Shown: positions 1 through 64,000 of the stretch, in pieces
Layout of the letters: every line of letters starts with the position of its first letter
Position numbering within the stretch: the first letter of the stretch is position 1
Origin: a virus
DNA length: 64,000 nt
Virus record (IMG/VR): IMGVR_UViG_3300009128_000002
Strand: one strand, 5' to 3'
The notes under the pieces: model-generated
Told to the model about the DNA's origin: nothing
The model's database searches: none
Seen by the model: the letters and a program-made list of their open reading frames with translations, nothing else
Translations under genes and position numbers: made by a program

Positions 1-247
1 TCATAGGTGGAATAGTTATTACATAACCTTTTTCCATTATAGTTACGTGTGTTGAAGAATCTGACATATCCATAAATTCAATCTGTATTTTCCCTTCCAT
101 AATGACCCACGTTTCGGTTTTATTTTTATGGAAATGCATTGATGATTTATGACCTTTCTTGTAGAAGTGCAGTTCCTTCATACAATATTGCTCATTACTT
201 TCATGTATCAGTTCGTGTCCCCAACCCTTTTGAATTCTAGTCGACAT
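1..247 (-). CDS. Cupin-domain protein (sugar isomerase-like), truncated by window edge
   Basis: Own translation from ATG at 247: MSTRIQKGWGHELIHESNEQYCMKELHFYKKGHKSSMHFHKNKTETWVIMEG...; KGWGHE and SxHFHxxKxETW cupin motifs; overlaps the hldE stop. Confidence 0.75.
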   Translation of the reverse strand, partial: MSTRIQKGWGHELIHESNEQYCMKELHFYKKGHKSSMHFHKNKTETWVIMEGKIQIEFMDMSDSSTHVTIMEKGYVITIPPM

Positions 248-1484
248 CTTTAATCCTCTTAATCACATTTGTTGTACTCTTTCCTTCTAACGTTGGAAAT
301 ATAACAACTTCATCTACAATATCAGCACCTACAACAGTTTCAACTGTGTAGTCACCACCTTTCACTATCACGTTTGGTTTGATTTTTTTAATCAACTCAA
401 TTGGTGTGTCGTCATCAAAAATAACAACTTCATCGACACCATCAATTGCTTCTAAAATAAGTTTTCTATCTTCCTCATTGTTAATAGGGTTTCGTTTAAT
501 ACGCTCTACCGACTTATCACTGTTAATACCAACAATTAACCTATCTCCCAATTTAGCAGATTCCTTTAATAAGGCAATATGACCACTATGTATAATGTCG
601 AAACAACCGTTAGTAAACACAACCTTTTCAATAACATCTTCATATTTCGGAACAGCAGTACCAACTTTACCTACTACTACACCAGCCGCTTTGGTTGCCT
701 TTCTCATAGCAGTTTCAACACCTTCGTGTAAGAAAGAAGCAAACGTTGCTATAACAGTATCACCTGCTCCTGTAACATCATATACTTCTTTTGCTTCAGA
801 GTTTAATTTAATATGATTATCCTTATCTACCCATACCATTCCCTCAGCACCAAGGGTAACCAATATACCCTTTAAGTCTAAAAGAAAAACCACATCACGT
901 GCTAATTCTATACTAAATTCACCATACACTTCTTCAAACTCTTTCTTATTTGGTGTTAAGCAATAAGCACCTTTGTATTTTATCCAATCAGTACCTTTAG
1001 GGTCAATAATAACTGGACAAGAAAAATCCATTAAATAGTCTAAATACTCACCACATATAGTACCTTTATTATAGTCAGAAACGATAATAACATCAGGTTG
1101 ATAATCTATTGTGTTATTTTGTGGATATTCCACATTACCGTGATCAATACGTACTAATTGGTTTTTGTCCGACATAATTCTAATTTTAGTAATAGTCTTA
1201 TTTTCATAAGAATATCTAAAGTTATATTTAACGTCATTTTCTGTTAATTTATGTGTTAGGATCATAGAGCCTTTATCATACCCCACACACCCATATAACC
1301 TTGTATCGGGGGTAAATACCTTTGTGGCAAGTGCAACGTTGGCTGCACCACCAAGTCTATGAGAAACCGATATATCGTCCACTACTGGAACAGGTGCTTC
1401 TGGTGATATCCGTGTGCAACTGCCATTCCAGTATTCGTCCACCATTACATCACCAATAACTATAATTTTCTTTTCATTCATCAC
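237..1484 (-). CDS. hldE: Bifunctional heptose-7-phosphate kinase / heptose-1-phosphate adenylyltransferase (ADP-heptose synthase)
   Basis: RISPEAPVPV, GGAANVA, SDYNKG and DVTGAGDT (PfkB kinase), followed by FTNGCFDIIHSGH and KGGDY (adenylyltransferase). Confidence 0.93.
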   Translation of the reverse strand: MMNEKKIIVIGDVMVDEYWNGSCTRISPEAPVPVVDDISVSHRLGGAANVALATKVFTPDTRLYGCVGYDKGSMILTHKLTENDVKYNFRYSYENKTITKIRIMSDKNQLVRIDHGNVEYPQNNTIDYQPDVIIVSDYNKGTICGEYLDYLMDFSCPVIIDPKGTDWIKYKGAYCLTPNKKEFEEVYGEFSIELARDVVFLLDLKGILVTLGAEGMVWVDKDNHIKLNSEAKEVYDVTGAGDTVIATFASFLHEGVETAMRKATKAAGVVVGKVGTAVPKYEDVIEKVVFTNGCFDIIHSGHIALLKESAKLGDRLIVGINSDKSVERIKRNPINNEEDRKLILEAIDGVDEVVIFDDDTPIELIKKIKPNVIVKGGDYTVETVVGADIVDEVVIFPTLEGKSTTNVIKRIKDVD

Positions 1485-1499
1485 TAACTATCCATTTTA

Positions 1500-1507
1500 T
1501 ATAAATA
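1500..1507 (+). promoter_or_regulatory. T4-type late promoter TATAAATA
   Basis: Exact consensus upstream of the 1555 ORF and the neck genes. Confidence 0.7.
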
Positions 1508-1554
1508 TACCAATTACGTTAATATGTATAACGACAATATAACAAGGAAACCCT

Positions 1555-1809
1555 ATGGAAGATAAAGAAATTAGGGACTCGATTGATATTATGAAAGAAC
1601 GAATTACTAGACTTGAGGAGCAAATGAAAACTGTCTATAATAAGACAGAGGTCATTGAGGGTAAGGTAGATAAGTTACTTGAGCAGAGTTCATCACAAAA
1701 TGTCGATATCGCAACCAATCAAATACAGATTGGTAATGGTGAACGATTCTTTTGGTTAGTGGCATCTGCTGTTATTGGTTTAGTAATATATTGGATAAAG
1801 GGTGGATGA
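1555..1809 (+). CDS. Coiled-coil protein with C-terminal TM helix (XhlA/holin-like)
   Basis: RITRLEEQ coiled coil followed by FFWLVASAVIGLVIYWI; AAGGA RBS. Confidence 0.5.
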   Translation: MEDKEIRDSIDIMKERITRLEEQMKTVYNKTEVIEGKVDKLLEQSSSQNVDIATNQIQIGNGERFFWLVASAVIGLVIYWIKGG

Positions 1810-2167
1810 TGGTATGATTAGTTTTTTATTTGATTTAGAGATGCTTTTGGCAATACTAGGTGCTACACTTGGTATTGGTGGATTTTTATTTGCTCTAAAA
1901 CATCGAAAGTTTTATTCAGTTTATGCTCGTTCGTCAATACTACTAGGTGGTATTAGTTCGACACTTCATTCATACAATTTCGAGTTCATCAGACAAATAT
2001 TAGAACCGACAGATTTTGCTATTGCTTGTGTATTGATACAAGGTATGTTTAGTTTGTCTATTCTTGCATTCACATATACTATTTTACGTTTTAAGTGGAA
2101 GTGGCAAGTTGATGTAGAATCGCATTGCGACTATCAACATTGTAATCTAAAAAGGACTAATAAATAG
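1802..2167 (+). CDS. Hypothetical membrane protein (about 3 TM segments)
   Basis: Three hydrophobic stretches; true start may be ATG 1814. Confidence 0.55.
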   Translation: MDDGMISFLFDLEMLLAILGATLGIGGFLFALKHRKFYSVYARSSILLGGISSTLHSYNFEFIRQILEPTDFAIACVLIQGMFSLSILAFTYTILRFKWKWQVDVESHCDYQHCNLKRTNK

Positions 2168-2186
2168 TTAATATAAGAGAAGAATT

Positions 2187-3065
2187 ATGGCAAAGTTACA
2201 ATCAGCAACAGAATTAAAAGAATACGCATATCGTAGATTGGGTTATCCAAAGGTAGAAATACAAGTGGACGACACTCAAGCATATGACCGTATTGACGAT
2301 GCTATTCAATTATTCGTTGAACGACATTTCGATGGTGTTGAAGAAAAGTTTATTACAATTAGGTTTGTTGCTACAGATGAAGCAAACCAATACTTAACAT
2401 TAGATGATGGTATTGTTGCAGTTACACGTATTTATGAGCCTGGTGCATATTCTTCTGAAGCGATGAATGATGTTCGTTATAGAATTATGATGGATCAGAT
2501 GTTTGATATGACTAAAGTCAATATGCAATATTTTGAAATGACTATGCAACATTTAGATCTTATTTCTGATTACTTCAACCCAGACCGTACATTCACTTAC
2601 AATAAAGCAAATAATCGTTTATACTCTCATTCTGGAACTATTCTAGGTCCATCATGTAATGTTAAAGGTGTTTGTTCAGATACTTCTTACACAGACGAAA
2701 CTGCTTGTACAGGTGCTTCTGAAACTTGGACAGCATACGACACAGAATCTAAATGTACTACTGCTGGAAGCAAATGGTACAATGGTAGTAGAATTATTGT
2801 TAGGGCATTTGTTGCAGTTGAACCAGATGAATCTACATCATACGCACTTGACGTATATAACGACGAATGGATTAAAAAATATGTGACTGCATTACTTAAA
2901 AAGCAATGGGGTTCTAATATGAAGCAATTTGATGGTATGCCATTGCCTGGTGGAATTGTTGTAAATGGTCAACAGTTATTTGATGAAGCAAATGAAGAAA
3001 TTCAAAGATTAGAAGAAGAATTCTCATTGAATTACGAAATACCAACTAACTTTCTTGTAGGTTAA
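2187..3065 (+). CDS. gp13: Neck protein gp13 with a Cys-rich insertion
   Basis: LKEYAYRRLGYP, ERHFDGVE, WIKKYVTALLKKQWGSN and LPGG motifs; synteny with gp14/gp15. Confidence 0.9.
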   Translation: MAKLQSATELKEYAYRRLGYPKVEIQVDDTQAYDRIDDAIQLFVERHFDGVEEKFITIRFVATDEANQYLTLDDGIVAVTRIYEPGAYSSEAMNDVRYRIMMDQMFDMTKVNMQYFEMTMQHLDLISDYFNPDRTFTYNKANNRLYSHSGTILGPSCNVKGVCSDTSYTDETACTGASETWTAYDTESKCTTAGSKWYNGSRIIVRAFVAVEPDESTSYALDVYNDEWIKKYVTALLKKQWGSNMKQFDGMPLPGGIVVNGQQLFDEANEEIQRLEEEFSLNYEIPTNFLVG

Positions 3066-3069
3066 TATA

Positions 3070-3681
3070 ATGGGTATGTTCGACAATATGTCAAAATCAC
3101 CAATGATTAAATCAATGGTGGAAGAAATAGTACAAGTTATTGGGTTTGAAGCCAAGTACCTACCACGTAAGTACAAAAACTTAGATCCTATTTTTGGTGA
3201 GGATCCAACTTCACATTTTGATACTGTATGGACATTAAATATTCTTGTAGATGAATACCAAGATTATGGTGATATTGGTGACTTCTATTCAAAGTTTGGA
3301 GTACAAGTAACCGATGAAATGAAGGTATCTTTCACAAAGAAAGAGTTTGCAGAAGAAACAGTTTCTACAGATGATGATACACCAATTGCAGGTGATTTAT
3401 TATATTTTGGTGACCTAGAAGCATTATTTGAAGTAACGTTTGTTGGTAACGATTCTTCTTTTTACCCAACTCCCGATGGTCCACAACACGTTTGGCAAGT
3501 TAATCTTAAACCTTGGGAATATGACCACGAAAGTATTGATGTTACAGATACAGAAATTGAAGGTCTTGAAGCAGATATTCAAACTTCATTAAATAATGAA
3601 CTTAATACCCCTGATTGGGATTTAGAAGATGACGACGTTCTTAATTTTGAAGAAATGAACCCATTTGGAACAATAGGATAA
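3070..3681 (+). CDS. gp14: Neck protein gp14
   Basis: YLPR, FGED, SKFG and PxxGDLLYF motifs; synteny. Confidence 0.88.
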   Translation: MGMFDNMSKSPMIKSMVEEIVQVIGFEAKYLPRKYKNLDPIFGEDPTSHFDTVWTLNILVDEYQDYGDIGDFYSKFGVQVTDEMKVSFTKKEFAEETVSTDDDTPIAGDLLYFGDLEALFEVTFVGNDSSFYPTPDGPQHVWQVNLKPWEYDHESIDVTDTEIEGLEADIQTSLNNELNTPDWDLEDDDVLNFEEMNPFGTIG

Positions 3682-3685
3682 TATT

Positions 3686-4501
3686 ATGTTTGGTACTACT
3701 TTTTATCACGGTTCTACTCGTAAACTTATTGTTGCTTTTGCTTCAGTATTTAATAATATTCACGTCCAAAGAAAAGAATCAGATGGTACTTTAATTAAAG
3801 ATATTAAAGTTCCTATTGCATATGAATCACAAAAGAAATATCTTGCTAGATTAATTAAAGATACCAAAAAGAATCGTCAAGTTCCACGTATGGGATTTAT
3901 TATGAATGGTGTTGAAATTGATTTAACACGTGCCGGTAATCAAATGAATGAATATCGTTATGACCATGAAGATTCAGATAAAGCATACAAACACTTTTCT
4001 CCTATCCCATATAATTTTAACTTTACGTTAGATATTTACGTAGATTATATGGACGATGGTTTACAAATAATTGAACAAATATTACCTTATTTTCAACCAG
4101 ATTTTAATGTTGTTATTGAAGAAGTACCACAACTTAATGTAGAACGTGATGTTCCTATTGTACTTAGTGGTGTTACTATGACTGATGAATTTGAAGGTGA
4201 TTTCGGTGAACATCGTATTGTAAATTGGACATTAGATTTTGTAATGAAGGGTAATATGTATCCACCTATTACAGATGGTAAAATTATTAAAGAAATCATT
4301 GCAAACTACAAACTTGCAGGTGATGATGGTGATTTTGATTTGACAAATGCACCAATTATGGAACAAGTTAAAGAATCAGTTGATCCATTAACTGCTGGTG
4401 TAAATGACGTCTGGACAACTAAAGTTGAAGTTGGTCATCCAGATAACCCAGACGATTCTACAGATACAGACACAGTGACCGAAGTTAATTGGCCTGTTTA
4501 A
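3686..4501 (+). CDS. gp15: Tail sheath stabiliser / terminator gp15
   Basis: FYHxxxRKxxxAFxxxFNNI, VPIAY, PRMGF and QIIEQILPYFQP motifs. Confidence 0.92.
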   Translation: MFGTTFYHGSTRKLIVAFASVFNNIHVQRKESDGTLIKDIKVPIAYESQKKYLARLIKDTKKNRQVPRMGFIMNGVEIDLTRAGNQMNEYRYDHEDSDKAYKHFSPIPYNFNFTLDIYVDYMDDGLQIIEQILPYFQPDFNVVIEEVPQLNVERDVPIVLSGVTMTDEFEGDFGEHRIVNWTLDFVMKGNMYPPITDGKIIKEIIANYKLAGDDGDFDLTNAPIMEQVKESVDPLTAGVNDVWTTKVEVGHPDNPDDSTDTDTVTEVNWPV

Positions 4502-4516
4502 TTATGGAATTATATT

Positions 4517-4996
4517 ATGACAAAGAAAACCATTGCAGAAAAACTTGATGAGGAGTTAGGTTTAGCAGATGATATTATTGCTGAATTTGAACACCCAGAA
4601 ACCGTAGAAGTAACCGAAGTTGAAGTTTTAAGTTCAGGTAAGGAACGTGGTATTGCACCTAGAGTTGAAGTTAAGTCTAATGCAGATACAGGTGATTTGA
4701 ATGTCGATTATGAATATGCTAGAGATAATTTATACAATTTAGTCGAACGTGGAAACGAAGCACTAGAAGGTATTGTTAAGTTAGCAAAAGAAATGGAACA
4801 TCCAAGAGCATACGAAGTTGCTGGTGGATTAATAAAGACAGTAACAGATTCAACTATGGAGTTGATGAAAATACAGAAAGAATTACAGATTATGAAAGGG
4901 GAAAAACCAAGCGGTAATACGACCACTCATAATAATCTATATGTTGGTTCGACTGCCGATTTACAAGCAATGTTAAAGGGCAAAGATATAAAATGA
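4517..4996 (+). CDS. gp16: Terminase small subunit gp16
   Basis: DYEYARDNL, HPRAYEV and NNLYVGSTADL motifs. Confidence 0.9.
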   Translation: MTKKTIAEKLDEELGLADDIIAEFEHPETVEVTEVEVLSSGKERGIAPRVEVKSNADTGDLNVDYEYARDNLYNLVERGNEALEGIVKLAKEMEHPRAYEVAGGLIKTVTDSTMELMKIQKELQIMKGEKPSGNTTTHNNLYVGSTADLQAMLKGKDIK

Positions 4997-5316
4997 CAAA
5001 TTTAAACCAACAAATTAAAAACGAAGTATTATATAAACATAGACGAGAAACACGATTACAATCATTAGGTATGGTTGTTGGTATCGCAGGTACAATGTTC
5101 ATTGCTATGAATATTATGGACGTTATAAAAGAAGTCAAAACATTACACGACAATCAAGATAAGATATTATCATTTGTACAAGAAAGAAAAGAAATGCCAG
5201 AAAAAGTGAGGAACTTTGCTAGACAAGAAATATTGAAACACGAAGCAGGTGATATGTCAAGATGGAAGAAAGTAAATAAAAGATTAGATGTATTAGAGGA
5301 TAAATATAATGAATGA
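4993..5316 (+). CDS. Hypothetical single-TM protein
   Basis: Hydrophobic LGMVVGIAGTMFIAMNIM segment; translationally coupled to gp16. Confidence 0.55.
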   Translation: MTNLNQQIKNEVLYKHRRETRLQSLGMVVGIAGTMFIAMNIMDVIKEVKTLHDNQDKILSFVQERKEMPEKVRNFARQEILKHEAGDMSRWKKVNKRLDVLEDKYNE

Positions 5317-5506
5317 AAACCAAAAAGCAAAATTTATTAGTCAATGCGTCGCAATGTCCCCTTGTCCAAACCCAAATAACCACAAAATGAATAATGATTT
5401 TACTGGTTGTGAAATATGCAAACTATCTATTGAAGAATTACAAAAATGGGAGTCATATACTGACGAAGAACGTGAAGTTATTTGTAATGATATTTTAGAT
5501 AGGTAA
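5309..5506 (+). CDS. DUF1289-like small Cys-rich protein
   Basis: SPC...CxxC...EExxxWxxYTDEER pattern. Confidence 0.55.
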   Translation: MNENQKAKFISQCVAMSPCPNPNNHKMNNDFTGCEICKLSIEELQKWESYTDEEREVICNDILDR

Positions 5507-5530
5507 CTAAAATAAAGGTTAATTTATATT

Positions 5531-7120
5531 ATGGCAAAGACAATATATCTCGGTAATCCAAACCTTAAACGTCAAAACGTCGATATTGACTACACCGAAG
5601 AACAAATCAAAGAATATGTGAAGTGTAGGGACGACCCTATTTACTTTGTAAAGAACTACATTCATATTGTAAACCTTGATAAAGGTTTGATGAAATTTGA
5701 ATTGTATCCGTTCCAAGAAAAACTTATTAATACACTTTACGAATCACGTTTCACAATTGTTAAGTGTCCACGTCAGTCGGGTAAATCGCAAACATCACTT
5801 GCGTTTATGCTTCATTATGTTCTTTTCAATGACCAAAAGAATATTGCTATTCTTGCAAATAAATCAGCAACGTCACGTGAATTGCTTGGACGCCTTCAAA
5901 TGGCATATGAAAAATTGCCGATGTGGTTACAGCAAGGTGTGATGGAATGGAACAAAGGTTCTATTGAACTTGAAAACGGTTCTAGAATTATGGCCGGTTC
6001 TACATCATCCAGTTCAATTCGTGGTTATTCATTTAACTTGATTTTCCTTGATGAGTTTGCGTTCGTACAACAAAGTATGGCAGAAGATTTCTTCCGTTCA
6101 GTATATCCTACAATTTCTTCAGGTAAAGATTCTAAAGTAATCATTGTATCAACACCTAATGGTATGAACCATTTCTATAAAATGTGGATGGACGCTGTTG
6201 AAAAAAGAAACACATACAAAGCATTTGAAATTAATTACTGGGACGTTCCTGGCCGTGATGATAAATGGAGGGAAGAAACAATTCAAAACACGTCTGAAGA
6301 ACAATTTAAACAAGAATTTGAATGTGAATTCTTAGGTTCTGCAGGTACGTTAATTGCTCCTGCTAAATTACATTCTTTGGTGATGAAAGATCCTATCTAT
6401 ACGAAAGATGAATTAAAAGTTTATGAAGAAACTGTTGAAGGTAACTCTTATGTAATTGCTATTGATGTTGCTGAAGGTAGGGGTCAAGACTATTCAACAA
6501 TGAATATTATTGATGTTTCTAAATTACCATTTAAACAAGTTGCCACTTATAGGTCAAACGAAATTTCACCATTATTATTTCCACATTATATTATGACTAC
6601 TGCAGAGGCTTATAATAATGCTACTGTTATTATTGAATCAAATGGTCCTGGCGCTGAAGTTGCCAATATTCTTCATTATGATTTAGAATATGATAATACT
6701 ATTAATGAATCTGGTGTTCATAATAAACTTGGTCGTAAAATGACAAGTAGGGTTAAAGCAATTGGTTGTTCTAATTTGAAGGATTTAATCGAGCAAGATA
6801 AATTGATTATTAATGATATGAGTACAATTTCAGAATTATCAATGTTTATTGTTAAAGGAAAGTCTTGGGCCGCAGAAGGTAATGGACACGATGATATGGT
6901 AATGGGTCTTGTTATGTTTGGGTGGTTATCTACTCAACCAGAATTCAAAGAATTGACTGATATGGAACTACGTGTTCGTTTATATCAAACTAAAATTAAT
7001 CAAATCGAACAAGATTTAGCACCATTTGGTTTTATAGATGACGGAGGTACTGAAGAAGTTCTTGTAGAGGGGGGTGAGGTATGGACAACACAAGAAGAGT
7101 TTGGTAACATATTGTTTTAA
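5531..7120 (+). CDS. gp17: Terminase large subunit gp17
   Basis: YLGNPNLK, PRQSGKS (Walker A), LDEFAF (Walker B), STPNG, DVAEGRGQDYS and HDDMVM. Confidence 0.97.
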   Translation: MAKTIYLGNPNLKRQNVDIDYTEEQIKEYVKCRDDPIYFVKNYIHIVNLDKGLMKFELYPFQEKLINTLYESRFTIVKCPRQSGKSQTSLAFMLHYVLFNDQKNIAILANKSATSRELLGRLQMAYEKLPMWLQQGVMEWNKGSIELENGSRIMAGSTSSSSIRGYSFNLIFLDEFAFVQQSMAEDFFRSVYPTISSGKDSKVIIVSTPNGMNHFYKMWMDAVEKRNTYKAFEINYWDVPGRDDKWREETIQNTSEEQFKQEFECEFLGSAGTLIAPAKLHSLVMKDPIYTKDELKVYEETVEGNSYVIAIDVAEGRGQDYSTMNIIDVSKLPFKQVATYRSNEISPLLFPHYIMTTAEAYNNATVIIESNGPGAEVANILHYDLEYDNTINESGVHNKLGRKMTSRVKAIGCSNLKDLIEQDKLIINDMSTISELSMFIVKGKSWAAEGNGHDDMVMGLVMFGWLSTQPEFKELTDMELRVRLYQTKINQIEQDLAPFGFIDDGGTEEVLVEGGEVWTTQEEFGNILF

Positions 7121-7132
7121 AAACTCCTATTT

Positions 7133-7140
7133 TATAAATA
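7133..7140 (+). promoter_or_regulatory. Late promoter TATAAATA for gp18
   Basis: Exact consensus in the intergenic gap. Confidence 0.8.
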
Positions 7141-7193
7141 ATAGTATCGAAATAATAATGTTTCGACAAATTTATTTTATTTAATATAGGAGA

Positions 7194-8807
7194 ATGACAA
7201 TGGGATTTCAATTAAGTCCAGGCGTTCAAACGAAAGAAATCGATTTGAGTACGTCTATCCCTGCAGTTGCTACTAGCCTTGGTGCTACAGTTGGTCGTTT
7301 CACTTGGGGCCCTTGCTTTGATGCAACTTTAGTGGTTTCAGAGAGCAATCTAATTAGTACCTTTGGTAAACCAGATGCAACTTCATACCCAGCGTTTTTA
7401 ACTTCTGCGGCTTTCTTATCTTATGCAAATTCACTACAAGTTGTACGTGTAGTTGATGCTACTGCTACAAATGCTAACGCATCTGGAACAGGTGTTTTGA
7501 TTAAGAATTCTGAAGATTTTGAAACACAAATGGATTCAGGTACATTAACAGAAGATTTTTATGCACGTTACCCAGGCGAATATGGTAACTCAATTACAGT
7601 TGAAACATCAGACGAAACTGGTTATGCCACTTGGTCATATGCTGGTGCATTTGATGTATCACCTAGTTCATCAAATGATGAAATGGCAATTGCTGTTTTA
7701 GTTGATGGTGAAGTTGCAGAAGCACATATCGTTTCTTTAACTGATGGTAATGTGAATGCAGACGGAAATAATATTTTCGTTGAAAAGGTTATTAACGATA
7801 CATCAAAGTTAATTTTAGCAGTTAGTAGCAACATCACTAATGGTGTAAATAGTGTTGTTTTTGCTGATGGTGTTGATACTGGTGTTGGTGAAGACGACTA
7901 CAAATTAGGTTGGGACGAGTTATCTAATGCTGATGATATAAACGTTTCTATCTTAATTGCTGGTGGTGTTTCTAATGAACCTAAAGCAGTATGTTATGCT
8001 GTTGAAAAGTATATGGTTGAACAAGTTGCAGAACAACGTAAAGATTGTATGGCGATGCTTTCGCCTGCTAAAGAAGACGTAGTAAATGTTGGTGGAGCAT
8101 CTAATGCTGTTGCAAACGTTATTGCTTCACGTAAAGATACATCGTTTAACGTTGCTTCATCTTACGGTTCTTTAGACGCAAACTACAAGTACACATATGA
8201 CAAGTATAATGATACTTATCGTTGGATTGGCTTTAGTGGTGATACTGCAGGTCTACTTGCATACACTGATGCAAATCGTGACGCTTGGTGGTCACCTGCT
8301 GGTCTAAACCGTGGTCAAATTAAAGGTGTAGTTAAGTTGGCATACAACCCATCTACTGCTCATCGTGACCAATTGTATATGCTTCCGAATGGTATTAACC
8401 CAATTGTTTCTTTCCCAGGCCAAGGTACTGTACTTTGGGGTGATAGAACTTTACTTACAAAACCTTCTGCATTTGATAGAATCAATGTTCGTAGATTGTT
8501 TATTGTACTTGAGAAAGCAATTGCAATTTCTGCTAAGTATTTCTTGTTTGAGTTTAATAACAAGTACACTCGTAGAAACTTCGTAAATATGGTAAACCCA
8601 TTCCTTGCAGGAATTAAGGGTAAACAAGGTATGTACGACTTTTATGTTCAATGTGACGAAACTAACAACACTCCTGAAGTTATCGATGGTAACCAGTTTG
8701 TTGCAAGTATGTTCATTAAACCATCAAAATCAATTAACTACATTACGTTGAATTTTGTTGCAACTAAAACTGGCGTTGACTTCTCTGAAGTTATCGGTCA
8801 GGTATAA
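7194..8807 (+). CDS. gp18: Tail sheath protein gp18
   Basis: LSPGVQTKEID, WWSPAGLNRG and FDRINVRRLF motifs. Confidence 0.96.
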   Translation: MTMGFQLSPGVQTKEIDLSTSIPAVATSLGATVGRFTWGPCFDATLVVSESNLISTFGKPDATSYPAFLTSAAFLSYANSLQVVRVVDATATNANASGTGVLIKNSEDFETQMDSGTLTEDFYARYPGEYGNSITVETSDETGYATWSYAGAFDVSPSSSNDEMAIAVLVDGEVAEAHIVSLTDGNVNADGNNIFVEKVINDTSKLILAVSSNITNGVNSVVFADGVDTGVGEDDYKLGWDELSNADDINVSILIAGGVSNEPKAVCYAVEKYMVEQVAEQRKDCMAMLSPAKEDVVNVGGASNAVANVIASRKDTSFNVASSYGSLDANYKYTYDKYNDTYRWIGFSGDTAGLLAYTDANRDAWWSPAGLNRGQIKGVVKLAYNPSTAHRDQLYMLPNGINPIVSFPGQGTVLWGDRTLLTKPSAFDRINVRRLFIVLEKAIAISAKYFLFEFNNKYTRRNFVNMVNPFLAGIKGKQGMYDFYVQCDETNNTPEVIDGNQFVASMFIKPSKSINYITLNFVATKTGVDFSEVIGQV

Positions 8808-8822
8808 TATAGGAGAATTGAA

Positions 8823-9335
8823 ATGAATTACGATAACTTTAGTTCACAACTCCAAAGTGGTTCTTCTAACTATGCACGCCCTAATCTGTTTGAAGTATCT
8901 ATTGGGTTAGCAGGTCAGGATCAAACGTTTGTATGTAAAGCCGCTTCTTTACCAGCAACTTCTGTTGGTATTGTTGAAGTTCCATATCAGAACCGTAAAT
9001 TAAAAGTTCCTGGCGACAGAACGTTCCAAGACTGGACTGTTACTATTATCAACGACGAGAGAATGTCAATCAGACACCAGTTATTAGAGTGGCAATCAGA
9101 GATCCAAGGTTTCCATTCTTTTGGTAGTGATGGCAACACACCTGATGATCATCATAGGACTTTAACAGTTACACCTAAAGATAGAGCATTAGGTGACTTG
9201 CTAGATTCAGAAGTTGACCTTTACGGTTGGCCTTCAGAGATTGGTGCTATTGACCTTTCTTGGGAAACTACTGATGCTGTTCAAGAGTACACTGTTACTT
9301 TCTCTATTACTCACGATAATAGTGGTAACAACTAA
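8823..9335 (+). CDS. gp19: Tail tube protein gp19
   Basis: ARPNLFEV, CKAASLP and GDRTFQDWTVTIIND motifs. Confidence 0.94.
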   Translation: MNYDNFSSQLQSGSSNYARPNLFEVSIGLAGQDQTFVCKAASLPATSVGIVEVPYQNRKLKVPGDRTFQDWTVTIINDERMSIRHQLLEWQSEIQGFHSFGSDGNTPDDHHRTLTVTPKDRALGDLLDSEVDLYGWPSEIGAIDLSWETTDAVQEYTVTFSITHDNSGNN

Positions 9336-9347
9336 TCTATAAACTGT

Positions 9348-9355
9348 TATAAATA
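9348..9355 (+). promoter_or_regulatory. Late promoter TATAAATA for gp20
   Basis: Exact consensus in the intergenic gap. Confidence 0.78.
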
Positions 9356-9386
9356 TTATTACAATATTATACAGTTAAGGTAAGTT

Positions 9387-10886
9387 ATGGAATTATTTGG
9401 TTATAAGATCGAAAAACAGTTAGGTTCGGCGGTAATTGAAAAGGGGACAAACTCTTTTGTACCGCCGGATTTAAATGACGGTTCCACTGTTATCAACGGA
9501 GGAGGTATTAATGCCTTCTCCACTAATTTTGATATATCTTTCAAAAACCAGAAAGATTTAATTGGACAATACAGAAATACTGCACAAAACCCAGAAGCAG
9601 AACTTGCTATTGATGATGTGGTTAATGAAGCAGTTGTATTAGATCCATATAAAGACGCAGTACAAATACATTTAGAAAAATTAGATGTATCTGAAAATAT
9701 TAAAACGACTATTGCAGAAGAATTTGCAACTATTTGTAAAAAGTTAGAATTCAATAATGCAGGCCCTGATATTTTTAAGCGTTGGTACGTTGATGGTGCA
9801 ATTCACTATCACATTATTTTTGACAATGAAAATGTCAAAAAAGGTATTAAAGAGTTGAGATATATTGATGCTCTAGATATCAAAAAAGTTAAAGAAGTTA
9901 CAAAAGATAAAGATAAAAACGGTATAGAAATAATTAAAGATGTAGAAGAATACTGGTTATACACCACAACAGGTGTAGGAGGTCTTCAAACACTTAAAGT
10001 TGCAGATGAAACTATTGCCGTTGCAGATAGTGGTTTATTTGACAGCGATAAAGAAGTTACATTGTCTTATTTACATAAAGCAATGAAACCTATTAATCAA
10101 CTTCGTATGTTAGAAGATGCGATGGTGATTTACAGAATTACACGTGCTCCAGAGCGTCGTGTGTTTTATATTGATGTTGGTAATCTACCTAAAACAAAGG
10201 CAGAGCAATATCTAAGAAACATTATGAACAAGTTCAAAAACAAAATGGTTTATGATGCTAGTTCAGGTAAAGTCAAAGACGGTAAAGATACTATGTCAAT
10301 GATGGAAGATTTCTGGTTACCACGTAAAGAAGGTGGTAGAGGGACAGAAGTTACTACATTGCCTGGTGGACAAAATTTAGGTGATATGGAAGATGTAATG
10401 TATTTTCAAAAGAAAGTATATCAATCACTTCATGTACCTCCATCACGTATGGAACAAGAACAAACTTGGGGCTTCAGTCGTGGTGGTGAAATTAGTAGAG
10501 ATGAAATTAAGTTTACAAAGTTTGTTACTAAACTAAGAAAACGTTTTTCGGATTTATTTTATACTTTATTGAGAACACAACTTATTGCCAAAGGTATTAT
10601 AAGTAATGGTGAGTGGAATTCGTATAAAGAAAATATTGATTTTATTTTTGCAGATGATGGTTACTTTAGTGAAATAAAGAAACTTGAAATGATGAATACT
10701 AGACTAGAAATGCTTGATACAATTACTAATGGTGAAATGATTGGTCGTTATTATTCTATAGAATGGGTTCGTAAAAACATTCTTATGCAGACTGATGAAG
10801 AAATTAGTGCCATGGATAAATTGATGGCTAAAGAAAAAGAAAATACACCAACAGACGACGATGGTGATGCAGACGATACATATTAG
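9387..10886 (+). CDS. gp20: Portal protein gp20
   Basis: YRITRAPERRVFYIDVGNLP and EDFWLPRKEGGRGTE motifs. Confidence 0.97.
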   Translation: MELFGYKIEKQLGSAVIEKGTNSFVPPDLNDGSTVINGGGINAFSTNFDISFKNQKDLIGQYRNTAQNPEAELAIDDVVNEAVVLDPYKDAVQIHLEKLDVSENIKTTIAEEFATICKKLEFNNAGPDIFKRWYVDGAIHYHIIFDNENVKKGIKELRYIDALDIKKVKEVTKDKDKNGIEIIKDVEEYWLYTTTGVGGLQTLKVADETIAVADSGLFDSDKEVTLSYLHKAMKPINQLRMLEDAMVIYRITRAPERRVFYIDVGNLPKTKAEQYLRNIMNKFKNKMVYDASSGKVKDGKDTMSMMEDFWLPRKEGGRGTEVTTLPGGQNLGDMEDVMYFQKKVYQSLHVPPSRMEQEQTWGFSRGGEISRDEIKFTKFVTKLRKRFSDLFYTLLRTQLIAKGIISNGEWNSYKENIDFIFADDGYFSEIKKLEMMNTRLEMLDTITNGEMIGRYYSIEWVRKNILMQTDEEISAMDKLMAKEKENTPTDDDGDADDTY

Positions 10887-10894
10887 GAGAAATT

Positions 10895-11206
10895 ATGAAT
10901 AATTTAGAAAAAATGATCAAATATGCAAGATCTAAAAAAGCGAATGATTTTAAAAGTGCATTTAATAGTGAATTGGCATCACGTGTTGCAGACAAATTAG
11001 ACACAATGAAACGTTCTATTGCAACTACTTTGTTTGCGAAAGAAGACGTTGAAGAAGTTACTGAAGAAGAACGTGATAAATGTAAACACTTAAAAGCAAT
11101 TTACGATAAGAATAAAGAAGACGTTGCTGATGGCGAAATGGCAAGTAACGATCCTGATTTAGCACGTTCTCGTGAAAGATATAAAAAATGTAGACGTTCA
11201 ATGTAA
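10895..11206 (+). CDS. Prohead core protein (gp67-position)
   Basis: Small helical ORF directly after the portal gene. Confidence 0.55.
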   Translation: MNNLEKMIKYARSKKANDFKSAFNSELASRVADKLDTMKRSIATTLFAKEDVEEVTEEERDKCKHLKAIYDKNKEDVADGEMASNDPDLARSRERYKKCRRSM

Positions 11207-11218
11207 ACTGGAGTTAGT

Positions 11219-11692
11219 ATGAAATCATTCAATACTTTAAGGGAAGAAACTACACAGGAAACATATTTTGCATTTTCTGAAGATGAATGGAATTCTCTTT
11301 CCGAAGAAGAAAAAGACGAATACCTTGATATTGAAGAAGATATTGAAGGTGAATTTGAAGCAGAAAATGGTGACGCCATTTGGGTTATAGGGGGTGAAGA
11401 ATACGTTTTAGTATCTGACGAAGATATTGAAGAAGCACGTGGTTTCAATGGACGCTCTAAAAGACAAGTACACAAAACACAGTTGAAAAAACGTCGTAAC
11501 AGAGGTCGTAACCGTAGAGAAAAAATGAAGATGAAGATTAAAAGAAGAAAATCTTCATTTAAAGTAAAACGCAAAAGACTTGAGAAAAAACGTCACAGAA
11601 AGTTTGGTGGTGGTGATATGTCAGGTAAAAGTGGAAAAATGGGTGCCGCCAGAAAACGTCGTGGTGGTCGATCTATTTCATATAAAGGATAA
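11219..11692 (+). CDS. Prohead core/internal protein (gp68-position); acidic N-half, very basic C-half
   Basis: Lies between gp20 and gp21; N-terminus MKSFNTLREE resembles a capsid-targeting leader. Confidence 0.6.
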   Translation: MKSFNTLREETTQETYFAFSEDEWNSLSEEEKDEYLDIEEDIEGEFEAENGDAIWVIGGEEYVLVSDEDIEEARGFNGRSKRQVHKTQLKKRRNRGRNRREKMKMKIKRRKSSFKVKRKRLEKKRHRKFGGGDMSGKSGKMGAARKRRGGRSISYKG

Positions 11693-11697
11693 CAATT

Positions 11698-12339
11698 ATG
11701 AGACTAATATCTGAAATTAATGAGCAAGTAAATTACCTAACAGAAGGTAAAGGAAAAGACTTATACATAGAAGGTGTGTTTTTACAAGCAGATTTGAAGA
11801 ATCGTAACGGACGTGTTTATCCTGGCTCTATTATGGAAAAGGAAGTTAAACGTTACACAGAAACATACATTGACAAGAAACGTGCTTTTGGTGAGTTAGG
11901 ACATCCTGATGGACCTACTATTAATCTTGACCGTGTATCACATATGATTACAGAACTAAAGAAAGATGGTTCAAATTATATTGGTAAGGCAAAGATTACA
12001 GATACACCACACGGAAATATTGTTAAGAATCTTATTAATGAAGGTGCCCAACTTGGTGTTTCGTCAAGAGGTATGGGAACACTGAAAGCAAATAAGAAAG
12101 GAATTCAGGAAGTACAAGGTGACTTTTATCTTGCTACTGCCGCTGACATTGTAGCAGATCCATCTGCACCAGATGCCTTTGTAAATGGTATTATGGAAGG
12201 TAAAGAATGGGTTTGGGATAATGGTATTATTAAAGAACAAGAAATTGCAGAGATGAAAAAAGAAGTTGAAAAAACTAGCAAAAACCGTTTAACGGCGTTA
12301 GAAGCACGTATTTTCAATGAATTTATCAATAAACTGTAA
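11698..12339 (+). CDS. gp21: Prohead protease gp21
   Basis: NRNGRVY, GELGHP, GVSSRGMG and DIVADPSAPDAFV motifs. Confidence 0.96.
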   Translation: MRLISEINEQVNYLTEGKGKDLYIEGVFLQADLKNRNGRVYPGSIMEKEVKRYTETYIDKKRAFGELGHPDGPTINLDRVSHMITELKKDGSNYIGKAKITDTPHGNIVKNLINEGAQLGVSSRGMGTLKANKKGIQEVQGDFYLATAADIVADPSAPDAFVNGIMEGKEWVWDNGIIKEQEIAEMKKEVEKTSKNRLTALEARIFNEFINKL

Positions 12340-12369
12340 TAATTTGTTGTTTGTTAAAGTAATAAGTTT

Positions 12370-12377
12370 TATAAATA
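12370..12377 (+). promoter_or_regulatory. Late promoter TATAAATA for gp22/gp23
   Basis: Exact consensus in the intergenic gap. Confidence 0.8.
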
Positions 12378-12438
12378 ATAGTAATTAGAAATAAAACTAA
12401 TTGAAGATTATAATCAAAAATAATTAGGAGAACCTAAG

Positions 12439-13536
12439 ATGAAGTTAAAAACAGAAACTGGCGAAATGTTAGTTTTAGATGAAGCACAGGAATTTTATAT
12501 TTCTGAAGATGCTACATCTGATACTTCAATTGAGGCGTCTGAAGTTGATGCATTATTAGAATCTGGCGATTTAGAAATTGTTGCTGAAGATACTGATGAT
12601 GTAACAGAAGGTGCTGCTGAACCTAAAGCGAAAAATGTAACTAAAAAGAAAAAGGTAATTCCTGGCTCTGGTGAAGTTATGGAAGATGACGACGAAGATG
12701 AAGACAAAGACGACATCGACGAAGACGCTGATGATGCAGACGAAGACGACGAAGTTGAAGAAGACAAAAAAGTTGCTAAAGAAGAAGTGGAATTAGAAGT
12801 TGACGTTCAAGAAGATATGGACGCATTATTCGACGGTCAAGAATTGACTGAAGACTTTAAAGCACGTACAACTTTAGTATTTGAAACTGCTGTTAAGGCA
12901 AAAGTTAAAGAAAACCTATCTGCTATCGAAGAAAAAATGGAAGCAGAATTAACTGAAAAAACAGACGCACTTTTAGAAGATGTGACTGCTAAGTTAGACG
13001 GTTACTTGGACTACATGGTAAACGAGTGGGTTGAAGAAAATAAACTTGCTGTTGAAAATGGTCTTAAAAATGAAATCTTAGAAGGTTTCGTTGGTGGTCT
13101 ACAAACATTATTCGCAGAAAATTACATTGAAGTTCCAGAGGACAAACATAACATCCTTGACGAACAAGCAAATGAAATTGCTAGTCTTAAAGAAGAGTTA
13201 GATGCTGAAATGAATAAAAACATTGAAGCACGTAAGTCTTTAGATGAAGCAACTGCTAAAGAAATTTTTGGTACAGTTTCTGAAGATTTGACTATGACAC
13301 AAGTAGAGAAGTTAAATTCTCTTGCTGAAGGTGTTGTATTTGAAGACGCTGAATCTTATACTGAAAAGTTAGAAACTTTGAAGGAAACTTACTTTCCTTC
13401 TGAAGAAAAGAAAGAAGAAGTAATTGCTGAAGGTAACACAGAAGTAAACACTAATGACGGAGAGATGAGCGATTCTATGAAACGCATCGTTGATTCGCTT
13501 TCATCAACAACCACGAAAAGCATCTTAGGTGCTTAA
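12439..13536 (+). CDS. gp22: Prohead scaffold protein gp22
   Basis: Acidic coiled coil; FETAV, YLDYMVNEW and KLETLKETYF motifs. Confidence 0.92.
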   Translation: MKLKTETGEMLVLDEAQEFYISEDATSDTSIEASEVDALLESGDLEIVAEDTDDVTEGAAEPKAKNVTKKKKVIPGSGEVMEDDDEDEDKDDIDEDADDADEDDEVEEDKKVAKEEVELEVDVQEDMDALFDGQELTEDFKARTTLVFETAVKAKVKENLSAIEEKMEAELTEKTDALLEDVTAKLDGYLDYMVNEWVEENKLAVENGLKNEILEGFVGGLQTLFAENYIEVPEDKHNILDEQANEIASLKEELDAEMNKNIEARKSLDEATAKEIFGTVSEDLTMTQVEKLNSLAEGVVFEDAESYTEKLETLKETYFPSEEKKEEVIAEGNTEVNTNDGEMSDSMKRIVDSLSSTTTKSILGA

Positions 13537-13567
13537 CATTTATAGTTAATATTAAGGAGAAAACAAA

Positions 13568-14761
13568 ATGTTTTTATCAGAAGAAATTAAAGATAAGTGG
13601 GAGCCGGTTATGGAGCACGCAGATGTACCTGCAATTAAAGATGCTACAAAACGAGCTATTACACTTCGTCTTTTAGAAAATCAACAGACAGCTTTAGATG
13701 AAGCTAATGTTACAGGTGCTAATGTAGATAACTGGGATCCAGTTCTTATTTCATTAGTTCGTCGTACTATGCCTAAACTTATGGCATATGACACAATTGG
13801 TGTACAACCAATGAGTGGTCCAACTGGTCTTATCTTTGCAATGAAATCTCATTACACTGGTAACGCCGCTACTGGTGCTGAAGCTCTTACTACTACTGCA
13901 GGTGCTCCAGATACAGATTTTGCTGGTGACGATGGTACTGCTGACGCAATGACTACTGCACAAGGTGAGAATCTTGGTGGTTTTGATGGTGGTGCAACTA
14001 CTTACAATGAGATGTCATTCTCAATTGAAAAGTCAAGTGTTACTGCTAAAACTAAGGCACTTAAAGCCAAGTACTCTTTAGAACTTGCACAAGACCTTAA
14101 AGCAATTCATGGTTTAGACGCTGAGTCTGAATTAAGTAACATTCTTTCAGGTGAAATTCTTGCTGAAATCAACCGTGAGATTATCAATACTATTAGTTCA
14201 CAAGCTACTGCTGGTGCTACTGCTGGTACTACTACTGCTGGTACTTTCGACGTTGCTGATGCAGTTGATAACCGTGGTGCTCGTTGGGGTGGTGAACGTT
14301 ATAAGTCACTACTTGTACAGATTAACAAGGAAGCAAACTTAATTGCTAAGAACACTGGTCGTGGTCGTGGTAACTGGTTAATCGTATCTCCAGATGTTGC
14401 ATCTGCTCTAGATATGACTTCTTCACTTGCTGAACCTAATATGTCACTTGACAACGGTTCACAACCTGACGTTACTGACAACGTGTTTGCTGGTACATTA
14501 GGTGGTAAGTTTAAGGTATTTGTTGACCAATTTGCTTCTAGTGATTCAGTAATCGTTGGTTTTAAAGGTTCAAATATGTATGATGCTGGTATGTTCTACT
14601 GCCCATACGTTCCATTACAGTTGATGAAATCAATTGGTGAAGAGGACTTCCAACCACGTCTTGGTTTCAAGACTCGTTACGGAATTACTATGAATCCATT
14701 TGCTTCTGGTGCTGCTGGTGCAAACCCTTACTTCCGTAAGTTTACTGTTACTAACCTGTAA
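13568..14761 (+). CDS. gp23: Major capsid protein gp23
   Basis: GVQPMSGPTGLIFAM, ELAQDLKAIHGLDAE and FQPRLGFKTRYG motifs. Confidence 0.98.
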   Translation: MFLSEEIKDKWEPVMEHADVPAIKDATKRAITLRLLENQQTALDEANVTGANVDNWDPVLISLVRRTMPKLMAYDTIGVQPMSGPTGLIFAMKSHYTGNAATGAEALTTTAGAPDTDFAGDDGTADAMTTAQGENLGGFDGGATTYNEMSFSIEKSSVTAKTKALKAKYSLELAQDLKAIHGLDAESELSNILSGEILAEINREIINTISSQATAGATAGTTTAGTFDVADAVDNRGARWGGERYKSLLVQINKEANLIAKNTGRGRGNWLIVSPDVASALDMTSSLAEPNMSLDNGSQPDVTDNVFAGTLGGKFKVFVDQFASSDSVIVGFKGSNMYDAGMFYCPYVPLQLMKSIGEEDFQPRLGFKTRYGITMNPFASGAAGANPYFRKFTVTNL

Positions 14762-14772
14762 TAGTTAAAAAG

Positions 14773-14820
14773 TTCCCCTACCTTGGGAAACCGTTAAACC
14801 CCCTTAATTGGGGGTTTTTT
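14773..14820 (+). terminator. Rho-independent terminator after gp23, preceded by a second small hairpin
   Basis: AAACCCCC-ttaatt-GGGGGTTT plus T-run (14796-14820); TTCCC-ctacctt-GGGAA at 14773-14789. Confidence 0.85.
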
Positions 14821-14839
14821 ATTCAATGAAATAAAACAT

Positions 14840-14847
14840 TATAAATA
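14840..14847 (+). promoter_or_regulatory. Late promoter TATAAATA for the gp3-like gene
   Basis: Exact consensus 5 nt upstream of the ATG, so the transcript would be nearly leaderless. Confidence 0.7.
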
Positions 14848-14852
14848 ATGGT

Positions 14853-15344
14853 ATGAGTGAAAGATTATCCCCACAAAAAATTAACTTTGCTAAATCAACT
14901 AATTACAAATTAGTTATTAATGCAATTCCAGGCACTACTTTTTGGTTGACTACTGCAAATATTCCAACAATATCGGCAAACGAAGTACCAATCCCAAATC
15001 CAATACATGGTCATACATACCAACCAACAACTACAACGATTTATGCACCATTAATGTGTACATTCTTAGTTGATGAAGATTTTAGTAATTATATGGAACT
15101 GTTAAACTGGATAAATATGACTAATCACCCAGACACTTCAAAAAGGGTAGACTCAAAAGTAGATATAAGAACTACAGGTAGTTTGCATATTTTATCTAAC
15201 AATAAAAATACATCAGATACTGTATTTACATTTCATAATATATTTCCTACTATTCTAGGCGAGATCCAATTTAACAACGATCAGGCAGAAGAGGTAATAA
15301 CAGACATAACACTACAATTCGATTATATGACAGTTGATACCTAA
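14853..15344 (+). CDS. gp3: Tail tube terminator / completion protein gp3
   Basis: ANIPTIS, FLVDEDFSNYMEL and FPTxLG motifs; typical position after gp23 in marine T4-like phages. Confidence 0.8.
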   Translation: MSERLSPQKINFAKSTNYKLVINAIPGTTFWLTTANIPTISANEVPIPNPIHGHTYQPTTTTIYAPLMCTFLVDEDFSNYMELLNWINMTNHPDTSKRVDSKVDIRTTGSLHILSNNKNTSDTVFTFHNIFPTILGEIQFNNDQAEEVITDITLQFDYMTVDT

Positions 15345-15347
15345 AAT

Positions 15348-15376
15348 TTGACTTTTTTAATATATTATGGTATAAT
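15348..15376 (+). promoter_or_regulatory. Sigma70-type promoter for uvsY
   Basis: TTGACT-N17-TATAAT with extended TG. Confidence 0.8.
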
Positions 15377-15382
15377 AGGTAT

Positions 15383-15793
15383 ATGAACTTAGAAGAACTT
15401 GAAAAACAGGTCGATAAAGACCTATACATAAATGAAACTGTACTTGCTAAAGAGTCATTAGCAACCCCAAATAAACATAATAAATACTTAAAATTACTTT
15501 TAAGGGAACGTTTGAAATTAAAGAAATTAAAAACCGACCTATATAGAGTATCATTGGGTAGAACTAACTATTATAATGGAAACGATCCAGATCCATATGA
15601 GTATGTACTTAAAGATAGGGAAGTTAAAGAATATGTAAAAGTAGACCCAATGGTTGTTGAAGCAGAAGCACGTGTTGTTATGCAAGAAGAAATGGTTAAG
15701 TATTTAGAAGAGATTTGTAAAATGTTTTCTGTTCGTGGTTTTGCAATTAAGAATGCGATAGATTTTATGAAATTTACACAAGGTGAAGTATAG
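15383..15793 (+). CDS. uvsY: Recombination mediator UvsY
   Basis: ESLxTPxxHNKYL and RGFAIKNAIDF motifs; directly upstream of uvsW. Confidence 0.88.
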   Translation: MNLEELEKQVDKDLYINETVLAKESLATPNKHNKYLKLLLRERLKLKKLKTDLYRVSLGRTNYYNGNDPDPYEYVLKDREVKEYVKVDPMVVEAEARVVMQEEMVKYLEEICKMFSVRGFAIKNAIDFMKFTQGEV

Positions 15794-15799
15794 TATATA

Positions 15800-17278
15800 A
15801 TGAGTGATATAGTAGTACACATCAAAGATGATGTATTTTTAAATGTAGAATGTGAGTCAGGTATTGGACATGAATTATCCGATTTCTTTACATTTGAAGT
15901 ACCTGGCTATAAATTTATGCCAGCATATCGTGCTAGAGCATGGGACGGTAAAATACGTTTGTTCAATGTATTTGGTGGTGAGGTTTATGTAGGTCTTTTA
16001 CCCTATATTATTGAGTTTGCAAAACGACGTGAATATACACTAGAATACCCTAAAAAACACATTATTCAAACCCTTAAATCCACTGAGGACTTCGTTAAGG
16101 GGTTAAATCCCCACGTTAATTCGTCCCCTATATTACCATACGAGTATCAAATAAAAGCCATTAATCACGCAATTAACAACGATAGGGCACTTTTACTATC
16201 ACCAACTTCATCTGGTAAGTCGTTTATGATATATGGGTTAACACAATATTACCGTAAAGAACAAGACCGTAAAATTCTTATTATTGTACCTACAACATCA
16301 CTTGTTGAACAACTATACAAAGACTTTGCTGATTATGCTTCTGAACTAGACCCTACGTTTTCTGACGACAACGTTCATAGAATCTATTCAGGCAAAGAAA
16401 AAGAAACTGATAAACAAATCGTAATCACAACGTGGCAATCTATTTACAAATTAAAGAAACCATTCTTTGAACAATTTGGTTGTGTTATTGGTGATGAAGC
16501 ACATAACTTCAAAGCAAAATCATTAACGTCTATTTTAACTAAGATGACAGATTGTAAATATAAGTTTGGTTTTACTGGTACACTTGATGGTACAACTACG
16601 CATAAATTAGTGCTTGAGGGATTGTTTGGTGCTGTTAAAAAAGTTATCACAACGAAACAATTAATGGACGATGAAACAATTACAAAATTACATATTGAAG
16701 CAATCATGTTGAAATATAAAGATGATGAACGCAAATTTGTAAAACAATTAACATACCAAGAAGAAATTGATTGGTTGATTGACCACCCTAAACGAAATAA
16801 ATTTATTTGTGACTTGTCTTTGAGTAGAACTAAAAACACATTAGTGTTATTTCAATTCGTAGAAAAGCACGGAAAGAAGTTATATGAATATCTTAAAAAG
16901 AAAGAACCAGAACGACCAATATTTTTCGTATCGGGAAACGTTGGAGTCGATGTTCGTGAGGAAATACGAGCAATCACCGAGAGTAGTACAAATGCTATTA
17001 TCGTCGCTTCATATGGGACTTATTCTACTGGTATCAATATTCGCAATCTTCATAACATTATTTTTGCTCATCCTAGTAAATCCCGTATTAGGAATTTACA
17101 ATCGGTTGGTAGAGGTTTACGAAAATCTGAAGGAAAGGAAGTAGCAACGTTATTTGATTTGAGTGACGATTTGTCTTGGAAGAAACACAAAAACTTTTCA
17201 TTGAAACATTTCATTGAAAGGGTAAAAATTTATAACACAGAAAAATTTGATTACAAACTAAGGAGCATTAAATTATGA
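15800..17278 (+). CDS. uvsW: Helicase UvsW
   Basis: WDGKIRLF, SPTSSGKS, GDEAH and LQSVGRGLR motifs. Confidence 0.95.
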   Translation: MSDIVVHIKDDVFLNVECESGIGHELSDFFTFEVPGYKFMPAYRARAWDGKIRLFNVFGGEVYVGLLPYIIEFAKRREYTLEYPKKHIIQTLKSTEDFVKGLNPHVNSSPILPYEYQIKAINHAINNDRALLLSPTSSGKSFMIYGLTQYYRKEQDRKILIIVPTTSLVEQLYKDFADYASELDPTFSDDNVHRIYSGKEKETDKQIVITTWQSIYKLKKPFFEQFGCVIGDEAHNFKAKSLTSILTKMTDCKYKFGFTGTLDGTTTHKLVLEGLFGAVKKVITTKQLMDDETITKLHIEAIMLKYKDDERKFVKQLTYQEEIDWLIDHPKRNKFICDLSLSRTKNTLVLFQFVEKHGKKLYEYLKKKEPERPIFFVSGNVGVDVREEIRAITESSTNAIIVASYGTYSTGINIRNLHNIIFAHPSKSRIRNLQSVGRGLRKSEGKEVATLFDLSDDLSWKKHKNFSLKHFIERVKIYNTEKFDYKLRSIKL

Positions 17279-17577
17279 ATATATCAGTAGTACATATGAA
17301 ACATACAGGCACAGAAGTTATTTGTGACCTAATTGAAATGAATGAAGAAAATATGGCAATCACTATCAAAGACCCACAGACGATTGGTGTAGTATCCCAC
17401 GATGACCAGGGCGCACAATTAGGATTTACACCATTTTTAATGAGTTGTAAGGACAATATTATACATTTAGCACTTCAAGACATTTTATTCATTGCAGAAG
17501 CAAACCCACAAATCGCAGAACAATATCAAAGTATGTTTTCTCCAATTGATCTACCAAGTCAGAAAATAATCACATAA
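17275..17577 (+). CDS. Sm-like fold protein of T4-like phages
   Basis: TGTEVICDL...IKDP...GFTPF...ILFIAEA...EQY pattern resembles the Sm-like family of marine T4-like phages (recalled, not searched). Confidence 0.55.
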   Translation: MNISVVHMKHTGTEVICDLIEMNEENMAITIKDPQTIGVVSHDDQGAQLGFTPFLMSCKDNIIHLALQDILFIAEANPQIAEQYQSMFSPIDLPSQKIIT

Positions 17578-17582
17578 ATCGC

Positions 17583-17636
17583 TTGACTTTTGTATAAGTA
17601 TAGTGTATAATATATTGAAAATTACACATATAAATA
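17583..17636 (+). promoter_or_regulatory. Tandem sigma70-type promoter and late promoter reading into the non-coding region
   Basis: TTGACT-N17-TATAAT (17583-17611); TATAAATA (17629-17636). Confidence 0.75.
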
Positions 17637-17639
17637 CAA

Positions 17640-17895
17640 ATTCTGCCTAGAACGTGAAAACTAGGATAGTAGCGAAAGTGAAGTGAGCAGACTATAATAT
17701 CTTAAACGTAATTAGATTGAGGTCTGTAATTTGATGCCAACGTGTAATGGCTAAATAATTAAAATAATCGTGTCAGGACTCTCACCACATAATGGTATCA
17801 TATAGTCCAGTAGAGATGGGTGAATTGACATTCAGTGGCAAATAGGAATCCGTAACCTATCTCTAGGGATTATAGTGTGTATAGAAGTTAACTTC
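17640..17895 (+). ncRNA. Candidate structured non-coding RNA of unknown class
   Basis: No ORF of 60 aa or more; several stems: CCTAG/CTAGG, CAGAC/GTCTG, GCCA/TGGC, ATAATC/GATTAT, GGACT/AGTCC, TAGAGATGGG/CCTATCTCTA, TGAAT/ATTCA. Confidence 0.5.
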
Positions 17896-17923
17896 AAGAT
17901 ACTAGAAGAAAATATAGATTAAG

Positions 17924-18118
17924 AAAATGAAGACGGTCTTGCGAAGCAAGACCCGAAAACACGTAACGAAGTGAAGTGTTTTCGATTGGTGTAGTCGATG
18001 TAATTTTAAACTACATTAAGCTACTCCAGTGACCTGAAGTGTATCAAATGGTTCTTCAATCTACATATGGACACTTCGTGCCCATATGTGGGTTACTTCG
18101 TAACCCTGTCTTCATTTT
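17924..18118. repeat. Inverted-repeat-bounded hairpin array with GAA triloops on opposite strands (origin-like)
   Basis: AAAATGAAGAC...GTCTTCATTTT encloses GGTCTTGC-GAA-GCAAGACC, CGAAAACAC..ac-GAA-gt..GTGTTTTCG, ACATATGGACAC-TTC-GTGCCCATATGT and GGGTTAC-TTC-GTAACCC. Confidence 0.8.
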
Positions 18119-18138
18119 ATTTAATTCTAGTTACTTGC

Positions 18139-18167
18139 TAGACATATAGTCATTTCTATGTTATAAT
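18139..18167 (+). promoter_or_regulatory. Sigma70-type promoter for gp55
   Basis: TAGACA-N17-TATAAT with TG. Confidence 0.65.
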
Positions 18168-18202
18168 TAATCTATTAAAACTACATTAATAAAGGATATA
18201 CA

Positions 18203-18814
18203 GTGTCAAAAGAAATTAAAACACCAGTCGATAAGGATAATAAAAATCATTACATTAATAATAAGGATTTCTTAGCGGCTTTAATCGAATATCAAGCAGA
18301 TATTAAAGATAAAGAAGAAAGAGGTTTACCAAAACCTTATGTAACTGATTATATTGCTAGGTGTTTTCTTCAAATTGCTCAACGTCTTTCTTTTAGACCT
18401 AATTTTATTAACTACACTTATAAAGATGATATGATTAGTGATGGGTTAGAAAATTGTTTAGCATATATGCATAATTTCAATCCAGAAAAATCTGATAATC
18501 CTTTTGCATATTTTACACAAATTATTTACTATGCATTCCTTAGAAGAATTCAAAAAGAGAAAAAACAACAGTATGTGAAGTACAAGTATTTTGATACTGC
18601 AGGTGGTTTTGAGCAAATGGACGAATTACAAGAACACGACAAAGAATCATTTGACTTTATTAATGATAAAGGGTCTGTAGATTTTCATATTCACATTAAA
18701 GAATTTATTGACGATATGGAAAAGAAAGAAGCAGAGAAAAAAGCAAAAAGGGAAGCGAAGATTAAAGAAAAAGAAATGAAGCAAAATAATTTATCATTCT
18801 TTATGGGTGTGTAA
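18203..18814 (+). CDS. gp55: Late sigma factor gp55
   Basis: HYINNKDF, PNFINYTY and NPFAYFTQIIYYAFLRRIQKEKKQ motifs; GTG start. Confidence 0.96.
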   Translation: MSKEIKTPVDKDNKNHYINNKDFLAALIEYQADIKDKEERGLPKPYVTDYIARCFLQIAQRLSFRPNFINYTYKDDMISDGLENCLAYMHNFNPEKSDNPFAYFTQIIYYAFLRRIQKEKKQQYVKYKYFDTAGGFEQMDELQEHDKESFDFINDKGSVDFHIHIKEFIDDMEKKEAEKKAKREAKIKEKEMKQNNLSFFMGV

Positions 18815-19861
18815 ATGAAAGTTGCTGTAATCACTGATACGCATTTCGGTGCAAGGTCTGACAGTAAAGCATTTTCTGACTATTTTTATAAGTTTTGGAC
18901 TAATACTTTCTTTCCATACTTAATTGAGAATGACATCAAAACAATCATTCATTGTGGTGATTTGATGGACAGACGTAAGTACGTAAATTTTGACACTCTT
19001 AACCGTATGCGTAAAGAGTTTATTAAACCAATGATTGACAATGGTATCACTATGCATACTATTGTTGGTAACCACGACACATATTATAAAAATACTGTTG
19101 AAGTTAATTCTGTAGAGCAGTTATTTGATATTGGTGATGATAAATTAAATCCTATTGTTGCATATTCAGAACCAAAAACATTAGAATTACCAGATGGTTT
19201 TAAGGTTGATATGATACCTTGGATTAATAATGATAATGAAGAAAAAGTTCTTGAATTTGTTAAAAATACTAATTCAACAATTGCTTGGGGACATTTTGAT
19301 TTAAGTGGTTTTGAAATGCACAAAGGTGTAAATTCAATGTATCACTCACGTTCCCCTAAATTCCTTAAAGGATATGATACAGTTTATTCTGGTCATTTTC
19401 ACACAAAATCTGATGACGGTCATGTATTTTATCTAGGTAACACATACGAAATTAATTGGAGTGATTATAACGACAATCGTGGTTTTCATATTTTTGATAC
19501 TGAAACGTTAGAATGTGACCAAATTGTAAATCCTTATAAATTACACGTCAAAGTTAATTATGATGAAGAAAAGAAAGACGAGCAATTAAATGATGATTAT
19601 GAAGGACAAATTGTAAAATTAATTGTAACAAGTAAAGGGGATTTTGCACATTTTAATTTATTAGTTGAAAAGATTGAACGTGAATCTGAAACATTAACAA
19701 TAGTTGAAGACCACGGTTTATTATCAACAGAACAAGTTGAGTTTGATACTGAAGATACTATTACTACATTGAACAAATATGTTGAGGGTATGAATATTGA
19801 TAATGAAGAACAAGTTAAGAAAATATTAAATGAAATATATGTAGAGGCAATTGCACTATGA
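18815..19861 (+). CDS. gp47: Recombination endonuclease gp47 (Mre11-like)
   Basis: DTHFG, GDxxD, GNHD and SGHFH motifs. Confidence 0.95.
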   Translation: MKVAVITDTHFGARSDSKAFSDYFYKFWTNTFFPYLIENDIKTIIHCGDLMDRRKYVNFDTLNRMRKEFIKPMIDNGITMHTIVGNHDTYYKNTVEVNSVEQLFDIGDDKLNPIVAYSEPKTLELPDGFKVDMIPWINNDNEEKVLEFVKNTNSTIAWGHFDLSGFEMHKGVNSMYHSRSPKFLKGYDTVYSGHFHTKSDDGHVFYLGNTYEINWSDYNDNRGFHIFDTETLECDQIVNPYKLHVKVNYDEEKKDEQLNDDYEGQIVKLIVTSKGDFAHFNLLVEKIERESETLTIVEDHGLLSTEQVEFDTEDTITTLNKYVEGMNIDNEEQVKKILNEIYVEAIAL

Positions 19862-21531
19862 TACATTTTACTAATGTTAAGTGGAAGAATTTTCTTTCAA
19901 CAGGTAATAAGTTTTCTGAAATAATTTTAGATGATACTAAAACTACATTAATGATTGGTACTAATGGTGCAGGTAAATCTACTATGATGGATGCAATTAG
20001 TTTTGGTTTGTTTGGTAAACCATTTAGAAAAATTAAACTAGGTCAGTTGGTTAATTCTATTAATAGAAAAAACTGTATGGTTGAGTTGGACTTTAAGACA
20101 GGTGGTAAAGAATATAAAATTAAACGTGGTCTAAAACCTGCAAAGTTCGAAATATACGTAGATGGTGTTATGCAAGACCAAGATGCGGCCGCTAAAGACA
20201 GTCAAGAATTCCTTGAAAGATATGTATTAAAGATGAATGAAAAATCATTCAGACAAATTGTTGTATTGGGTAGTGGTTCATTTGTTCCTTTTATGAGATT
20301 AAAGGCTGGTGAAAGACGTTCTATTATTGAAGAATTGTTAGATATTCAAATCTTTGGTGTTATGAATGATTTGGTTAAAGAACGTGTTTCAGAAAATAAA
20401 AACGATTTAAAAGACATTACACATAAAATAGAATTATTACACCAACATATTGAGTTGCAAGAGGAACATTTACATAAGTTAAATGAAGATAAGCATATTT
20501 TAATTGATAAGAAAAAGGTGTTTATTGATACGTGTAATGAAGATATTGTTAAATTGGAAAATGAAATAACTGAGTTAAAGGTTGCAACAAGTAATTTTGA
20601 AAAGGTTAAACGTGATAAGAATTCATTTAATAATTTTCAAACCACATTTAATAATAAAATAGAAACAATTAATAAACAACTTAGACTTATTATTACAAAC
20701 TCATCTTGTCCTGCTTGTGGTCAGGAAATTGATAAAAACCATATGGATGAAATGGGTGAAAGTTTAACTACTAAACGTGAGGGTATTGAAAAGGGGTTAG
20801 AAGAAGTTACTGCAAAGTTAACAGAAACCACAAAAACATTAGATCAAATACAGACGGATTTACAAAGTATTGTTAATAAACAAAACCAAATAACAAATCT
20901 TAATGATACTTGTACACGTGTAAATAATGAAATTTCTGAAACATTAAATGAAGTTGTTGAGGTGGTTGATAATAAAGACCTACAGGAAAAGAAAGTTGAA
21001 ATAGATCAACACCACGATACAAAATATGAATTGCAAGAGGAAAAACACGATTTAAATACTGTGCAAGAATTATTGAAGGATAGTGGTATTAAAACTGTTG
21101 TTATTAAAAACTATTTACCACTAATTAATCAATTAATTAATAAGTACCTATCTTCGCTTAATTTTTATATTAACTTTAATCTTGATGAAAATTTCAATGA
21201 AACTATTAAATCACGTGGACGTGATGAATTTGCATATGGTTCATTTTCTGAAGGTGAAAAGTTAAGAATTGACCTTGCATTGTTATTTACTTGGAGGGAA
21301 ATTGCCAAGTTGAAATCTTCAGTATCTACAAACCTTTTAATACTTGATGAAATTTTCGATAGTTCTTTAGATAACACTGGTATTGAAGATTTTCTTGGTA
21401 TCTTAAATGCACTTGGTAGCGAGGTTAATGCATTTGTTATATCACACAAAGGACAACAGATTATAGACAAGTTTGGTAGGGTGATAAAAATAACAAAAGA
21501 CAAGAATTTTAGTAAAATTTCTGATAATTAA
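19858..21531 (+). CDS. gp46: Recombination ATPase gp46 (Rad50-like)
   Basis: NGAGKST, CPACGQ hook, FSEGEK and LDEIFD motifs. Confidence 0.96.
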   Translation: MIHFTNVKWKNFLSTGNKFSEIILDDTKTTLMIGTNGAGKSTMMDAISFGLFGKPFRKIKLGQLVNSINRKNCMVELDFKTGGKEYKIKRGLKPAKFEIYVDGVMQDQDAAAKDSQEFLERYVLKMNEKSFRQIVVLGSGSFVPFMRLKAGERRSIIEELLDIQIFGVMNDLVKERVSENKNDLKDITHKIELLHQHIELQEEHLHKLNEDKHILIDKKKVFIDTCNEDIVKLENEITELKVATSNFEKVKRDKNSFNNFQTTFNNKIETINKQLRLIITNSSCPACGQEIDKNHMDEMGESLTTKREGIEKGLEEVTAKLTETTKTLDQIQTDLQSIVNKQNQITNLNDTCTRVNNEISETLNEVVEVVDNKDLQEKKVEIDQHHDTKYELQEEKHDLNTVQELLKDSGIKTVVIKNYLPLINQLINKYLSSLNFYINFNLDENFNETIKSRGRDEFAYGSFSEGEKLRIDLALLFTWREIAKLKSSVSTNLLILDEIFDSSLDNTGIEDFLGILNALGSEVNAFVISHKGQQIIDKFGRVIKITKDKNFSKISDN

Positions 21532-21598
21532 TTCACACTTTTCATATATTTCTTTAATAATCAATAACTTACATTAGAAATTAAATTCTAAAAAACCC

Positions 21599-21642
21599 TC
21601 GACAAGGGGGCGAATTAGTGTATAATGATCAGTGTTGGTTCG
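21599..21642 (+). promoter_or_regulatory. Early promoter, copy 1 of a 25-bp duplicated -10/leader element
   Basis: TCGACA-N16-TATAAT; GTGTATAATGATCAGTGTTGGTTCG at 21618-21642. Confidence 0.7.
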
Positions 21643-21657
21643 GATTAAAGGAGAAAT

Positions 21658-23901
21658 ATGACAAATAAAGTAAATATTGAAGCGAAAAACACTCTTGCTC
21701 GTCTAATGGCGACAGAGAACATTACGGTTCAACACAAAAAGGTACAAACTGCCTCTTTTGATGTTAAGAACCGTGTCTTGAATCTTCCAATTTGGGAAGA
21801 TATGTCAAACGTATTATATGAAGGGTTGATTGGACACGAAGTTGGTCACGCTCTTTACACACCATTTGAAGAATGGAAAGAATTCGTTAAAGAAAACCCA
21901 AACCTTAAAGATTATGCTAACGTCATTGAGGACGCTCGAATTGAACGTCTTATGAAAGTGAAATATGCAGGTATGAATAAAACATTCTTTGGGATGTATG
22001 ATGAATTAAATATGAAGGATTTCTTTGGACTCCGTGGACGTGATATGGATGAATTTGGTATCCTTGATCGTATTAACCTACGTTTTAAGTTGGGTTCACG
22101 TGCCGAAGTTACTTTTACTGAGGAAGAAGCCCGTATTGTTGATAAAGTTGCTTCTACTAAAACCTTCCAAGATGTGTTGGATTTAACACTTGAACTTGCT
22201 GAATATGCCAAAAATGAGGAACTAAACACTGACTTTGATAATATGGAGTTTTCTGACAGTGATGAAGACTTTGACATTGATGATTTTGAGGAAAGTGATG
22301 GTGGTTCTAATGCTTCTCCACGTCCTTCACCTAAAGATAATAATGAAGATGGTGAAGGTGGTGCCGGTGATGAAGAAGATGAAGACGGTGAAGATGGTGA
22401 AGATGGTAAAAGTGGTTCAGGTAATGACAGTGATGAAGACGGTGAAGATGGTAATGGTGATGGTAGTGGAAAAACTGACCAACCACCTGCTTCAGAAACA
22501 CAAAAAAACTTTGATGACCGTTTGGGTGAAATGAATGATGAAAATGCTTCAAACCCAATCTATGTTGATTTGCCTAACATTGATTTAAAAAACACTGTTA
22601 TTGGTTATAAAAATGTTGGGAGTGTTTTGAATGAGTTTTATGGACGTTCAGTTAATTATGACTATTGGGGTGACAACGGTGAAATCTTTAAAAAGAAAAC
22701 CGACGATCAAATTGTTGCTTGGAAAAAGGATACTTTGCCTGTTGTAAATTATATGGTTAAAGAATTTGAAATGAAACAGGCCGCTACTGCCCATCGTCGC
22801 ACTTCTGTTGGTAAGACTGGTGTTCTTGATACTAACAAAATGCACGCCTACAAATATGAAGAGGATATTTTCAAAAGGGTTGCTACTGTAAAAGATGGTA
22901 GAAACCACGCTTTGGTTATGTACGTTGATTGGTCGGGTTCAATGGCAGACAAAATATTAGGTACTGTAAAACAAACAATTACCTTGGCGATGTTTGCACG
23001 AAAAGTTGGTATTCCGTTCCGTGTTTATGCTTTCACTAACTCTAGTGGTATTGGTGATTATAAGCCAAATAAAACACGTTTTTACCAAACTGAAGACAAC
23101 GGTAATTTTGCTTTTGATCACCTAGAGTTGGGACGTATGACTTTGGTTGAGTTTTTCAATGAAAAGATGAATGCACGTGAGTTTAATGATGGAATTATTA
23201 ACTTCTATAAACTTGGTCTTTCTGTTAGTTATTCAAGATATGATTCAATTCAAACACCTATTGGTTTTGGACTTGCTTCGACACCATTAAACGAGTGTAT
23301 TATTGCTTCATATGAACAAGTTGAAAATTTCAAACGTGAATGTGGAAAAGAAAAGGTTAATGTTATTTTCCTAACTGATGGTGATTCTGATGGAAATGAT
23401 AGATACTACAGTGTTGATGAAACGTGTACTAAATATCCAACTAGATGGGGTGAAGGAAGATCACACCTTGCAATCCGTGACCCAAAAACAAAGAAAATTG
23501 TTTCTGCTGTTACTGATGAATATAATAGGAATGGTATGACACAATCGTTACTAACTGCATTGGGTGAACGTTGTAAGGTTAATGTGATTGGTTTCTTTTT
23601 GACTGATAAACGTACTATTAAATATGCAATTGAGCGTAATTTTAAATGGGAAGAGGGTGCCGTTGTTAAGAAAAAACTAACCAAAAATGGTTATGTTTCT
23701 ATGGCTTCTGAAGGTTATGATAAATACTTTATGGTTAATGATAGAGTTATGGATAAAGAAGTTGAAATGCCTGATGAAGTTGCTCGTAAAGATGATGGTT
23801 CTGTTAATAAAGGAAAATTGAGAACTGCATTTAAAAAGTTTTCAAAAGGACGTAAGGTTAACAAGATGTTGTTGAATGAATTTGTTCAAATGGTTGCCTA
23901 A
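21658..23901 (+). CDS. Zincin (HExxH) + acidic linker + vWA domain protein (CobT-like partner of the MoxR ATPase)
   Basis: HEVGH, NVIEDARIE, D/E/G-rich linker, VDWSGSM MIDAS, TPLNE and FLTDG motifs. Confidence 0.85.
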   Translation: MTNKVNIEAKNTLARLMATENITVQHKKVQTASFDVKNRVLNLPIWEDMSNVLYEGLIGHEVGHALYTPFEEWKEFVKENPNLKDYANVIEDARIERLMKVKYAGMNKTFFGMYDELNMKDFFGLRGRDMDEFGILDRINLRFKLGSRAEVTFTEEEARIVDKVASTKTFQDVLDLTLELAEYAKNEELNTDFDNMEFSDSDEDFDIDDFEESDGGSNASPRPSPKDNNEDGEGGAGDEEDEDGEDGEDGKSGSGNDSDEDGEDGNGDGSGKTDQPPASETQKNFDDRLGEMNDENASNPIYVDLPNIDLKNTVIGYKNVGSVLNEFYGRSVNYDYWGDNGEIFKKKTDDQIVAWKKDTLPVVNYMVKEFEMKQAATAHRRTSVGKTGVLDTNKMHAYKYEEDIFKRVATVKDGRNHALVMYVDWSGSMADKILGTVKQTITLAMFARKVGIPFRVYAFTNSSGIGDYKPNKTRFYQTEDNGNFAFDHLELGRMTLVEFFNEKMNAREFNDGIINFYKLGLSVSYSRYDSIQTPIGFGLASTPLNECIIASYEQVENFKRECGKEKVNVIFLTDGDSDGNDRYYSVDETCTKYPTRWGEGRSHLAIRDPKTKKIVSAVTDEYNRNGMTQSLLTALGERCKVNVIGFFLTDKRTIKYAIERNFKWEEGAVVKKKLTKNGYVSMASEGYDKYFMVNDRVMDKEVEMPDEVARKDDGSVNKGKLRTAFKKFSKGRKVNKMLLNEFVQMVA

Positions 23902-23941
23902 TAACCATTTGAATAATGTGGAAATAAATGTGAAAAAATGC

Positions 23942-23985
23942 TGGACATGATACTAAATTCGTGTATAATGATCAGTGTTGGTTCG
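23942..23985 (+). promoter_or_regulatory. Early promoter, copy 2 of the 25-bp element
   Basis: TGGACA-N16-TATAAT; identical 25-mer at 23961-23985. Confidence 0.7.
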
Positions 23986-24022
23986 AGGAAGTTCCAACTA
24001 ATTAAATAAAAAAGGAGTAAAT

Positions 24023-25213
24023 ATGAGTAAAATTGTTAATATTAATGACTTTGGTGCCGCTGCTGAAGAGTTGTTCGGTACTACTGAGATTACGAAAGGA
24101 CAAGCCAAGGTTATTAAATCGACCTATGATGTTTGTGTTCCACAAGTAGTTTTTGATGGTTCAACTAACCGTGTTGCCCGTGGTGTTTATAAAATTCCAA
24201 CCACTGGTGCTGGTATTGCCCCACCTAAAGTTGTTCAAGAGGTTGCAAAGACTGTTGTTAATGAAACCGTTGCTGAGAAAAAAGTTGGTACGACTGGTGC
24301 GATGGAACTTGATGCGTCAATTAGTTTTATCCCTAAAGTTGATAAGACATATGTTTCTTGGGGTAATGCGAATGACATTAAGAAAATTATTAAATCTAAA
24401 TTGTTTTTTCCTGTTTACCTGACTGGTATGTCTGGAAACGGTAAAACGTTTGGAATTGAACAAACTTGTGCGTCACTTGGACGTGAAATGATTCGAGTGA
24501 ACTTTACTGCTGAAACGGATGAAGATGATTTGTTTGGTGGTTTCCGACTTGTGAATGGTGAAACTGTGTTCCAATACGGGCCAGTTGTTGAAGCAATGAA
24601 ACGTGGTGCTGTTCTTTTGCTTGACGAAATTGACCTTGCGTCTTCTAAAGTTATGGCACTTCAATCAGTCCTTGAAGGAAAGGGTTATTTTATTAAGAAA
24701 CGTGGTGAGTGGGTTGAGCCCGCTGATGGTTTCACGGTGATTGCTACTGCGAATACTAAAGGTAAAGGTTCTGATGATGGACGTTTTGTTGGTACTAACG
24801 TTCTGAATGAAGCATTCCTTGACCGTTTTTCAATTACTTTATACCAGGCATACCCTTCCGAAGCAATTGAGAAAAAGATTCTTACCAAAGCCGCTGAAGG
24901 ATTTGGGTTGCGTTCTGCCGAAGTTGATGCGTTTATTCCGAACCTTACAATGTGGGGCGACATTATTCGTAAGACTTTTGAAGACGGTGGTGTTGATGAA
25001 ATTATTTCAACTCGCCGACTGGTTGATATTCTAAAGTCTTATTCAATCTTCGGAAATAAAGAAAAAGCAATTAAGATGTCTATTGAACGTTTTGATGACG
25101 AAACTAAAGAATCATTCCTTTCTCTTTATGAAAAGATTGATGCTGGTGTTGGTACGAGTGAGTATGGTACTGAAACTACGTTTGAGGATGTTGAAGATTA
25201 CAAAACTGCTTAA
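24023..25213 (+). CDS. MoxR/CobS-like AAA+ ATPase
   Basis: GMSGNGKT, LLLDEID, ATANTKGKG, NEAFLDRF and ISTRRL motifs. Confidence 0.9.
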   Translation: MSKIVNINDFGAAAEELFGTTEITKGQAKVIKSTYDVCVPQVVFDGSTNRVARGVYKIPTTGAGIAPPKVVQEVAKTVVNETVAEKKVGTTGAMELDASISFIPKVDKTYVSWGNANDIKKIIKSKLFFPVYLTGMSGNGKTFGIEQTCASLGREMIRVNFTAETDEDDLFGGFRLVNGETVFQYGPVVEAMKRGAVLLLDEIDLASSKVMALQSVLEGKGYFIKKRGEWVEPADGFTVIATANTKGKGSDDGRFVGTNVLNEAFLDRFSITLYQAYPSEAIEKKILTKAAEGFGLRSAEVDAFIPNLTMWGDIIRKTFEDGGVDEIISTRRLVDILKSYSIFGNKEKAIKMSIERFDDETKESFLSLYEKIDAGVGTSEYGTETTFEDVEDYKTA

Positions 25214-25231
25214 ATAATAAACACTAAATAA

Positions 25232-25258
25232 AACACCTCGATAATTCGGGGTGTTGTT
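25232..25258 (+). terminator. Stem-loop after the AAA+ gene (probable terminator, weak U-tract)
   Basis: AACACCTCGA-taat-TCGGGGTGTT. Confidence 0.5.
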
Positions 25259-25282
25259 ACAATTAAAATATAGGAGAAAAAT

Positions 25283-25645
25283 ATGAGTTGTGATATGGAA
25301 TATGATGAGTTGCACGATGCATACCATCAATTATTGGAAAGAGAATCATTTAATTTTAAATATGGTGAAGGTAGGGTGCTAGACGACGTAGACGATTACA
25401 TCAGAGGGACATATACATCACACTATACAAACGAAGACAACGACGTTCAGACGTTGGATGTGTTTGAATCGAGGGGAACACTAGGTACTACCTCTGTTGA
25501 TAATGCAATTAAATACCTAATGAGGTATGGGAAAAAGAAGGGTAAAAATAAAATGGATTTGATTAAATCCATTCATTACCTTATTCTTGCTACTGCATTT
25601 GATGAGAAAAATGGTGAGTTTGATTCGGATACAATTTTTGAGTAA
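25283..25645 (+). CDS. DUF3310-like protein
   Basis: SHY...NAIKYLMRYGKK.G...DLIKSIHY pattern. Confidence 0.7.
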   Translation: MSCDMEYDELHDAYHQLLERESFNFKYGEGRVLDDVDDYIRGTYTSHYTNEDNDVQTLDVFESRGTLGTTSVDNAIKYLMRYGKKKGKNKMDLIKSIHYLILATAFDEKNGEFDSDTIFE

Positions 25646-25647
25646 AC

Positions 25648-25676
25648 TTGCAATTGGGTATTTTGTGTGTTATAAT
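25648..25676 (+). promoter_or_regulatory. Sigma70-type promoter for gp45
   Basis: TTGCAA-N17-TATAAT with TG. Confidence 0.65.
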
Positions 25677-25707
25677 ATACCTAACAATTATTATAAAGGA
25701 AATATAA

Positions 25708-26367
25708 ATGAAATTAAGTGAAAATACAATTGGGGTTCTAAAGAACTTCGCTACCATTAACCAATCAATTCTAATTAAGGATGGTTCTACTATTGATACA
25801 ATGAGCGTTCAAAAGAACGTCCTTGCACAAAGTAAAGTTGAGGAAGACTTTCCTAATGAATTTGGTATTTATGATTTAAACGAATTCCTTGCTACATTAT
25901 CATTGTTTGAAGCACCCGAATTGGAATTTGGTGATAATTCGGTTACAATTACCGATGGTAAATCTACAACCTCTTATTGGTATGCAGATAAATCAATTAT
26001 TGTATATCCAGAAAAGGAAATTACAATGCCTGCTACTGAAATTAAATTCACACTGACTGAAAGTAATTTGTCCAAACTACAACGTGCAACTGGTACTTTA
26101 GGTTTGAGTGATTTGTGTATTAAGAATGTTGATGATAAGATTGTTGCAGAAGTACAGGATAAACGTAATAGTACATCTAATACATATTCAATTGAAGTTG
26201 GTGATTATGATGGTGCTGAAAATTTCAACTTTTATTTCCTAACAGAACGTATGAAGATGTTACCGAATGATTATGAGGTTGAAATTTCATCTAAGAACAT
26301 TTCTAAGTTTACTTGTGGTGATTTAGTTTATTGGGTTGCATTGGAGAGTGATTCTACATATGGATAA
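25708..26367 (+). CDS. gp45: Sliding clamp gp45
   Basis: MKLSxxTxxVLKNFATINQS, FGIYDLNEFL and YWVALE motifs. Confidence 0.95.
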   Translation: MKLSENTIGVLKNFATINQSILIKDGSTIDTMSVQKNVLAQSKVEEDFPNEFGIYDLNEFLATLSLFEAPELEFGDNSVTITDGKSTTSYWYADKSIIVYPEKEITMPATEIKFTLTESNLSKLQRATGTLGLSDLCIKNVDDKIVAEVQDKRNSTSNTYSIEVGDYDGAENFNFYFLTERMKMLPNDYEVEISSKNISKFTCGDLVYWVALESDSTYG

Positions 26368-27307
26368 ACAAGATGAATTCTTATGGGTGGAGAAATATCG
26401 CCCACAAAAAATTGATGATTGTATATTACCAGATGATATAAAATCAACGTTCAAGGAATTTGTTGAAAATGGTGACATGCCTAATTTGTTATTATCTGGT
26501 ACTGCAGGAACAGGTAAAACTACTGTTGCTAAGGCACTATGTAACGAATTAGGATATACGTCACTTGTTGTTAATGGTTCACTTGATCGTAACCTCGATA
26601 CATTAAGAAACGAGATTGCATCATTTGCCAGTACGGTATCGTTTGATGGTGGTAAAAAGTGCATCATACTTGATGAAGCAGACTATCTAAATCCAAACTC
26701 ATTCCAACCTGCTCTACGTGGGTTTATTGAGCAATTTAGTAAAAACGTCCGTTTCATTTTAACGTGTAACTTCAAAGATAAAATCATTGAACCAATTCAT
26801 TCTAGAACTACATTCATTGATTTCCGTAGCACTAAAAAAGAAATGCCTGAAATGATGGGTAGTTTAATGAAACGAATTCTTTCTATTTTAGAAGAAGAAA
26901 ATGTTGAAGTTTCTAGTCCTAAAGTGGTTGCCGAGGTAATTAAAAAACATTACCCAGATATACGTAGAATTTTAAATGAACTTCAACGTTATTCTGCAGG
27001 TGGTATTATTGATGAAGGTATTCTTGCTAACGTTGGTGAAACTAATGTAAAACGGTTGATGAAGAACCTTAAAGAAAAGGATTTTGGATCAATGCGACAG
27101 TGGGTAGTGGAAAATATCGATACAGACCCTGTCCGTATTTTTAGAACCATTTATGATAATATGTATGATTATTTAGAACCATCATCAATACCTCAAGTTG
27201 TATTGTTAATTGGTGAGTATCAATATAAACAGGCGTTTGTCGCAGATAGGGAAATTAATTTAGTTGCCTTTTTAACAGAAGTAATGGTAGAAGCGGAGTG
27301 GAAATAA
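26360..27307 (+). CDS. gp44: Clamp loader large subunit gp44
   Basis: LWVEKYRP, GTGKTT, ILDEADYL and PIHSR motifs; ATG 26360 preferred over 26336. Confidence 0.95.
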   Translation: MDKQDEFLWVEKYRPQKIDDCILPDDIKSTFKEFVENGDMPNLLLSGTAGTGKTTVAKALCNELGYTSLVVNGSLDRNLDTLRNEIASFASTVSFDGGKKCIILDEADYLNPNSFQPALRGFIEQFSKNVRFILTCNFKDKIIEPIHSRTTFIDFRSTKKEMPEMMGSLMKRILSILEEENVEVSSPKVVAEVIKKHYPDIRRILNELQRYSAGGIIDEGILANVGETNVKRLMKNLKEKDFGSMRQWVVENIDTDPVRIFRTIYDNMYDYLEPSSIPQVVLLIGEYQYKQAFVADREINLVAFLTEVMVEAEWK

Positions 27308-27603
27308 TGAGCAATAAAAATATGCATATTGATAAATGGTTTAATGATAGGGGTATTACTGAAAATGGTAAACCTATGACACAAGCAATTAAAACATTGG
27401 AAGAACTTACAGAACTATTTGATGCTTTGAATAAAGATAATAAACACGAAGTGATGGATGCAATTGGTGATATTTACGTAACATTAAGGGGTGTTTGTTT
27501 AACTTATGGTGTTCGTATGGATGATTGCATTGACCAAGCATATAATGAAATCAAAGATCGTAAGGGGTATTTAACACCAGAAGGTATGTTTGTTAAGGAG
27601 TAA
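27307..27603 (+). CDS. MazG-like NTP pyrophosphohydrolase
   Basis: KTLEELTEL, DAIGD and AYNEIKDRKG motifs. Confidence 0.85.
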   Translation: MSNKNMHIDKWFNDRGITENGKPMTQAIKTLEELTELFDALNKDNKHEVMDAIGDIYVTLRGVCLTYGVRMDDCIDQAYNEIKDRKGYLTPEGMFVKE

Positions 27604-27605
27604 AT

Positions 27606-27923
27606 ATGAAAACTAAACTAAAAGTCGTAACAGAAAAGGCGGCACTTAATATTGTGAAAGAAAAGGATGATGTTGTTATTGTTCATTCTAAAGATGGTTG
27701 TCCAGTTTGTGAATATTTCATTCCAGAAGTATTAGAACCACTTTTTGAGGATTATCCTAATGTAACTGTAAGAATGGTAAAAGAGCAATTGACATTCCCT
27801 GCACCATCACATCCAGTCACTTATTTCTTTAAGAATGGTAAATGTATTATGCACCCTAGTGGTTCTGCACCCGATAATGCAGTTCGTGAAATGATGGATA
27901 AGTTATATGGCAAATCTGTTTAA
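27606..27923 (+). CDS. Thioredoxin-like protein
   Basis: CPVC active site; P-x-x-x-F-F-K-N-G. Confidence 0.75.
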   Translation: MKTKLKVVTEKAALNIVKEKDDVVIVHSKDGCPVCEYFIPEVLEPLFEDYPNVTVRMVKEQLTFPAPSHPVTYFFKNGKCIMHPSGSAPDNAVREMMDKLYGKSV

Positions 27924-28326
27924 AGATATAATACCTGATTTAAATTATGGTCATAAAAACCTAATTAGAACAGGGGATATGGATGAAAAAGATTATACTA
28001 AGAATACGTTTTTAATAAACCGTTCTTTAAGTATGTCGCCTGATACTATTTTATATACAAATGAAATGAATCATTACTATGACCTTGATAGTGTGCTTCA
28101 ATATGATTATCTTATAAATACTATAAGAAAGAAGAAGAGGTATAATAAGTGGGCAAAAAACACTAAAAAAACCTCTAATCTTGAACTTATACAAGAGTAT
28201 TATAATTATAATGAGCAACGGGCAGTTGAGGTTTTACCATTATTGTCTGAAGATCATTTTGACTTTATAAGAAGCAAAATGAACAAGGGTGGTAATGATG
28301 AATTATCAAGAGGAAAACACAAGTGA
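27907..28326 (+). CDS. gp62: Clamp loader small subunit gp62
   Basis: FLINRSLS, LQYDYLIN.IRKKKR..KW and YYNYN motifs. Confidence 0.9.
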   Translation: MANLFKDIIPDLNYGHKNLIRTGDMDEKDYTKNTFLINRSLSMSPDTILYTNEMNHYYDLDSVLQYDYLINTIRKKKRYNKWAKNTKKTSNLELIQEYYNYNEQRAVEVLPLLSEDHFDFIRSKMNKGGNDELSRGKHK

Positions 28327-28723
28327 TGTATATGATTGGTCACTTGATAAAATGTTGGAAGTGTCATTTGAACATGATGATGACTTTCTTAAAATAAAAG
28401 AAACATTAACACGTATTGGTGTTGCATCTAATAAAAATAAGGTGTTATTTCAGACTGCACATATTCTACATAAACGTGGCAGATATTATATAGTACATTT
28501 TAAAGAGTTGTTTGCTTTAGATGGAAAAACTTCTTCTATTGAAAGTGTTGATATTGAAAGAAGAAATTCTATTGTGAAATTGCTTGTTGAGTGGAATTTA
28601 TTGACTGTTGTTAACGAAGAACAATTAGAACCAATGGGACACGTTGGACAGTTTAAAGTGATATCGTTTAAAGATAAACGAAATTGGGAGTTGGTGCCCA
28701 AATATACTATTGGTACAAGATAA
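28295..28723 (+). CDS. regA: Translational repressor RegA
   Basis: DDFLKIKETLTRIG and HILHKRGRYYIVHFKELF motifs. Confidence 0.96.
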   Translation: MMNYQEENTSDVYDWSLDKMLEVSFEHDDDFLKIKETLTRIGVASNKNKVLFQTAHILHKRGRYYIVHFKELFALDGKTSSIESVDIERRNSIVKLLVEWNLLTVVNEEQLEPMGHVGQFKVISFKDKRNWELVPKYTIGTR

Positions 28724-28932
28724 TGAAATACAAACGTTTTTATGATAATTTACAATTTACATCTAAAGACGCCACCCTATCTGATATAATCCTCGCCCTA
28801 CTTGTACTTATGGTATTGACTGTTGTGGCATTCCCACTTATTATAGTATTTGCAGGGTTTGTTTTCCTAACTGCTATATACATTATTATTAGTTGTTTAT
28901 TTAGAAGTGTAAATGATAGAAGATATAAATAA
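28723..28932 (+). CDS. Small hydrophobic membrane protein
   Basis: Long hydrophobic stretch; ATG overlaps the regA stop. Confidence 0.5.
   Translation: MKYKRFYDNLQFTSKDATLSDIILALLVLMVLTVVAFPLIIVFAGFVFLTAIYIIISCLFRSVNDRRYK
28924..28931 (+). promoter_or_regulatory. Late promoter TATAAATA
   Basis: Exact consensus upstream of the 28964 ORF, which has an AAGGAG RBS. Confidence 0.65.
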
Positions 28933-28963
28933 TAGTATTGTTTAATTTAATAAGGAGTGGTGT

Positions 28964-29377
28964 ATGGTTTGTACTTCTGCCACGTGTACTTGGATAACAA
29001 CTATTTCACAATTAGCAGTAGCAGTAGTTTTTGTGTATGCTGGATTAGTTGTAAATAGTCATATGGAATCATGGACAGAATCCTTCAAGCAAGGACAAGA
29101 AGATTTACATTCTATTAGAGAAAATATGAATACAATTGCTTATTCAATGGAGTCTATTAACCAAGATATGGACGCAATGAATAATACAACAAACAAAATG
29201 AAAACACATATGGGAAGTATGGATTCTTCTGGTATTACTATGAGTAAAGATATGAAAGATTTAAGAAACGACATTGTTATTATGAACGAACAGATATGGA
29301 GAATGAATGGTTCTGTAGGTAATATGTCGGATAAATTCAGCCCTGCTGGGATGATGAGAAGTTTTATGCCCTTTTAG
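28964..29377 (+). CDS. Met-rich coiled-coil protein with N-terminal membrane anchor
   Basis: TM helix followed by heptad Met repeats. Confidence 0.6.
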   Translation: MVCTSATCTWITTISQLAVAVVFVYAGLVVNSHMESWTESFKQGQEDLHSIRENMNTIAYSMESINQDMDAMNNTTNKMKTHMGSMDSSGITMSKDMKDLRNDIVIMNEQIWRMNGSVGNMSDKFSPAGMMRSFMPF

Positions 29378-29386
29378 GAGAAATAT

Positions 29387-30097
29387 ATGGCAGATTCAGA
29401 AAATGGACAATTTGATATAGATGATGATTTTGAATGGGGGTTCTCGTTTTCGGATAATGATGACGGTGATACAGATGTCGTCGCACAAAAAACGTCAGAG
29501 GCAGTAAGTGCCGATTTAGGTCCAATTACGGCAAAATTAGATGCTATTCTTGCTTTAATACCAACAGATGGTATTGAGAATTCAGAAACAGTAGATGTTG
29601 ATTTGAGTGGTCTTGATAATAAACTAGACCAAATTTTAGCATTAGAAAAAGTTGATGCTTTGACTGCTGGTGATATGCCAGATTTAACACCATTGGAAGA
29701 AAAGGTTGATGAGTTACTATCAAGGGAAACAACCGTTAATGCACCAAGTGTTGATATTGATTTGTCAGAAATCACAGATAAACTTGAAACTATTGAAACA
29801 CAAGTAGGAGAAGTTCGTGAGTTGGATTTTGACGGAAGTGGTAGCGTTGATTTTGGTGACGTTAATAACAATCTTGCTGATTTGTTGGCAAGACAAGAAC
29901 AAGTTGAAGAAGACCTTGAAGCAAAGAAACAAGAGTTTGAAGATTTTAAGGCAAATAAACTTAAAGCATTGGAAAAATTAATCATTCCATTGTTGAAGAA
30001 CTTGAAGAGTAATCCAGACAAAGCATATATTCATTGGCCAAATCGTTCTGGTGTATTAGATGCTCAAATTGCTAAGATTTTAGGAATTACTAGGTAA
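29387..30097 (+). CDS. Acidic repeat protein with a conserved-looking PLLKNLKSNPDKAYIHWPNR C-terminus
   Basis: Five DLxx[LI]xxK[LV]Dx[IL]L-type repeats; AGGAG RBS. Confidence 0.65.
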   Translation: MADSENGQFDIDDDFEWGFSFSDNDDGDTDVVAQKTSEAVSADLGPITAKLDAILALIPTDGIENSETVDVDLSGLDNKLDQILALEKVDALTAGDMPDLTPLEEKVDELLSRETTVNAPSVDIDLSEITDKLETIETQVGEVRELDFDGSGSVDFGDVNNNLADLLARQEQVEEDLEAKKQEFEDFKANKLKALEKLIIPLLKNLKSNPDKAYIHWPNRSGVLDAQIAKILGITR

Positions 30098-30519
30098 TGT
30101 TTGAGTATAATGCGAAAGTCAAGCGTGTTGTTGATGGTGATACTTTGGACGCTTATATCGACCTCGGTTTTGATGTATGGATACAAAAACGAATTAGACT
30201 CATGGGTATTGATACCCCAGAGTCGAGGACTAGGGACAAGGTAGAAAAACGTTATGGTAAAGGTGCTAAACATAGACTTGTTGAAATACTAGAATACAAC
30301 GATAATAAGTTTACTATTAAATCACACGGCACAGGTAAGTTTGGACGAGTTCTTGGTGAAATGTTAATTGGTGATTTGAACATCAATGAACAAATGATTA
30401 AAGAAGGACACGCAGTGGCATACTTTGGTGGTTCAAAACAAGAAGTCAAAGATGCTCTTATGGAAGCACGTGATCTATCAACTGAATATGTTTTCAAACA
30501 TATACCCGAAATAAAATAA
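30097..30519 (+). CDS. Thermonuclease (SNase-like) family protein
   Basis: RVVDGDT, RIRLMGIDTPE and GKFGRVLG motifs. Confidence 0.88.
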   Translation: MFEYNAKVKRVVDGDTLDAYIDLGFDVWIQKRIRLMGIDTPESRTRDKVEKRYGKGAKHRLVEILEYNDNKFTIKSHGTGKFGRVLGEMLIGDLNINEQMIKEGHAVAYFGGSKQEVKDALMEARDLSTEYVFKHIPEIK

Positions 30520-30532
30520 ATCAAATAAAAAC

Positions 30533-30561
30533 TTGACTATTCATTTTTGTTATGGTATAAT
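30533..30561 (+). promoter_or_regulatory. Sigma70-type promoter
   Basis: TTGACT-N17-TATAAT with TG. Confidence 0.8.
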
Positions 30562-30591
30562 ATACATTAAATACCACAATAAAGGAAGAAT

Positions 30592-31191
30592 ATGAAAGAT
30601 ACGGTTGTATTAGATTTAGAAACCCTTGGTAGTTTAAATAATTCTGTAATTTTATCTGTTGGTATGGTCGCTGTAGATTCTGCTGAGGATTATGAGTTTG
30701 CAGATTTAATAAAACACGGTTTTTATGCAAAACTTGATGTTGCTAGTCAAGTAAAAGATGGACGCAAAATATACAAAGATACTTTGGATTGGTGGGAAAA
30801 ACAAGGCCCCGACGCTCAACGAATTCTAAAACCACTTAAAACTGATATGCATTGGAGTAAGTTAATGCCTGCAATGTTTAATTGGTTTAAAAAAGAGGGT
30901 ATCGATTTCGATAAAGCAAAATTCTATTCTAGAGGAAGTCATTTTGACTTTGCTTTATTACACGACTTATTCCGTATTACTGGTGATGCAGGTGCAATGG
31001 AAATACCGTGGAGGTATTGGAATATACACGACTCAAAAACAGTGGTAGAAACACTTTTAGGACATGATGTTGATGTAAATCCTAAAGGGTTTATTCACCA
31101 CGATTGCCTACACGATGCTGCCCGTGAATATCTTAAAATGGAATTAGCAATTTACCAATTTCAACAAACACTTGAGGATAAGAATGATTGA
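30592..31191 (+). CDS. dexA: DEDDh 3'-5' exonuclease, DexA-like
   Basis: LDLETLG, TLDWW, RGSHFD and HDCLHDAA motifs. Confidence 0.8.
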   Translation: MKDTVVLDLETLGSLNNSVILSVGMVAVDSAEDYEFADLIKHGFYAKLDVASQVKDGRKIYKDTLDWWEKQGPDAQRILKPLKTDMHWSKLMPAMFNWFKKEGIDFDKAKFYSRGSHFDFALLHDLFRITGDAGAMEIPWRYWNIHDSKTVVETLLGHDVDVNPKGFIHHDCLHDAAREYLKMELAIYQFQQTLEDKND

Positions 31192-31477
31192 TTTAGATGA
31201 GAATTTTGATGATTATGAAGATGCAAGGTTTTATGATGTTTCTTTATGTTTTGACTGGTTAGATTTAGATAACTGTGTTACCTTTGAAATGGTTTCAGAT
31301 GGCCCTGTTGAAGATAAAATTTCATTAGTGGAATCTATACTTGAGGGTTATGGGGGCATCGCAGAGATGGATGATGGTACTATAATTAATCTTAAAAGGT
31401 TTTTAAATGCATATGTTATTGAAAGAGAAGAAGGTAAAAATACAAAGGTCAAGACAAAATTTAATATAGTACATTAA
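31184..31477 (+). CDS. Hypothetical acidic protein
   Basis: ORF with a GAGG RBS upstream of ATG 31184. Confidence 0.55.
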   Translation: MIDLDENFDDYEDARFYDVSLCFDWLDLDNCVTFEMVSDGPVEDKISLVESILEGYGGIAEMDDGTIINLKRFLNAYVIEREEGKNTKVKTKFNIVH

Positions 31478-31478
31478 T

Positions 31479-32102
31479 ATGAATGATTTGAAATTGAAAG
31501 ACTTTGTTAAGATATACGATAATGTCGTACCACTGAATTTATGTGACACAATAATAAAAGAATTTAAAAATCAATCAGAACACCATATTATGAGTAAAGT
31601 TGGTGACAGTGAAGAATTTAATGATTACCGACAAGCAATAGAAATGAATTGTTCTGTTGTCGCTGATAATGATGATAAATGGAAAATGATTCTGCACTCA
31701 TTAAATAGTATGGTTATGGGGTATTTGCGAAGATACAAATACGATATGAGTTTATTGGGTGTTCCTGATATTTCTATTCCAGACAGTAATATTTTTGAAG
31801 AATGGAGAATGCACCAATACGACAAAGAAAAGCATTTTTATAAAAAACACGTAGATTCACACGATAGTAATTCTTCTAATAGAATGTTGGCATTTTTATT
31901 CTATCCTAACACAGTGGAAGAAGGTGGTGAAACTGCCTTTACAGACCACCTTGAAGGAATAGAATGTAAACCAGTTGCAGGTAGATTATTAATATTTCCT
32001 ACTTGGTTTGGTTATCCACATGAAGCAAAACCTGTTATAGAAGGTACGAAATATATGATTAAAACGTTTGTTCATTATCCTGGCGAATTGGAAAATGTAT
32101 AG
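31479..32102 (+). CDS. 2OG-Fe(II) oxygenase
   Basis: HVD...YxNxxxxGGET.F...G.LLIFP...H...PV..G.KY pattern. Confidence 0.9.
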   Translation: MNDLKLKDFVKIYDNVVPLNLCDTIIKEFKNQSEHHIMSKVGDSEEFNDYRQAIEMNCSVVADNDDKWKMILHSLNSMVMGYLRRYKYDMSLLGVPDISIPDSNIFEEWRMHQYDKEKHFYKKHVDSHDSNSSNRMLAFLFYPNTVEEGGETAFTDHLEGIECKPVAGRLLIFPTWFGYPHEAKPVIEGTKYMIKTFVHYPGELENV

Positions 32103-32421
32103 ATTAACAAGCACTACATTTAAGTGTAGTCAATGCGAAGAAATGTGGACTATGTATTCTGATACAACTCCAAATAGTCCTTGGTGTCCATTTTGTGGAT
32201 ATTCAGAAAACGAATTAAAAGATAAAAGTATTAAAGAAGAAAATAAGAAAGATGAAGTTGAAGAAATAGAAACCACAAAAGAATTCATTGTTAAGAAAGA
32301 GCAACAGAGATGGTCTGAAGATAGAATGACAGAGAAAATGTGCTCAGATGGTGGTTGGTGGAATCCCTTAACGAAGCAGTGTATGGGTGAAGGAAATGGT
32401 TTTATGAAAGAGGAAGAATAA
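32095..32421 (+). CDS. Zn-ribbon hypothetical protein
   Basis: CSQC...CPFCG; ATG 32095 preferred. Confidence 0.55.
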   Translation: MYRLTSTTFKCSQCEEMWTMYSDTTPNSPWCPFCGYSENELKDKSIKEENKKDEVEEIETTKEFIVKKEQQRWSEDRMTEKMCSDGGWWNPLTKQCMGEGNGFMKEEE

Positions 32422-32425
32422 AAAT

Positions 32426-34924
32426 ATGGCATTTTATACATCAGTAAATGTATTAGGAAATAAAGTTTTAAGTAGGGGTATTAATGATGATGGGAGTGAT
32501 TTCATCCGTAGGGTTGATTTTAAACCAACTATGTTTGTGCCAGGAAAGACAGGTGATACAAAATATACCACATTAGAGGGTGAAAAGGTTTACCCAATAA
32601 AACCAGGCACTATTAAAGAAACACGTGACTTTATTAAACAATATAATGATGTTGGTGGGTTTAATGTATATGGTATTGAGCATTTTGATTTACAGTTCAT
32701 TTATGAAAATTGGCAAGGTGATGTTGAATTTGACCCAACATTAGTTAGGGTATATAATATTGATATTGAGGTTGAATCTGATAAAGGTTTCCCACACCCA
32801 GATAAGGCAGAAAGTATTATTAATGCTATTACAGTATATGATAATATTAAAGATACTTATTTCACGTGGGGTTTAGAACCGTGGGAATACGGACACGAAT
32901 TTACTGAAGATGAAATAAAGGTTGTGTACACACAACACGATTGTGAAGAAGATTTACTGAAATCATTCTTAGATTTTTGGGAACTTACACCACCACATAT
33001 TGTGACTGGTTGGAACGTTGAAGGTTTTGATATACCGTATATTATTAATAGATATGCACGTATCTTTGGTGTAGCAGAAACTAAAAGGTTTTCCCCTTTT
33101 GGGTGGATTAAGGAACGTAAATTAACATCAAATTTCGGTAAGGAATATGTTGTATATGACATGTTTGGTGTGCAGGTAGTGGACTATATGAAATTGTATA
33201 AAAAGTTCACATATAAGATGCAGGAGTCATATAAACTAGATTGGATTGGACACGTAGAACTTGGTGAAAAGAAGTTATCATATGAAGAAGAGGGTTCATT
33301 GCTTCAACTTTCAAGGGTTAATTATCAAAAGTTTATTGACTACAATATTAAAGACGTAGAACTTGTTAAACGTTTAGATGAAAAAATGAAATTGATGGAT
33401 CTTTTGTTAACTATGAGTTATGATGCGAAGATTAATTATCAAGATGTGTTTGGTACTGTAAAGCAGTGGGATTCTATTATTCATGATTATTTACGTAGAC
33501 AACATATTGTTGCACCACCAAAACAACAAACATCAAAGAATGAAAAGTATGAAGGTGCATATGTTAAATCGCCAATTTTAGGGAAACATAGTTGGATTGT
33601 ATCTTTCGACTTAAACAGTCTATATCCACACCTTATTATGCAATACAACATTTCACCTGAAACTATTGCTGGGTATAAGTCTGGTGTTAACGTTAATTCA
33701 TTATTAAACCGTTCGGTACAATTAGGTGATTTGAAGGACGAAAACCTGACAGTTGCACCGAACGGTACAATGTATCGTAGGGATAAGAGAGGTTTCTTGC
33801 CCGAGTTAATGGAAAAGATTTACAAGGAACGTAAAGTTTTTAAGGGTAAAATGCTTGACGCACAACAACGTAAAGAAAATGGTGAAGATACTACGAATGA
33901 AATATCTAAGTATAATAACATTCAAATGGCCCGTAAAATTCAATTGAACTCTGCCTATGGTGCAATTGGTAATCAATGGTTTCGTTACTACGATCTACGT
34001 AATGCTGAAGCAATTACAACAGGTGGACAATTATCTATTCGATGGATTGAAAAGAAGTTGAATGAATTTTTAAATAATATTTGTAAAACCACTGATTATG
34101 ATTATGTGGTTGCTATTGATACAGATTCTGTTTATTTGCGTTTGGAAAATGTTGTAAATGGTGCATTTGCAGGTAAAGAACAAATAAAAGAAAAGGTTGT
34201 AGATTTTCTTGATACTATTGCAGAGAAAACTATTGAACCTTTTATTGATAAGTCGTATGAGGAACTTGGTGATTATGTAAATGCATATGAACAAAAAATG
34301 CAAATGGGACGAGAAGCAATTAGTGATAGTGGTATTTGGACTGCTAAGAAACGTTATGCATTAAACGTCTATGATAATGAAGGTGTACGTTATGCAGAAC
34401 CTAAAATGAAAGTAATGGGACTTGAAATTGTTAAATCATCAACGCCTGCAAACGTCCGTGGTAAATTAAAAGAAGCAGTTGGTATTATGTTGACTGGAAG
34501 TGAAAGACAGTTAAAAGATTTAGTGCATAAATATAAAGGTGAATTTAATTCTTTAAGTGTTGAGGATATTTCATTTCCACGTGGTATAAATGAATTTACT
34601 AAATATAAGAATAGAGATAAAAGTGTACCAATTCATGTTAAAGGTGCTAAGTTGTTTAATAAACTTAAAAAACAACACGGTATTAATAATATTGAAGATA
34701 TAACAGATGGTACTAAAATTAAATTCATTTACTTGAAAGTACCAAACCCACATACACAAAATGTTATTTCATTTGTTAGTGGTATCCCGCCAGAATTTGG
34801 TTTAGGAAGGTGGATTGATTATGATACACAATTTTATAAGTCTTTTATAAAACCATTAGAAGGTATCTTAGAACCTATTGGTTGGGATTGGGAAGAAAAG
34901 AGTACATTAGATTCATTTTTTTAG
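32426..34924 (+). CDS. gp43: Family B DNA polymerase gp43
   Basis: DIEV (ExoI), SFDLNSLYP, KIQLNSAYG, IDTDS and KKRY motifs. Confidence 0.98.
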   Translation: MAFYTSVNVLGNKVLSRGINDDGSDFIRRVDFKPTMFVPGKTGDTKYTTLEGEKVYPIKPGTIKETRDFIKQYNDVGGFNVYGIEHFDLQFIYENWQGDVEFDPTLVRVYNIDIEVESDKGFPHPDKAESIINAITVYDNIKDTYFTWGLEPWEYGHEFTEDEIKVVYTQHDCEEDLLKSFLDFWELTPPHIVTGWNVEGFDIPYIINRYARIFGVAETKRFSPFGWIKERKLTSNFGKEYVVYDMFGVQVVDYMKLYKKFTYKMQESYKLDWIGHVELGEKKLSYEEEGSLLQLSRVNYQKFIDYNIKDVELVKRLDEKMKLMDLLLTMSYDAKINYQDVFGTVKQWDSIIHDYLRRQHIVAPPKQQTSKNEKYEGAYVKSPILGKHSWIVSFDLNSLYPHLIMQYNISPETIAGYKSGVNVNSLLNRSVQLGDLKDENLTVAPNGTMYRRDKRGFLPELMEKIYKERKVFKGKMLDAQQRKENGEDTTNEISKYNNIQMARKIQLNSAYGAIGNQWFRYYDLRNAEAITTGGQLSIRWIEKKLNEFLNNICKTTDYDYVVAIDTDSVYLRLENVVNGAFAGKEQIKEKVVDFLDTIAEKTIEPFIDKSYEELGDYVNAYEQKMQMGREAISDSGIWTAKKRYALNVYDNEGVRYAEPKMKVMGLEIVKSSTPANVRGKLKEAVGIMLTGSERQLKDLVHKYKGEFNSLSVEDISFPRGINEFTKYKNRDKSVPIHVKGAKLFNKLKKQHGINNIEDITDGTKIKFIYLKVPNPHTQNVISFVSGIPPEFGLGRWIDYDTQFYKSFIKPLEGILEPIGWDWEEKSTLDSFF

Positions 34925-34933
34925 AGAAATAAT

Positions 34934-35380
34934 ATGCCAAAAATTAACGTAGAAGATATTGCAAACGAAAGTCAAGGGAAAGACTTTTCTGAGTTTGTCG
35001 ATAATTTTCAGACTAATATACAAAATCTAGGCGCTAGAAATAAATACTCTTCTATCGAGGGTGATAAGGAATATGTGTTAGATGAAGATGGTTACATAAT
35101 TGGTGATGTTTGGAGTGAAGCAATTGCATCCGAGGTAATGGATTTAAATGGTTTTGTTGCTACAACTAAACGGTTAGAGGTTTTAGTTGAGGGTAGAGCG
35201 ATATATAAGAAGGCGTCTTTACCTACAGATCATAAAGTTGTTGCAGAAAGTGTTGGTGTAACACCTGCTGATTTTTTGAAAATGTTTCCAAAATATCCTA
35301 TCATTTATTTCACACGTTGGGGTAATATGCGTAAACCTTTTAATCTACAAGAATTGAAAGATAATCCCGTCAAAAGATAG
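34934..35380 (+). CDS. DsrC/TusE-like protein lacking all cysteines
   Basis: YVLDEDGYI..xWSEAIA...R..Y...LxxMFPxxP...RWGNMRKP aligns by eye to DsrC (VDEEGYL..WxxxVA...LYxLFPxGPAKQACRxAGLPKP). Confidence 0.7.
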   Translation: MPKINVEDIANESQGKDFSEFVDNFQTNIQNLGARNKYSSIEGDKEYVLDEDGYIIGDVWSEAIASEVMDLNGFVATTKRLEVLVEGRAIYKKASLPTDHKVVAESVGVTPADFLKMFPKYPIIYFTRWGNMRKPFNLQELKDNPVKR

Positions 35381-35389
35381 TAATCTTTC

Positions 35390-35418
35390 TTGCATTCTGC
35401 ATCTTTTTGTGTTATAAT
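35390..35418 (+). promoter_or_regulatory. Sigma70-type promoter for uvsX
   Basis: TTGCAT-N17-TATAAT with TG. Confidence 0.65.
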
Positions 35419-35457
35419 ATAACACATATTACAAATTACAAATCGGAGAAATATATT

Positions 35458-36501
35458 ATGAGTGACTTATTGACACGTCTGAAGAAATCAGGTACAATTA
35501 AATCAACCCAATTATCAAAATCTGCATTATTTAATGCCAAGGATGTTATTCCAACAAGTGTACCAATGATCAACGTAGCGTTGAGTGGTGATGTTAAAGG
35601 TGGTATTACTTCTGGACTAACAGTTCTTGCAGGACCATCTAAACACTTTAAGACTGCATTTGGTCTTGTAATGATGAAAGCATACCTTGATAAGTATCCT
35701 GAAGCAATCGCATTATTCTATGATTCAGAGTTTGGTACACCACAAGGATATTTTGAGTCACTTAATATTGATACTGATAGGGTATTACACGTTCCTATTA
35801 AAAATATTGAAGAGTTGAAGTTTGATATTGTTAACCAATTAGAAGAAATGGATAATAGTGATAACGTTTATATTATGATTGATTCTATTGGTAACCTTGC
35901 ATCTAAGAAAGAAATGGATGATGCGAAAGACCAAAAATCTGTTGCTGATATGACAAGAGCAAAACAGTTGAAATCTTTATTTAGAATGGTTACACCATAT
36001 CTAACGTTAAAGGATATTCCTTTAATTGCAATTAACCACACTTATCAAACACAAGAAATGTTTTCTAAACAAGTTGTATCGGGTGGTACTGGTGTTATGT
36101 ATTCTGCTGATAATGTTTGGATTATTGGACGTAGACAAAATAAAAAGGGAACAGAAATTGAAGGTTATGACTTTATTATTAATGTTGAGAAATCACGTTT
36201 TGTAAAGGAAAAGTCTAAAATTCCTGTATCCGTAACGTGGGAAGGTGGTATTAAAAGGTGGTCTGGTTTACTTGAAGTTGCTGTTGAAGGTGGGTTTGTA
36301 GTTAAACCGTCTAATGGTTGGTACTCTAAAGTTGATATTGAAACTGGTGAAGTCGAAGATAAGAAAGTACGTGTTGTAGAAACTGAAAAAGGTGAATTTT
36401 GGGAAGATATTTTAGAAAATGAAAAGTTCCAAAAATATGTAACAACTAAGTTTGCAATTGGACAAGGAAATTTAATTACTACTGGAGATGAGGATGAGTA
36501 A
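35458..36501 (+). CDS. uvsX: RecA-like recombinase UvsX
   Basis: AGPSKHFKT, YDSEFG, DSIGNLAS and DMTRAK motifs; ATG 35458 follows a GGAG RBS. Confidence 0.96.
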   Translation: MSDLLTRLKKSGTIKSTQLSKSALFNAKDVIPTSVPMINVALSGDVKGGITSGLTVLAGPSKHFKTAFGLVMMKAYLDKYPEAIALFYDSEFGTPQGYFESLNIDTDRVLHVPIKNIEELKFDIVNQLEEMDNSDNVYIMIDSIGNLASKKEMDDAKDQKSVADMTRAKQLKSLFRMVTPYLTLKDIPLIAINHTYQTQEMFSKQVVSGGTGVMYSADNVWIIGRRQNKKGTEIEGYDFIINVEKSRFVKEKSKIPVSVTWEGGIKRWSGLLEVAVEGGFVVKPSNGWYSKVDIETGEVEDKKVRVVETEKGEFWEDILENEKFQKYVTTKFAIGQGNLITTGDEDE

Positions 36502-36655
36502 AAAGACTGCTAGAAGATATACATTAAGTGATGCAGATTTAGAAGAAAAGAAACGTGCAGAAAAGATTTGCGAAGAAAAGGGTTGGGGGTATTGGACATA
36601 TAATCTACCAACACGGGCGCAGAAACGTACAGATACAGGAGAGATAGTTGGATAA
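36494..36655 (+). CDS. Small hypothetical protein (53 aa; not in the ORF track)
   Basis: Own translation MSKKTARRYTLSDADLEEKK...; overlaps the uvsX stop; GGAG RBS. Confidence 0.45.
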   Translation: MSKKTARRYTLSDADLEEKKRAEKICEEKGWGYWTYNLPTRAQKRTDTGEIVG

Positions 36656-36860
36656 TGAATTATTTTATATACGTACTAAAGATGGTACTGAAATTGCCAT
36701 CTTTGATTTAGGTTTGGTTGGTAATAATATATCATATAGTTACAATGCAGTTGAAGAAAACATTGATGTTTCAAGTTACGATGTTGAAATTAATGAAATA
36801 CTTTCAAGTTTAATAACTAAAGAAATACTTAATAACTCGGGGTGTCCTTTTGTCGATTGA
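36648..36860 (+). CDS. Hypothetical protein at the T4 gp40 position
   Basis: Lies between uvsX and gp41; positional assignment only. Confidence 0.4.
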   Translation: MDNELFYIRTKDGTEIAIFDLGLVGNNISYSYNAVEENIDVSSYDVEINEILSSLITKEILNNSGCPFVD

Positions 36861-38241
36861 AAATACAATTCTATCCAATTTAATATATAATGAAGACTAT
36901 GCAAGAAAAGTAATTGTTTTTTTAAAGGACGATTACTTTCAAACAAATAGTGATAAAATTGTATTTAATGAGATACAAAGATTTTACGCTAAATATAATG
37001 CAGTACCAACTAAAGAAGCACTTACAATTTCTGTTGATGAACGTAACGATTTATCTTCTAATGCGTATGATGAAACGTCTGCTTTAGTAAATTCACTTTC
37101 TAAAGAAGAAACTAACGAAGATTGGTTGCTTGATGAAACTGAGAAGTTTTGTAAAGATAAAGCCGTTTATAATGCTATTATGGAGTCAATTAATATTATT
37201 GACGACGAAGATAGTAAACAATCTGAAGGGTCTATTCCTGAATTATTATCAAATGCACTTGCAGTTTCTTTTGATACACATATTGGACATGATTTCCTTG
37301 ACAATGCAGAAGAACGATTTGAGTTTTATCAACGTAAAGAGGAACGTATTCCGTTTGATATTGAATATCTAAACAAGATTACTAAAGGTGGTATTCCACG
37401 TAAAACATTGAACATTTTAATGGCGGGAACTGGTGTTGGTAAAACAATCGGTATGTGTCATATGGCGGCATCAAATTTAACACTTGGTAAAAATGTATTA
37501 TACATTACTGCTGAAATGGCAGAGGAACGTATTGCTGAACGTATTGATGCTAACCTAATGGATGTTGAAGTTGATAGTTTGAAGGATTTGTCATTTGAAC
37601 GCTATTCTAAGAAAATTGAGAATATTCAATCAAAAACTAAAGGTAAGTTAATCGTTAAGGAATACCCTACATCAACTGCCCATGCTGGTCATTTCAGACA
37701 TTTATTAAAAGAATTGGCATTGAAAAAGAACTTTGTACCAGACATCATTTATATTGATTATCTAAACATTTGTGCTTCACAAAGATTAAACGGTTCTAAT
37801 AATGTTAATAGTTATACATATGTTAAAGCAATCGCAGAAGAATTAAGAGGACTTGCTGTTGAATTTAACGTTCCTATTTGGTCTGCTACACAGGTTAATA
37901 GAACAGGTTTTAGTTCATCTGATATGGGTCTTGAAGATACATCTGAATCATTTGGTTTACCTGCTACTGCTGACTTATTCCTTGCCTTAATTGCAACTGA
38001 GGAATTACAAGAATTAAACCAAGTAATGGTTAAACAGTTAAAGAATCGTTATGGTGATGAAAATATGAACAAACGATTTGTTATTGGTATCAACAAAGCA
38101 AAAATGAAGTGGTATGATGTAGAACAAGATGCACAAAAAGACATAATGGGTAATGATGTTGAAGATGATGTGAATCAAAGTGTATTTGCTACAAGTAAAG
38201 GAGAAAAGAAGCAAAAAGCATTCAAGGATTTTAAAGTATGA
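36850..38241 (+). CDS. gp41: Replicative helicase gp41
   Basis: AGTGVGKT, KEYPT, IDYLNIC and SESFGLPATAD motifs; TTG start. Confidence 0.96.
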   Translation: MSIENTILSNLIYNEDYARKVIVFLKDDYFQTNSDKIVFNEIQRFYAKYNAVPTKEALTISVDERNDLSSNAYDETSALVNSLSKEETNEDWLLDETEKFCKDKAVYNAIMESINIIDDEDSKQSEGSIPELLSNALAVSFDTHIGHDFLDNAEERFEFYQRKEERIPFDIEYLNKITKGGIPRKTLNILMAGTGVGKTIGMCHMAASNLTLGKNVLYITAEMAEERIAERIDANLMDVEVDSLKDLSFERYSKKIENIQSKTKGKLIVKEYPTSTAHAGHFRHLLKELALKKNFVPDIIYIDYLNICASQRLNGSNNVNSYTYVKAIAEELRGLAVEFNVPIWSATQVNRTGFSSSDMGLEDTSESFGLPATADLFLALIATEELQELNQVMVKQLKNRYGDENMNKRFVIGINKAKMKWYDVEQDAQKDIMGNDVEDDVNQSVFATSKGEKKQKAFKDFKV

Positions 38242-38855
38242 AGTATGGTATAGTATGTGCAATGAAGGAGGAAGTTTGTAAAATAGTAACCTCGTTGCAC
38301 CTTAAAAAAGAAGTTGTTTATGGTGGACAACAAATATGGACAAATAAGAATAAGAACATTATTTTAATACATTCTGATATAGGTAAAGTGTTGTCTGCAC
38401 AGGCAACAACAACACTTATTTACTCATATAATGTAGATGCTGTTATTAATATTGGTATTGCAGGTGGAATAAAAGAGGTTGAACCTGGCTCTGCATTTGT
38501 AATCAATAAAGTAAGACAGTGGGATACTTTTGTACCATTTGAAGAATATCAAGATGTGTTGTATAATAAAGTAGAATGTTCTGTACCAACATACTTGGAT
38601 GTTGAAGTTAAGAGTTTAATAACTGGTGATACATTTGCAACAGAAACACCAAACACAACGTATGATCTTATTGATATGGAAGGTTTCGCAGTTGCGAAAG
38701 TATGTGAAAGTTTTAATATTAACACAATTATAATCAAAGGGGTTAGTGATAATGTTGATGGGGTCAGTGTCGATGTTATGTTTGATAACTTGAATATTGC
38801 AATGGATAACTCTATTGACATTTTGAAGGATATACTTAAACCGAATTTATTATAA
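38238..38855 (+). CDS. mtnN: MTA/SAH nucleosidase-like protein
   Basis: GIVCAMKEE, IGKV, INIGIAGG, TGDTF, DMEG and KGVSD motifs. Confidence 0.8.
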   Translation: MKYGIVCAMKEEVCKIVTSLHLKKEVVYGGQQIWTNKNKNIILIHSDIGKVLSAQATTTLIYSYNVDAVINIGIAGGIKEVEPGSAFVINKVRQWDTFVPFEEYQDVLYNKVECSVPTYLDVEVKSLITGDTFATETPNTTYDLIDMEGFAVAKVCESFNINTIIIKGVSDNVDGVSVDVMFDNLNIAMDNSIDILKDILKPNLL

Positions 38856-38858
38856 ATA
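38851..38858 (+). promoter_or_regulatory. Late promoter heading the internal-protein cluster
   Basis: Exact TATAAATA. Confidence 0.75.
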
Positions 38859-38890
38859 GTGTTATTAGATATTTTTTACGGTGTGTAAAA

Positions 38891-40114
38891 ATGAAAAGTT
38901 TCAAAACCTATTTACAAGAAAAGGCAGTCCCTCTAACACATTTAGAGCACGTAGAGGATGCTATCTTTGATTTTGGTAAATCAGGAGCAGAATCTGCCCT
39001 TAAAATTTTAGATGATGTTACACATTCTTTAGAAGGACACTCTAAACGTGCAGTAAATATTCAGGCAAAGGTTGATGGAGCACCAGCTGTGGTTGCTGGT
39101 ATTGACCCAGAAAACGGTAAGTTTTTTGTAGGTACTAAATCATTATTCAATAAAACACCAAAAATCAATTACACAGACGCAGATATTGATAAGAACCATT
39201 CAGGTGGTCTTGCCACCAAATTAAAAGACGCTTTAAAACATTTCCCTAAAATTATAAAAAAAGGTATATATCAAGGTGATTTTATGTTTTCACCAGAAGA
39301 CCTTAAAAAAGAAAAGATTGATGGTGAAACATACACTACATTTACCCCCAACACAATTACATATGCAGTACCTACAGGTGGTGATTTAGAAAGTAAAATA
39401 ACTTCATCTAAAGTTGGTGTTATTTGGCATACCACATACACTGGTGATGCAATCAGTAATTTAAAGGCACAGTTTAAAATTAATCTAAAAGCATTTACAC
39501 AACATAAAGATGTTTGGTTTACTGACACAAACTTTAGGGATGTTTCTGGTTCTGCTACATTAACCACTACTGAATATAAGACAATTCAGACAAAACTAAA
39601 ACACGCACATAAAGAGTTGAAATTATTAAATGATAAAGATATGAGTATATTATTTGGTAAGACTGAAGTGTCAAAGATGGTTAAGATTTATATAAATGCA
39701 CAAGTTAGACGTGGTGAAAGGTTTACTAATAAACAGAAATCTGTTGGTACATTCATTGACTTTATCCGTGCAGATTATGAAAAGAAAATTGCTAAATTAA
39801 AGAGCGAAAAGGGTAAAGAGAAGAAGAAAAAACAATTAGAAGATGTTATTAAAGATTTCCGTAAATCTGCTGGTACATTCTCACATACATTACAATGGCA
39901 CGATGATGTTATTGATATTAAAATGTTAATTGTTAAGAAATTAGAAACAGTCAATCAAATACCTGCATTTATTAAGACTGATACTGGTTATAAGACTACA
40001 GGACCAGAGGGTTTTGTTGCTATTGATACATTATCAAACAGTGCAGTTAAATTAGTTAATAGATTGGAGTTTAGTAAAAATAACTTCAATGCAGTAAAAC
40101 AATGGGTGAAATAA
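38891..40114 (+). CDS. Conserved T4-like protein (DUF6267-like) with ligase-type nucleotidyltransferase motifs and a capsid-targeting-like leader
   Basis: MKSFKTYLQE; HLEHVED, KVDGAPA, YQGDFMF, PNTITY, GPEGFV and KLVNRLEFS motifs. Confidence 0.7.
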   Translation: MKSFKTYLQEKAVPLTHLEHVEDAIFDFGKSGAESALKILDDVTHSLEGHSKRAVNIQAKVDGAPAVVAGIDPENGKFFVGTKSLFNKTPKINYTDADIDKNHSGGLATKLKDALKHFPKIIKKGIYQGDFMFSPEDLKKEKIDGETYTTFTPNTITYAVPTGGDLESKITSSKVGVIWHTTYTGDAISNLKAQFKINLKAFTQHKDVWFTDTNFRDVSGSATLTTTEYKTIQTKLKHAHKELKLLNDKDMSILFGKTEVSKMVKIYINAQVRRGERFTNKQKSVGTFIDFIRADYEKKIAKLKSEKGKEKKKKQLEDVIKDFRKSAGTFSHTLQWHDDVIDIKMLIVKKLETVNQIPAFIKTDTGYKTTGPEGFVAIDTLSNSAVKLVNRLEFSKNNFNAVKQWVK

Positions 40115-40116
40115 AT

Positions 40117-41001
40117 ATGAAAAAATTTAATGAGTTTATTACTGAAAAGGCACGTACAAAATCATCAAGTGATGTTTTGACATTAGCCGCTGATAAAAGT
40201 AAAACCGAAGAATTAAGAGAGTTAATTAACGCAAAACATAAAATAACTAAAGACGTTGGTAAAATTTCAGCAACTACACCTGAAAAGTTTGTTACTGAAT
40301 TTAATAAGGCACTTACTAAAAATAAAGCTATTTTTACAAAGATATTTAATGATGTGCCTAAAGGGGTTGGTCCTGGCGAAGTTTTACTTGCTTACTTATC
40401 TGATAACGTAACTATTGGTGGTGGACGTTCAAACTTTGATGTTGAATTAGGTACACATAAAATTGAAGTTAAGGCAACAAAAGTAGATAAGAATTTGTTT
40501 GCATATAATTTTAGATTAGGTGTTGACAGTCGTGGTGCATTAATTAATACATTAAAAGAAATTAAGGCTTTATATAAGGTTGCAAAATTCTATATAGATG
40601 AAATTAACAATGATGAAATGTTATCAAAAATCGACCGTGGTGAAATGACATCACTTAAAAAGCATTTAAAAGGGTTCGATCCTTCAGTTGCTGCTGGTTA
40701 TGAAAAACTAGATATTAATGTTTTTAAAAACCAAAAAGTTATTTTCCAAGGTAAAACTATTGGTAAACTAACTGATAAGGATATACTTAGTAAATTAAAG
40801 ACGTTAGCGACTACAGAATACACAAAGATAAAAGGATATGATGAAATAGAAACTGGTTTAGAAGCAAAACTATCTGCACATAAAATGAAATATTTCTTTT
40901 TCAACATAGACACATTAGAATTATACTATAAACCAAAACTATCTGGATCAGTTATTGATACTATTACTGGTGGTTCAATTAAGGTAAGGGTGCCATTATG
41001 A
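40117..41001 (+). CDS. Putative PD-(D/E)xK nuclease-like internal protein
   Basis: MKKFNEFITE leader; GPGEVLL...FDVELGTHKIEVKA. Confidence 0.55.
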   Translation: MKKFNEFITEKARTKSSSDVLTLAADKSKTEELRELINAKHKITKDVGKISATTPEKFVTEFNKALTKNKAIFTKIFNDVPKGVGPGEVLLAYLSDNVTIGGGRSNFDVELGTHKIEVKATKVDKNLFAYNFRLGVDSRGALINTLKEIKALYKVAKFYIDEINNDEMLSKIDRGEMTSLKKHLKGFDPSVAAGYEKLDINVFKNQKVIFQGKTIGKLTDKDILSKLKTLATTEYTKIKGYDEIETGLEAKLSAHKMKYFFFNIDTLELYYKPKLSGSVIDTITGGSIKVRVPL

Positions 41002-41597
41002 AAACATTCAAACAACATATAAAAGAAGAATCGCTATCTTCATTAGAAAAAAAGAAAGTTCAACTATTTTTGAAAGCGATGAAAATGGTTTCAAATTCAC
41101 CTAATCAAATGGAAGTTCGTAAGGAACTTGACGATGTGTGGAAGAAAATCAAAGCAATGAAAGAAGGGGTTGAACTTAATGAAATGGAATTTACTTCTAA
41201 ACAACTTGCACAACTAAAGAAAGATTATGCAGGAATTAAGAAAATCGACCCATCAAGTGATACATATAAAAAGATGAGAGCAATGATTGATTCTTTACCT
41301 AAAGAAGCATTACAATCATTAGTTAATGCTAAAATCAACTTCATTTCAATATTAGCAAATAACTCATTAAGGAAACTTAAAGAAGAATATGTTACCGAAG
41401 GACTATCTCCACAAAAGGATATGGAAAATAAGTTGGACAGACTTATTGACGCAGACAACGTAAAGGCTGCTATTGAGTGGAGTAAGTATGTTGATAAATT
41501 AGGTCCAAAGTTCGTAAACCCAAGTAATGCTAGATGGACTGCAGAACACGTTAAAGTGATGGATAAACTTATTAAGAAGTATAGAATTAAACAATAA
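40998..41597 (+). CDS. Modular basic internal (head) protein
   Basis: MKTFKQHIKEE leader; EGVELNE and EEYVTE linkers. Confidence 0.6.
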   Translation: MKTFKQHIKEESLSSLEKKKVQLFLKAMKMVSNSPNQMEVRKELDDVWKKIKAMKEGVELNEMEFTSKQLAQLKKDYAGIKKIDPSSDTYKKMRAMIDSLPKEALQSLVNAKINFISILANNSLRKLKEEYVTEGLSPQKDMENKLDRLIDADNVKAAIEWSKYVDKLGPKFVNPSNARWTAEHVKVMDKLIKKYRIKQ

Positions 41598-41598
41598 T

Positions 41599-42603
41599 AT
41601 GAAATCATTTGCACAATTTGATAAGGATTATGAATACAATTTATTTGTAGAAGCCCTTACACATTATGAAAATGGTACTAACCTTAATGAACTTGCTATG
41701 CCTAGTTTTATTAAGAAAAAGGTAGAGTTTGTTAAAAACGTTGCCGTTATTCTTAAAAAGAACTTTAATGATATGGTTAATTTCTTTAAGGAAAAGGTTG
41801 TATTTCAATTCTTCAAGGCAATAAAATGGTCTTTTGATAGAATCTTTAAGATCATGAAAGCTGGTTGGAAAGCATTTAAAACGGTTCAAAAAGTTATATT
41901 TGATTATATGTCAAATACAGTTGTTGGTAAATGGACTACTAAAGAATTAGCAAAGTTGGATGAGTATCTAAAGACACACAAAAAAACCAAACGTATGGGT
42001 GGTGTGGTTGTATCGGGTATGTTAATATATATTTGGTTCAATATGACATTCACTGGTGATGTTGGTTATGACTTTGATATGGGTGATATTCTTTCTGCAC
42101 TTGCTGGTAAGTTCTCGTTGGCAACTATCTTCGGTGGTCCTGAAGGTGCTAAGTTATTGACGTTATTCATCACTGGTGTTATTGGATTATCGTTCCCATG
42201 GCCTGGACCATCATCTGTTCAGTTTATTGGTGCAATTGTATTGGGTATTGGTAATAAAGTAAAAGCAAAATTTAATCCATTAAAAGAAGCAATAAAACGT
42301 GACGATAGTCAATCTGGTATAAAAGGTTTTAAAAATCAAGGTACTGCATCTAAAGCGGGTAAAGTTGCTGGTAAGAATAAGAGTGATGATGCAATGCGTA
42401 AGCATAATGATGCTATGATTGATGCCGCTTTAAAACAAGATAAGAAAGCATTTGATAAATCAGCAAAAACAGTGGCAAAATTATTTCATAAAATGTACGG
42501 ACAAACTATGAAAATCCAAACAATGTGGAGTGTTAAGAAGGCAAAGGCAATGAAGGACGGTTCGTTCTGGAAGATGCCGATATCACAAAGGAGTAAGTTA
42601 TAA
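41599..42603 (+). CDS. Putative internal protein with a hydrophobic central region
   Basis: MKSFAQF leader; Gly-rich hydrophobic helices; basic C-terminal module after LKEA. Confidence 0.6.
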   Translation: MKSFAQFDKDYEYNLFVEALTHYENGTNLNELAMPSFIKKKVEFVKNVAVILKKNFNDMVNFFKEKVVFQFFKAIKWSFDRIFKIMKAGWKAFKTVQKVIFDYMSNTVVGKWTTKELAKLDEYLKTHKKTKRMGGVVVSGMLIYIWFNMTFTGDVGYDFDMGDILSALAGKFSLATIFGGPEGAKLLTLFITGVIGLSFPWPGPSSVQFIGAIVLGIGNKVKAKFNPLKEAIKRDDSQSGIKGFKNQGTASKAGKVAGKNKSDDAMRKHNDAMIDAALKQDKKAFDKSAKTVAKLFHKMYGQTMKIQTMWSVKKAKAMKDGSFWKMPISQRSKL

Positions 42604-43901
42604 TGTTAACATTTAAACAACATTTAGAAGAAGCAAAGAATAAACCAGTCGTGTTTACGTTTGGTAGATTTAATCCTATAACTAAAGGACACGGTGAGTT
42701 GATTGACTTCGTTGTTAAGAAATCAAAAGGTGGTATTGGAATGGTGTTTACCTCACAATCCAATGAGCCTAAAAAGAACCCATTAGATTATAATACAAAA
42801 ACTAAGTGGTTAAAGAAGTTTTTCCCTAAAGCAACTATCGTTAAGAATACTACATTAAAAACACCATTTCAAATATTAAAATGGTTATCTGACCAAGGTT
42901 ATAAAGACGTAACTATGGTTGTAGGTAGTGATAGGGCAGATGAATTTGAAAAGAGTATGCGACCTTATATAAACCACGAAGATCCAAAGAAATCATATAA
43001 CTTTGATAAATTTGAAGTGATTAGTTCTGGTAATCGTAAAGCTGGCGTATCTGGTACTGATATGCGAAACCACGTTAAGAATGGTGATATGAAATCATTT
43101 ATGAAAGGACTTCCTAAATCTGCTTCTAAACAAGATGGTGAGAAATTCTTCAATGATGTTAAGTCTGGTATGGGTATCAATGAATATCTTGAAATGGGTA
43201 CTGACGAAACTACTAAAGAATACAAGAAAAACACTCCAGGCGAATTAGACGAAGGAACATTGAAAGATATGTTCAAAGCAATCATTGGTAAGAAAACGAT
43301 GCATACCTTCAACCGTGCTGTACACGAAAAGAAGTATAAACAGGCATTGAAGATTTACCATAAAATGGTTAAGAACTACAACAAAAATCCTCAAGCACAA
43401 CAATCATCAGGTGTTATTATCGCCAATCCTAAAGGACTTGCTTTATCAAAAGCGGCACAAATGGTTGGTATTAGTGTTAAAGAATTAAAGAAAGTTCTTG
43501 ATAGAAAAACACGTTATGAAAGTTTCGAACAATTTGACGAGCAAATCACTAAAGCAAACTTAAACGATGTTGAACGTTTTGCTGACAAAATCTTTGCTAA
43601 AGTTGGTATTGATATTGAATTTACTCGTCATTTCCTTGATAGGGTGAACGATAAACGTAACGGTAAAGAAATTAGTGTTGCTGAATTGACACGTCTATTC
43701 AAACAAACATATAAGAAACATGGTAAGAAAATTGCTAAGATGGGTGACGATGCTCAAGCAGTATTGAATGATTTACAAACAGATATAAATATGCCATTTG
43801 TATTAAAATACGATCCAGATATGGATGAGTTTGATTTGGTTGCTAAAACTGTGATGAGGAAGAAAGACTTCAAAACAAGCAATCAAAAATTGAAAGTATA
43901 A
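42603..43901 (+). CDS. HIGH-superfamily (cytidylyltransferase-like) nucleotidyltransferase with appended modules
   Basis: MLTFKQHLEE leader; FTFGRFNPITKGH, KNPL, VVGSDR and SGTxMR motifs; C-terminal FTRHFLDRV module. Confidence 0.8.
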   Translation: MLTFKQHLEEAKNKPVVFTFGRFNPITKGHGELIDFVVKKSKGGIGMVFTSQSNEPKKNPLDYNTKTKWLKKFFPKATIVKNTTLKTPFQILKWLSDQGYKDVTMVVGSDRADEFEKSMRPYINHEDPKKSYNFDKFEVISSGNRKAGVSGTDMRNHVKNGDMKSFMKGLPKSASKQDGEKFFNDVKSGMGINEYLEMGTDETTKEYKKNTPGELDEGTLKDMFKAIIGKKTMHTFNRAVHEKKYKQALKIYHKMVKNYNKNPQAQQSSGVIIANPKGLALSKAAQMVGISVKELKKVLDRKTRYESFEQFDEQITKANLNDVERFADKIFAKVGIDIEFTRHFLDRVNDKRNGKEISVAELTRLFKQTYKKHGKKIAKMGDDAQAVLNDLQTDINMPFVLKYDPDMDEFDLVAKTVMRKKDFKTSNQKLKV

Positions 43902-43905
43902 TTAT

Positions 43906-43913
43906 TATAAATA
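43906..43913 (+). promoter_or_regulatory. Late promoter TATAAATA
   Basis: Exact consensus inside the cluster. Confidence 0.7.
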
Positions 43914-43935
43914 TTGGTATATTTGGAGAAAAGAA

Positions 43936-44184
43936 ATGAATTTAGAAGAAGCTTATAAAGAAATGCAAACAGTCCAATTGTATGAGAGGAAATTCGATGC
44001 TAAGAAGGCAGAGCAAACATTGAGAGATATACTAAAAGTGTATGCTCAAGTTAAGTCTGTTGGACTGGATAAAAACATATATAAACGTTGGGATGGTATG
44101 TGGTATACAACATATACTACTTGGTTTTCATCTAGCGATATGGAAAAGATGGGTTTACCAACAATGTTGAGGATTGGAAAATAA
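43936..44184 (+). CDS. Small putative internal protein
   Basis: MNLEEAYKEM...LYE leader; GGAG RBS. Confidence 0.55.
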   Translation: MNLEEAYKEMQTVQLYERKFDAKKAEQTLRDILKVYAQVKSVGLDKNIYKRWDGMWYTTYTTWFSSSDMEKMGLPTMLRIGK

Positions 44185-44185
44185 T

Positions 44186-45148
44186 ATGAAATCATTTAAA
44201 CAACATTTACAAGAAGAGAAACTATTCGAGGAATACCTTGAAGAAAAACTAATTATGCTTTCTCAAGGTAAGAAGTATGGACAAATTGTATTTCTTGCAG
44301 GTGGTGCTGGTTCTGGTAAAGGATTCGCTTCAACTAATTTTATGCAGAAAGAGTTATTCAAAGTGCGTGATGTTGATGAATGGAAGAAAACGTTTATGGA
44401 TATTGCTGATATTATAGACAACCCAGCAAGATATGCTAAAATGAAAAAGGCAGGTACTGAAATTCCAAAAGGCGAATATGAAGAAATTAAAGGTTTGGAT
44501 TTAAAAAATCCTAAACACGTTGAAAAGTTACATTTCTTTATTAAGAAATTAGGTCTTAAAAACAAGACACTTGATTTGATGCTTAGTCAAATGAAAAACA
44601 AAGAAACGTTACCAAATATTATGTTTGATATTACTGCTAAAGATTCAAAGGATATTGGACAATTTTTACCACGTTTATTACAGGCGGGATATAACCCTGC
44701 AAATATTCATTTAGTATGGGTATTAACTGATTATAAAATTGCTATTAAACAAAATGCTGGTAGAGAACGTGTTGTGCCTGATGATATTATGTTAGCAACA
44801 CATAAAGGTGCTTCTGAAACAGTTTACAAATATGTTACTGGACAAGGTAAGAAGATGCAGATTAATGGCGAAATTCACGTTATTTTAAATAATCAACAAA
44901 ATACAATATTTTTCGAACCATCTGGTGCTGATAGAACTTCTAATATGAAGAAGTATGATAATAAAACCAATAAGTTTAAAAAGAAAACTAATGGTTTAGT
45001 TGTTAAAGATTTTAAATATTTGACATTGAAAAAACGTGGTAAACCAATTTCAAAAGAAGCAGAAGTACAAAAACAATTATATAGTTGGGTTGTTGATAAT
45101 ATACCAAAGAGTGATTTCCAAAAGGCATTAAAGGATATTAATAAATAA
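44186..45148 (+). CDS. P-loop kinase (zeta-toxin/AAA_33-like) with capsid-targeting-like leader
   Basis: MKSFKQHLQEE; FLAGGAGSGKG, DVDE, FDIT and NxxRxRxVP motifs. Confidence 0.75.
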   Translation: MKSFKQHLQEEKLFEEYLEEKLIMLSQGKKYGQIVFLAGGAGSGKGFASTNFMQKELFKVRDVDEWKKTFMDIADIIDNPARYAKMKKAGTEIPKGEYEEIKGLDLKNPKHVEKLHFFIKKLGLKNKTLDLMLSQMKNKETLPNIMFDITAKDSKDIGQFLPRLLQAGYNPANIHLVWVLTDYKIAIKQNAGRERVVPDDIMLATHKGASETVYKYVTGQGKKMQINGEIHVILNNQQNTIFFEPSGADRTSNMKKYDNKTNKFKKKTNGLVVKDFKYLTLKKRGKPISKEAEVQKQLYSWVVDNIPKSDFQKALKDINK

Positions 45149-45149
45149 A

Positions 45150-45359
45150 ATGTGTCCGATTTGTTGGACATTAGCGGTATTAACCTTTTTAGGTTTTGGT
45201 AGTGCTTCGATAACATTGTTTGTTCAATCAAACGGTTGGTTGTCGTTTGGTTTAATGGTGTTTACGTCAATAACGTTTTGGGTTTTGACGTATAAATTAG
45301 TAATGAGTAAATGCGAAAAGGGTGGTAAAAAATGCGAGTGTGGGAAACCGAAGAAGTAA
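45150..45359 (+). CDS. Small 2-TM protein with N-terminal CPxC
   Basis: MCPICW followed by two hydrophobic helices. Confidence 0.5.
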   Translation: MCPICWTLAVLTFLGFGSASITLFVQSNGWLSFGLMVFTSITFWVLTYKLVMSKCEKGGKKCECGKPKK

Positions 45360-45667
45360 TAGAAATATTAGAGCAGGGTCCAGTAAGATTAAAGTTAAAA
45401 TTTACTAATGGTGAATTAAGACAGTTTACTCGTGATATGGGTACTGCAGACACTTGCCATTGTGATGAAGGACATAAGTCTTGTGGTTTTATATCAGAAT
45501 TAGAGTGGACTGATAGGTTACTCTGGTGGGATAAAGATGGACGAATTGCTGTATGGGATATTGGTACACACGAATTTACCAACATTCTGGCAGAAGATAT
45601 AGATGTAATTATTGGACATGGTGAAGATGAAGGTAAACCCTCATGTTGCTGTAGTAAGGAGAACTAA
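45332..45667 (+). CDS. WYL-like/SH3 beta-barrel protein (paralogue A)
   Basis: LEQGPVRL...NGELRQFTR...IAVWDI pattern shared with the 45670 and 54959 ORFs. Confidence 0.5.
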   Translation: MRVWETEEVIEILEQGPVRLKLKFTNGELRQFTRDMGTADTCHCDEGHKSCGFISELEWTDRLLWWDKDGRIAVWDIGTHEFTNILAEDIDVIIGHGEDEGKPSCCCSKEN

Positions 45668-45669
45668 GA

Positions 45670-45936
45670 ATGACAAAGACTGAATTATTAAAACATTTGA
45701 AAGAAGGTGTTGTTAGAGCAAGAATTGATGGTGAAGTGCGCCAATTTACACGTAATGCCAGTAAGACTGGACTTATGGAAGATGGTGACCTTAATGTACT
45801 AACTGATGCTAAAATTAAAGAAGCAGATTCTGGTGCTACTATTGGTGTTTATGAATTAGGTATTGGTAAATTAACTACAATTACTAATAAGGAAATGAAT
45901 GATATTATTGGTACAATTAATTTAGAATGTCTGTAA
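45670..45936 (+). CDS. WYL-like/SH3 beta-barrel protein (paralogue B)
   Basis: LKEGVVR...DGEVRQFTR...IGVYEL pattern. Confidence 0.5.
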   Translation: MTKTELLKHLKEGVVRARIDGEVRQFTRNASKTGLMEDGDLNVLTDAKIKEADSGATIGVYELGIGKLTTITNKEMNDIIGTINLECL

Positions 45937-46088
45937 CACCGACAAAGGAAGAAAAGAAAAGAATTATGGACAAAGTTCCTACTAGAACGATGTCTTATAA
46001 ACAATGGGGTGAAGTTCTAGGTTGGACTCACTCAGAAGCAAAACAAGGAATTAAAGATGAAGACATTCAATCAACTAAGAGAAGCTAA
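45927..46088 (+). CDS. Small hypothetical protein (53 aa; not in the ORF track)
   Basis: Own translation MSVTPTKEEKKRIMDKVP...; fills the gap between neighbours. Confidence 0.35.
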   Translation: MSVTPTKEEKKRIMDKVPTRTMSYKQWGEVLGWTHSEAKQGIKDEDIQSTKRS

Positions 46089-47571
46089 AAACTACGATAA
46101 AATAGCAAAGGATATAAACAAAACTTATGCTTCATCTAGAGGTAAAGTAGGTAAGGATAAAGATGGTGTTGATACTGCTGGAAACCGTGTAGTTTATGAA
46201 AAGGATGGTTATAGAGTACAGCAACTGACTGACGATGGTTTGGGTGATACGTTTGTTGTTATTAAAAACTATAAGCAACTTCTTTTAGGTTGGTCTGCTA
46301 AAGTTGGTGGAAATAAAAAGACTGCTCTAAAACTTAAAAAGACTGATAAGTTCAAATGGACTTGGGCAAAGTATGCCAAAAATTATGGTGGACAAGCAGG
46401 TGGTATGTTACAAGCACCTGGCTCAGAAACACTATCTGGTAATACGTGGGAAGTATCTCCTGTAGAATTAATTGCTTGGTTAAAGAAAGAAGGTATTAAA
46501 GAATCAGTTGAACTTGAAGAAGGTTACTTTAACGTCCAATACTACGATAAAAAAGGTAAAGCAGTTAAAGGTGGTAAAACATTCAAAACTAAATCTGAAG
46601 CAGATAAGTATGCTAAACGTGGTAACGCAGTAGATAAAGTTGGTGGTACATATAAAGTTCTTGCTGTTAAAGGACGTATGGAATCAGTTGAACTAGACGA
46701 AGTTGAACTTGATGAAGCAAAACAAGTATCTCTTTCAAAGAAAGGTGAATATAATTTAACTGCTGATGGCAAATCCTCTGTTGGTGTTCGTTTATCACTA
46801 AGATATAATGGTAAACAAGTTCTTACTGGTGTTAAACAAGATGGTATGTTTGTAATGGCGTTTGATGCTAAGTTCGTTAAAGATAATAAATTAGATCACG
46901 GTGCTAAGATTGTTAAGAAAGGTAAGTGGACTCACGTAGGATTCAAGAAAGCAGACGATGTAATTGCTTATGCCGTTCTTGGTGGATTGAGTGAAGAAGT
47001 TATTAATGAAGTTAATAATGGATTAGGTTCATTTGTTTCGCAAATGAAGAAGTTACTTAAAGACCCTAAAGCAAAAAAGGCACACAGAGCCGCCTCATCA
47101 TTGATTATGCGTGCCCAAGAGAAAGGACCTCTTGCTAAAACTGCTGTTAAAGCAATCAAAAAAGCATTGCCTGGACTTGCTAAGAAGGCAGGTGGTAAAT
47201 GGGAAAAGAAAATTCTTGGTATGAGAACAATGTTAATTGAGGAAAAAGAAATGAAAACATTTGAAAGTCTAAGAGGTGAATTAACTGAAGCGAAAGCAAA
47301 AGGATTTATTGGAACTAAAGGTAATAACAACTACGCAGTATCATTAGATGGTGCTGACAGTTCACGTCCTGATTCAATGGATGTAGAACGTGCCGCTCAT
47401 AAATTTAAGAAAGTTGCTAAAAAGGGTTATGCTGGTTCTAAAGGTAAAGCAACTATACCTGCAGTTAAAAAAGAAATTAAAATGTTAGGTGCAACACAGT
47501 ATTATGCAAAATGGCAGAAAGATTCTTCTTCATACAAAGATGATACTGTTACAATCTATTACACTAAATAG
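46057..47571 (+). CDS. Lys-rich multi-module internal head protein (putative polyprotein)
   Basis: MKTFNQLRE leader; ESVELEE, ESVELDEVELDE and LSEEVINE linkers; internal MKTFESLRGELTE. Confidence 0.7.
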   Translation: MKTFNQLREAKNYDKIAKDINKTYASSRGKVGKDKDGVDTAGNRVVYEKDGYRVQQLTDDGLGDTFVVIKNYKQLLLGWSAKVGGNKKTALKLKKTDKFKWTWAKYAKNYGGQAGGMLQAPGSETLSGNTWEVSPVELIAWLKKEGIKESVELEEGYFNVQYYDKKGKAVKGGKTFKTKSEADKYAKRGNAVDKVGGTYKVLAVKGRMESVELDEVELDEAKQVSLSKKGEYNLTADGKSSVGVRLSLRYNGKQVLTGVKQDGMFVMAFDAKFVKDNKLDHGAKIVKKGKWTHVGFKKADDVIAYAVLGGLSEEVINEVNNGLGSFVSQMKKLLKDPKAKKAHRAASSLIMRAQEKGPLAKTAVKAIKKALPGLAKKAGGKWEKKILGMRTMLIEEKEMKTFESLRGELTEAKAKGFIGTKGNNNYAVSLDGADSSRPDSMDVERAAHKFKKVAKKGYAGSKGKATIPAVKKEIKMLGATQYYAKWQKDSSSYKDDTVTIYYTK

Positions 47572-47580
47572 GAGTATATA

Positions 47581-47742
47581 ATGGCAAAGAAAAAACCAAA
47601 CAAGGCATTAAAAGATTCAATTAAACAGAACGCAAGTCTTAAAGCAAAGACTAAGTATGCCGAAGAACCAATTACTGTTGCAGATAGACCTGCACCACGT
47701 AGTTCAAACGATATTTTAAAGGAGTTAATTGAAAATGGCTAA
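47581..47742 (+). CDS. Small basic protein (not in the ORF track)
   Basis: AGGAG RBS; MAKKKPNKALK... Confidence 0.55.
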   Translation: MAKKKPNKALKDSIKQNASLKAKTKYAEEPITVADRPAPRSSNDILKELIENG

Positions 47743-47914
47743 AAGTAAAAAGAAAACTGTTACTGATAAAGTAAAGGATACTGTAAAAAAGGTTGCAGGT
47801 AAAGATATTTTACGTGACGCATCAACAGGTGTATTTTTTGAAGGTAAAGCACCTAAAGGTGTTAGTCCTTCTGGTAATATGGGTGGAAAACCTTTTTACG
47901 AAGTTACTAGATAA
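47735..47914 (+). CDS. Small basic protein
   Basis: AAGGAG RBS; MAKSKKK... Confidence 0.55.
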   Translation: MAKSKKKTVTDKVKDTVKKVAGKDILRDASTGVFFEGKAPKGVSPSGNMGGKPFYEVTR

Positions 47915-47980
47915 TGTTTCTAAAAGTAGTAGATACAATCGTTACACAAGAAGTTATTGATGTAAACGAGGAATTAGATA

Positions 47981-48376
47981 ATGATAGAAACACCGAAGGA
48001 AATAGACTTTCCAACCTTGAACAAGAGGAACTTTTTGACATATATGGCGAGCCATTATGTGGAGAACCTAGTTGAAGATGATGTTTGTGATTTTGAGGAT
48101 GATTTAAAACGTATAAAATACATTAAACGTTTATTAACAAAGTATAATGAAACTGGTGTTTTAAAAACACGATTATTATTAAACCATATTGTTATATTAA
48201 TGAATACACTTGGTCCACTTGCTACTACTAGGATATTATTATATAAAATTAATCCCAAATACCATGAAATTATATCAACGTTTTTACATGAATTAAATGC
48301 TTTAAATGGTGTATTAATGAAAGAAATGGGTATTGATGAAAAGGTACAAAACTTAATTAGAAAAGAAATGCGATGA
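47981..48376 (+). CDS. Conserved T4-like hypothetical protein
   Basis: FEDDLKRIKYIKRLL...LLLNHIVIL.N.LG motif typical of T4-like phages. Confidence 0.75.
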   Translation: MIETPKEIDFPTLNKRNFLTYMASHYVENLVEDDVCDFEDDLKRIKYIKRLLTKYNETGVLKTRLLLNHIVILMNTLGPLATTRILLYKINPKYHEIISTFLHELNALNGVLMKEMGIDEKVQNLIRKEMR

Positions 48377-48804
48377 ATACTTTAAACGAACAAGGTGCTG
48401 GATCTTCTGCTTTAGATTTATACTTTGTATATAAATTTGCAAAATATATTGCCATGGATTGGGAAGATTGGGAAGCATATAAGTTAGGTATCATTGACGA
48501 TAAGGGAAATGTTATTAAAAAGAACCGTACAATGACGGTTGAAAAGCAAAATTACACATTTTTCCATAGATTACTTCGTAAGTTAAAACAGTTGTTAGAA
48601 AAGGTGCCTGGTATGAAATCTAAACTAGGTAAAGCAGCTGCCGCTTATTTCTTATTTAAAGAAGAATTAGTTAAACATGGAACAGATGCAGAAGCATTAG
48701 ATGAAGCATTTCTTGACTATTGTAATGATAATATGACTTTATCTGAGTCTATGCAAATGGAACAGTTATTATCACAACATATATTATTGGAGAATGTGAA
48801 ATGA
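48373..48804 (+). CDS. Conserved T4-like hypothetical protein
   Basis: WEAYKLGIIDDKG...YT.FHRL...LK.LL motif. Confidence 0.75.
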   Translation: MNTLNEQGAGSSALDLYFVYKFAKYIAMDWEDWEAYKLGIIDDKGNVIKKNRTMTVEKQNYTFFHRLLRKLKQLLEKVPGMKSKLGKAAAAYFLFKEELVKHGTDAEALDEAFLDYCNDNMTLSESMQMEQLLSQHILLENVK

Positions 48805-49091
48805 ATGAAGAAGTAACAGTAGGTGATGGTGGTGGAGCAGTAAACGTTCAAAAAGACGTTCCGTTGTTTACTAAACCAGATGGTAAAGCCTTTGGTTCAG
48901 ATTATTGGACTGCACCTGATAATGATACTTATCATAATGTTAGATTAGGAAAGAATAGGTACAAACGTTGGGATTCGTTTGTAGGTAAAAGTGATTGGGC
49001 TAAAGGTGTAGCCAATTATGCAAAATCTAATAAAGGAGGAATGTTGCTTAAACATCCTAAAGATCCAGTATTTCAAGTAATTAGACGATAA
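48801..49091 (+). CDS. Conserved hypothetical protein
   Basis: GKNRYKRW..FVG motif; coupled to the upstream ORF. Confidence 0.6.
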   Translation: MNEEVTVGDGGGAVNVQKDVPLFTKPDGKAFGSDYWTAPDNDTYHNVRLGKNRYKRWDSFVGKSDWAKGVANYAKSNKGGMLLKHPKDPVFQVIRR

Positions 49092-49094
49092 TAC

Positions 49095-49123
49095 TTGACA
49101 TTTGGTTGACCGTCGTGTATAAT
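49095..49123 (+). promoter_or_regulatory. Consensus sigma70 promoter for the primase gene
   Basis: TTGACA-N17-TATAAT; +1 falls at about the ATG, so probably a leaderless transcript. Confidence 0.85.
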
Positions 49124-49130
49124 ATACACT

Positions 49131-50153
49131 ATGGATTATATTGATCAGAAATACATAGGTATTCTGGGCGTTCGCCTAGAGCAATTCAAAAAGAAAGGTA
49201 AAGGGTTATGGCAATGTCGTTGTCCTTTATGTGGCGATTCTAAAAAAGACAAAACAAAGGCACGTGGTTTCATCTTCGAATATGATGGTGATGTAATGTA
49301 TAAGTGTCATAATTGTGGTGTTGCAACAAGTTTTCCAAGTTTACTTAAAGAAGTAGATATTAACTTACATAAACAGTATGTGCTTGAAAAGTTCGGTAAT
49401 AAGAACAAACGTAAGAAACCTGAAACTGTTGATGAATTTTTCAAATCAGTAAAGAATAAGTTTGAAGGTAAAACGTTTAGACTACACGGTCTTAATCGCA
49501 TTGACAAATTAGATTCAAATCACCCAGCAAAACAATATTGTGACAATAGGAAAATACCTATTGAAGCACAAAAACGACTGTTTTGGACTGATACGTTCAA
49601 ACAATGGGCCCATTCTAAAAACAAAGAAAAGTTCAAAGTCATCAAAAAGGATGAGGGTAGAATTGTTATTCCATTCCTTTCTGAAGATGGACATTTGATA
49701 GCATTTCAAGGACGTACACTTGACCCAAACAATGAATTACGTTATATAACTATTAAAGTTGATGAAACTGTATGTAAGTTGTTCGGACTTGAAAAGATGG
49801 ACACAACAAAACCTGTGTATGTACTCGAAGGTCCGATTGATAGTTTATTCATTCCTAATTCAATCGCAATGGCAGGTTCTGATATGAACAAAAAATGTGT
49901 GATGAACAAGGATACTGAATTTGTTATTGTAATGGACAACGAAAACAGAAACAAAGAAATCGTAAATAAAATCGCTGGATTCATTGATAATGGATTTTCA
50001 GTATGTATTTGGGATGAGAATATTAAACAGAAAGACGTGAATGATATGATACTAAACGGTATGTCTGCTGAACAAGTATTTGACTCAATTAAACGCTATA
50101 CATATAAAGGATTACAAGCAAAAATGAGACTAGCACAGTGGAGTAAAGTTTGA
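49131..50153 (+). CDS. gp61: DNA primase gp61
   Basis: CPLCGDS...CHNCG Zn finger; FQGR, EGPIDSLF and KDVND motifs. Confidence 0.96.
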   Translation: MDYIDQKYIGILGVRLEQFKKKGKGLWQCRCPLCGDSKKDKTKARGFIFEYDGDVMYKCHNCGVATSFPSLLKEVDINLHKQYVLEKFGNKNKRKKPETVDEFFKSVKNKFEGKTFRLHGLNRIDKLDSNHPAKQYCDNRKIPIEAQKRLFWTDTFKQWAHSKNKEKFKVIKKDEGRIVIPFLSEDGHLIAFQGRTLDPNNELRYITIKVDETVCKLFGLEKMDTTKPVYVLEGPIDSLFIPNSIAMAGSDMNKKCVMNKDTEFVIVMDNENRNKEIVNKIAGFIDNGFSVCIWDENIKQKDVNDMILNGMSAEQVFDSIKRYTYKGLQAKMRLAQWSKV

Positions 50154-50347
50154 AATACATAGTTAATTATGATACACCAAAAGGGGTTAACAAAACAGTA
50201 ACTAAAACTGCAACTTCAATAGACGAATTAGTTGATGATTGTGAAAAGAGTAATAGAAGTATTAATTGGATAAAGACTGAATATGATGTTACAGTTGTAG
50301 AAAGGTTATATATAGAAGAATTTAAAAGAACTGAGTTGAAAGGTTAA
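50150..50347 (+). CDS. Hypothetical protein
   Basis: ORF coupled to the primase stop. Confidence 0.45.
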   Translation: MKYIVNYDTPKGVNKTVTKTATSIDELVDDCEKSNRSINWIKTEYDVTVVERLYIEEFKRTELKG

Positions 50348-50348
50348 T

Positions 50349-50609
50349 ATGAAAAAAACATTTAGTACATTAGAAGAGGTTGCATTGGATAAAGAAAACA
50401 TTGCATTGAAGATAGAAAATAAAGCATTAAGAACTGAAAATAGGGTTTTAAATGACAATCTAAATAAAACAGAAAAGGAACTAATGCAACTTAAAGCAAA
50501 GTATGATTCTATTTGTGGTAAGATTAAAATTAATGCTAGTGATAATAGAAAAAGTGAAGGTGAAATGTTTCTTATGAAAGATATACTTAATAAAGGTAAT
50601 TGGGAGTAA
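50349..50609 (+). CDS. Hypothetical coiled-coil protein
   Basis: Heptad LxxENxxL repeats. Confidence 0.55.
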   Translation: MKKTFSTLEEVALDKENIALKIENKALRTENRVLNDNLNKTEKELMQLKAKYDSICGKIKINASDNRKSEGEMFLMKDILNKGNWE

Positions 50610-50613
50610 TAAT

Positions 50614-50832
50614 ATGCCGTTTTTTGATTTTAAGTGTGAAGAATGTGGTGAAATAATTGAAAGAAACGTGAAGTGGTCAAAAACAATGGCAGAAGATTTA
50701 GAGCCTTGTAAATGTGGTGCTAAGAAATGGAAAAGACAGTTTAGTGTATCACATAGTAAATTCGCAGAACCAGATAGGGATATTGCAGTAAGACAGACAA
50801 ATGAAATGATGAGTGGAAAAGGATGGTTATAG
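50614..50832 (+). CDS. FmdB-family zinc-ribbon protein
   Basis: MPFFDFKCEECG...CKCG. Confidence 0.7.
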   Translation: MPFFDFKCEECGEIIERNVKWSKTMAEDLEPCKCGAKKWKRQFSVSHSKFAEPDRDIAVRQTNEMMSGKGWL

Positions 50833-50833
50833 T

Positions 50834-51253
50834 ATGAGTGTTTTTAATAAAGTAATGGATGCTTTTTATAAGCAATCTGCAAAAAGAATTAAACATAAGG
50901 AAGTAAAAAGAGAACGTTATAGACAAGTATATGGTAATATTGAAGGAAGTAAAAAAACTTGTGATGAATTAAAAGAAATATTTGATTCTGGTGGTATTAT
51001 TATTGACCTAAGAAACCCAGTTGATTTTATATCTGGTGGTATGGTACACAATGCAATTAATGTGCCTGCAAAAGATATTGATAACTGGTTAAATAGTAAT
51101 AATAACCTTACTAAAAATACACCTATTATGTTATATTCAACTAATGGTATTACTGCAATAGAGGTACTTGAGAAATTAAAAAGAACACCTTATAATTTCA
51201 ATAATGTTCATAATATAGGGGCTGCCAGATGGTATCCTAACTGTTCTTGTTAA
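50834..51253 (+). CDS. Rhodanese-like domain protein (catalytic Cys replaced by Ser)
   Basis: IIIDLRNPVDF..G...AINVP and PIMLYSTNG motifs; C-terminal CSC. Confidence 0.75.
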   Translation: MSVFNKVMDAFYKQSAKRIKHKEVKRERYRQVYGNIEGSKKTCDELKEIFDSGGIIIDLRNPVDFISGGMVHNAINVPAKDIDNWLNSNNNLTKNTPIMLYSTNGITAIEVLEKLKRTPYNFNNVHNIGAARWYPNCSC

Positions 51254-51260
51254 TTCTTGT

Positions 51261-51268
51261 TATAAATA
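51261..51268 (+). promoter_or_regulatory. Late promoter TATAAATA
   Basis: Exact consensus upstream of the Zn-ribbon and RuvC-like genes. Confidence 0.7.
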
Positions 51269-51299
51269 AGATTAATTAACATATATCAAGGAAGACCCA

Positions 51300-51446
51300 A
51301 TGATTGAAATTTCTATAGAGTGTGATGAATGTCTTGCATCATGTGTTATACAACATGAGCTTGATGAAGACCATTATGAAATACAAGAACAGTGCCCATT
51401 TTGTGGTAGTACGAATGTTTGTATTGAATGTGATGAGGAAATATGA
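51300..51446 (+). CDS. Small acidic Zn-ribbon protein (48 aa; not in the ORF track)
   Basis: Own translation MIEISIECDECLASC...CPFCGSTNVCIECDEEI; AAGGA RBS. Confidence 0.6.
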   Translation: MIEISIECDECLASCVIQHELDEDHYEIQEQCPFCGSTNVCIECDEEI

Positions 51447-52000
51447 TAGTTGGTATTGATTACTCAATGACATCACCTGCAATATGTGTTTGTATTGGTG
51501 AATTTAAGTATGAAAACTGTAAGTTTATTTTCGTAACTGGTAAAAAGAAATTCGCACAACCTTTTAATAAACAAATAGAAGGTGTTATCCTCCCTACATA
51601 TAAAAACAACACTGAAAGGTTTTCTAGCCTAGCAGAAATAACCCGCGATTTTATTTTTAATGAATGGCCTGAGGATGATGAAGTTTCATTAGGTCTTGAG
51701 GGTTATGCTATGGGGGCAAAAGGTCAAGTATTCAACATTGGTGAAAATACTGGTATTCTTAAATATTATTTACAATATATTGAGGAGTGGGGTGTTGATA
51801 TTCATGCTCCATCTGCCATTAAGAAATTCGCTACTGATAAAGGTAACGCCAGTAAAGAATTAATGTATGAAGCATTTGTTAAAGAAACTGGTGTAAACCT
51901 TGATGAAATATTAGAACAAAAAATTGATAATGGTGTACCATCTCCAATAAGTGATATCGTAGACGCTTATTACATTGCAAAGTTACAATCAACTATGTAA
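51443..52000 (+). CDS. RuvC-like Holliday junction resolvase
   Basis: GIDYSMTSP, LEGYA, IGENTG, PSAIKKFAT.KGNA.K and DIVDAY motifs. Confidence 0.85.
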   Translation: MIVGIDYSMTSPAICVCIGEFKYENCKFIFVTGKKKFAQPFNKQIEGVILPTYKNNTERFSSLAEITRDFIFNEWPEDDEVSLGLEGYAMGAKGQVFNIGENTGILKYYLQYIEEWGVDIHAPSAIKKFATDKGNASKELMYEAFVKETGVNLDEILEQKIDNGVPSPISDIVDAYYIAKLQSTM

Positions 52001-52018
52001 ATACCTAAATATAATACT

Positions 52019-54241
52019 ATGAGTAATATATTTGATTACAATCCTATACAAGAGTGGAATGGTAAAGTAATAGACTTTGGTACAGGAAACTCACAAAAAA
52101 ACTATGATATAACTTCTATGGTTACTTCTGTTGAGGGAGCACAAGAGGCTACCTCGTTGGTTGATAGGGCCTTATATGATGCAGAGACATATAGAGAAAT
52201 TAACCGTGTAATAAGATTATTCTTTTCTGGACAACCATTAGATGTTGAAATATCAGATTGGGGTGGTAACGTCGGTGAAATATTTGAAATTAATATTAAC
52301 TTTTCACTTGATGTTAGTATTGTATTATATAATAATCTAGTAATACCACTTGATGAGCCCAATGTTTATATTTTAAACGAACATGGTTATAATTATTATT
52401 ATAGTTTAATTAAAAATACAACATTACCCAAATGTGAGATATTTTTGGATAAAAAAGAAAGTTTTAGAACATCTGCAAAATATCCATTATTTACACCTAC
52501 TGGTTGTTATACTAATGATTTTAGTAAACCAAGGTTAAGTGAAAATTCAAATGAATCCTGTACTTCTATGGGTGCTATGTGGTTAGAAGGAACATATGAT
52601 ACACCTTTTTATTTACTTAAAGAAATTGAAGGTCCACGCACTTATTCATATACAACTTCCCATATGCCTAATGGTGACCCATTTGTTGATATAAATTGGT
52701 ATGATGGTGCTTTAGATAGTAGGTGCTCTGATTTCCAATATACAGACCAAGCATCCTGCGAAAGTAATAGTACAACTATGTGTCTAGGTGCTAATGGACA
52801 AGAAGTTATGGCTGATAGATATAATGGACAGCTTTCACCTGCATTTAGTACCCAAACCAAATGCGAGGTATTTTCTAGTTGGCAAGGTAGAGGGTGTTAT
52901 TATAGTAGTAATAAAGTAAATTGGTATTGGTCTTACATTAACAATGTCTATGGTGTGGATATAACAGAGGAAGAGTGTTGGTCTTACAGTAACAATTCGT
53001 ATTATTATGTGTTGCATGAGCCGGGAAATGTGTGGGATATAGATTATCATAGTTGGTGGCCTTCTATGCATACACAAGCCACTGTGCAACAACAAATATT
53101 GTATGAAGGTGATAGTATGTATCACTATCCAACAATATACAACGACACAGTCATGCCAGCAGTACACACCGAACGTATTGAGTGGAATGATTTGAGTGCT
53201 AACGGAAAAAAACGTAGGGGGCGACAAACACGTTTATTTTGGATTGGATATGGACTTACACATCATTTAGAGGATCATAGAACGTTAATTGACCCTAGTA
53301 AATATTTGAAGGTCACTTTCCCTGAGCATTTTTCTGTACAAAATACAAACAGTAGACCTTCATCTGCATATGGTTATACCAATCAATATGGGAAAACTAT
53401 GATTGAGTGGAAAGCACCACAATGGGGGACAAGTGTTAATGCTAGAACATATCCAACACCAGATTATTATAGAATTTATCGTAGTAATTATTATAGGTTT
53501 GGTATCACATCACCTACTGATTATACAGAGGGAATTAAACATTTAGTGGGGGAGGTTCCCCATACTGAAGATGAAGACCGTATGTATTTTGAAGAGTATG
53601 AAGCCGATTTACGTGCAGAGGGTTTGTTTAATAACCAATATGCATATTATTGGGTTACTGCCGTATGGACTAATTTTACAATGGGTAATAAGGGGTTAGA
53701 TGCATCTTTATATAATGGTTATTTTAATGATAATATAAGTTGGTTTGATACTGCTGTTCCTAATTCAACAACAAGGTGGCATAGTATTAACCATAATTCA
53801 GGTGGTAATAAATATTCATATAAAGTAGTTGGTTACTTTAGAGCAAGTACCACTGGTATATATAATTTTAGACTACATAGTGATGATGCATCGTATTTAT
53901 GGATTGGTTCTTCTGGTACTACATATGGTGATTTAGAGGGTAGTGCTACTATTAGCAACTCACTTATTAGTAATGGTGGTTTACATCCACCATATTCAGT
54001 TTCTGGTAATATATCATTGGTTGCAGACACGTATTATCCAATTTTAATGTATTATGGAGAATGGACAGGTGGTCAAGTTTTCGAACTATTTTTCACACCA
54101 CCTAATGGAATTGAACAAACATCTGGTCATGGTTATTTCTTTATGGATGATAGTGATGTTACCAATGGGTATAATACAGATGGTGTTGAAAGAGAGGGTC
54201 ATTTTACTGCAAATAATAATTGTAGGTCATACTACCTATAA
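52019..54241 (+). CDS. Large Tyr/Cys-rich virion-associated protein with a C-terminal PA14/GLEYA-like domain
   Basis: GYFRA..TG.Y.F..HSDDASYLWIG...YYPI...YGE..GG motif; Cys-Trp repeats; Fn3-like IEWKAP...YRIYRS segment. Confidence 0.7.
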   Translation: MSNIFDYNPIQEWNGKVIDFGTGNSQKNYDITSMVTSVEGAQEATSLVDRALYDAETYREINRVIRLFFSGQPLDVEISDWGGNVGEIFEININFSLDVSIVLYNNLVIPLDEPNVYILNEHGYNYYYSLIKNTTLPKCEIFLDKKESFRTSAKYPLFTPTGCYTNDFSKPRLSENSNESCTSMGAMWLEGTYDTPFYLLKEIEGPRTYSYTTSHMPNGDPFVDINWYDGALDSRCSDFQYTDQASCESNSTTMCLGANGQEVMADRYNGQLSPAFSTQTKCEVFSSWQGRGCYYSSNKVNWYWSYINNVYGVDITEEECWSYSNNSYYYVLHEPGNVWDIDYHSWWPSMHTQATVQQQILYEGDSMYHYPTIYNDTVMPAVHTERIEWNDLSANGKKRRGRQTRLFWIGYGLTHHLEDHRTLIDPSKYLKVTFPEHFSVQNTNSRPSSAYGYTNQYGKTMIEWKAPQWGTSVNARTYPTPDYYRIYRSNYYRFGITSPTDYTEGIKHLVGEVPHTEDEDRMYFEEYEADLRAEGLFNNQYAYYWVTAVWTNFTMGNKGLDASLYNGYFNDNISWFDTAVPNSTTRWHSINHNSGGNKYSYKVVGYFRASTTGIYNFRLHSDDASYLWIGSSGTTYGDLEGSATISNSLISNGGLHPPYSVSGNISLVADTYYPILMYYGEWTGGQVFELFFTPPNGIEQTSGHGYFFMDDSDVTNGYNTDGVEREGHFTANNNCRSYYL

Positions 54242-54244
54242 AAC

Positions 54245-54273
54245 TTGACTTTTATATGGTATTATAGTATAAT
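54245..54273 (+). promoter_or_regulatory. Sigma70-type promoter
   Basis: TTGACT-N17-TATAAT. Confidence 0.75.
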
Positions 54274-54294
54274 ATCTTAATTAAGGAGCAAAAT

Positions 54295-54531
54295 ATGTAT
54301 ATAGAAACATGGCAAATGTTGATGGTGGGTATGGTTATTATATCTGCATATTTTTCATATGGACAAGGAAGAAAAGAAGGCGTCGCCGCTGGGGTGAATG
54401 TTGTAATTTCAGATCTACATGAAAAGGGTATTATATCTGTGTATAGAGATATTGAACGTGGTGAAGTTGTTATTGGCAGATATGATGAATTTGATTGGGA
54501 GGCTGAAGTTGAAATCGACACCGAAGATTGA
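54295..54531 (+). CDS. Small membrane-anchored hypothetical protein
   Basis: AAGGAG RBS; TM helix followed by YxxGRKEG. Confidence 0.6.
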   Translation: MYIETWQMLMVGMVIISAYFSYGQGRKEGVAAGVNVVISDLHEKGIISVYRDIERGEVVIGRYDEFDWEAEVEIDTED

Positions 54532-54665
54532 TAAAGATTGTGGTGCAGATTGCGATTGTCATAACGATCAACTAACCCATTTAGGTAGGAATGTTTGGAC
54601 TAATGAGAATGGTGGAAGTGGACCGTCTGAACGTATGAAAAGGTTACTGAAAATGAAGGAAGAAC

Positions 54666-54887
54666 GTGCAAATAAAACTAAATAATGAGTTCTTTGGTTC
54701 GCTTTTTGGACTGCTAGGTGCATTCACTATTGCAGTAAATAACCCTATAGGATTTTGGTTTTTCTTAATATCAAACTTATGTATGATACATATGGGGTTT
54801 GAGAAGAAAATGAAACCATTTTTAGTTATGCAGGGGGCATTCCTATTAACATCATTAATTGGTATATATACTAATTATTTCGCTTGA
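54666..54887 (+). CDS. Small 3-TM membrane protein (PnuC-like half-transporter pattern)
   Basis: GSLFGLLGA...GFWFFLISN...Q..F......GIY. Confidence 0.5.
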   Translation: MQIKLNNEFFGSLFGLLGAFTIAVNNPIGFWFFLISNLCMIHMGFEKKMKPFLVMQGAFLLTSLIGIYTNYFA

Positions 54888-54912
54888 CATATGTAATCTA
54901 CTGTGGTATAAT
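54884..54912 (+). promoter_or_regulatory. Consensus sigma70 promoter
   Basis: TTGACA-N17-TATAAT with TG. Confidence 0.85.
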
Positions 54913-54958
54913 GTCCTCGTTAAATAGAGAAATACATTAAATAAAGGAGAGTTATATT

Positions 54959-55243
54959 ATGAGTAAAATATCAACAGTAAGGGAAAATGTTGTAAACGCA
55001 TTGAAAAATGAGGTTGCAACAATTACATTCACTAAAAAAGATGGTTCAGAACGTGTTATGAAAGGTACTTTGATGCCAACACTATTACCTGAATTTACAT
55101 CTGATAAACCTAAAAAAGAACGCAAAGTAAACGAAGAAGTGGTTGCAGTATTTGATATTGAAGCAAACGGTTTTCGTTCGTTTAGACTTGACACTGTTAC
55201 AAGTTTTGTTACAGATACAATGGTTGCAGGTAAACTACTATAA
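54959..55243 (+). CDS. WYL_2/DUF2693-like SH3 protein
   Basis: FTKKDGSERVMKGTL...VFDIEANGFRSFR motif. Confidence 0.8.
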   Translation: MSKISTVRENVVNALKNEVATITFTKKDGSERVMKGTLMPTLLPEFTSDKPKKERKVNEEVVAVFDIEANGFRSFRLDTVTSFVTDTMVAGKLL

Positions 55244-57061
55244 ATGAGAAAAAACGACGTTAAGGTTCTATCTGAGATAGAACACGTACTTCATCGGCCT
55301 GGGATGTATGTTGGTGATACCACTATTGGTAAACACGACAAATGGGTAATGGAAGATGGACGTATCGCAAAGAAAAAAGTCAAAGTTGTACCGGCATTCC
55401 TCAAGTTATTTGATGAAATCATCAGTAATTGTATTGATGAAGGTTTTCGTACAAACTTTAAGTATGCTAATGAAATCAAGGTGAGGGTTGATGACAATGG
55501 AAAAATTACAATTGAGGATAACGGACGAGGAATACCAGTCAAAGAGTCGGAAGGTGGTAAAACACAGTCTGAACTTGCTTTCACAAACCTACGTGCAGGA
55601 GCGAATTTTGATGATGGTGTGGGTAACGTTTCTATTGGTACACACGGTCTTGGTTCTACATTAGTTAATATTCTATCAAAGAAGTTTATTGCTCACACTG
55701 ACGATGGTAAGAAACACTTCCGTCTACAGTGTAGCAAAAATATGAGTGAGATTGATACTGAGGTATCAGAAACAAAAAACAAACAAGGAACAACAGTAAG
55801 TTATTTTGCTGATTTTGATAGACTTGGTATGAAAGGTATTGATGCCGACCATATGAGTTTGATTGAAAAACGTGTAACAGACCTTGCAGTATGTTTCCCA
55901 CAAATCAAATTCAAATTCAATGGTCGTCTTGTTAAAGCAGGTACGTTCAAAGAATACCTAAAAAAGATAGGAGATACATATGAAATTTGCGAAACATCTA
56001 CTTTCAAGGTCGCAGTTATTCCGTCAGAAAGTGGAGAATATATTTCTTTTGTTAACGGAATCGACACTTTTGGTGGTGGTGTTCATTGCGATATTGTTAG
56101 TAGTGATGTCGCTGGAGCCTTAAAGGACGCAATTAAAAAGAAACATAAATTAGACATTCGTGTACCAGACATTAAGAACCGTCTGTTGTTTGTAGTTATT
56201 ACAAATGATGTTGGTGACCCAAAGTTTGATTCGCAAACAAAAGAGCGTTTAACTAATAATGCTAATGAAATTAAACCAATCTTTGAAGGTGTAACAGATG
56301 ATAAATTCATCAATCGTATTATGCGAAATGAAGAACTTATCCAACCAATCATTGAAGCATTATTATTAAAGAAACAACTTGCTGAAGCACGTGCATTACG
56401 TAAAGCACAAAAGACTGCTAAAAAGAAAAAGGTTGCAAGTCATATTAGTGCTAGTGGTAAAAACACTGAGGATAAGATACTATTCATTACTGAAGGACAG
56501 TCTGCTATTAGTAACTTGATTAACGTAAGACAAACTGCTATTCACGGTGGTTTTCCGTTGAGGGGTAAGCCACGTAATGTGAGGGAATTGAAACCAACTG
56601 ATATTATGAAGAACAAAGAGTTATCCGAGTTAATGAGTATAATTGGTCTTGAACTTGGTGAACCTGCAGATGACTTGAACTATGGAAAGATTGGTATCCT
56701 TGCTGATGCTGATTATGACGGTTTTAGTATTGCGGCCCTTTTGGTTAATTTCTTTTCTAATTGGAAGGAATTGTTTGATGATGGACGTATCTTATTCATC
56801 AAATCACCAATTGTTATTGCTAAGAATAAGAAAAAGGTTAAACGATATTATGATTTAAAAGACTTTGCTGATGATAGTTTAGGTAGTGATTGGAAAATTG
56901 AATACAATAAAGGATTAGGAAGTCTTTCTGTTGAAGAATATGATTTAATGATTAATAACCCTGTGACAGAAACTATTGATTATGATAGTGGTGCCACTGG
57001 TAGTTTAGAAACTGCATTTGGAAAGAATTCAATACCTAGAAAACAATGGTTATTAAATTAG
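55244..57061 (+). CDS. gp39: DNA topoisomerase II large subunit (gp39+gp60 in one ORF)
   Basis: HVLHRPGMYVG, EIISNCIDE, DNGRGIP, TEGQSA, PLRGK, DADYDG and KGLGS motifs. Confidence 0.95.
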   Translation: MRKNDVKVLSEIEHVLHRPGMYVGDTTIGKHDKWVMEDGRIAKKKVKVVPAFLKLFDEIISNCIDEGFRTNFKYANEIKVRVDDNGKITIEDNGRGIPVKESEGGKTQSELAFTNLRAGANFDDGVGNVSIGTHGLGSTLVNILSKKFIAHTDDGKKHFRLQCSKNMSEIDTEVSETKNKQGTTVSYFADFDRLGMKGIDADHMSLIEKRVTDLAVCFPQIKFKFNGRLVKAGTFKEYLKKIGDTYEICETSTFKVAVIPSESGEYISFVNGIDTFGGGVHCDIVSSDVAGALKDAIKKKHKLDIRVPDIKNRLLFVVITNDVGDPKFDSQTKERLTNNANEIKPIFEGVTDDKFINRIMRNEELIQPIIEALLLKKQLAEARALRKAQKTAKKKKVASHISASGKNTEDKILFITEGQSAISNLINVRQTAIHGGFPLRGKPRNVRELKPTDIMKNKELSELMSIIGLELGEPADDLNYGKIGILADADYDGFSIAALLVNFFSNWKELFDDGRILFIKSPIVIAKNKKKVKRYYDLKDFADDSLGSDWKIEYNKGLGSLSVEEYDLMINNPVTETIDYDSGATGSLETAFGKNSIPRKQWLLN

Positions 57062-57066
57062 TATGC

Positions 57067-57095
57067 TTGACAAACATTGGTTGTTAGGGTATAAT
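57067..57095 (+). promoter_or_regulatory. Consensus sigma70 promoter for gp52
   Basis: TTGACA-N17-TATAAT. Confidence 0.8.
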
Positions 57096-57121
57096 ACGAA
57101 GTATTGAATGAGGAATATATT

Positions 57122-58414
57122 ATGAATGTAACACAATTGATAGACACACAATACCGTGACTACTCTAAGTATGTATTGTATAGTCGTGCAATTCCTAATA
57201 TGATTGATGGGTTAAAACCGTCACAGCGTAAGATTTTATATACTGCACTTAAAACTGCAAAAACTAATCGTATTAAGACTGCTTCGTTAAGTGGTAACAC
57301 CATTAGTCAGGGAAATTACCATCATGGTGATGCATCGCTAAATGAAGCAATTACAAAGATGGTTCAACCTTTCAGTAATAACGTTCCATTACTAAGGGGT
57401 GAGGGGTCATTTGGTAGTAGGTTAGTGCCAGAGGCAGCTGCCGCCAGATATACCTATGTACAAACCCATAAAAACTTTGAAAGTTATTTTGCTGATACTA
57501 TGGTGACAGACCCCTCTGTCGACCCCGAAGACCCCGAGCCTGCGTTTTATTTGCCGATTATACCTTGGGTGTTGGTTAATGGAATTAAAGGTATTGCTGT
57601 TGGTTTTGCGACTGAAATTCAACCACATAACCCTAAAGACCTTTCTAAGTTGTGTAAAGCACATCTTGAAGGTAAGGACATATCAAAACGTAAGTTATTA
57701 CCATCATACCCAGAATTCAAAGGTACTATTAGTGAAGTAAATGGTGATATTTATTGTGAAGGTGAATTTAATTTAAAAAGTCAAACTAAATTAATTATTA
57801 CAGAAGTGCCTATTGGTTATAATAGGGAAACGTATGTTAATTTATTAGATAAACTTGAAAATGAAGGTAAGTTGGTATCATATACAGATAAGTGCGATTC
57901 ATCTGGTTTTAAGTTTGACATTACACTTAAACGTGGTAAGTCACTGACACCAAATCAGATAATTAATACATTTAAACTAAAGAAAAAGTTAAATCAAAAT
58001 CTAACGGTTATTAATGATAAAAATGAGTTAAAGGTTTACGATACTACTATTGATATTATTAAAGACTTTTGTAACTACCGTTTAACAAAATATACTGAAC
58101 GTTATAATTGGTTAATTGATAAAGGTACTACCGATTTAAAATTATTAATGTCTAAAATTAAATTTATTGAAGCCGTGATTAAAGGTGATATTGAATTTAA
58201 TAACAAAAACAAACAACAAATTAAAGATGAATTAAAAGTCCTAAATGAGGATGATGAAACCATTGACATTCTTATTAGAATGCCTATTTACACGTTATGT
58301 CAAGATGAACTTGATAAACTAAAAGAACAGGGTGGTGCTTTATATAATCAGATTGAAGAATGGAAAGTGGTTGATGTGAATGAGCAATTCATTAAGGAAT
58401 TGGGTGAATTATAA
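57122..58414 (+). CDS. gp52: DNA topoisomerase II medium subunit gp52
   Basis: RAIPNMIDGLKPSQRK, YHHGD, AAARY (catalytic Tyr) and GIAVGFAT motifs. Confidence 0.96.
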   Translation: MNVTQLIDTQYRDYSKYVLYSRAIPNMIDGLKPSQRKILYTALKTAKTNRIKTASLSGNTISQGNYHHGDASLNEAITKMVQPFSNNVPLLRGEGSFGSRLVPEAAAARYTYVQTHKNFESYFADTMVTDPSVDPEDPEPAFYLPIIPWVLVNGIKGIAVGFATEIQPHNPKDLSKLCKAHLEGKDISKRKLLPSYPEFKGTISEVNGDIYCEGEFNLKSQTKLIITEVPIGYNRETYVNLLDKLENEGKLVSYTDKCDSSGFKFDITLKRGKSLTPNQIINTFKLKKKLNQNLTVINDKNELKVYDTTIDIIKDFCNYRLTKYTERYNWLIDKGTTDLKLLMSKIKFIEAVIKGDIEFNNKNKQQIKDELKVLNEDDETIDILIRMPIYTLCQDELDKLKEQGGALYNQIEEWKVVDVNEQFIKELGEL

Positions 58415-58710
58415 TGAAATTGATTAGAGATAACTATGTAAAGATTATACCTGAAGAAAGGTTATTTGTTGTAGACCCAAAAACTACTCCAGATGTTTTC
58501 AAAGAATACGTGGTTGCTAAAATTTATGAAGAGTTGGATGAACTTGCAGAAAGTGGTTATAAAGATATAACTGAATATGCAGATGTGTATGAAGTATTTT
58601 TAAAATTAATGGAAATTAATAATGTAACATTAGAAGAGGTTATTAATGCACGTGTGTCTAAACGTGAACAATTTGGTGGTTTCGATGATGGTCTTATATT
58701 AAGGAAATAA
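58414..58710 (+). CDS. MazG/HisE-like all-alpha NTP pyrophosphohydrolase
   Basis: KLIRD...KxxEE...EYADVYEV...KRxxxGGF motif. Confidence 0.8.
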   Translation: MKLIRDNYVKIIPEERLFVVDPKTTPDVFKEYVVAKIYEELDELAESGYKDITEYADVYEVFLKLMEINNVTLEEVINARVSKREQFGGFDDGLILRK

Positions 58711-58711
58711 T

Positions 58712-58936
58712 ATGGAATTTTTAGATGAAATGCCTGATGAAGGAAAAGAAGTGGTAGAGAAAAAAATACCAAATAAGAAAAAAGAAATTAAAACAAAACC
58801 ACCATCTGATGGGTTTGGATTAGAAATTGGATCATTAATATTTTCTAGTGATGATGCTGACCTTGAAATTAAAGATGTAAAGGTAAGGGATATGGATGAT
58901 TTTAGAAAATTATTAATGGAGGTATTGGAACAATGA
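58712..58936 (+). CDS. Hypothetical protein
   Basis: AAGGA RBS; coupled to rnh. Confidence 0.55.
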   Translation: MEFLDEMPDEGKEVVEKKIPNKKKEIKTKPPSDGFGLEIGSLIFSSDDADLEIKDVKVRDMDDFRKLLMEVLEQ

Positions 58937-59781
58937 TATTAGTTGATTATTCACAAGTGATGGTTGGTGGTCTAATGTCCCATGCCAAATCAATGAATGA
59001 TGTAAGTGAAGACTTGTTGCGTCATATGGTTTTAAATACACTTAGGTCATACCGTAAACAGTTTGGTAAAACATATGGTGAATTGGTATTATGTATTGAT
59101 TCACGTCATTATTGGAGACGTGATGTGTTTCCAAACTACAAACACGCAAGAAAAAGTGGACGTGATAAATCGGCATTTGATTGGGACATTTTGTTTGGTT
59201 GGTTTGATAAAATCAAGGCAGAACTAAAAGAAAACTTTCCATATAAAACCATTGACGTGATGGCCGCTGAAGCAGATGACGTTATTGGTGTATTAAGTAA
59301 GTATAAACATATGGAAGAAAAGATACTTATTTTATCTAGTGATAAGGATTTTATTCAATTGCATAAGTACAAAAATGTTAGACAGTATTCACCTATGCAG
59401 AAGAAATGGGTAAGACATCCAGATCCAATTGGGTATGCTAAAGAACATATTATTAGAGGTGACCGTGGTGATGGTATCCCAAACTTTTTAAGTGGTGATG
59501 ATTTTCTTGTGGAAGGTATTAGACAAACTCCAATCAGTAAAAAGAAACTTGAAGTGTGGTTAACACAAACACCTGAAGAAATTTGTGAAGGTAACGAAGA
59601 AATGATGGAAAGGTGGCAACGCAATTCACGTTTGACACAATTCGATGAAGTGCCTGAACTGTTACAAAATGATATTCTCAACGCATTTAAGAAAGAACCA
59701 AAAGGTGCTAGGAAAAAGTTATATAATTATTTTGTGATGAATAAGTTACAAAACTTGATGGATGTTATTGGAGATTTTTAA
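58933..59781 (+). CDS. rnh: RNase H (T4 rnh, 5'-3' exonuclease)
   Basis: YWRR..FP.YK..R, EADDVIG, SSDKDFIQL and GDRGDGIPN motifs. Confidence 0.95.
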   Translation: MILVDYSQVMVGGLMSHAKSMNDVSEDLLRHMVLNTLRSYRKQFGKTYGELVLCIDSRHYWRRDVFPNYKHARKSGRDKSAFDWDILFGWFDKIKAELKENFPYKTIDVMAAEADDVIGVLSKYKHMEEKILILSSDKDFIQLHKYKNVRQYSPMQKKWVRHPDPIGYAKEHIIRGDRGDGIPNFLSGDDFLVEGIRQTPISKKKLEVWLTQTPEEICEGNEEMMERWQRNSRLTQFDEVPELLQNDILNAFKKEPKGARKKLYNYFVMNKLQNLMDVIGDF

Positions 59782-60014
59782 TGAGGGATGAGTGTAATCA
59801 TAGGTGGGTATATTATTTAAAGTATTTTTCTGCAACAATGGTTTTAATTGCTATTGTTCTTCATACTTTAGACATGTATCCAATCAATATTATTGTTCAT
59901 TTAATTGGTGCTATTGGTTGGACAGTAGTTGGTTTAATGTGGAAAGAAAATTCAATATTATTGAACTTCGCTCCACAAATTTTAATTTTTAGTTTAGGAT
60001 TATTGTTGTTATGA
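59781..60014 (+). CDS. Small 3-TM membrane protein
   Basis: YPINI...IG..GW..VG..WK pattern. Confidence 0.6.
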   Translation: MRDECNHRWVYYLKYFSATMVLIAIVLHTLDMYPINIIVHLIGAIGWTVVGLMWKENSILLNFAPQILIFSLGLLLL

Positions 60015-60205
60015 TATATGAATATAGATGTGAAAAGTGTGGCACCGTGTTTGAAATGAACCGACCATCTTCTGAGTACAAAGAACCAGGCGAATGTCCT
60101 AAATGTGATGGTCAGGGACATAGAATTTTAAGTACACCATTGTTTAAAACAGGTGGTGGTGGTCATAAAAATGTAATTAGACAACAGGAGATTGTATTGT
60201 GGTAA
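60011..60205 (+). CDS. FmdB-family zinc-ribbon protein
   Basis: YEYRCEKCG..FE...CPKC...RILS.P.FK.GG. Confidence 0.8.
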   Translation: MIYEYRCEKCGTVFEMNRPSSEYKEPGECPKCDGQGHRILSTPLFKTGGGGHKNVIRQQEIVLW

Positions 60206-60819
60206 ATAAAATTAATGATGTTAGTATCTGGGGATATGGTGGTGAGGAAGTTAATATTCCTATTACTGAAGCACAATACGACTATTGGAAAGATAGGGAA
60301 GACGAATTAACTGATTATTGTTTATGTTGGGATGACGAAGATGTTTCTGTTTCTATTCCTATGGAAATGCGTTTTCTACAATCGGAAGATGGTGAATACC
60401 ACAATGCAATTTGGGATGCAGATAATATTATTATACATGAAACTGTTTGTACACTTGATAGTGCTAAATTGGATGTACAAGTTGATGGTGAAATGGTATT
60501 TGAAAATGAAGAAATTGGAACAACTGAATTAAATGAAACATATATACCATCTAATGAGGAAGATGATTATGCAGGTCACAAGTATATTATGACTTACGAA
60601 ACTGCAGATAAAGGTACTTTCTTTGCTTTAGAGGAAGAAGTTGAAGTAGAGGATTTTTCAGTGGATAAAATGGAAATTATGACTACTGAAAATTACCACG
60701 GCGAAGAACTTATTATTGGTGTTAGATATGATAATGTTGATTTAGATGTGTATTTTGAAGATTCACGTAATGTTGCTATTAATTGTAGTGTGTGGATTAA
60801 CCAAAGTGAGGTTGATTAA
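60199..60819 (+). CDS. Acidic hypothetical protein
   Basis: IWGYGGE N-terminal motif; AGGAG RBS with GTG start. Confidence 0.6.
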   Translation: MVNKINDVSIWGYGGEEVNIPITEAQYDYWKDREDELTDYCLCWDDEDVSVSIPMEMRFLQSEDGEYHNAIWDADNIIIHETVCTLDSAKLDVQVDGEMVFENEEIGTTELNETYIPSNEEDDYAGHKYIMTYETADKGTFFALEEEVEVEDFSVDKMEIMTTENYHGEELIIGVRYDNVDLDVYFEDSRNVAINCSVWINQSEVD

Positions 60820-62165
60820 TGCTTAAAAGTGTAAGTGAAATATTAAAAGAGTTAGAAAGTGATAATGGAAGGTTATTTAAGATTAATGTTTTAGAAGAAA
60901 ACTTAGATAATAGATTATTTGAACGTGTGGTTAAGGCTACTCTAGACCCATATACACAATATTATATTCGCAAAATACCTGATTTTATATTTGATGTTAC
61001 TACTGAAAAATTAGACTTGGATTGGGCATTGGGTAAATTAAAAATGCTATCTGATAGGGTTGTGACTGGTAATGATGCACGTGACCATTTAAAAATGGTT
61101 TTGGAAACATTGACACTTGAAGACGCAGATGTGGTTACACGTATTATTGGGAAGGATCTTAAATGTGGTGTAAATGTAAGCACAGTTAATAAGGCTTATG
61201 GTAAAGGTTTTATTGAAAAATACCCTTGTATGCTTGCCAGTGCATATAATGAAAAGAACTTCAAACATATTAAATACCCTGCAATTGTACAAATAAAGTC
61301 CGATGGTATGAGAGCAAACATTATTATGAACGCAAATGGTAATGTTGAGATACGTAGTAGAAACGGAAAGGATATTGAATTGCACGGTCATTTTGATGAG
61401 GTTGTGCGTAGTGTTTTTTATTCAAAACCAAGCGGTGCTACTTTAGACCAGTTCAGGTCTGCAGTTATAGATGGTGAATTGGTTGTACTTGATGAGAACT
61501 TAGAATATGTATTGGATCGTAAGACTGGTAATGGTATTTTAAATAAAGCAGTTAAAGGTACAATAAGTAAAGAGGAAGTTAAAAGGGTGCGTTTGGTTGC
61601 TTGGGATTTAATTCCTTTAGATGATTTTAAGGCATTGAGGTGTGATATACCTTATTTTGATAGGTTAGATGTATTGCGTCAACGTATGGATGAGGTTAGT
61701 AATACGTTTGATAAACAGTTGATTGAAATACAGACTACTGCTTTTGTTGATAACTTTGAACAGGCACAACTATTATTTAATGAAGCATTAAGTGATGGTG
61801 AAGAGGGTGTTATTGTAAAGAATGGTGACTCCCCTTGGGAAGATAAACGTTCTAAATATCAAGTAAAGATGAAAGCAGAACTTGAAGCAGATTTGTTAGT
61901 GACTGAGTGGAATGAAGGAACAGGACGTATTGAGGGTCTTATGGGTTCTGTTACGTGCGTGAGTGCTGATGGTGGATTAGAGGTACACGTTGGATCAGGA
62001 TTCAATGATGAAGACCGTAAAATGGTTGCAGGTGATATTGTTGGTAAAATCATCACAGTGAAATACAATGAAGTGATACAAGACAAAAACAAAGATAAAA
62101 AATCACTTTTCCTGCCTATATTTGAAGAGATTAGATTAGATAAAAATGTCGCAGACAAATTTTGA
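60819..62165 (+). CDS. gp30: ATP-dependent DNA ligase gp30
   Basis: KSDGMR, IDGEL, EGVIVK, WEDKRS, VGSGF and LFLPIF motifs. Confidence 0.96.
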   Translation: MLKSVSEILKELESDNGRLFKINVLEENLDNRLFERVVKATLDPYTQYYIRKIPDFIFDVTTEKLDLDWALGKLKMLSDRVVTGNDARDHLKMVLETLTLEDADVVTRIIGKDLKCGVNVSTVNKAYGKGFIEKYPCMLASAYNEKNFKHIKYPAIVQIKSDGMRANIIMNANGNVEIRSRNGKDIELHGHFDEVVRSVFYSKPSGATLDQFRSAVIDGELVVLDENLEYVLDRKTGNGILNKAVKGTISKEEVKRVRLVAWDLIPLDDFKALRCDIPYFDRLDVLRQRMDEVSNTFDKQLIEIQTTAFVDNFEQAQLLFNEALSDGEEGVIVKNGDSPWEDKRSKYQVKMKAELEADLLVTEWNEGTGRIEGLMGSVTCVSADGGLEVHVGSGFNDEDRKMVAGDIVGKIITVKYNEVIQDKNKDKKSLFLPIFEEIRLDKNVADKF

Positions 62166-62355
62166 GAAATATCATAAAAAGAAAACAAAAGAATTAAAAG
62201 AGAAACGACTTGCAGTATGCAAGGAGTGTGAACACGTCCGAGACCTTAAAAATAGGGGTTGGATAAATTATTGCAATTTGTGTGGTTGTATGTTACTTGT
62301 TAAAGCAAGAATACGATCATCTGATTGCCCAATAGGAAAATGGGATGAATTATAA
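62146..62355 (+). CDS. Small Cys-rich protein (DUF6171-like)
   Basis: RLAVCKEC...CNLCGC...KA......CPIGKW. Confidence 0.65.
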   Translation: MSQTNFEKYHKKKTKELKEKRLAVCKECEHVRDLKNRGWINYCNLCGCMLLVKARIRSSDCPIGKWDEL

Positions 62356-63319
62356 AGAAAGTGGAGTAGACCTGCACGAGCAGGATGTTTTTAATGCAAG
62401 ATTGGCCAAGAAAATGCCTTGGTTAGGTGGTTTTGGTGGTGCATTTGATATTGGTGAGGATTATTTAATATCATCTACAGATGGTGTAGGTACTAAAGTT
62501 ATGTTATATAATGACTATAAAGATGAGCCAGGTGTGAGTATTAGTAATTTGGGTATTGACCTTGTTGCAATGGTAATGAACGATATTGTATGCACTGGTG
62601 CTAAACCTTTATTTTTTAATGACTATCTTGCAGTAAATGATTTGACTAAAATGGACGCTATGGATCTGATTGCTGGTATTAATACAGGTCTGCATCTTTG
62701 TGGTGATGTGCCACTATTGGGTGGTGAAACTGCTATTATGGGTGATATGTATGGTGAGGGTGAGTTTGATGTTGCTGGTTTTGGTGTAGGTGCCTGTCCT
62801 AAGGATGATTTTATTGATGGTACTGCTATTTCTGATGGTGATGTTATGTTAGGACTTGCTTCAAGTGGTTTTCACTCTAATGGTTATACTTTGATTAGAA
62901 AGGTACTTGAAAACGTTCCTAATGAGGATATACCTACAGATTTGTTTAAAGATTTACTGAAACCTACTAAAATATATGTTAATTCAATCCTACATACATT
63001 AAAGAAACATAAGACGTCAATTCACGGAATTGCCCATATCACGGGTGGTGGCAGAGCAAACGTAAATCGCTTATTAGGTGAAGATATTAATTTGCGACCA
63101 GTATGGCACGATGCAGAGCCTAAAAACGATATGTTTGAGTTTATTAAGAAATATGGTAATATTGATGAGTTTGAGTTTAGAAAGGTTTTCAATAATGGTA
63201 TTGGAATGGTACTAATTGTAGATCGTGGTGATGCATTTGAAATACAACGTACACTTGAATCTGTTGGTGAAAAGGTTATTGAAGTTGGTGCAATTGGAAC
63301 TAGAGTGAGGGTACAATAA
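62345..63319 (+). CDS. purM: Phosphoribosylaminoimidazole synthetase (AIR synthetase)
   Basis: YKESGVD, STDGVGTK, GGETA, SSGFHSNGYTL, AHITGGG and FNNGIG motifs. Confidence 0.95.
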   Translation: MNYKESGVDLHEQDVFNARLAKKMPWLGGFGGAFDIGEDYLISSTDGVGTKVMLYNDYKDEPGVSISNLGIDLVAMVMNDIVCTGAKPLFFNDYLAVNDLTKMDAMDLIAGINTGLHLCGDVPLLGGETAIMGDMYGEGEFDVAGFGVGACPKDDFIDGTAISDGDVMLGLASSGFHSNGYTLIRKVLENVPNEDIPTDLFKDLLKPTKIYVNSILHTLKKHKTSIHGIAHITGGGRANVNRLLGEDINLRPVWHDAEPKNDMFEFIKKYGNIDEFEFRKVFNNGIGMVLIVDRGDAFEIQRTLESVGEKVIEVGAIGTRVRVQ

Positions 63320-63639
63320 TGAGAATATTTGTGGATATTGACGAAACTATTTGTTTTGGTGGGTTTCCGTACAATAAATGTAAACCTATAAAGGAACGTA
63401 TAGAACGCATTAATACGTTATATGACAAAGGAAATCATATAACATATTGGACAGCACGTGGTGGTCGCAGTGGTGTTGATTTTACACAAATAACAACTTC
63501 GCAACTAGAAATATGGGGTGCTAAGTACGACGAATTGCTTATGAACAATAAACCGTCATATGACTTGTATATTGATGATAAATCAATCAATTCTGAAGCA
63601 TTCTTTGATGACGACCATTGTGGGATGAGTAGAAAATAA
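63319..63639 (+). CDS. Minimal HAD-superfamily phosphatase
   Basis: DIDETI, WTARG and KP..DLYIDDK motifs. Confidence 0.85.
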   Translation: MRIFVDIDETICFGGFPYNKCKPIKERIERINTLYDKGNHITYWTARGGRSGVDFTQITTSQLEIWGAKYDELLMNNKPSYDLYIDDKSINSEAFFDDDHCGMSRK

Positions 63640-63651
63640 TTACATAAAAAC

Positions 63652-63680
63652 TTGACTTTTTAATATTAGTATGGTATAAT
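63652..63680 (+). promoter_or_regulatory. Sigma70-type promoter for the porin-like gene
   Basis: TTGACT-N17-TATAAT with TG. Confidence 0.8.
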
Positions 63681-63824
63681 ATACCCATATATTAACTAAA
63701 ATTGTATGTTGCGAAAATACAACAAATTTTATGCAAAAATACGAAAAATGTGTTATATATATCTAAGTAAATATATTAAAGAGTTATAATATGTTTGCTA
63801 TAATTTAATTAATGAAGGAAAATT

Positions 63825-64000
63825 ATGTATAAGAAAATTTTAATGGCAACTGTTGTTGCTACATCTATGACTGCTAACGCTGAATTTGGTATTACTGGTG
63901 ACTATGAAGGCACTTGGACTGACGGTGGAGCGGCCACTTTTGCACAAGACCTAGACCTAACTTTGGTTGGTTCAACTGAAGGTGCTAAGGTAACTGTAAT
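63825..64000 (+). CDS. Secreted/outer-membrane beta-barrel (porin-like) protein, truncated by window edge
   Basis: Own translation MYKKILMATVVATSMTANA-EFGITGDYEGTWTDGGAATFAQDLDLTLVGSTEGAKVTV: signal peptide with ANA cleavage site, then alternating beta-strands. Confidence 0.6.
   Translation, partial: MYKKILMATVVATSMTANAEFGITGDYEGTWTDGGAATFAQDLDLTLVGSTEGAKVTV

Follow-up and report, generated by a model that had tools for sequence, protein, structure and literature searches.

The gene for the late sigma factor gp55 in a marine T4-like phage is preceded by a non-coding gap in which several small hairpins are packed together. The question raised by this locus is whether these hairpins belong to an RNA or constitute a signal in the DNA itself and, in the latter case, what such a signal may do. 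An earlier note on this DNA had described them as a two-fold symmetric signal at the DNA level, most plausibly a bidirectional replication origin or else a packaging or recombination site. Here, the array was examined in the window, by which we mean the whole 64-kb stretch of DNA analyzed, and compared with loci in other viruses.

Results

The array lies between a structured RNA and the gp55 promoter

The gene content of the window identified its source as a marine T4-like myovirus with a GC content of approximately 33%. The genes for gp23, a gp3-like tail protein, uvsY, and uvsW are followed by an ORF of 100 aa and, beyond a non-coding gap of 625 nt, by gp55, gp47, and gp46 (Table 1). Farther along are genes for gp45, gp44, gp43, uvsX, gp41, gp61, topoisomerase II, and ligase. 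A T4-type replisome is encoded in the window, with the gp41 helicase and with gp61, which is annotated as a DNA primase and which we take to be of the DnaG type. The nearest isolates as judged by gp55 are HTVC008M and cyanomyoviruses, at just 50-56% identity or thereabouts, and blastn of the 625-nt gap against isolate phages returned no match. For the 100-aa ORF an Sm-like/Hfq identity was considered and rejected, having no Pfam support (top match DUF6561, E 0.029). Homologues of this ORF are also present in phages that have neither the RNA nor the array described below.

The gap holds a structured ncRNA and then the hairpin array. The ncRNA, which we treat as context and not as part of the array, is supported by compensatory changes at 29 of its 48 predicted pairs and has its G.U pairs on the + strand; identity is 70-85% in most relatives. 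A long-range helix of its own closes the ncRNA, which ends about 55 nt before the array. It carries a GUGAAGUGAG motif resembling GAACGAAGTGAG of the array.

A sigma70-like promoter, conserved in the alignment of relatives and followed by the late-promoter motif TATAAATA, reads into the ncRNA and then the array. Because this promoter is strong and no clear terminator lies between, the + strand of the array is probably transcribed in the marine clade, and its left arm may thus have a role as RNA. Directly after the array comes the gp55 promoter, and a promoter scoring 10-12/12 was found at the same place in all 41 arrays examined (41/41). The leftward promoter-like site just left of the array is peculiar to the window and was not conserved in the 40 other arrays. 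To the right of the array, no minus-strand promoter was conserved among the 41 arrays, the scores of 7-9/12 being those of background. A model of convergent RNAs was rejected on these grounds, there being no conserved backward promoter on the right and a leftward one on the left in the window only.

Table 1. Coordinates of the array, its surroundings, and the RB43 copies (window positions unless a record or locus is named)
Feature	Position	Strand	Details
gp23	13568-14761		followed by gp3-like tail protein gene, then uvsY
uvsW	15800-17278		
100-aa ORF after uvsW	17275-17577		PHROG 527 (unknown function)
sigma70-like promoter into ncRNA, then array	17583-17611	+	TTGACT-17-TATAAT, 11/12
structured ncRNA	17638-17865	+	~228 nt; covariation
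leftward promoter-like site	17869-17897	-	TTGAAG-17-TATAAT, 10/12; just left of array
whole array	17918-18126		209 nt; just upstream of gp55
outer inverted repeat, left arm	17924-17934		AAAATGAAGAC
hairpin 1	17935-17953	+	8 bp, GGTCTTGC-GAA-GCAAGACC
hairpin 2	17954-17984	+	9-bp outer stem, imperfect inner GTAAC-GAA-GTGAA
variable center	17985-18062		imperfect stem ~17989-18024, motif TTTAAACTACATT
hairpin 3	18063-18089	-	ACATATGGGCAC-GAA-GTGTCCATATGT, c-GAA-g loop
hairpin 4	18090-18106	-	GGGTTAC-GAA-GTAACCC, 7 bp; TTC loop on +
outer inverted repeat, right arm	18108-18118		GTCTTCATTTT
gp55 sigma70-like promoter	18139-18167	+	TAGACA-17-TATAAT with TG, 11/12; right after array
gp55 (late sigma factor gene)	18203-18814		followed by gp47, gp46
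RB43 copies (NC_007023)	103648-103838; 32564-32726; 138384-138552		160-190 bp
RB43 copies in fetched loci	L199:3001-3191; L200:3065-3227; L201:2985-3153		

Hairpins with GNA loops are mirrored on the two strands

The earlier note had listed an 11-bp inverted repeat enclosing four hairpins. Every one of these coordinates agrees with the sequence, and a repeat search of the window recovered the same arms. The outer arm AAAATGAAGAC is the exact reverse complement of GTCTTCATTTT, giving 11 perfect base pairs. Hairpin 1 includes GCGAAGC, the classic DNA mini-hairpin heptamer, which occurs a single time in the 64-kb window, and hairpin 2 is a variant of the family motif stem-GA-RC-GAA-GY-GA-stem' defined below. 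Hairpin 3 has 12 pairs and, like hairpin 4, a TTC loop on the + strand, so that both loops read GAA on the minus strand. The array of the window is slightly atypical for the family in that three of its four hairpins are fully Watson-Crick, with the RC-GAA-GY core retained. Over the full 64 kb of the window, no c-GNA-g hairpin with a stem of at least 7 bp was found outside the array.

The 209-nt stretch folds far better than expected, with z values of -8.9 (+) and -10.6 (-) under RNA parameters and of -7.9 and -8.2 for the two strands under DNA parameters; no shuffle was as good in either case. Purine skew is positive in the left arm and negative in the right arm, the flip falling near 18000-18020. 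The center, 17985-18062, has the lowest GC of the array but is not clearly AT-rich (27-43%, against approximately 33% for the genome). A direct repeat of 15 nt with 14/15 identical positions, TTTAAACTACATTAA at 18005-18019 and TTAAAACTACATTAA at 18175-18189, connects the center of the array with the beginning of the gp55 leader.

The design is conserved among marine relatives

We then compared 80 IMG/VR loci encoding relatives of gp55. Loci with gp55 identity of at least ~64% have a long gap of 430-950 nt before gp55; in more distant loci, HTVC008M, and S-PM2 the gap is short, at 120-230 nt. The array could not be aligned by blastn, yet the design recurs: relative to the gp55 start, CGAAG is found around -200 to -310 and CTTCG around -96 to -125.

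The hairpin unit was defined from the alignment of one clade together with an explicit motif search. Its triloop is c-GNA-g, with GAA the usual loop, and sits on a 2-bp RC/GY stem; next come a 5'-GA/3'-AG tandem mismatch and then an outer stem that covaries. In a second type of hairpin the tandem G.A is placed outside a stem of 5-6 bp. In 38 distinct arrays, 54 G.A/GNA hairpins were found on the + strand at the left and 30 on the minus strand at the right, with one ambiguous case (in L013) and one array, that of L023, having + strand hairpins only. Two + strand G.A/GAA hairpins at L023:2845-2902 stand where right arms usually sit, a natural half-array variant. The unit was matched 84 times in 14.3 kb of arrays versus 7 unrelated matches in 203 kb of flanking DNA, and its density in arrays was approximately 340 times that in flanking DNA.

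The left module was represented by 16 distinct sequences, in which the Watson-Crick helices are 97-100% paired and eight pairs show compensatory changes, a number reached in 0 of 500 shuffles, slid controls giving 0-2 such pairs. All four tandem G.A positions are the same in every one of the 16. This pattern of near-complete pairing, covariation, and fixed G.A positions points to selection for intrastrand pairing in the hairpins. The earlier note had supposed that loop identity and geometry are kept while stem sequences differ, and had called for a comparison of the uvsW-gp55 gaps of related phages; this comparison bore out the supposition, the stems of relatives covarying beneath GNA (mostly GAA) loops in a conserved architecture.

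The strand on which each hairpin lies was assigned because of the G.A mismatches and GNA loops, and not from wobble counts. The earlier note had argued from a single mismatch in hairpin 3, which is A-C on the + strand and reads G.T on the minus strand. This holds for 18063-18089, but does not carry over to the family, in which the few wobbles number five G.T versus three A.C overall and one versus two in the right arm. A crude comparison of folding energy by strand, in which the left half favored the + strand in 33/39 and the right half was neutral, was superseded by the explicit motif detection.

The array is present in single copy in contigs of 50-124 kb. Two more distant marine phages whose gp55 is only ~46% identical, L107 and L135, also have an array before gp55, each with an upstream promoter of its own and without the 228-nt ncRNA. 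No such hairpin cluster was found in HTVC008M, S-PM2, or T4. The center of the array is variable. Since it is not clearly AT-rich in the window and several relatives have next to no center at all, a classical unwinding element does not appear to be conserved. In one relative (L001:2745-2830) the center carries a tandem duplication of ~43 nt (TGTCCTAAAACTATAGGATTGATGTAATAATTTATCCTTACA) with an iteron-like look. Another T4-like contig has 1.6 kb without ORFs of at least 70 aa beside gp3-like, uvsY, and uvsW genes (L152:2696-4318), and this stretch carries five GAACGAAGTGA motifs, on both strands.

RB43 and its relatives carry three copies

When viral contigs were scanned for the mirrored motif, matches on one strand were estimated to be about as frequent as by chance, and only matches symmetric on both strands were used. 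Besides marine T4-like contigs and three giant-virus bins, these involved RB43, RB16, Lw1, and CfP1. Three unannotated copies of the homologous element, at stable positions, are present in RB43 and in each of 64 further Pseudotevenvirus records. In RB43, two + strand G.A/GAA hairpins are followed by a core and by two hairpins on the minus strand. The core is visibly A+T-rich, nearly identical between copies, and closed by an inverted repeat of its own. The core is flanked by AACTACAT, related to the 15-nt direct repeat of the window. A central AACTACA motif was considered as a feature shared by marine and RB43 elements and set aside as weak, being about 3-fold enriched and present in 9/41 arrays.

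Site 1 of RB43 lies between rnh and gene 55, site 2 between gene 3 and ORF200w near genes 2, 4, 53, and 5, and site 3 between gene 24 and uvsY, where the copy ends 48 nt before uvsY. The rnh/gene 55 and gene 3/ORF200w gaps are divergently transcribed, and outward sigma70 promoters scoring 11/12 stand on both flanks of sites 1 and 3. At the uvsY copy, the leftward 11/12 promoter is directed antisense into gene 24. The 228-nt ncRNA does not accompany the RB43 arrays. A Pfam search with ORF200w gave no match.

The T4 record puts oriF at the 5' end of uvsY; oriE falls within gene 5, 3.4 kb away from the gene 3/2 junction. By position, therefore, one RB43 copy corresponds closely to a T4 origin (oriF) and another, the gene 3 copy, loosely (oriE). 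Gene 3, uvsY, and gene 55, beside which the RB43 copies lie, sit together as one block in the marine phage (14853-18814), as would be expected if copies of the element stood at old synteny breakpoints.

The giant-virus matches (L088:2590-2870, L093:1-230, and L100:5490-5730) are local repeats of the same GAGCGAAGCGAG/GAACGAAGTGAG hairpin unit, mirrored about a stretch of A+T-rich DNA. In the one 1-Mb giant-virus bin that could be counted, the motif showed no genome-wide enrichment. A dispersed repeat of the MITE or REP-like kind was rejected as an identity for the array, there being one site per long contig, none in HTVC008M, S-PM2, and T4, and no enrichment in the giant-virus bin. A search of the available literature for the motif strings and the RB43 repeats found nothing relevant.

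Discussion

A signal in DNA or a part of an RNA

We favor the reading of the array as a DNA-level signal rather than an RNA gene, because its purine-rich form is mirrored on the two strands, no conserved promoter would supply the minus strand of the right arm, two of the RB43 copies lie in divergently transcribed gaps, arrays exist without a neighboring ncRNA, and this type of loop is far more stable as DNA than as RNA. The DNA heptamer d(GCGAAGC) melts at 76.5 °C, and the RNA form of a related GAAA loop at 39 °C (PMC13037366). DNA mini-hairpins of the c-GNA-g type are found in the primase origins of G4, St-1, and alpha3, in ssiA of RSF1010, and in the promoters of N4 (PMC13037366, PMC8567376).

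That the array is instead the 3' part of the + strand ncRNA, as a domain or a tail, folding as a whole into a multi-branched RNA with the 11-bp outer repeat as its closing stem and serving to stabilize or process the ncRNA, we consider the least probable of the readings weighed here. It would account for the conserved promoter that reads through ncRNA and array with no clear terminator between them, for the fold of the + strand RNA (z -8.9) with its closing stem, and for the preference of the left-arm hairpins for the + strand. Yet the ncRNA has a closing long-range helix of its own and stops short of the array, arrays occur without it, and Rfam covariance models, searched on both strands of the ncRNA/array region with E values up to 10, gave no relevant match. 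Moreover, as + strand RNA the right arm would show conserved tandem U.C/C.U mismatches and UNC loops, a conservation that an RNA tail would leave without explanation.

Transcription, supercoiling, and recombination as alternatives

The position of the array directly before a 10-12/12 sigma70 promoter is what would be expected of a transcriptional insulator, or composite terminator-promoter cassette, comparable to the PeSLs of T4-type phages. Transcripts arriving from either side would carry the purine-rich G.A/GNA form of the hairpins and stop or pause there, shielding the early gp55 promoter from upstream transcription that is mostly late. In the PeSL cassettes of T4-like genomes, too, stem-loops are placed right next to strong early promoters of the sigma70 type (PMC2839356, PMC4122927), and terminator-like matches are present at 18090-18106 (+) and 17953-17935 (-) in the window and at RB43 site 1. 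Even so, we judge this reading unlikely. The T runs do not abut the stems but begin 6-8 nt past them in the window, and none follows the array in the aligned clade of relatives; the two RB43 copies in divergent gaps are entered by no annotated or predicted transcript; and triloops of the GNA type have no special stability as RNA (PMC13037366). PeSLs, furthermore, are numerous, lie in hyperplastic regions, and have stem-loops that terminate effectively, whereas in the conserved core genome the array has a single site, or three in RB43, and consists of strand-mirrored G.A/GNA hairpins with no abutting U tract. A supercoil-sensitive or protein-bound regulatory site, which would tune the adjacent early promoters (gp55, uvsY) by absorbing negative supercoils on extrusion or by binding a phage protein, seems to us quite unlikely. 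N4 hairpins extrude at physiological superhelicity. Such c-GNA-g hairpins act as promoter elements in N4 (PMC13037366), and both the fixed spacing of the array, with right-arm motifs ~96-125 nt before the gp55 start, and the placement of RB43 elements between outward-firing promoters would suit a role of this kind. On the other hand, the genes served would vary (gp55, uvsY, ORF200w, rnh, gene 3), no candidate binding protein was identified, and HTVC008M, S-PM2, and T4 express gp55 without the element.

A hot spot for recombination or rearrangement, or a selfish repeat, is improbable in our view. Cruciform extrusion and cutting by endonuclease VII or gp46/47 would, in that case, lead to recombination-dependent replication and genome shuffling. 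The RB43 copies do flank genes that are contiguous in the marine phage, related cassettes form local repeats in giant-virus bins, and the array lies beside the gp47 and gp46 genes. Against this, its positions are stable in 65 Pseudotevenvirus genomes and in the marine clade, it is not dispersed (one site per long contig, with the giant-virus bin unenriched), and purifying conservation is strong at the G.A and loop positions, which speaks for a function that depends on sequence.

The array as a proposed origin-like signal

Our preferred reading, which we put forward tentatively and at somewhat less than even confidence, is that the array is an origin-like signal at the DNA level. We rank it first because of the strand geometry and the dedicated inbound promoter, as in T4 oriF/oriG. 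One or two very stable mini-hairpins, in most cases zipped by tandem sheared G.A pairs, are set on the + strand at the left and on the minus strand at the right, each hairpin-bearing strand being oriented 5'-to-3' toward the center. According to this proposal, once the duplex is opened, the favored hairpin could form on each strand. The opening might be brought about by transcripts that start at the promoter firing into the array, in the manner of T4 oriF/oriG, or alternatively by negative supercoiling beside the strong gp55 promoter. The hairpins would keep the region open and mark a start for the T4-type replisome (gp41 helicase, gp61 primase, and helicase loader), and synthesis would proceed outward both ways, the geometry being that found at RSF1010 ssiA/ssiB and at G4-type primase origins. 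Opening of the array, its binding or priming, and a start of replication there are steps that we infer.

The strand geometry is as expected if two forks diverged and the template of each leading strand carried a priming signal. It is likewise as expected for 3' tails formed by resection of a central break and for the displaced strand of inbound transcription. Of the earlier note's central claim, the two-fold symmetric structure was upheld by the comparison and its DNA level is favored; the bidirectional origin stays circumstantial, suggested by the RB43 copy at the site of T4 oriF and by the likeness to ssiA/ssiB. A packaging or recombination role, the note's alternative, gained no support here, although it may still apply. 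GC skew, driven by transcription, is positive throughout the window and does not shift at the array. T4, HTVC008M, and S-PM2 are without the element, and it therefore cannot be a general origin of T4-like phages.

Among known systems, ssiA/ssiB of the IncQ plasmid RSF1010 resemble the array in having two hairpin signals on complementary strands in inverted orientation, each with a c-GAA-g mini-hairpin (CCGAAGG in ssiA; PMC13037366). In RSF1010, the primer starts on the 3' side of the hairpin and copying runs outward (PMC8567376, PMC13037366). The array has this strand geometry without sequence similarity, and unlike ssiA/ssiB it carries on each side one or two hairpins zipped by tandem G.A. 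PHROG scans of 29 ORFs in the window, which is part of the genome, detected no RepB'-type primase, RepA, or RepC, and no iterons or tandem repeats were found in the 625-nt gap of the window. The origins of G4, St-1, and alpha3, which are used by a DnaG-type primase (PMC13037366), also have clusters of hairpins with GCGAAAGC/GCGTTAGC-type mini-hairpins, but they serve one strand of a single-stranded genome, whereas the array is mirrored on both strands of a duplex genome.

T4 oriF and oriG, which use a promoter and an R-loop (PMC3016281), are like the array non-coding, located near recombination and replication genes, and provided with a dedicated promoter firing in. The displaced-strand model of T4 origins would fit the left arm of the array (PMC3016281). 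The T4 origins have a MotA-dependent middle promoter and an A+T-rich unwinding element, and share no sequence motif (PMC3016281). The promoter at the array is not of the MotA middle type but of the sigma70 type with a -35 hexamer, no TGCTT at -30 being seen by eye; T4, moreover, is without such hairpins, and the center in the window is not clearly A+T-rich. In the promoters of the N4 virion RNA polymerase, a stem of 5-7 bp and a 3-nt c-GNA-g loop recur (PMC13037366), and the hairpins lie upstream on the template strand, as do those of the array when read outward. Ordinary sigma70 promoters, however, flank the array, and no gene for a giant N4-type RNA polymerase is present in the 64-kb window, the largest ORF (832 aa) being the gp43 DNA polymerase.

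Implications for T4-like phages

A wider possibility, about which we are rather doubtful, is that strand-mirrored, G.A-zipped c-GNA-g arrays make up a sequence-defined class of T4-like origins, in which the hairpins would load or prime each strand. Such a class might include abundant marine myoviruses, with one copy before gp55, its own promoter, and, in this clade, a structured ncRNA, as well as the enteric Pseudotevenvirus group, with three copies.

To our knowledge, it is not known how replication starts in T4-like phages other than T4. A conserved DNA-structure signal with a defined strand logic offers a concrete target for deletion, transplanting, and probing, and the element is found in easily grown coliphages (RB43, RB16, and Lw1) as well as in uncultured marine myoviruses. 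Even if the array should prove to be an insulator or a promoter modulator, its mini-hairpins, in which a G.A zipper is joined to a GNA loop, would be natural, DNA-specific structures under strong selection in duplex viral genomes.

Follow-up and report, generated by a model that had tools for sequence, protein, structure and literature searches.

A cysteine-free DsrC/TusE homologue encoded between gp43 and uvsX in a widespread phage clade

Introduction

Viral genes resembling dsrC and tusE have been described from SUP05 viruses and from T4-like viral contigs of the ocean (Anantharaman 2014; Roux 2014, 2016; Kieft 2021). Specifically, Kieft et al. 2021 recorded 141 viral DsrC proteins, with 23 containing both cysteine motifs, 112 the second only, one the first only, and five neither. 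The role of the cysteine-deficient forms was left open in that study, and a modified function was suggested for such forms by Roux et al. The DiSCo paper, citing Venceslau et al. 2014, gives both the family name DsrC/TusE/RspA and the motif AGLPKPTG-C.

The window analysed here is the complete stretch of 64,000 nucleotides from the IMG/VR virus record IMGVR_UViG_3300009128_000002. It encodes a 148-aa protein that is a viral variant of this known superfamily, and cysteine-less DsrC paralogues themselves are not new in kind. The family to which the protein belongs, its fixed place behind gp43, its N-terminal extension, and its C-terminal arm are not described in Anantharaman 2014, Roux 2014 and 2016, or Kieft 2021, and the IMG sample numbers of its loci are absent from the supplements of Kieft et al. 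Furthermore, the Pfam threshold of 40 bits applied by Roux 2016 would miss the family, because its members score 20 to 27 bits.

The gene and its surroundings

The gene is located in a replication and recombination module, and the features of the locus are as follows.

32426 to 34924, plus strand: upstream gene gp43, a family-B DNA polymerase of 832 aa (Pfam DNA_pol_B and DNA_pol_B_exo1)
34925 to 34933, plus strand: spacer of 9 nt in the sequence between the gp43 stop codon (TAG) and the ATG of the DsrC-like gene
34934 to 35380, plus strand: cysteine-less DsrC/TusE-fold ORF, 148 aa and stop, ATG to TAG
34934 to 35065, plus strand: N-terminal extension, aa 1 to 44, with predicted helices at residues 6 to 12 and 18 to 44; absent in canonical DsrC/TusE
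35066 to 35272, plus strand: DsrC-like core, aa 45 to 113, with a predicted beta-hairpin LDEDGYIxGxxW and, after it, a helical bundle that contains an HTH-like substructure
35273 to 35377, plus strand: remodelled C-terminal arm, aa 114 to 148, FLKMFPKYPIIYFTRWGNMRKPFNLQELKDNPVKR, from alignments with TusE
35312 to 35314, plus strand: position of CysB, here T127, from alignments with TusE
35345 to 35347, plus strand: position of CysA, here L138, from alignments with TusE
35390 to 35418, plus strand: sigma70-type promoter-like site for uvsX (TTGCAT, 17 nt, TGT-TATAAT)
35458 to 36501, plus strand: downstream gene uvsX, a recombinase (Pfam T4_UVSX_C and RecA)

An initial annotation of this DNA had reported a reading frame of 148 codons without cysteine on the plus strand at 34934 to 35380, placed it between gp43 and uvsX, and given it an extension of roughly 40 aa. 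The reading frame is as reported, both neighbours are identified by Pfam, and the core begins at about residue 44 to 45 (Pfam match from 44 to 135, structural match from 41 to 45). The gp43 of the window shares approximately 50% identity with cyanomyophage gp43. The start of uvsX was set at the ATG at 35458 from the alignment with relatives, and a gene for a DnaB-type gp41 helicase, identified by Pfam, follows further downstream.

The spacer of 9 nt is too short for a promoter, so we take the DsrC-like gene to close the gp43 transcription unit. In relatives, the distance from the gp43 stop to the ATG is 9 to 25 nt, with Shine-Dalgarno-like sites of the GGAG/GAGA type. Directly 3' of the gene, most aligned relatives contain TTGAC(A/T) or TTTACT, a gap of 16 to 19 nt, and TATAAT, mostly with an extended TGn element, and the corresponding site in the window is TTGCAT-17-TGTTATAAT. 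This promoter call is based on the alignment of relatives and not on a generic promoter scan, which returned 38 sites against 32 expected and is uninformative in AT-rich DNA. The uvsX promoter is not listed by the generic scan, because its -35 element in the window matches in only three of six positions. From the short spacer behind gp43 and the promoter-like site downstream, we infer that the DsrC-like gene comes last in the gp43 unit and that its expression is early.

Several further observations concern the immediate surroundings. The reading frames of gp43 and the DsrC-like gene are the same (window 34922 to 34936), with TAG and three codons between them. This relation is not kept in relatives, for example at locus L002, and thus is probably a coincidence and not programmed read-through. 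One subgroup of loci (L028, L029, and L032 to L035) carries an insert of 135 nt from the gp43 stop to the DsrC-like start, with a small basic ORF that begins MGKRNIAG. Cargo-like genes are found amid the replication module at window positions 30592 to 32421, namely those for an Rv2179c-like 3'-5' exoribonuclease, a 2OG-Fe(II) oxygenase, and a zinc-ribbon-like ORF, the latter with a weak match to DUF5817. A PNP_UDP_1 (Pfs/MTA-nucleosidase-like) gene follows gp41 at 38238 to 38855.

Homology and fold

The Pfam family DsrC (PF04358) matches residues 44 to 135 of the window protein over profile positions 4 to 103 of 107, with an E value of 6.5e-4 and a score of 20.5 bits, which is below the curated cut-off of 24.9 bits. 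A relative of 72% identity exceeds this cut-off with 27.2 bits, and many relatives carry a precomputed PF04358 match. Only weak matches come from NCBIfam TIGR03342 and from one PHROG without an assigned function. When a profile of 30 family members (A1) was searched against the sequences of the PDB, DsrC/TusE chains alone were placed at the top, albeit weakly (E 0.045 to 0.35). Alignment of A1 by hhalign gave E values of 1.9e-5 against E. coli TusE and 2.6e-12 against a profile of 17 single-Cys TusE-like sequences (A3), the latter with a probability of 97.6% over 105 columns. Among 1.84 billion representative proteins, A1 reached canonical TusE-like proteins ending GLPKPTGCV at E values of 2 to 4e-4. 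A Pfam match to RelB (E 0.08) was dismissed as noise, and a PADLOC match (E 0.02) is likewise at noise level.

The AlphaFold2 model computed from A1 has a mean pLDDT of 79.7, with values of 83 to 91 across most of residues 51 to 140. Comparison of this model with the PDB by Foldseek returned DsrC-family structures as all of the best eight matches, with predicted similarities of TM 0.63 to 0.73 (target-normalised) and a RMSD of 2.5 to 3.2 Å. An independent structural scan against representative folds by VIA-align gave Z scores of 12.7 for 7syb and 10.8 for 2v4j chain C over 94 to 98 residues, followed by the TetR-type HTH as the next fold with 5.1. In the model, residues 76 to 131 superpose on TetR-type DNA-binding domains (Z 4 to 5, RMSD 2 to 3.6 Å). 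Resemblance to TetR may be a general trait of the DsrC fold, and therefore says little about function. Judged from profiles and predicted structure, the window protein is a true but distant homologue of DsrC and TusE. The initial annotation had staked its proposal on a DsrC profile or structure match, and Pfam, hhalign, Foldseek, and VIA-align all provide one.

Loss of the carrier cysteines and remodelling of the arm

Alignments with E. coli TusE and with single-Cys TusE-like proteins also bear out the proposed register, in which CysB falls at T127 and CysA at L138, within FTRWGNMRKPFNLQ. The CysB-x10-CysA motif is thus absent from the window protein, as it is from every relative examined, and the window protein does not contain the CxxxGxPxPxxC motif that Kieft et al. 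used for validation. The frequency of cysteine in this phage is 0.73%, which corresponds to a probability of approximately 0.34 for no cysteine in 148 aa, and 8 of 27 phage ORFs of 100 to 200 aa contain none. Since cysteine is commonly absent in this phage, its absence from 148 aa is unremarkable when taken alone. What is beyond chance is the loss at both homologous positions in every relative examined. Among 50 full-length relatives, 46 are without cysteine, and the remaining four have a single one at position 65, outside the arm. With Thr and Leu at the two sites and a longer tail, the protein encoded in the window cannot, to judge from its sequence, be a sulfur carrier of the DsrC/TusE type. 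The earlier view that this is not a flux-boosting sulfur gene stands, as both carrier cysteines are missing in every relative examined.

Only G130, K134, and P135 are retained from the canonical arm A-G-L-P-K-P-T-G-C. The arm reads FPKYPIIYFTRWGN(L/M)RKP, is invariant or nearly so in the family, and includes five aromatic residues. The position of CysA is followed by ten residues with a conserved L..L.DNP. Residues 114 to 136 are the most conserved stretch of the protein, with an entropy by position of 0.32 compared with 1.18 in the core and 1.33 in the extension. This basic and aromatic stretch has a local pI of 10.6 amid an acidic remainder, the pI of the whole protein being 5.1 and the family median 5.0. 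In the extension, residues F21, Q26, I29, N31, L32, and R35 are conserved.

Distribution, selection, and gene order

Public metagenomes (JGI, ENA, Logan, Tara, and NCBI) yielded 111 clusters of the family at 90% identity, and nearly all members are 147 to 150 aa long. In total, 56 IMG/VR loci and 50 metagenome loci were retrieved, and the contigs of relatives extend to approximately 150 kb, with one of 306 kb. Pairwise dN/dS has a median of 0.20 over the 203 pairs in which dS was not saturated. The gene is real and under purifying selection and, as it is retained throughout the clade, functional. No relative was found by tblastn in 50,697 records of cultured or deposited phages, among the BFVD viral structures, or in a pattern scan of one genome each from 185,579 prokaryote species. 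Fused forms, including any fusion to a replication protein, were not found except for one chimeric record of 269 aa. This record, P0113, stems from an ENA contig of 1.1 kb; its residues 1 to 66 are identical to the window protein and the remainder is unrelated, so that it is probably an assembly chimera.

The gene order is identical in 56 of 56 IMG/VR loci, namely 2OG-Fe(II) oxygenase, a small zinc-ribbon-like ORF, gp43, the DsrC-like gene, uvsX, an ORF of 60 to 70 aa, and gp41. This order is kept while gp43 drops to 63% identity. When loci were sampled by their UvsX, the DsrC-like gene was present in all 38 loci with a UvsX of at least 73% identity and upstream sequence present, and the family HMM found no match in any of 30 sister loci (UvsX 63 to 67%). 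These two counts mark the gene as a clade-defining core gene of an uncultured group of T4-like ocean phages and not as patchy cargo. Metabolic cargo genes usually spread patchily, unlike the universal presence seen here. In P-SSM2, the slot between gp43 and uvsX holds two unrelated ORFs, which indicates that the slot varies among T4-like phages. No dsr genes were seen in the window ORFs checked or in the 12-kb flanks of the 56 loci.

Some observations elsewhere in the window and on the contigs of relatives touch on sulfur-relay folds and on the host. A rhodanese-like ORF (Pfam Rhodanese, E 2e-9) is encoded on the plus strand of the window at 50813 to 51253, with an active-site loop LYSTNG in which Ser replaces Cys. 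The protein ends NCSC and is a second sulfur-relay fold without its canonical cysteine in the same phage. Approximately 45 kb downstream of the Cys-less gene of one relative (contig G004), a permuted two-piece tmRNA is located at L149 17265 to 17678 (Rfam RF04321, 78.5 bits). Its tag is given by ARAGORN as DNVNYALAA, and it may offer a clue to the host, as marine myophages that infect SAR11- and OM43-type hosts have been described as commonly carrying such tmRNAs. A similar tmRNA lies approximately 4 kb upstream of a TusE-like gene in L091.

Place within the superfamily

In five sulfur-oxidising Gammaproteobacteria (genomes G011 to G015; loci L304 to L328), each genome encodes four to seven DsrC-family paralogues. 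These comprise true DsrC with CysB and CysA, short single-Cys TusE-like proteins, and proteins that lack CysA or both cysteines. The last kind form at least four distinct groups with longer tails, examples of which end AGLPATNRKGGY, AGIRRTKGEH, and ACKIAGMRKPLKLLLDL. The existence of several bacterial groups without cysteines shows that cysteine loss is recurrent in this fold. When the phage-family HMM was applied to 28 paralogues of the five genomes, the short TusE-like proteins scored 28 to 31 bits, true DsrC mostly 15 to 21 (one 6), and most others lower. The short TusE-like form is widespread among sulfur oxidisers, yielding at least 582 genome matches.

The only partner of the phage family in a maximum-likelihood tree is the metagenomic protein P0118 (support 100/99). 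The family stands there on a long stem and is nested in no bacterial Cys-less group of the five-genome sample. On this tree, the cysteine loss reads as independent and as the product of a fast-evolving viral lineage. P0118 is an orphan of 96 aa from a 1-kb contig, named TusE by JGI, and has no N-terminal extension. Its CysB is retained (LLCKWAGLDKP) and its CysA site is occupied by Leu (KPKNL), and it may be an evolutionary intermediate. No relative of P0118 was found on IMG/VR contigs. Two other proteins, P0116 (541 aa) and P0125 (209 aa), consist of five and two tandem DsrC-like domains, respectively, mostly without the terminal Cys motif.

Single-Cys TusE-like genes also occur on viral contigs (L097 3968 to 4612; L096; L085; L064; L091), within a few hundred bases of tRNAs, namely Gly-UCC, Met-CAU, and Leu-UAA. 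This location fits a role in tRNA modification. A TusE-like query against the contigs of relatives (G001 to G004, with G004 ending 1.7 kb past the tmRNA) retrieved the Cys-less gene alone. The TusE-bearing viral contigs G005 to G010 are not collinear with the window, and in G009 gp32 and an acidic ORF precede uvsX in place of the DsrC-like gene.

Possible functions

The phage lineage has kept the DsrC fold, dropped both sulfur-carrying cysteines, gained an N-terminal helix, and rewritten and lengthened the arm. The resulting sulfur-inert protein would be made early, as the final cistron of the gp43 unit, and would act as a non-catalytic binder whose contact surface is the invariant basic and aromatic arm. 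The HTH-like face and the added helix possibly join the arm in this contact. The likeliest target would be a component of the early replication and recombination machinery or a nucleic acid, and not the active-site pockets of canonical arms. We infer both the binding mode of action and the target. The protein is tentatively regarded as a neofunctionalised, non-catalytic binding factor acting in the early replication and recombination programme or on nucleic acid; this is the reading we favour, with reservations, over a faithful decoy of the sulfur relay. The neighbourhood contributes little to the choice of target, because T4-like marine phages scatter unrelated cargo through this module, for example the 2OG oxygenase, exoribonuclease-like, and nucleosidase-like genes of the window or purM and mazG in P-SSM2. 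The acidic character of the whole protein, which speaks against general DNA binding, and the lack of any fusion to a replication protein among the records searched also count against this reading. The proposal that the sulfur-carrier fold was recruited as a dedicated T4-type replication and recombination accessory, produced together with the DNA polymerase and with the arm binding gp43, UvsX, gp32, or ssDNA, is unlikely. If true, it would add a new class of accessory protein to the replisome or recombination machinery, akin in spirit to thioredoxin with T7 polymerase.

The protein might instead be a decoy or dominant-negative form of TusE/DsrC, an idea already raised in the initial annotation. 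It would dock to host TusBCD, DsrEFH, MnmA, or DsrAB, be unable to accept sulfur, and so block or retune tRNA 2-thiolation or sulfur oxidation. Such a role would be in line with the retained fold, with the strong constraint on the arm, which is the docking element of DsrC and TusE, and with the single-Cys TusE-like proteins being the best-scoring canonical relatives; the window also encodes the rhodanese-like protein whose catalytic Cys is replaced by Ser. However, a faithful mimic should keep GLPKPTG and alter the cysteine only, whereas here G130, K134, and P135 alone survive, five aromatic residues have been introduced, and ten residues are appended after the CysA position. A docking arm that is both rewritten and lengthened makes a faithful decoy less likely. 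Furthermore, a block of s2U34 would be expected to harm an AT-rich phage (33% GC) that relies on the decoding of AAA, GAA, and CAA, and the permuted tmRNA on a relative's contig points tentatively to a host of the SAR11 or OM43 type, in which Dsr or Tus may be missing. Taken together, this role appears doubtful, albeit with a better claim than the remaining alternatives. A sequence-specific DNA- or RNA-binding role for an HTH-like DsrC-fold protein is suggested by the modelled superposition of residues 76 to 131 on TetR-type domains, by the family name DsrC/TusE/RspA in the literature, by the apparently early expression of the gene, and, as a lead only, by a LexA DNA-binding domain in some DsrC clusters (21% of one Atlas cluster). 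The likeness to TetR, however, may be fold-wide, the putative recognition helix has a single Lys, and the acidic nature of the protein (pI 5.1) does not favour general DNA binding, so that this role is improbable.

Inactive paralogues recur as subunits of sulfur-relay complexes, and TusB and TusC serve as scaffold-type inactive paralogues for TusD. By analogy with this theme, the phage protein could be the structural partner, or inactive scaffold paralogue, of a Cys-bearing phage or host TusE/DsrC, and single-Cys TusE-like genes do adjoin tRNA genes on viral contigs. The neighbourhoods of the two genes differ, however, and their sequences are only about 20% identical, which leaves a partnership of this kind with little probability. 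The loss of the catalytic residues would also be expected if a captured tusE/dsrC gene were decaying or no longer had a function. Such decay is at odds with a median dN/dS of 0.20, an invariant arm of 23 residues, a length of 147 to 150 aa in most relatives, and the presence of the gene in every clade member down to a gp43 identity of 63%. As an explanation it is already contradicted by the sequence conservation and appears extremely improbable.

Annotation and significance

Several members of the family are labelled by JGI as 'sulfur relay (sulfurtransferase) DsrC/TusE family protein', which overstates what the sequence supports. Studies of viral sulfur-cycling genes that draw on these names can include the family in their counts, although its members cannot carry sulfur in the manner of DsrC/TusE. 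The clade is widespread, with more than 100 clusters at 90% identity and occurrence in Tara and many JGI marine samples, and the annotation error could bias estimates of how viruses influence sulfur cycling. The family also presents a clean case in which a catalytic carrier fold has become a fixed core gene, strongly conserved within one phage lineage. The protein's small size, soluble appearance, and clearly conserved surface make it well suited to testing what a 'dead' DsrC does.

Comparison with known systems

The phage protein has the same fold as TusE (E. coli YccK) and as the short TusE-like proteins with a single Cys that end GPMKPITKYGGLPKPTGCV. This short subfamily, which occurs in Gammaproteobacteria that oxidise sulfur as well as on viral contigs, scored best of the canonical groups. 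Shared features include the N-terminal hairpin D-x-D/E-G-Y-L/I ... W, a conserved Arg in the helix A-R-E-Y-Y, the turn F/W-P-x-x-P, and K-P in the arm. E. coli TusE carries a 7-residue insertion that is missing from the phage protein and from the short subfamily alike. In contrast to the TusE-like proteins, the phage protein, at approximately 20% identity, has neither CysA nor the persulfide relay, and has an extension of 44 aa and an arm lengthened by ten residues. CysA is the penultimate residue in the canonical TusE-like proteins aligned, whereas the phage protein has Leu followed by ten residues. The genomic context differs as well, as the phage gene adjoins gp43 and uvsX and the single-Cys TusE-like genes adjoin tRNA genes.

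DsrC proper, represented by A. vinosum 1YX3, D. vulgaris 2V4J chain C, and A. fulgidus 1SAU, matches in fold. Unlike these proteins, the phage protein lacks CysB, CysA, and the typical DsrC insertion, and no dsrAB context was seen in the window ORFs checked or in the 12-kb flanks of the 56 loci. The bacterial Cys-less or CysB-only paralogues (RspA-like) belong to the same superfamily and combine the loss of CysA, with or without that of CysB, with longer tails. However, neither the N-terminal extension nor the YFTRWG arm of the phage family occurs in any of the bacterial Cys-less groups. RspA-type proteins are reportedly DsrC-like proteins without both conserved cysteines. The phage protein likewise lacks both, and the RspA type is in this sense a negative definition only.

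Thioredoxin is the host processivity subunit of T7 DNA polymerase and keeps its cysteines. By analogy, the phage protein could represent another case in which the fold of a thiol protein serves as a non-redox partner in replication.

Follow-up and report, generated by a model that had tools for sequence, protein, structure and literature searches.

Can a single phage gene supply several proteins to the capsid? In the textbook example of proteins that travel with phage DNA, the internal proteins (IPs) of T4 and their capsid targeting sequence (CTS), there is one product per gene. An open reading frame of an uncultured marine T4-like myophage, at positions 46057-47571 on the + strand of the window (the whole 64,000-nucleotide stretch of DNA that was analysed), raises the question of whether other arrangements exist. 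This ORF encodes 504 amino acids, of which 17% are Lys, and an identical protein was called on 9 contigs from independent samples, indicating a real gene. We propose that it encodes a capsid-targeted precursor that is cut by a gp21-type protease into several internal head proteins. Cleavage and packaging are inferred, and we assign this reading a probability of roughly 0.65.

The anatomy of the ORF can be observed directly. Five Lys-rich basic modules of 53 to 139 amino acids, each with a net charge of +9 to +16, are separated by linkers with net charges of -3 to -7. This layout matches the original prediction of a Lys-rich 504-amino-acid protein divided by acidic linkers into about five modules, and all four of the junctions quoted there are present. 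The parts are as follows.

46057..46083, + strand: leader MKTFNQLRE, amino acids 1-9; predicted cut after E9 (L-R-E/A); resembles the T4 CTS, MKTYQEFIAE
46084..46500, + strand: module M1, amino acids 10-148, net +11; a unit that recurs in P0002-P0004 and P0070; AlphaFold confidence low
46501..46521, + strand: junction 1, ESVELEE, amino acids 149-155; sites IKE/S and LEE/G; copy 1 of a 14-mer
46522..46680, + strand: module M2 (family F1), amino acids 156-208, net +10; full-length unit in >25 relatives; pLDDT ~85
46681..46716, + strand: junction 2, ESVELDEVELDE, amino acids 209-220; two LDE sites; copy 2 of the 14-mer; pLDDT <50 at amino acids 208-222
46717..46974, + strand: module M3 (family F10), amino acids 221-306, net ~+9; pLDDT >90; 20 different left neighbours in relatives
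46975..47010, + strand: junction 3, VLGGLSEEVINE, amino acids 307-318; sites LSE/E and INE/V
47011..47229, + strand: module M4 (family F19), amino acids 319-391, helical, net +16; the first module, directly after the leader, in P0024
47230..47289, + strand: junction 4, MLIEEKEMKTFESLRGELTE, amino acids 392-411, with the fossil leader MLIEEKE-MKTFESLRGELTE; predicted cut LTE/A; pLDDT <50 at amino acids 398-412
47290..47568, + strand: module M5 (family F6), amino acids 412-504, net +10; a widespread ~90-amino-acid domain, mostly C-terminal

The exact 14-mer repeat that had been reported, GAATCAGTTGAACT, occurs at 46501 and 46681 and nowhere else in the 64 kb. Both copies are in frame and encode ESVEL. 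The expectation from shuffled sequences is 0.03 matches, and none of 100 shuffles contained two or more.

The protease gp21 cuts after L/I-X-E, which is a short motif. The ten [LI]-x-E sites of the ORF are confined to its leader and junctions, with none in the 444 module residues, and most junctions have two predicted cut sites. The expectation for the modules by shuffling is only 1.0 site, and this absence alone is not significant. Across the family, junctions contain 5.25 [LI]xE per 100 amino acids, versus 2.3 expected from junction composition, and module cores show no depletion (0.85 versus 0.63 expected). The junction consensus among relatives, K-ESV[ED]L[ED]E/[GA], is nearly invariable: among 143 unique junctions representing 99 ordered module pairs, 137 contain [LIVM]xE and 117 contain [LI]xE. 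Six junctions are without any [LIVM]xE, and examples without [LI]xE include EGVEQNSDLD and, in P0002, GYEFKE/A. LDE/A is also the maturation site of gp23 in the same phage; the ALDE/A previously pointed out in this protein is indeed at the expected place, with LDE45/A46 aligned column for column with LTE65/A66 of T4 gp23. In the mature parts of leader-bearing proteins, 12 [LI]xE are observed versus 16.1 expected from shuffles (P = 0.16), an observed-to-expected ratio of 0.75 versus 1.29 in 56 control ORFs. This depletion is too weak, and we dropped it as evidence.

When the modules are searched separately, whole units recur in other orders and contexts in metagenomic relatives. These comprise ~30 module families in 67 architectures among 79 proteins. 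A single protein can have as many as 11 modules, and both orders are seen for 33 module pairs. M2 has 8 different left neighbours. M5 has many relatives among 1.84 billion representatives, and corresponds to a free-standing, leader-bearing gene (P0072) in L003, in the same genomic slot. This slot is syntenic in L001, L002, L003 and L009, and is hypervariable; a near-identical genome, L015, has an unrelated module in place of M2. Collinear homologues with a single fold, which would have refuted the proposed modularity, are not what we find. Assembly chimeras were considered as a source of the shuffling and rejected, as the shared DNA is at most ~20 nucleotides and the same proteins are present on many independent contigs.

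No cultured phage is known to us to carry these modules: tblastn searches of 50,697 records of cultured phages with the whole ORF and with M5 gave no match, nor did megablast with the 12 kb around the ORF. Consequently, there is no virion proteome to consult directly. Proteomic, N-terminal and expression data are lacking for any phage with these modules.

All of these modules are currently annotated as 'hypothetical'. In an AlphaFold model of the whole ORF, separate confident domains are joined by disordered linkers (pTM 0.32), which is the domain independence that the original prediction anticipated. M5 folded alone has a pLDDT of 92 and a pTM of 0.83. Pfam and PHROG searches with the ORF and ten multi-module relatives gave nothing above noise, and a peptidase family is absent from the same eleven proteins (Pfam, E <= 0.05-0.1). 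A Foldseek comparison of the whole model with the PDB and BFVD gave no significant match, and the VIA matches were limited to M4 and of a generic helical kind (Z <= 7.1). Among them, a phage ejectosome chain is tied with unrelated proteins and was given no weight. M5 has no relative in the PDB, whether its profile is compared with PDB sequences or its structure is searched alone (best Foldseek E = 0.33, best VIA Z = 3.9), and the ESM Atlas gave nothing usable for it. For M3, the ESM Atlas contains nearby TfoX_N/YjbR-like models (TM ~0.55), which we regard as a lead only. Pfam, PHROG, Foldseek and VIA did not detect sequence or fold similarity to T4 IPI-III. The T4 IPs are not homologous to each other, and IP homology is thus not strictly defining.

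The leader of the ORF resembles those of head proteins. In the T4 CTS, positions 4 and 7 are used for targeting, and positions 8 and 10 for processing. MKTFNQLRE/A shares its length of about 10 residues, an aromatic residue at position 4, a hydrophobic residue at 7-8 and a terminal Glu. Leaders of this type also open the gp68-like ORF at 11219 (MKSFNTLREE) and six neighbouring ORFs, and in five neighbouring ORFs the leader ends exactly at E10 (MKSFKTYLQE, MKKFNEFITE, MKTFKQHIKE, MLTFKQHLEE and MKSFKQHLQE).

Leaders and linkers are observed to replace each other. In at least nine module families, the first module residue is identical after a leader xE or a linker xE. Family F6 starts as MKTFKEIRNINE/AKG after a leader versus ESVELDE/AKG after a linker, and F1 as MKNFKQLKEDLLE/DYF versus ESVELEE/GYF; F0, F5, F9, F12, F19 and F20 show the same alternation. 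The F19 start VNNGLGSF is preceded by INE, LDE or a leader in relatives, and M2 directly follows a leader in P0030, P0034 and P0109. Some free-standing F6 proteins have no leader. The last linker had been interpreted as the second leader of a free-standing gene that was fused on, and its internal start is present as described (ATG at 47251, with GAGG at 47239-47242, 8 nucleotides upstream). Relatives bear out the fusion: the leader element before M5 retains its Met in P0031 and P0041 and is without it in P0005 (ERKSFKELRGLIE/A) and P0030, and in P0003 and P0004 the leader of M1 itself has an internal position, with SKFNQLRE/A serving as a junction. Leaders fossilise into linkers: a fused leader persists as a junction even when its Met has been lost.

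The suggestion that linker microhomology allows modules to be shuffled fares less evenly. Linker codons are conserved beyond the amino acid level (GAA TCW GTT GAA CTW GAN GAA), as it would predict. However, in the one recent swap that could be traced, the replacement of M2 in L015, the exchange end points are inside M1 and M3, and not at linkers.

The ORF does not belong to the head module: it is located between gp41 and gp61, among other leader-bearing genes that form a late-promoter cluster. Other elements of the window that bear on its expression and processing are the following.

43906..43913, + strand: T4-type late promoter box TATAAATA, the nearest one upstream of the ORF
38851-38858, + strand: late promoter box TATAAATA, further upstream
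11698..12339, + strand: gp21-type prohead protease (phrog_207 head maturation protease, E = 9e-79), the proposed processing enzyme
11219..11692, + strand: prohead core protein in the gp68 position, with leader MKSFNTLREE; flanked by the gp67-like ORF and gp21, the position of gene 68 in T4

The window has 12 TATAAATA boxes, all of them on the + (coding) strand and most of them just upstream of structural genes. We found no terminator-like site on the + strand between 43906 and the ORF, and the first perfect sigma-70-like promoter is at 49095, before the primase gene. Late expression of the ORF is inferred from this promoter context only, without transcript data. The head genes have the T4 order, gp20-67-68-21-22-23. 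A neighbouring leader-bearing gene provides a connection to virions. ORF 42603 matches a cyanophage 'cytidyltransferase' whose S-SM2 orthologue is labelled T4-GC190 and starts with MKSFFQFLSE/A, and mass spectrometry of purified S-SM1 virions revealed T4-GC190 (PMC3037559). Thus, virion presence is established for a homologue family with such a leader, and is only indirect support for the presence in virions of the protein encoded by the ORF.

In our proposed mechanism, the ORF would be expressed late, and its ~9-residue N-terminal leader, a local form of the T4 CTS, would carry the whole chain into the prohead core. The gp21-type protease, cutting after [L/I]-x-Glu, would then remove the leader and cut every acidic junction. 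The predicted products are five separate basic proteins of 6-16 kDa, along with short acidic peptides that would leave the head. The basic modules would remain alongside the DNA in the head and, like T4 IPI-III, probably be carried into the host together with it. In this way, a single leader could load many cargo units in a fixed ratio, and modules could be gained, lost or swapped because each junction has its own cut site. The original prediction of a concatemer imported by one leader and cut by gp21 into small effectors is supported overall. That gp21 cleaves it, that the products are packaged and ejected, and that they deserve the label 'effectors' are still inferences, as are the roles of the modules, which may be DNA counter-ions and/or anti-defence proteins.

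The chain might instead never be cut. With or without its leader, it could be one multi-domain basic protein, for example a DNA/RNA binder or a protein inside the head, with junctions that are merely flexible, charge-balancing spacers. Disordered linkers between folded domains are ordinary, cleavage has not been shown, and the lack of [LI]xE depletion in module cores family-wide is consistent with an intact protein. However, plain spacers are not expected to preserve one sequence of 7-8 residues over 99 module pairs, or to hold L/I at P3, E at P1 and a small residue at P1'. An uncut chain also leaves unexplained why in-frame leaders are kept as junctions and why modules start in the same register after leaders and linkers, and modules also exist as single-module genes. 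We consider an uncut chain unlikely. Alternatively, the protein might enter the prohead and be cut as a disposable part of the core or scaffold, like T4 gp22, gp67 and gp68, with its pieces expelled or having a role only in assembly or charge. In T4, core proteins undergo cleavage at many sites, and the protein in the gp68 position has the same leader. Moreover, some F6 proteins combine a gp67-like N-domain with an acidic tract, and one of them, P0145, matches phrog_1064 'prohead' with E = 1.7e-4. This link to gp67 is a weak lead: hhalign gives E = 0.004 (against the gp67-like ORF of the window) and 0.11, pairwise BLAST is not significant and the genes are outside the gp67 slot. In the ORF, the modules have compact, confidently predicted folds and a strongly basic character, and contain no internal sites, whereas T4 gp22 and gp67 are acidic proteins with numerous sites, and gp22 of this phage has 15 [LI]xE. 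The ORF does not fit the criteria for a core protein (a head-module gene, an acidic product and many internal sites). It occupies a hypervariable slot, and its content varies between otherwise identical genomes, as would be expected of accessory cargo more than of a part needed for assembly. A core role is quite unlikely.

A protein that is not capsid cargo at all is the explanation to which we give the least credence, and its chance seems slim. The N-terminus would then be a translation-start or other signal on a cytoplasmic protein, processed if at all by another protease, and M5 might be made from the ATG at 47251. This start has a good GAGG, and the same leader is found on enzymes with plausible cytoplasmic roles (ligase-like and P-loop), whose packaging has not been shown. 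In HTVC008M, orthologues mostly have no clean leader and the ESVELEE grammar was not found. On the other hand, the leader agrees with the T4 CTS in length and key positions, and is present both on the gp68-like protein of the head module and on the T4-GC190 family found in purified virions. Relatives do not consistently retain the internal Met, and no protease domain was found in or beside these genes.

The precursor that we propose resembles several known systems in part. T4 IPI, IPII, IPIII and Alt have a ~10-residue leader, MKT[Y/F]..[F/L][I/L].E followed by a small residue, and obey the L/I-x-E rule. The IPs are small, basic, Lys-rich products whose lysines contact DNA, and their gene content is hypervariable between relatives. 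Unlike the IPs, which have one product per gene and one cut, the proteins described here have up to 11 unrelated modules per leader with a site at each junction, and the locus between gp41 and gp61 is not one of T4's IP loci. T4 gp22, gp67 and gp68 are also core-entering proteins with many L/I-x-E sites at which they are cut. However, their genes belong to the head module, their charge is acidic or mixed and most of their material is expelled, in contrast to these basic, folded modules encoded in an accessory slot. The inner-body proteins of phiKZ and the ejection proteins of SPN3US are likewise internal or ejected head proteins, and a relative of gp21 cuts them after x-x-Glu. In these giant phages, the propeptides have several redundant sites, and in SPN3US an N-terminal propeptide is removed from one mature protein at 13/14 sites; no shared inter-module linker has been described for such substrates. 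The precursors of T4, phiKZ and SPN3US are reported to lose propeptides and not to release several mature proteins, which counts against our interpretation.

Eukaryotic precursors of multi-copy cationic peptides also alternate basic units with acidic spacers that contain processing sites, and yield several products per precursor. Their proteins, proteases and biology are unrelated, and the parallel is functional only. Polyvalent proteins of phages and conjugative elements contain 2-15 unrelated domains in combinatorial arrangements, and are predicted to be packaged in capsids and released by proteolysis (Iyer et al. 2017, PMC5512222). The many unrelated domains and combinatorial architectures in one polypeptide are seen here as well. 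Polyvalent proteins, however, include a zincin-like MPTase peptidase of their own, as well as enzymatic or anti-defence domains that can be recognised (ART, ParB-like, ArdA, MuF and others). Neither was found in this gene family, and the proposed cutter here is a separate prohead protease that acts on one conserved site common to the junctions.

More broadly, it is possible, although we hold this view only tentatively and at somewhat less than even odds, that capsid cargo is organised as a cassette system in a clade of marine T4-like phages. The interchangeable units would be small basic proteins, ~30 or more in the pool, each ending in an ESVELEE that would be both a prohead-protease cut site and a shared recombination junction at the DNA level. 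One leader would load an arbitrary and fast-changing set of injected proteins in a fixed ratio, a polyprotein strategy for tailed phages that would be driven by the arms race with host defences. If a single leader can bring in a chain of modules that the protease separates, annotation may greatly understate how large and how variable the capsid cargo of abundant ocean phages is, and the junction motif would supply a simple sequence rule by which metagenomes could be searched for cargo proteins and for the ends of their mature forms. Dozens of small folded domains without a known function would become candidates for roles in DNA packing or anti-defence, and the arrangement would represent a natural design for loading multiple proteins into T4-type capsids.

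The ORF at 46057-47571 (+ strand) was predicted to encode a Lys-rich protein divided by acidic junctions, and this description holds: the frame is open for 504 amino acids, 17% of them Lys, and all four quoted junctions are found in it. The reported 14-mer repeat occurs in just two copies, at 46501 and 46681, both in frame and coding for ESVEL, where shuffled sequences yield an expectation of 0.03 matches. Modules M1 to M5 have net charges of +11, +10, +9, +16 and +10, and the junctions, in order, -4, -7, -3 and -3. All 10 [LI]-x-E sites, which match the cut rule of the prohead protease gp21, lie within the leader or the junctions; the site-free modules are not significant by themselves, because shuffling predicts only ~1 site there. 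Gene calls on nine contigs, which come from independent samples, yield an identical protein.

The source is an uncultured marine T4-like myophage. PHROG profiles detect terminase, sheath, tube, portal, a gp67-like ORF, gp21 protease, gp22 scaffold and gp23 capsid protein in T4 order, with gp43, UvsX, gp41 and gp61 farther along the window. Identity of the capsid protein to its counterparts in Pelagibacter phage HTVC008M and the Methylophilales Melnitz phages is only ~50%, and no DNA-level match to the polyprotein-gene region was found among cultured phages.

A search of 5.8 billion proteins retrieved 79 relatives of 59 to 874 amino acids, covering 10 to 100% of the query. The original prediction held that modules might be shuffled like cassettes, and when the five are searched separately, complete units do recur in other combinations and orders: M4 precedes M3 in two relatives (P0024 and P0028), M5 precedes M3 in P0042, and M2 is doubled in P0020. 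Proteins were cut at the junction motif, and the pieces were clustered, converted to HMMs and mapped back, giving ~30 module families of median length 72 amino acids and 1 to 11 modules per protein; the 79 proteins display 67 distinct architectures. There are 99 ordered neighbour pairs, 33 module pairs occur in both orders, and the family of M3, F10, is seen with 20 different left neighbours. When 1.84 billion representatives were searched exhaustively without profiles, 163 matches were obtained; of all modules, M5 (family F6) has the widest distribution there, often as a separate protein of 90-125 amino acids. We regard the modular architecture and its shuffling as demonstrated.

A module with the motif DKDIDNDGD.DDSD.(F/Y)LH.(K/R)RK recurs in polyproteins P0066, P0060, P0094 and P0117 and at 13345-13902 of contig L002, and matches the cultured-phage families phrog_22379, phrog_4359 and the N-terminal part of phrog_764 ('cytidyltransferase'). 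In other T4-like phages, a gp67-like helical N-domain and a poly-acidic tract precede F6 via an LDE/AKG junction (P0090, P0095, P0097, P0103, P0117, P0145 and P0157; loci L005-L007), and the genes for these fusions adjoin amidase and holin-like genes, near DUF7207.

Independent folding of the modules, also anticipated, is supported by an AlphaFold2 model based on an alignment of 46 rows, which contains confident separate domains and has a pTM of 0.32 for the whole. The pLDDT is ~85 for M2, >90 for M3, ~97 for M5 and ~63 for the helical M4, with M1 poorly predicted, and is below 50 at residues 208-222, 311-313 and 398-412. Modelled alone, M5 reaches a pLDDT of 92 and a pTM of 0.83. Fold and sequence searches with the modules revealed no relative of known function.

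The 143 unique junction sequences give the consensus K-ESV[ED]L[ED]E with G or A as the next residue, alongside short (ESVEE/G, ESVDE/A) and doubled (ESVEINEAVLDE/G) variants, the slash marking the predicted cut. [LIVM]xE is present in 137 and [LI]xE in 117 of them, and site density per 100 amino acids is 5.25 in junctions and 0.85 in module cores, with 2.3 expected from junction composition. Residues 1-65 are lost from T4 gp23, and LDE45/A46 of the window's gp23 aligns exactly with T4 LTE65/A66. T4 gp21 cuts after L/I-X-E (PMC9026906).

The strongest argument for cleavage is the interchangeability of leader and linker. In the T4 capsid targeting sequence (CTS), MKTYQEFIAE, residues 4 and 7 are used in targeting, 8 and 10 in processing. 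Leaders of complete relatives (MK[TSN]F..[LI][RK]E, MKTFKELKAQINE, MITLQQIRE, MNL.NTIKNL..INE and similar) all end in [LI]xE, and in at least nine families the same first module residue stands behind a leader or a linker. Thus F6 begins as MKTFKEIRNINE/AKG in P0072 and ESVELDE/AKG in P0021, F1 (the family of M2) as MKNFKQLKEDLLE/DYF or ESVELEE/GYF, and F19 (that of M4) as MKTFKQIKFELDE/VNSGLGSF or EEVINE/VNNGLGSF; F0, F5, F9, F12 and F20 also begin alike in both settings. Fused leader-bearing genes keep the leader in frame as a junction, with or without its Met (ERKSFKELRGLIE/AKAKG in P0005, DSFMEFRSSLDE/AKG in P0030), and the leader of M1 is internal in P0003 and P0004, as GSKFNQLRE/A. Leader and linker are demonstrably equivalent. 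The second leader proposed within the last linker is present, with ATG at 47251 and GAGG 8 nucleotides upstream, and because leaders of fused genes survive in frame, as in P0005 and P0030, we interpret it as a fossil leader now serving as a junction. Because its Met is not conserved, a separate start of translation at this site is probably not essential. A truncated leader-like tail closes some polyproteins (…ANKTFTEFRNLT-stop, …TKTKSFKEFTK-stop; L009 5971-7047, P0068 and P0036), as though a leader-bearing module farther downstream had been lost once fusion had occurred.

The polyprotein gene is the last in a run of seven ORFs with leaders resembling the T4 CTS (38851-47571), behind late promoter boxes.

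38891: KxDG ligase-like, DUF6267
40117, 40998 and 41599: leader-bearing ORFs
42603: cytidylyltransferase
44186: P-loop/zeta-toxin-like
46057, + strand: polyprotein gene
7133, 9348, 12370, 14840, 38851 and 43906, + strand: examples of TATAAATA boxes

All seven products are basic (net +13 to +28), and in five the leader ends exactly at E10. Matches to the T4-type late promoter box TATAAATA lie on the + (coding) strand in 12 of 12 cases, and most occupy short gaps ahead of structural genes. Their total in the window equals the chance expectation; it is strand bias and placement that indicate putative T4-type late promoters. The only perfect sigma-70-type promoter, at 49095-49123 (TTGACA, 17-nucleotide spacer, TATAAT), directly precedes the primase gene, where early or middle genes resume behind the late cluster.

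The core protein in the gp68 position (11219-11692) begins MKSFNTLREE; its N-terminal half is acidic and its C-terminal half extremely rich in Arg and Lys. T4 gp68 shares this distribution of charge but differs at the N-terminus. ORF 42603-43901 (432 amino acids) is a fusion whose counterparts in relatives are two separate leader-bearing genes, for a cytidylyltransferase of ~193 amino acids and a protein of 217-233 (L002 7546-8127 and 12683-13336; L009 2773-3351 and 3626-4327). Its fusion junction, GELDE/GTLKD, corresponds to a relative's leader end, EHLNE/GAIKD. Hundreds of T4-like cyanophages encode a 'cytidyltransferase' matched by this ORF; the S-SM2 orthologue, annotated T4-GC190, starts MKSFFQFLSE/A. 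Mass spectrometry of purified S-SM1 virions detected T4-GC190 (PMC3037559), and therefore a protein family with such a leader is physically present in virions, which is only indirect evidence for the polyprotein.

The slot of the polyprotein gene, after a conserved pair of small ORFs and before DUF7207 and primase, is the same in four other contigs. In L003 it holds one leader+F6 gene (106 amino acids), with a separate leader+F16 gene two genes downstream; the remaining slot genes are as follows.

L001: 779 amino acids, 10 modules
L002: 692 amino acids
L009: 358 amino acids

The small ORFs (45332-45667 and 45670-45936) are adjacent and share the motif G.VR..L....GE.RQFTR, and the first is Cys-rich. 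The pair is kept immediately upstream of the slot in L001, L003, L009 and L010.

The locus is clearly an exchange hot spot. Contig L015, which encodes the relative P0002, is 100% identical to the window over 7.5 kb outside a ~670-bp patch at 46177-46845, inside the polyprotein gene. This patch holds 167 of the 171 differences, the other four being clustered at 44165-44171, and is a recent recombination tract: the M2 slot of L015 contains an unrelated module, and identity is 72-97% in the neighbouring stretches of M1 and M3. Linker microhomology had been suggested to assist such shuffling. In its favor, codon choice in the linkers is narrower than the peptide sequence demands: CTN accounts for 10 of 10 Leu codons in linkers versus 62 of 159 in the rest of the same genes (Fisher P = 1.3e-4), and GTT for 11 of 11 Val codons versus 103 of 179 (P = 0.0035). 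This uniformity fits shared descent or homogenisation of linker DNA. However, the tract ends within the neighbouring modules M1 and M3 and not at linkers. The linkers themselves remain unproven as crossover points.

The closest known family is the CTS-led internal proteins of T4. In phiKZ and SPN3US, the prohead protease trims propeptides off single mature proteins. Polyvalent proteins (PMC5512222) share the concept of the polyprotein described here, but use embedded peptidases and known domains, neither of which it has. No published description of such a shuffled-module polyprotein arrangement was found in the literature. To cleavage by gp21, packaging and delivery, all of them inferred on good grounds, we jointly assign a probability of about 0.65. 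Judged from sequence, what would be new relative to T4 internal proteins is a universal junction and a single leader that may serve many products, the products themselves being inferred.
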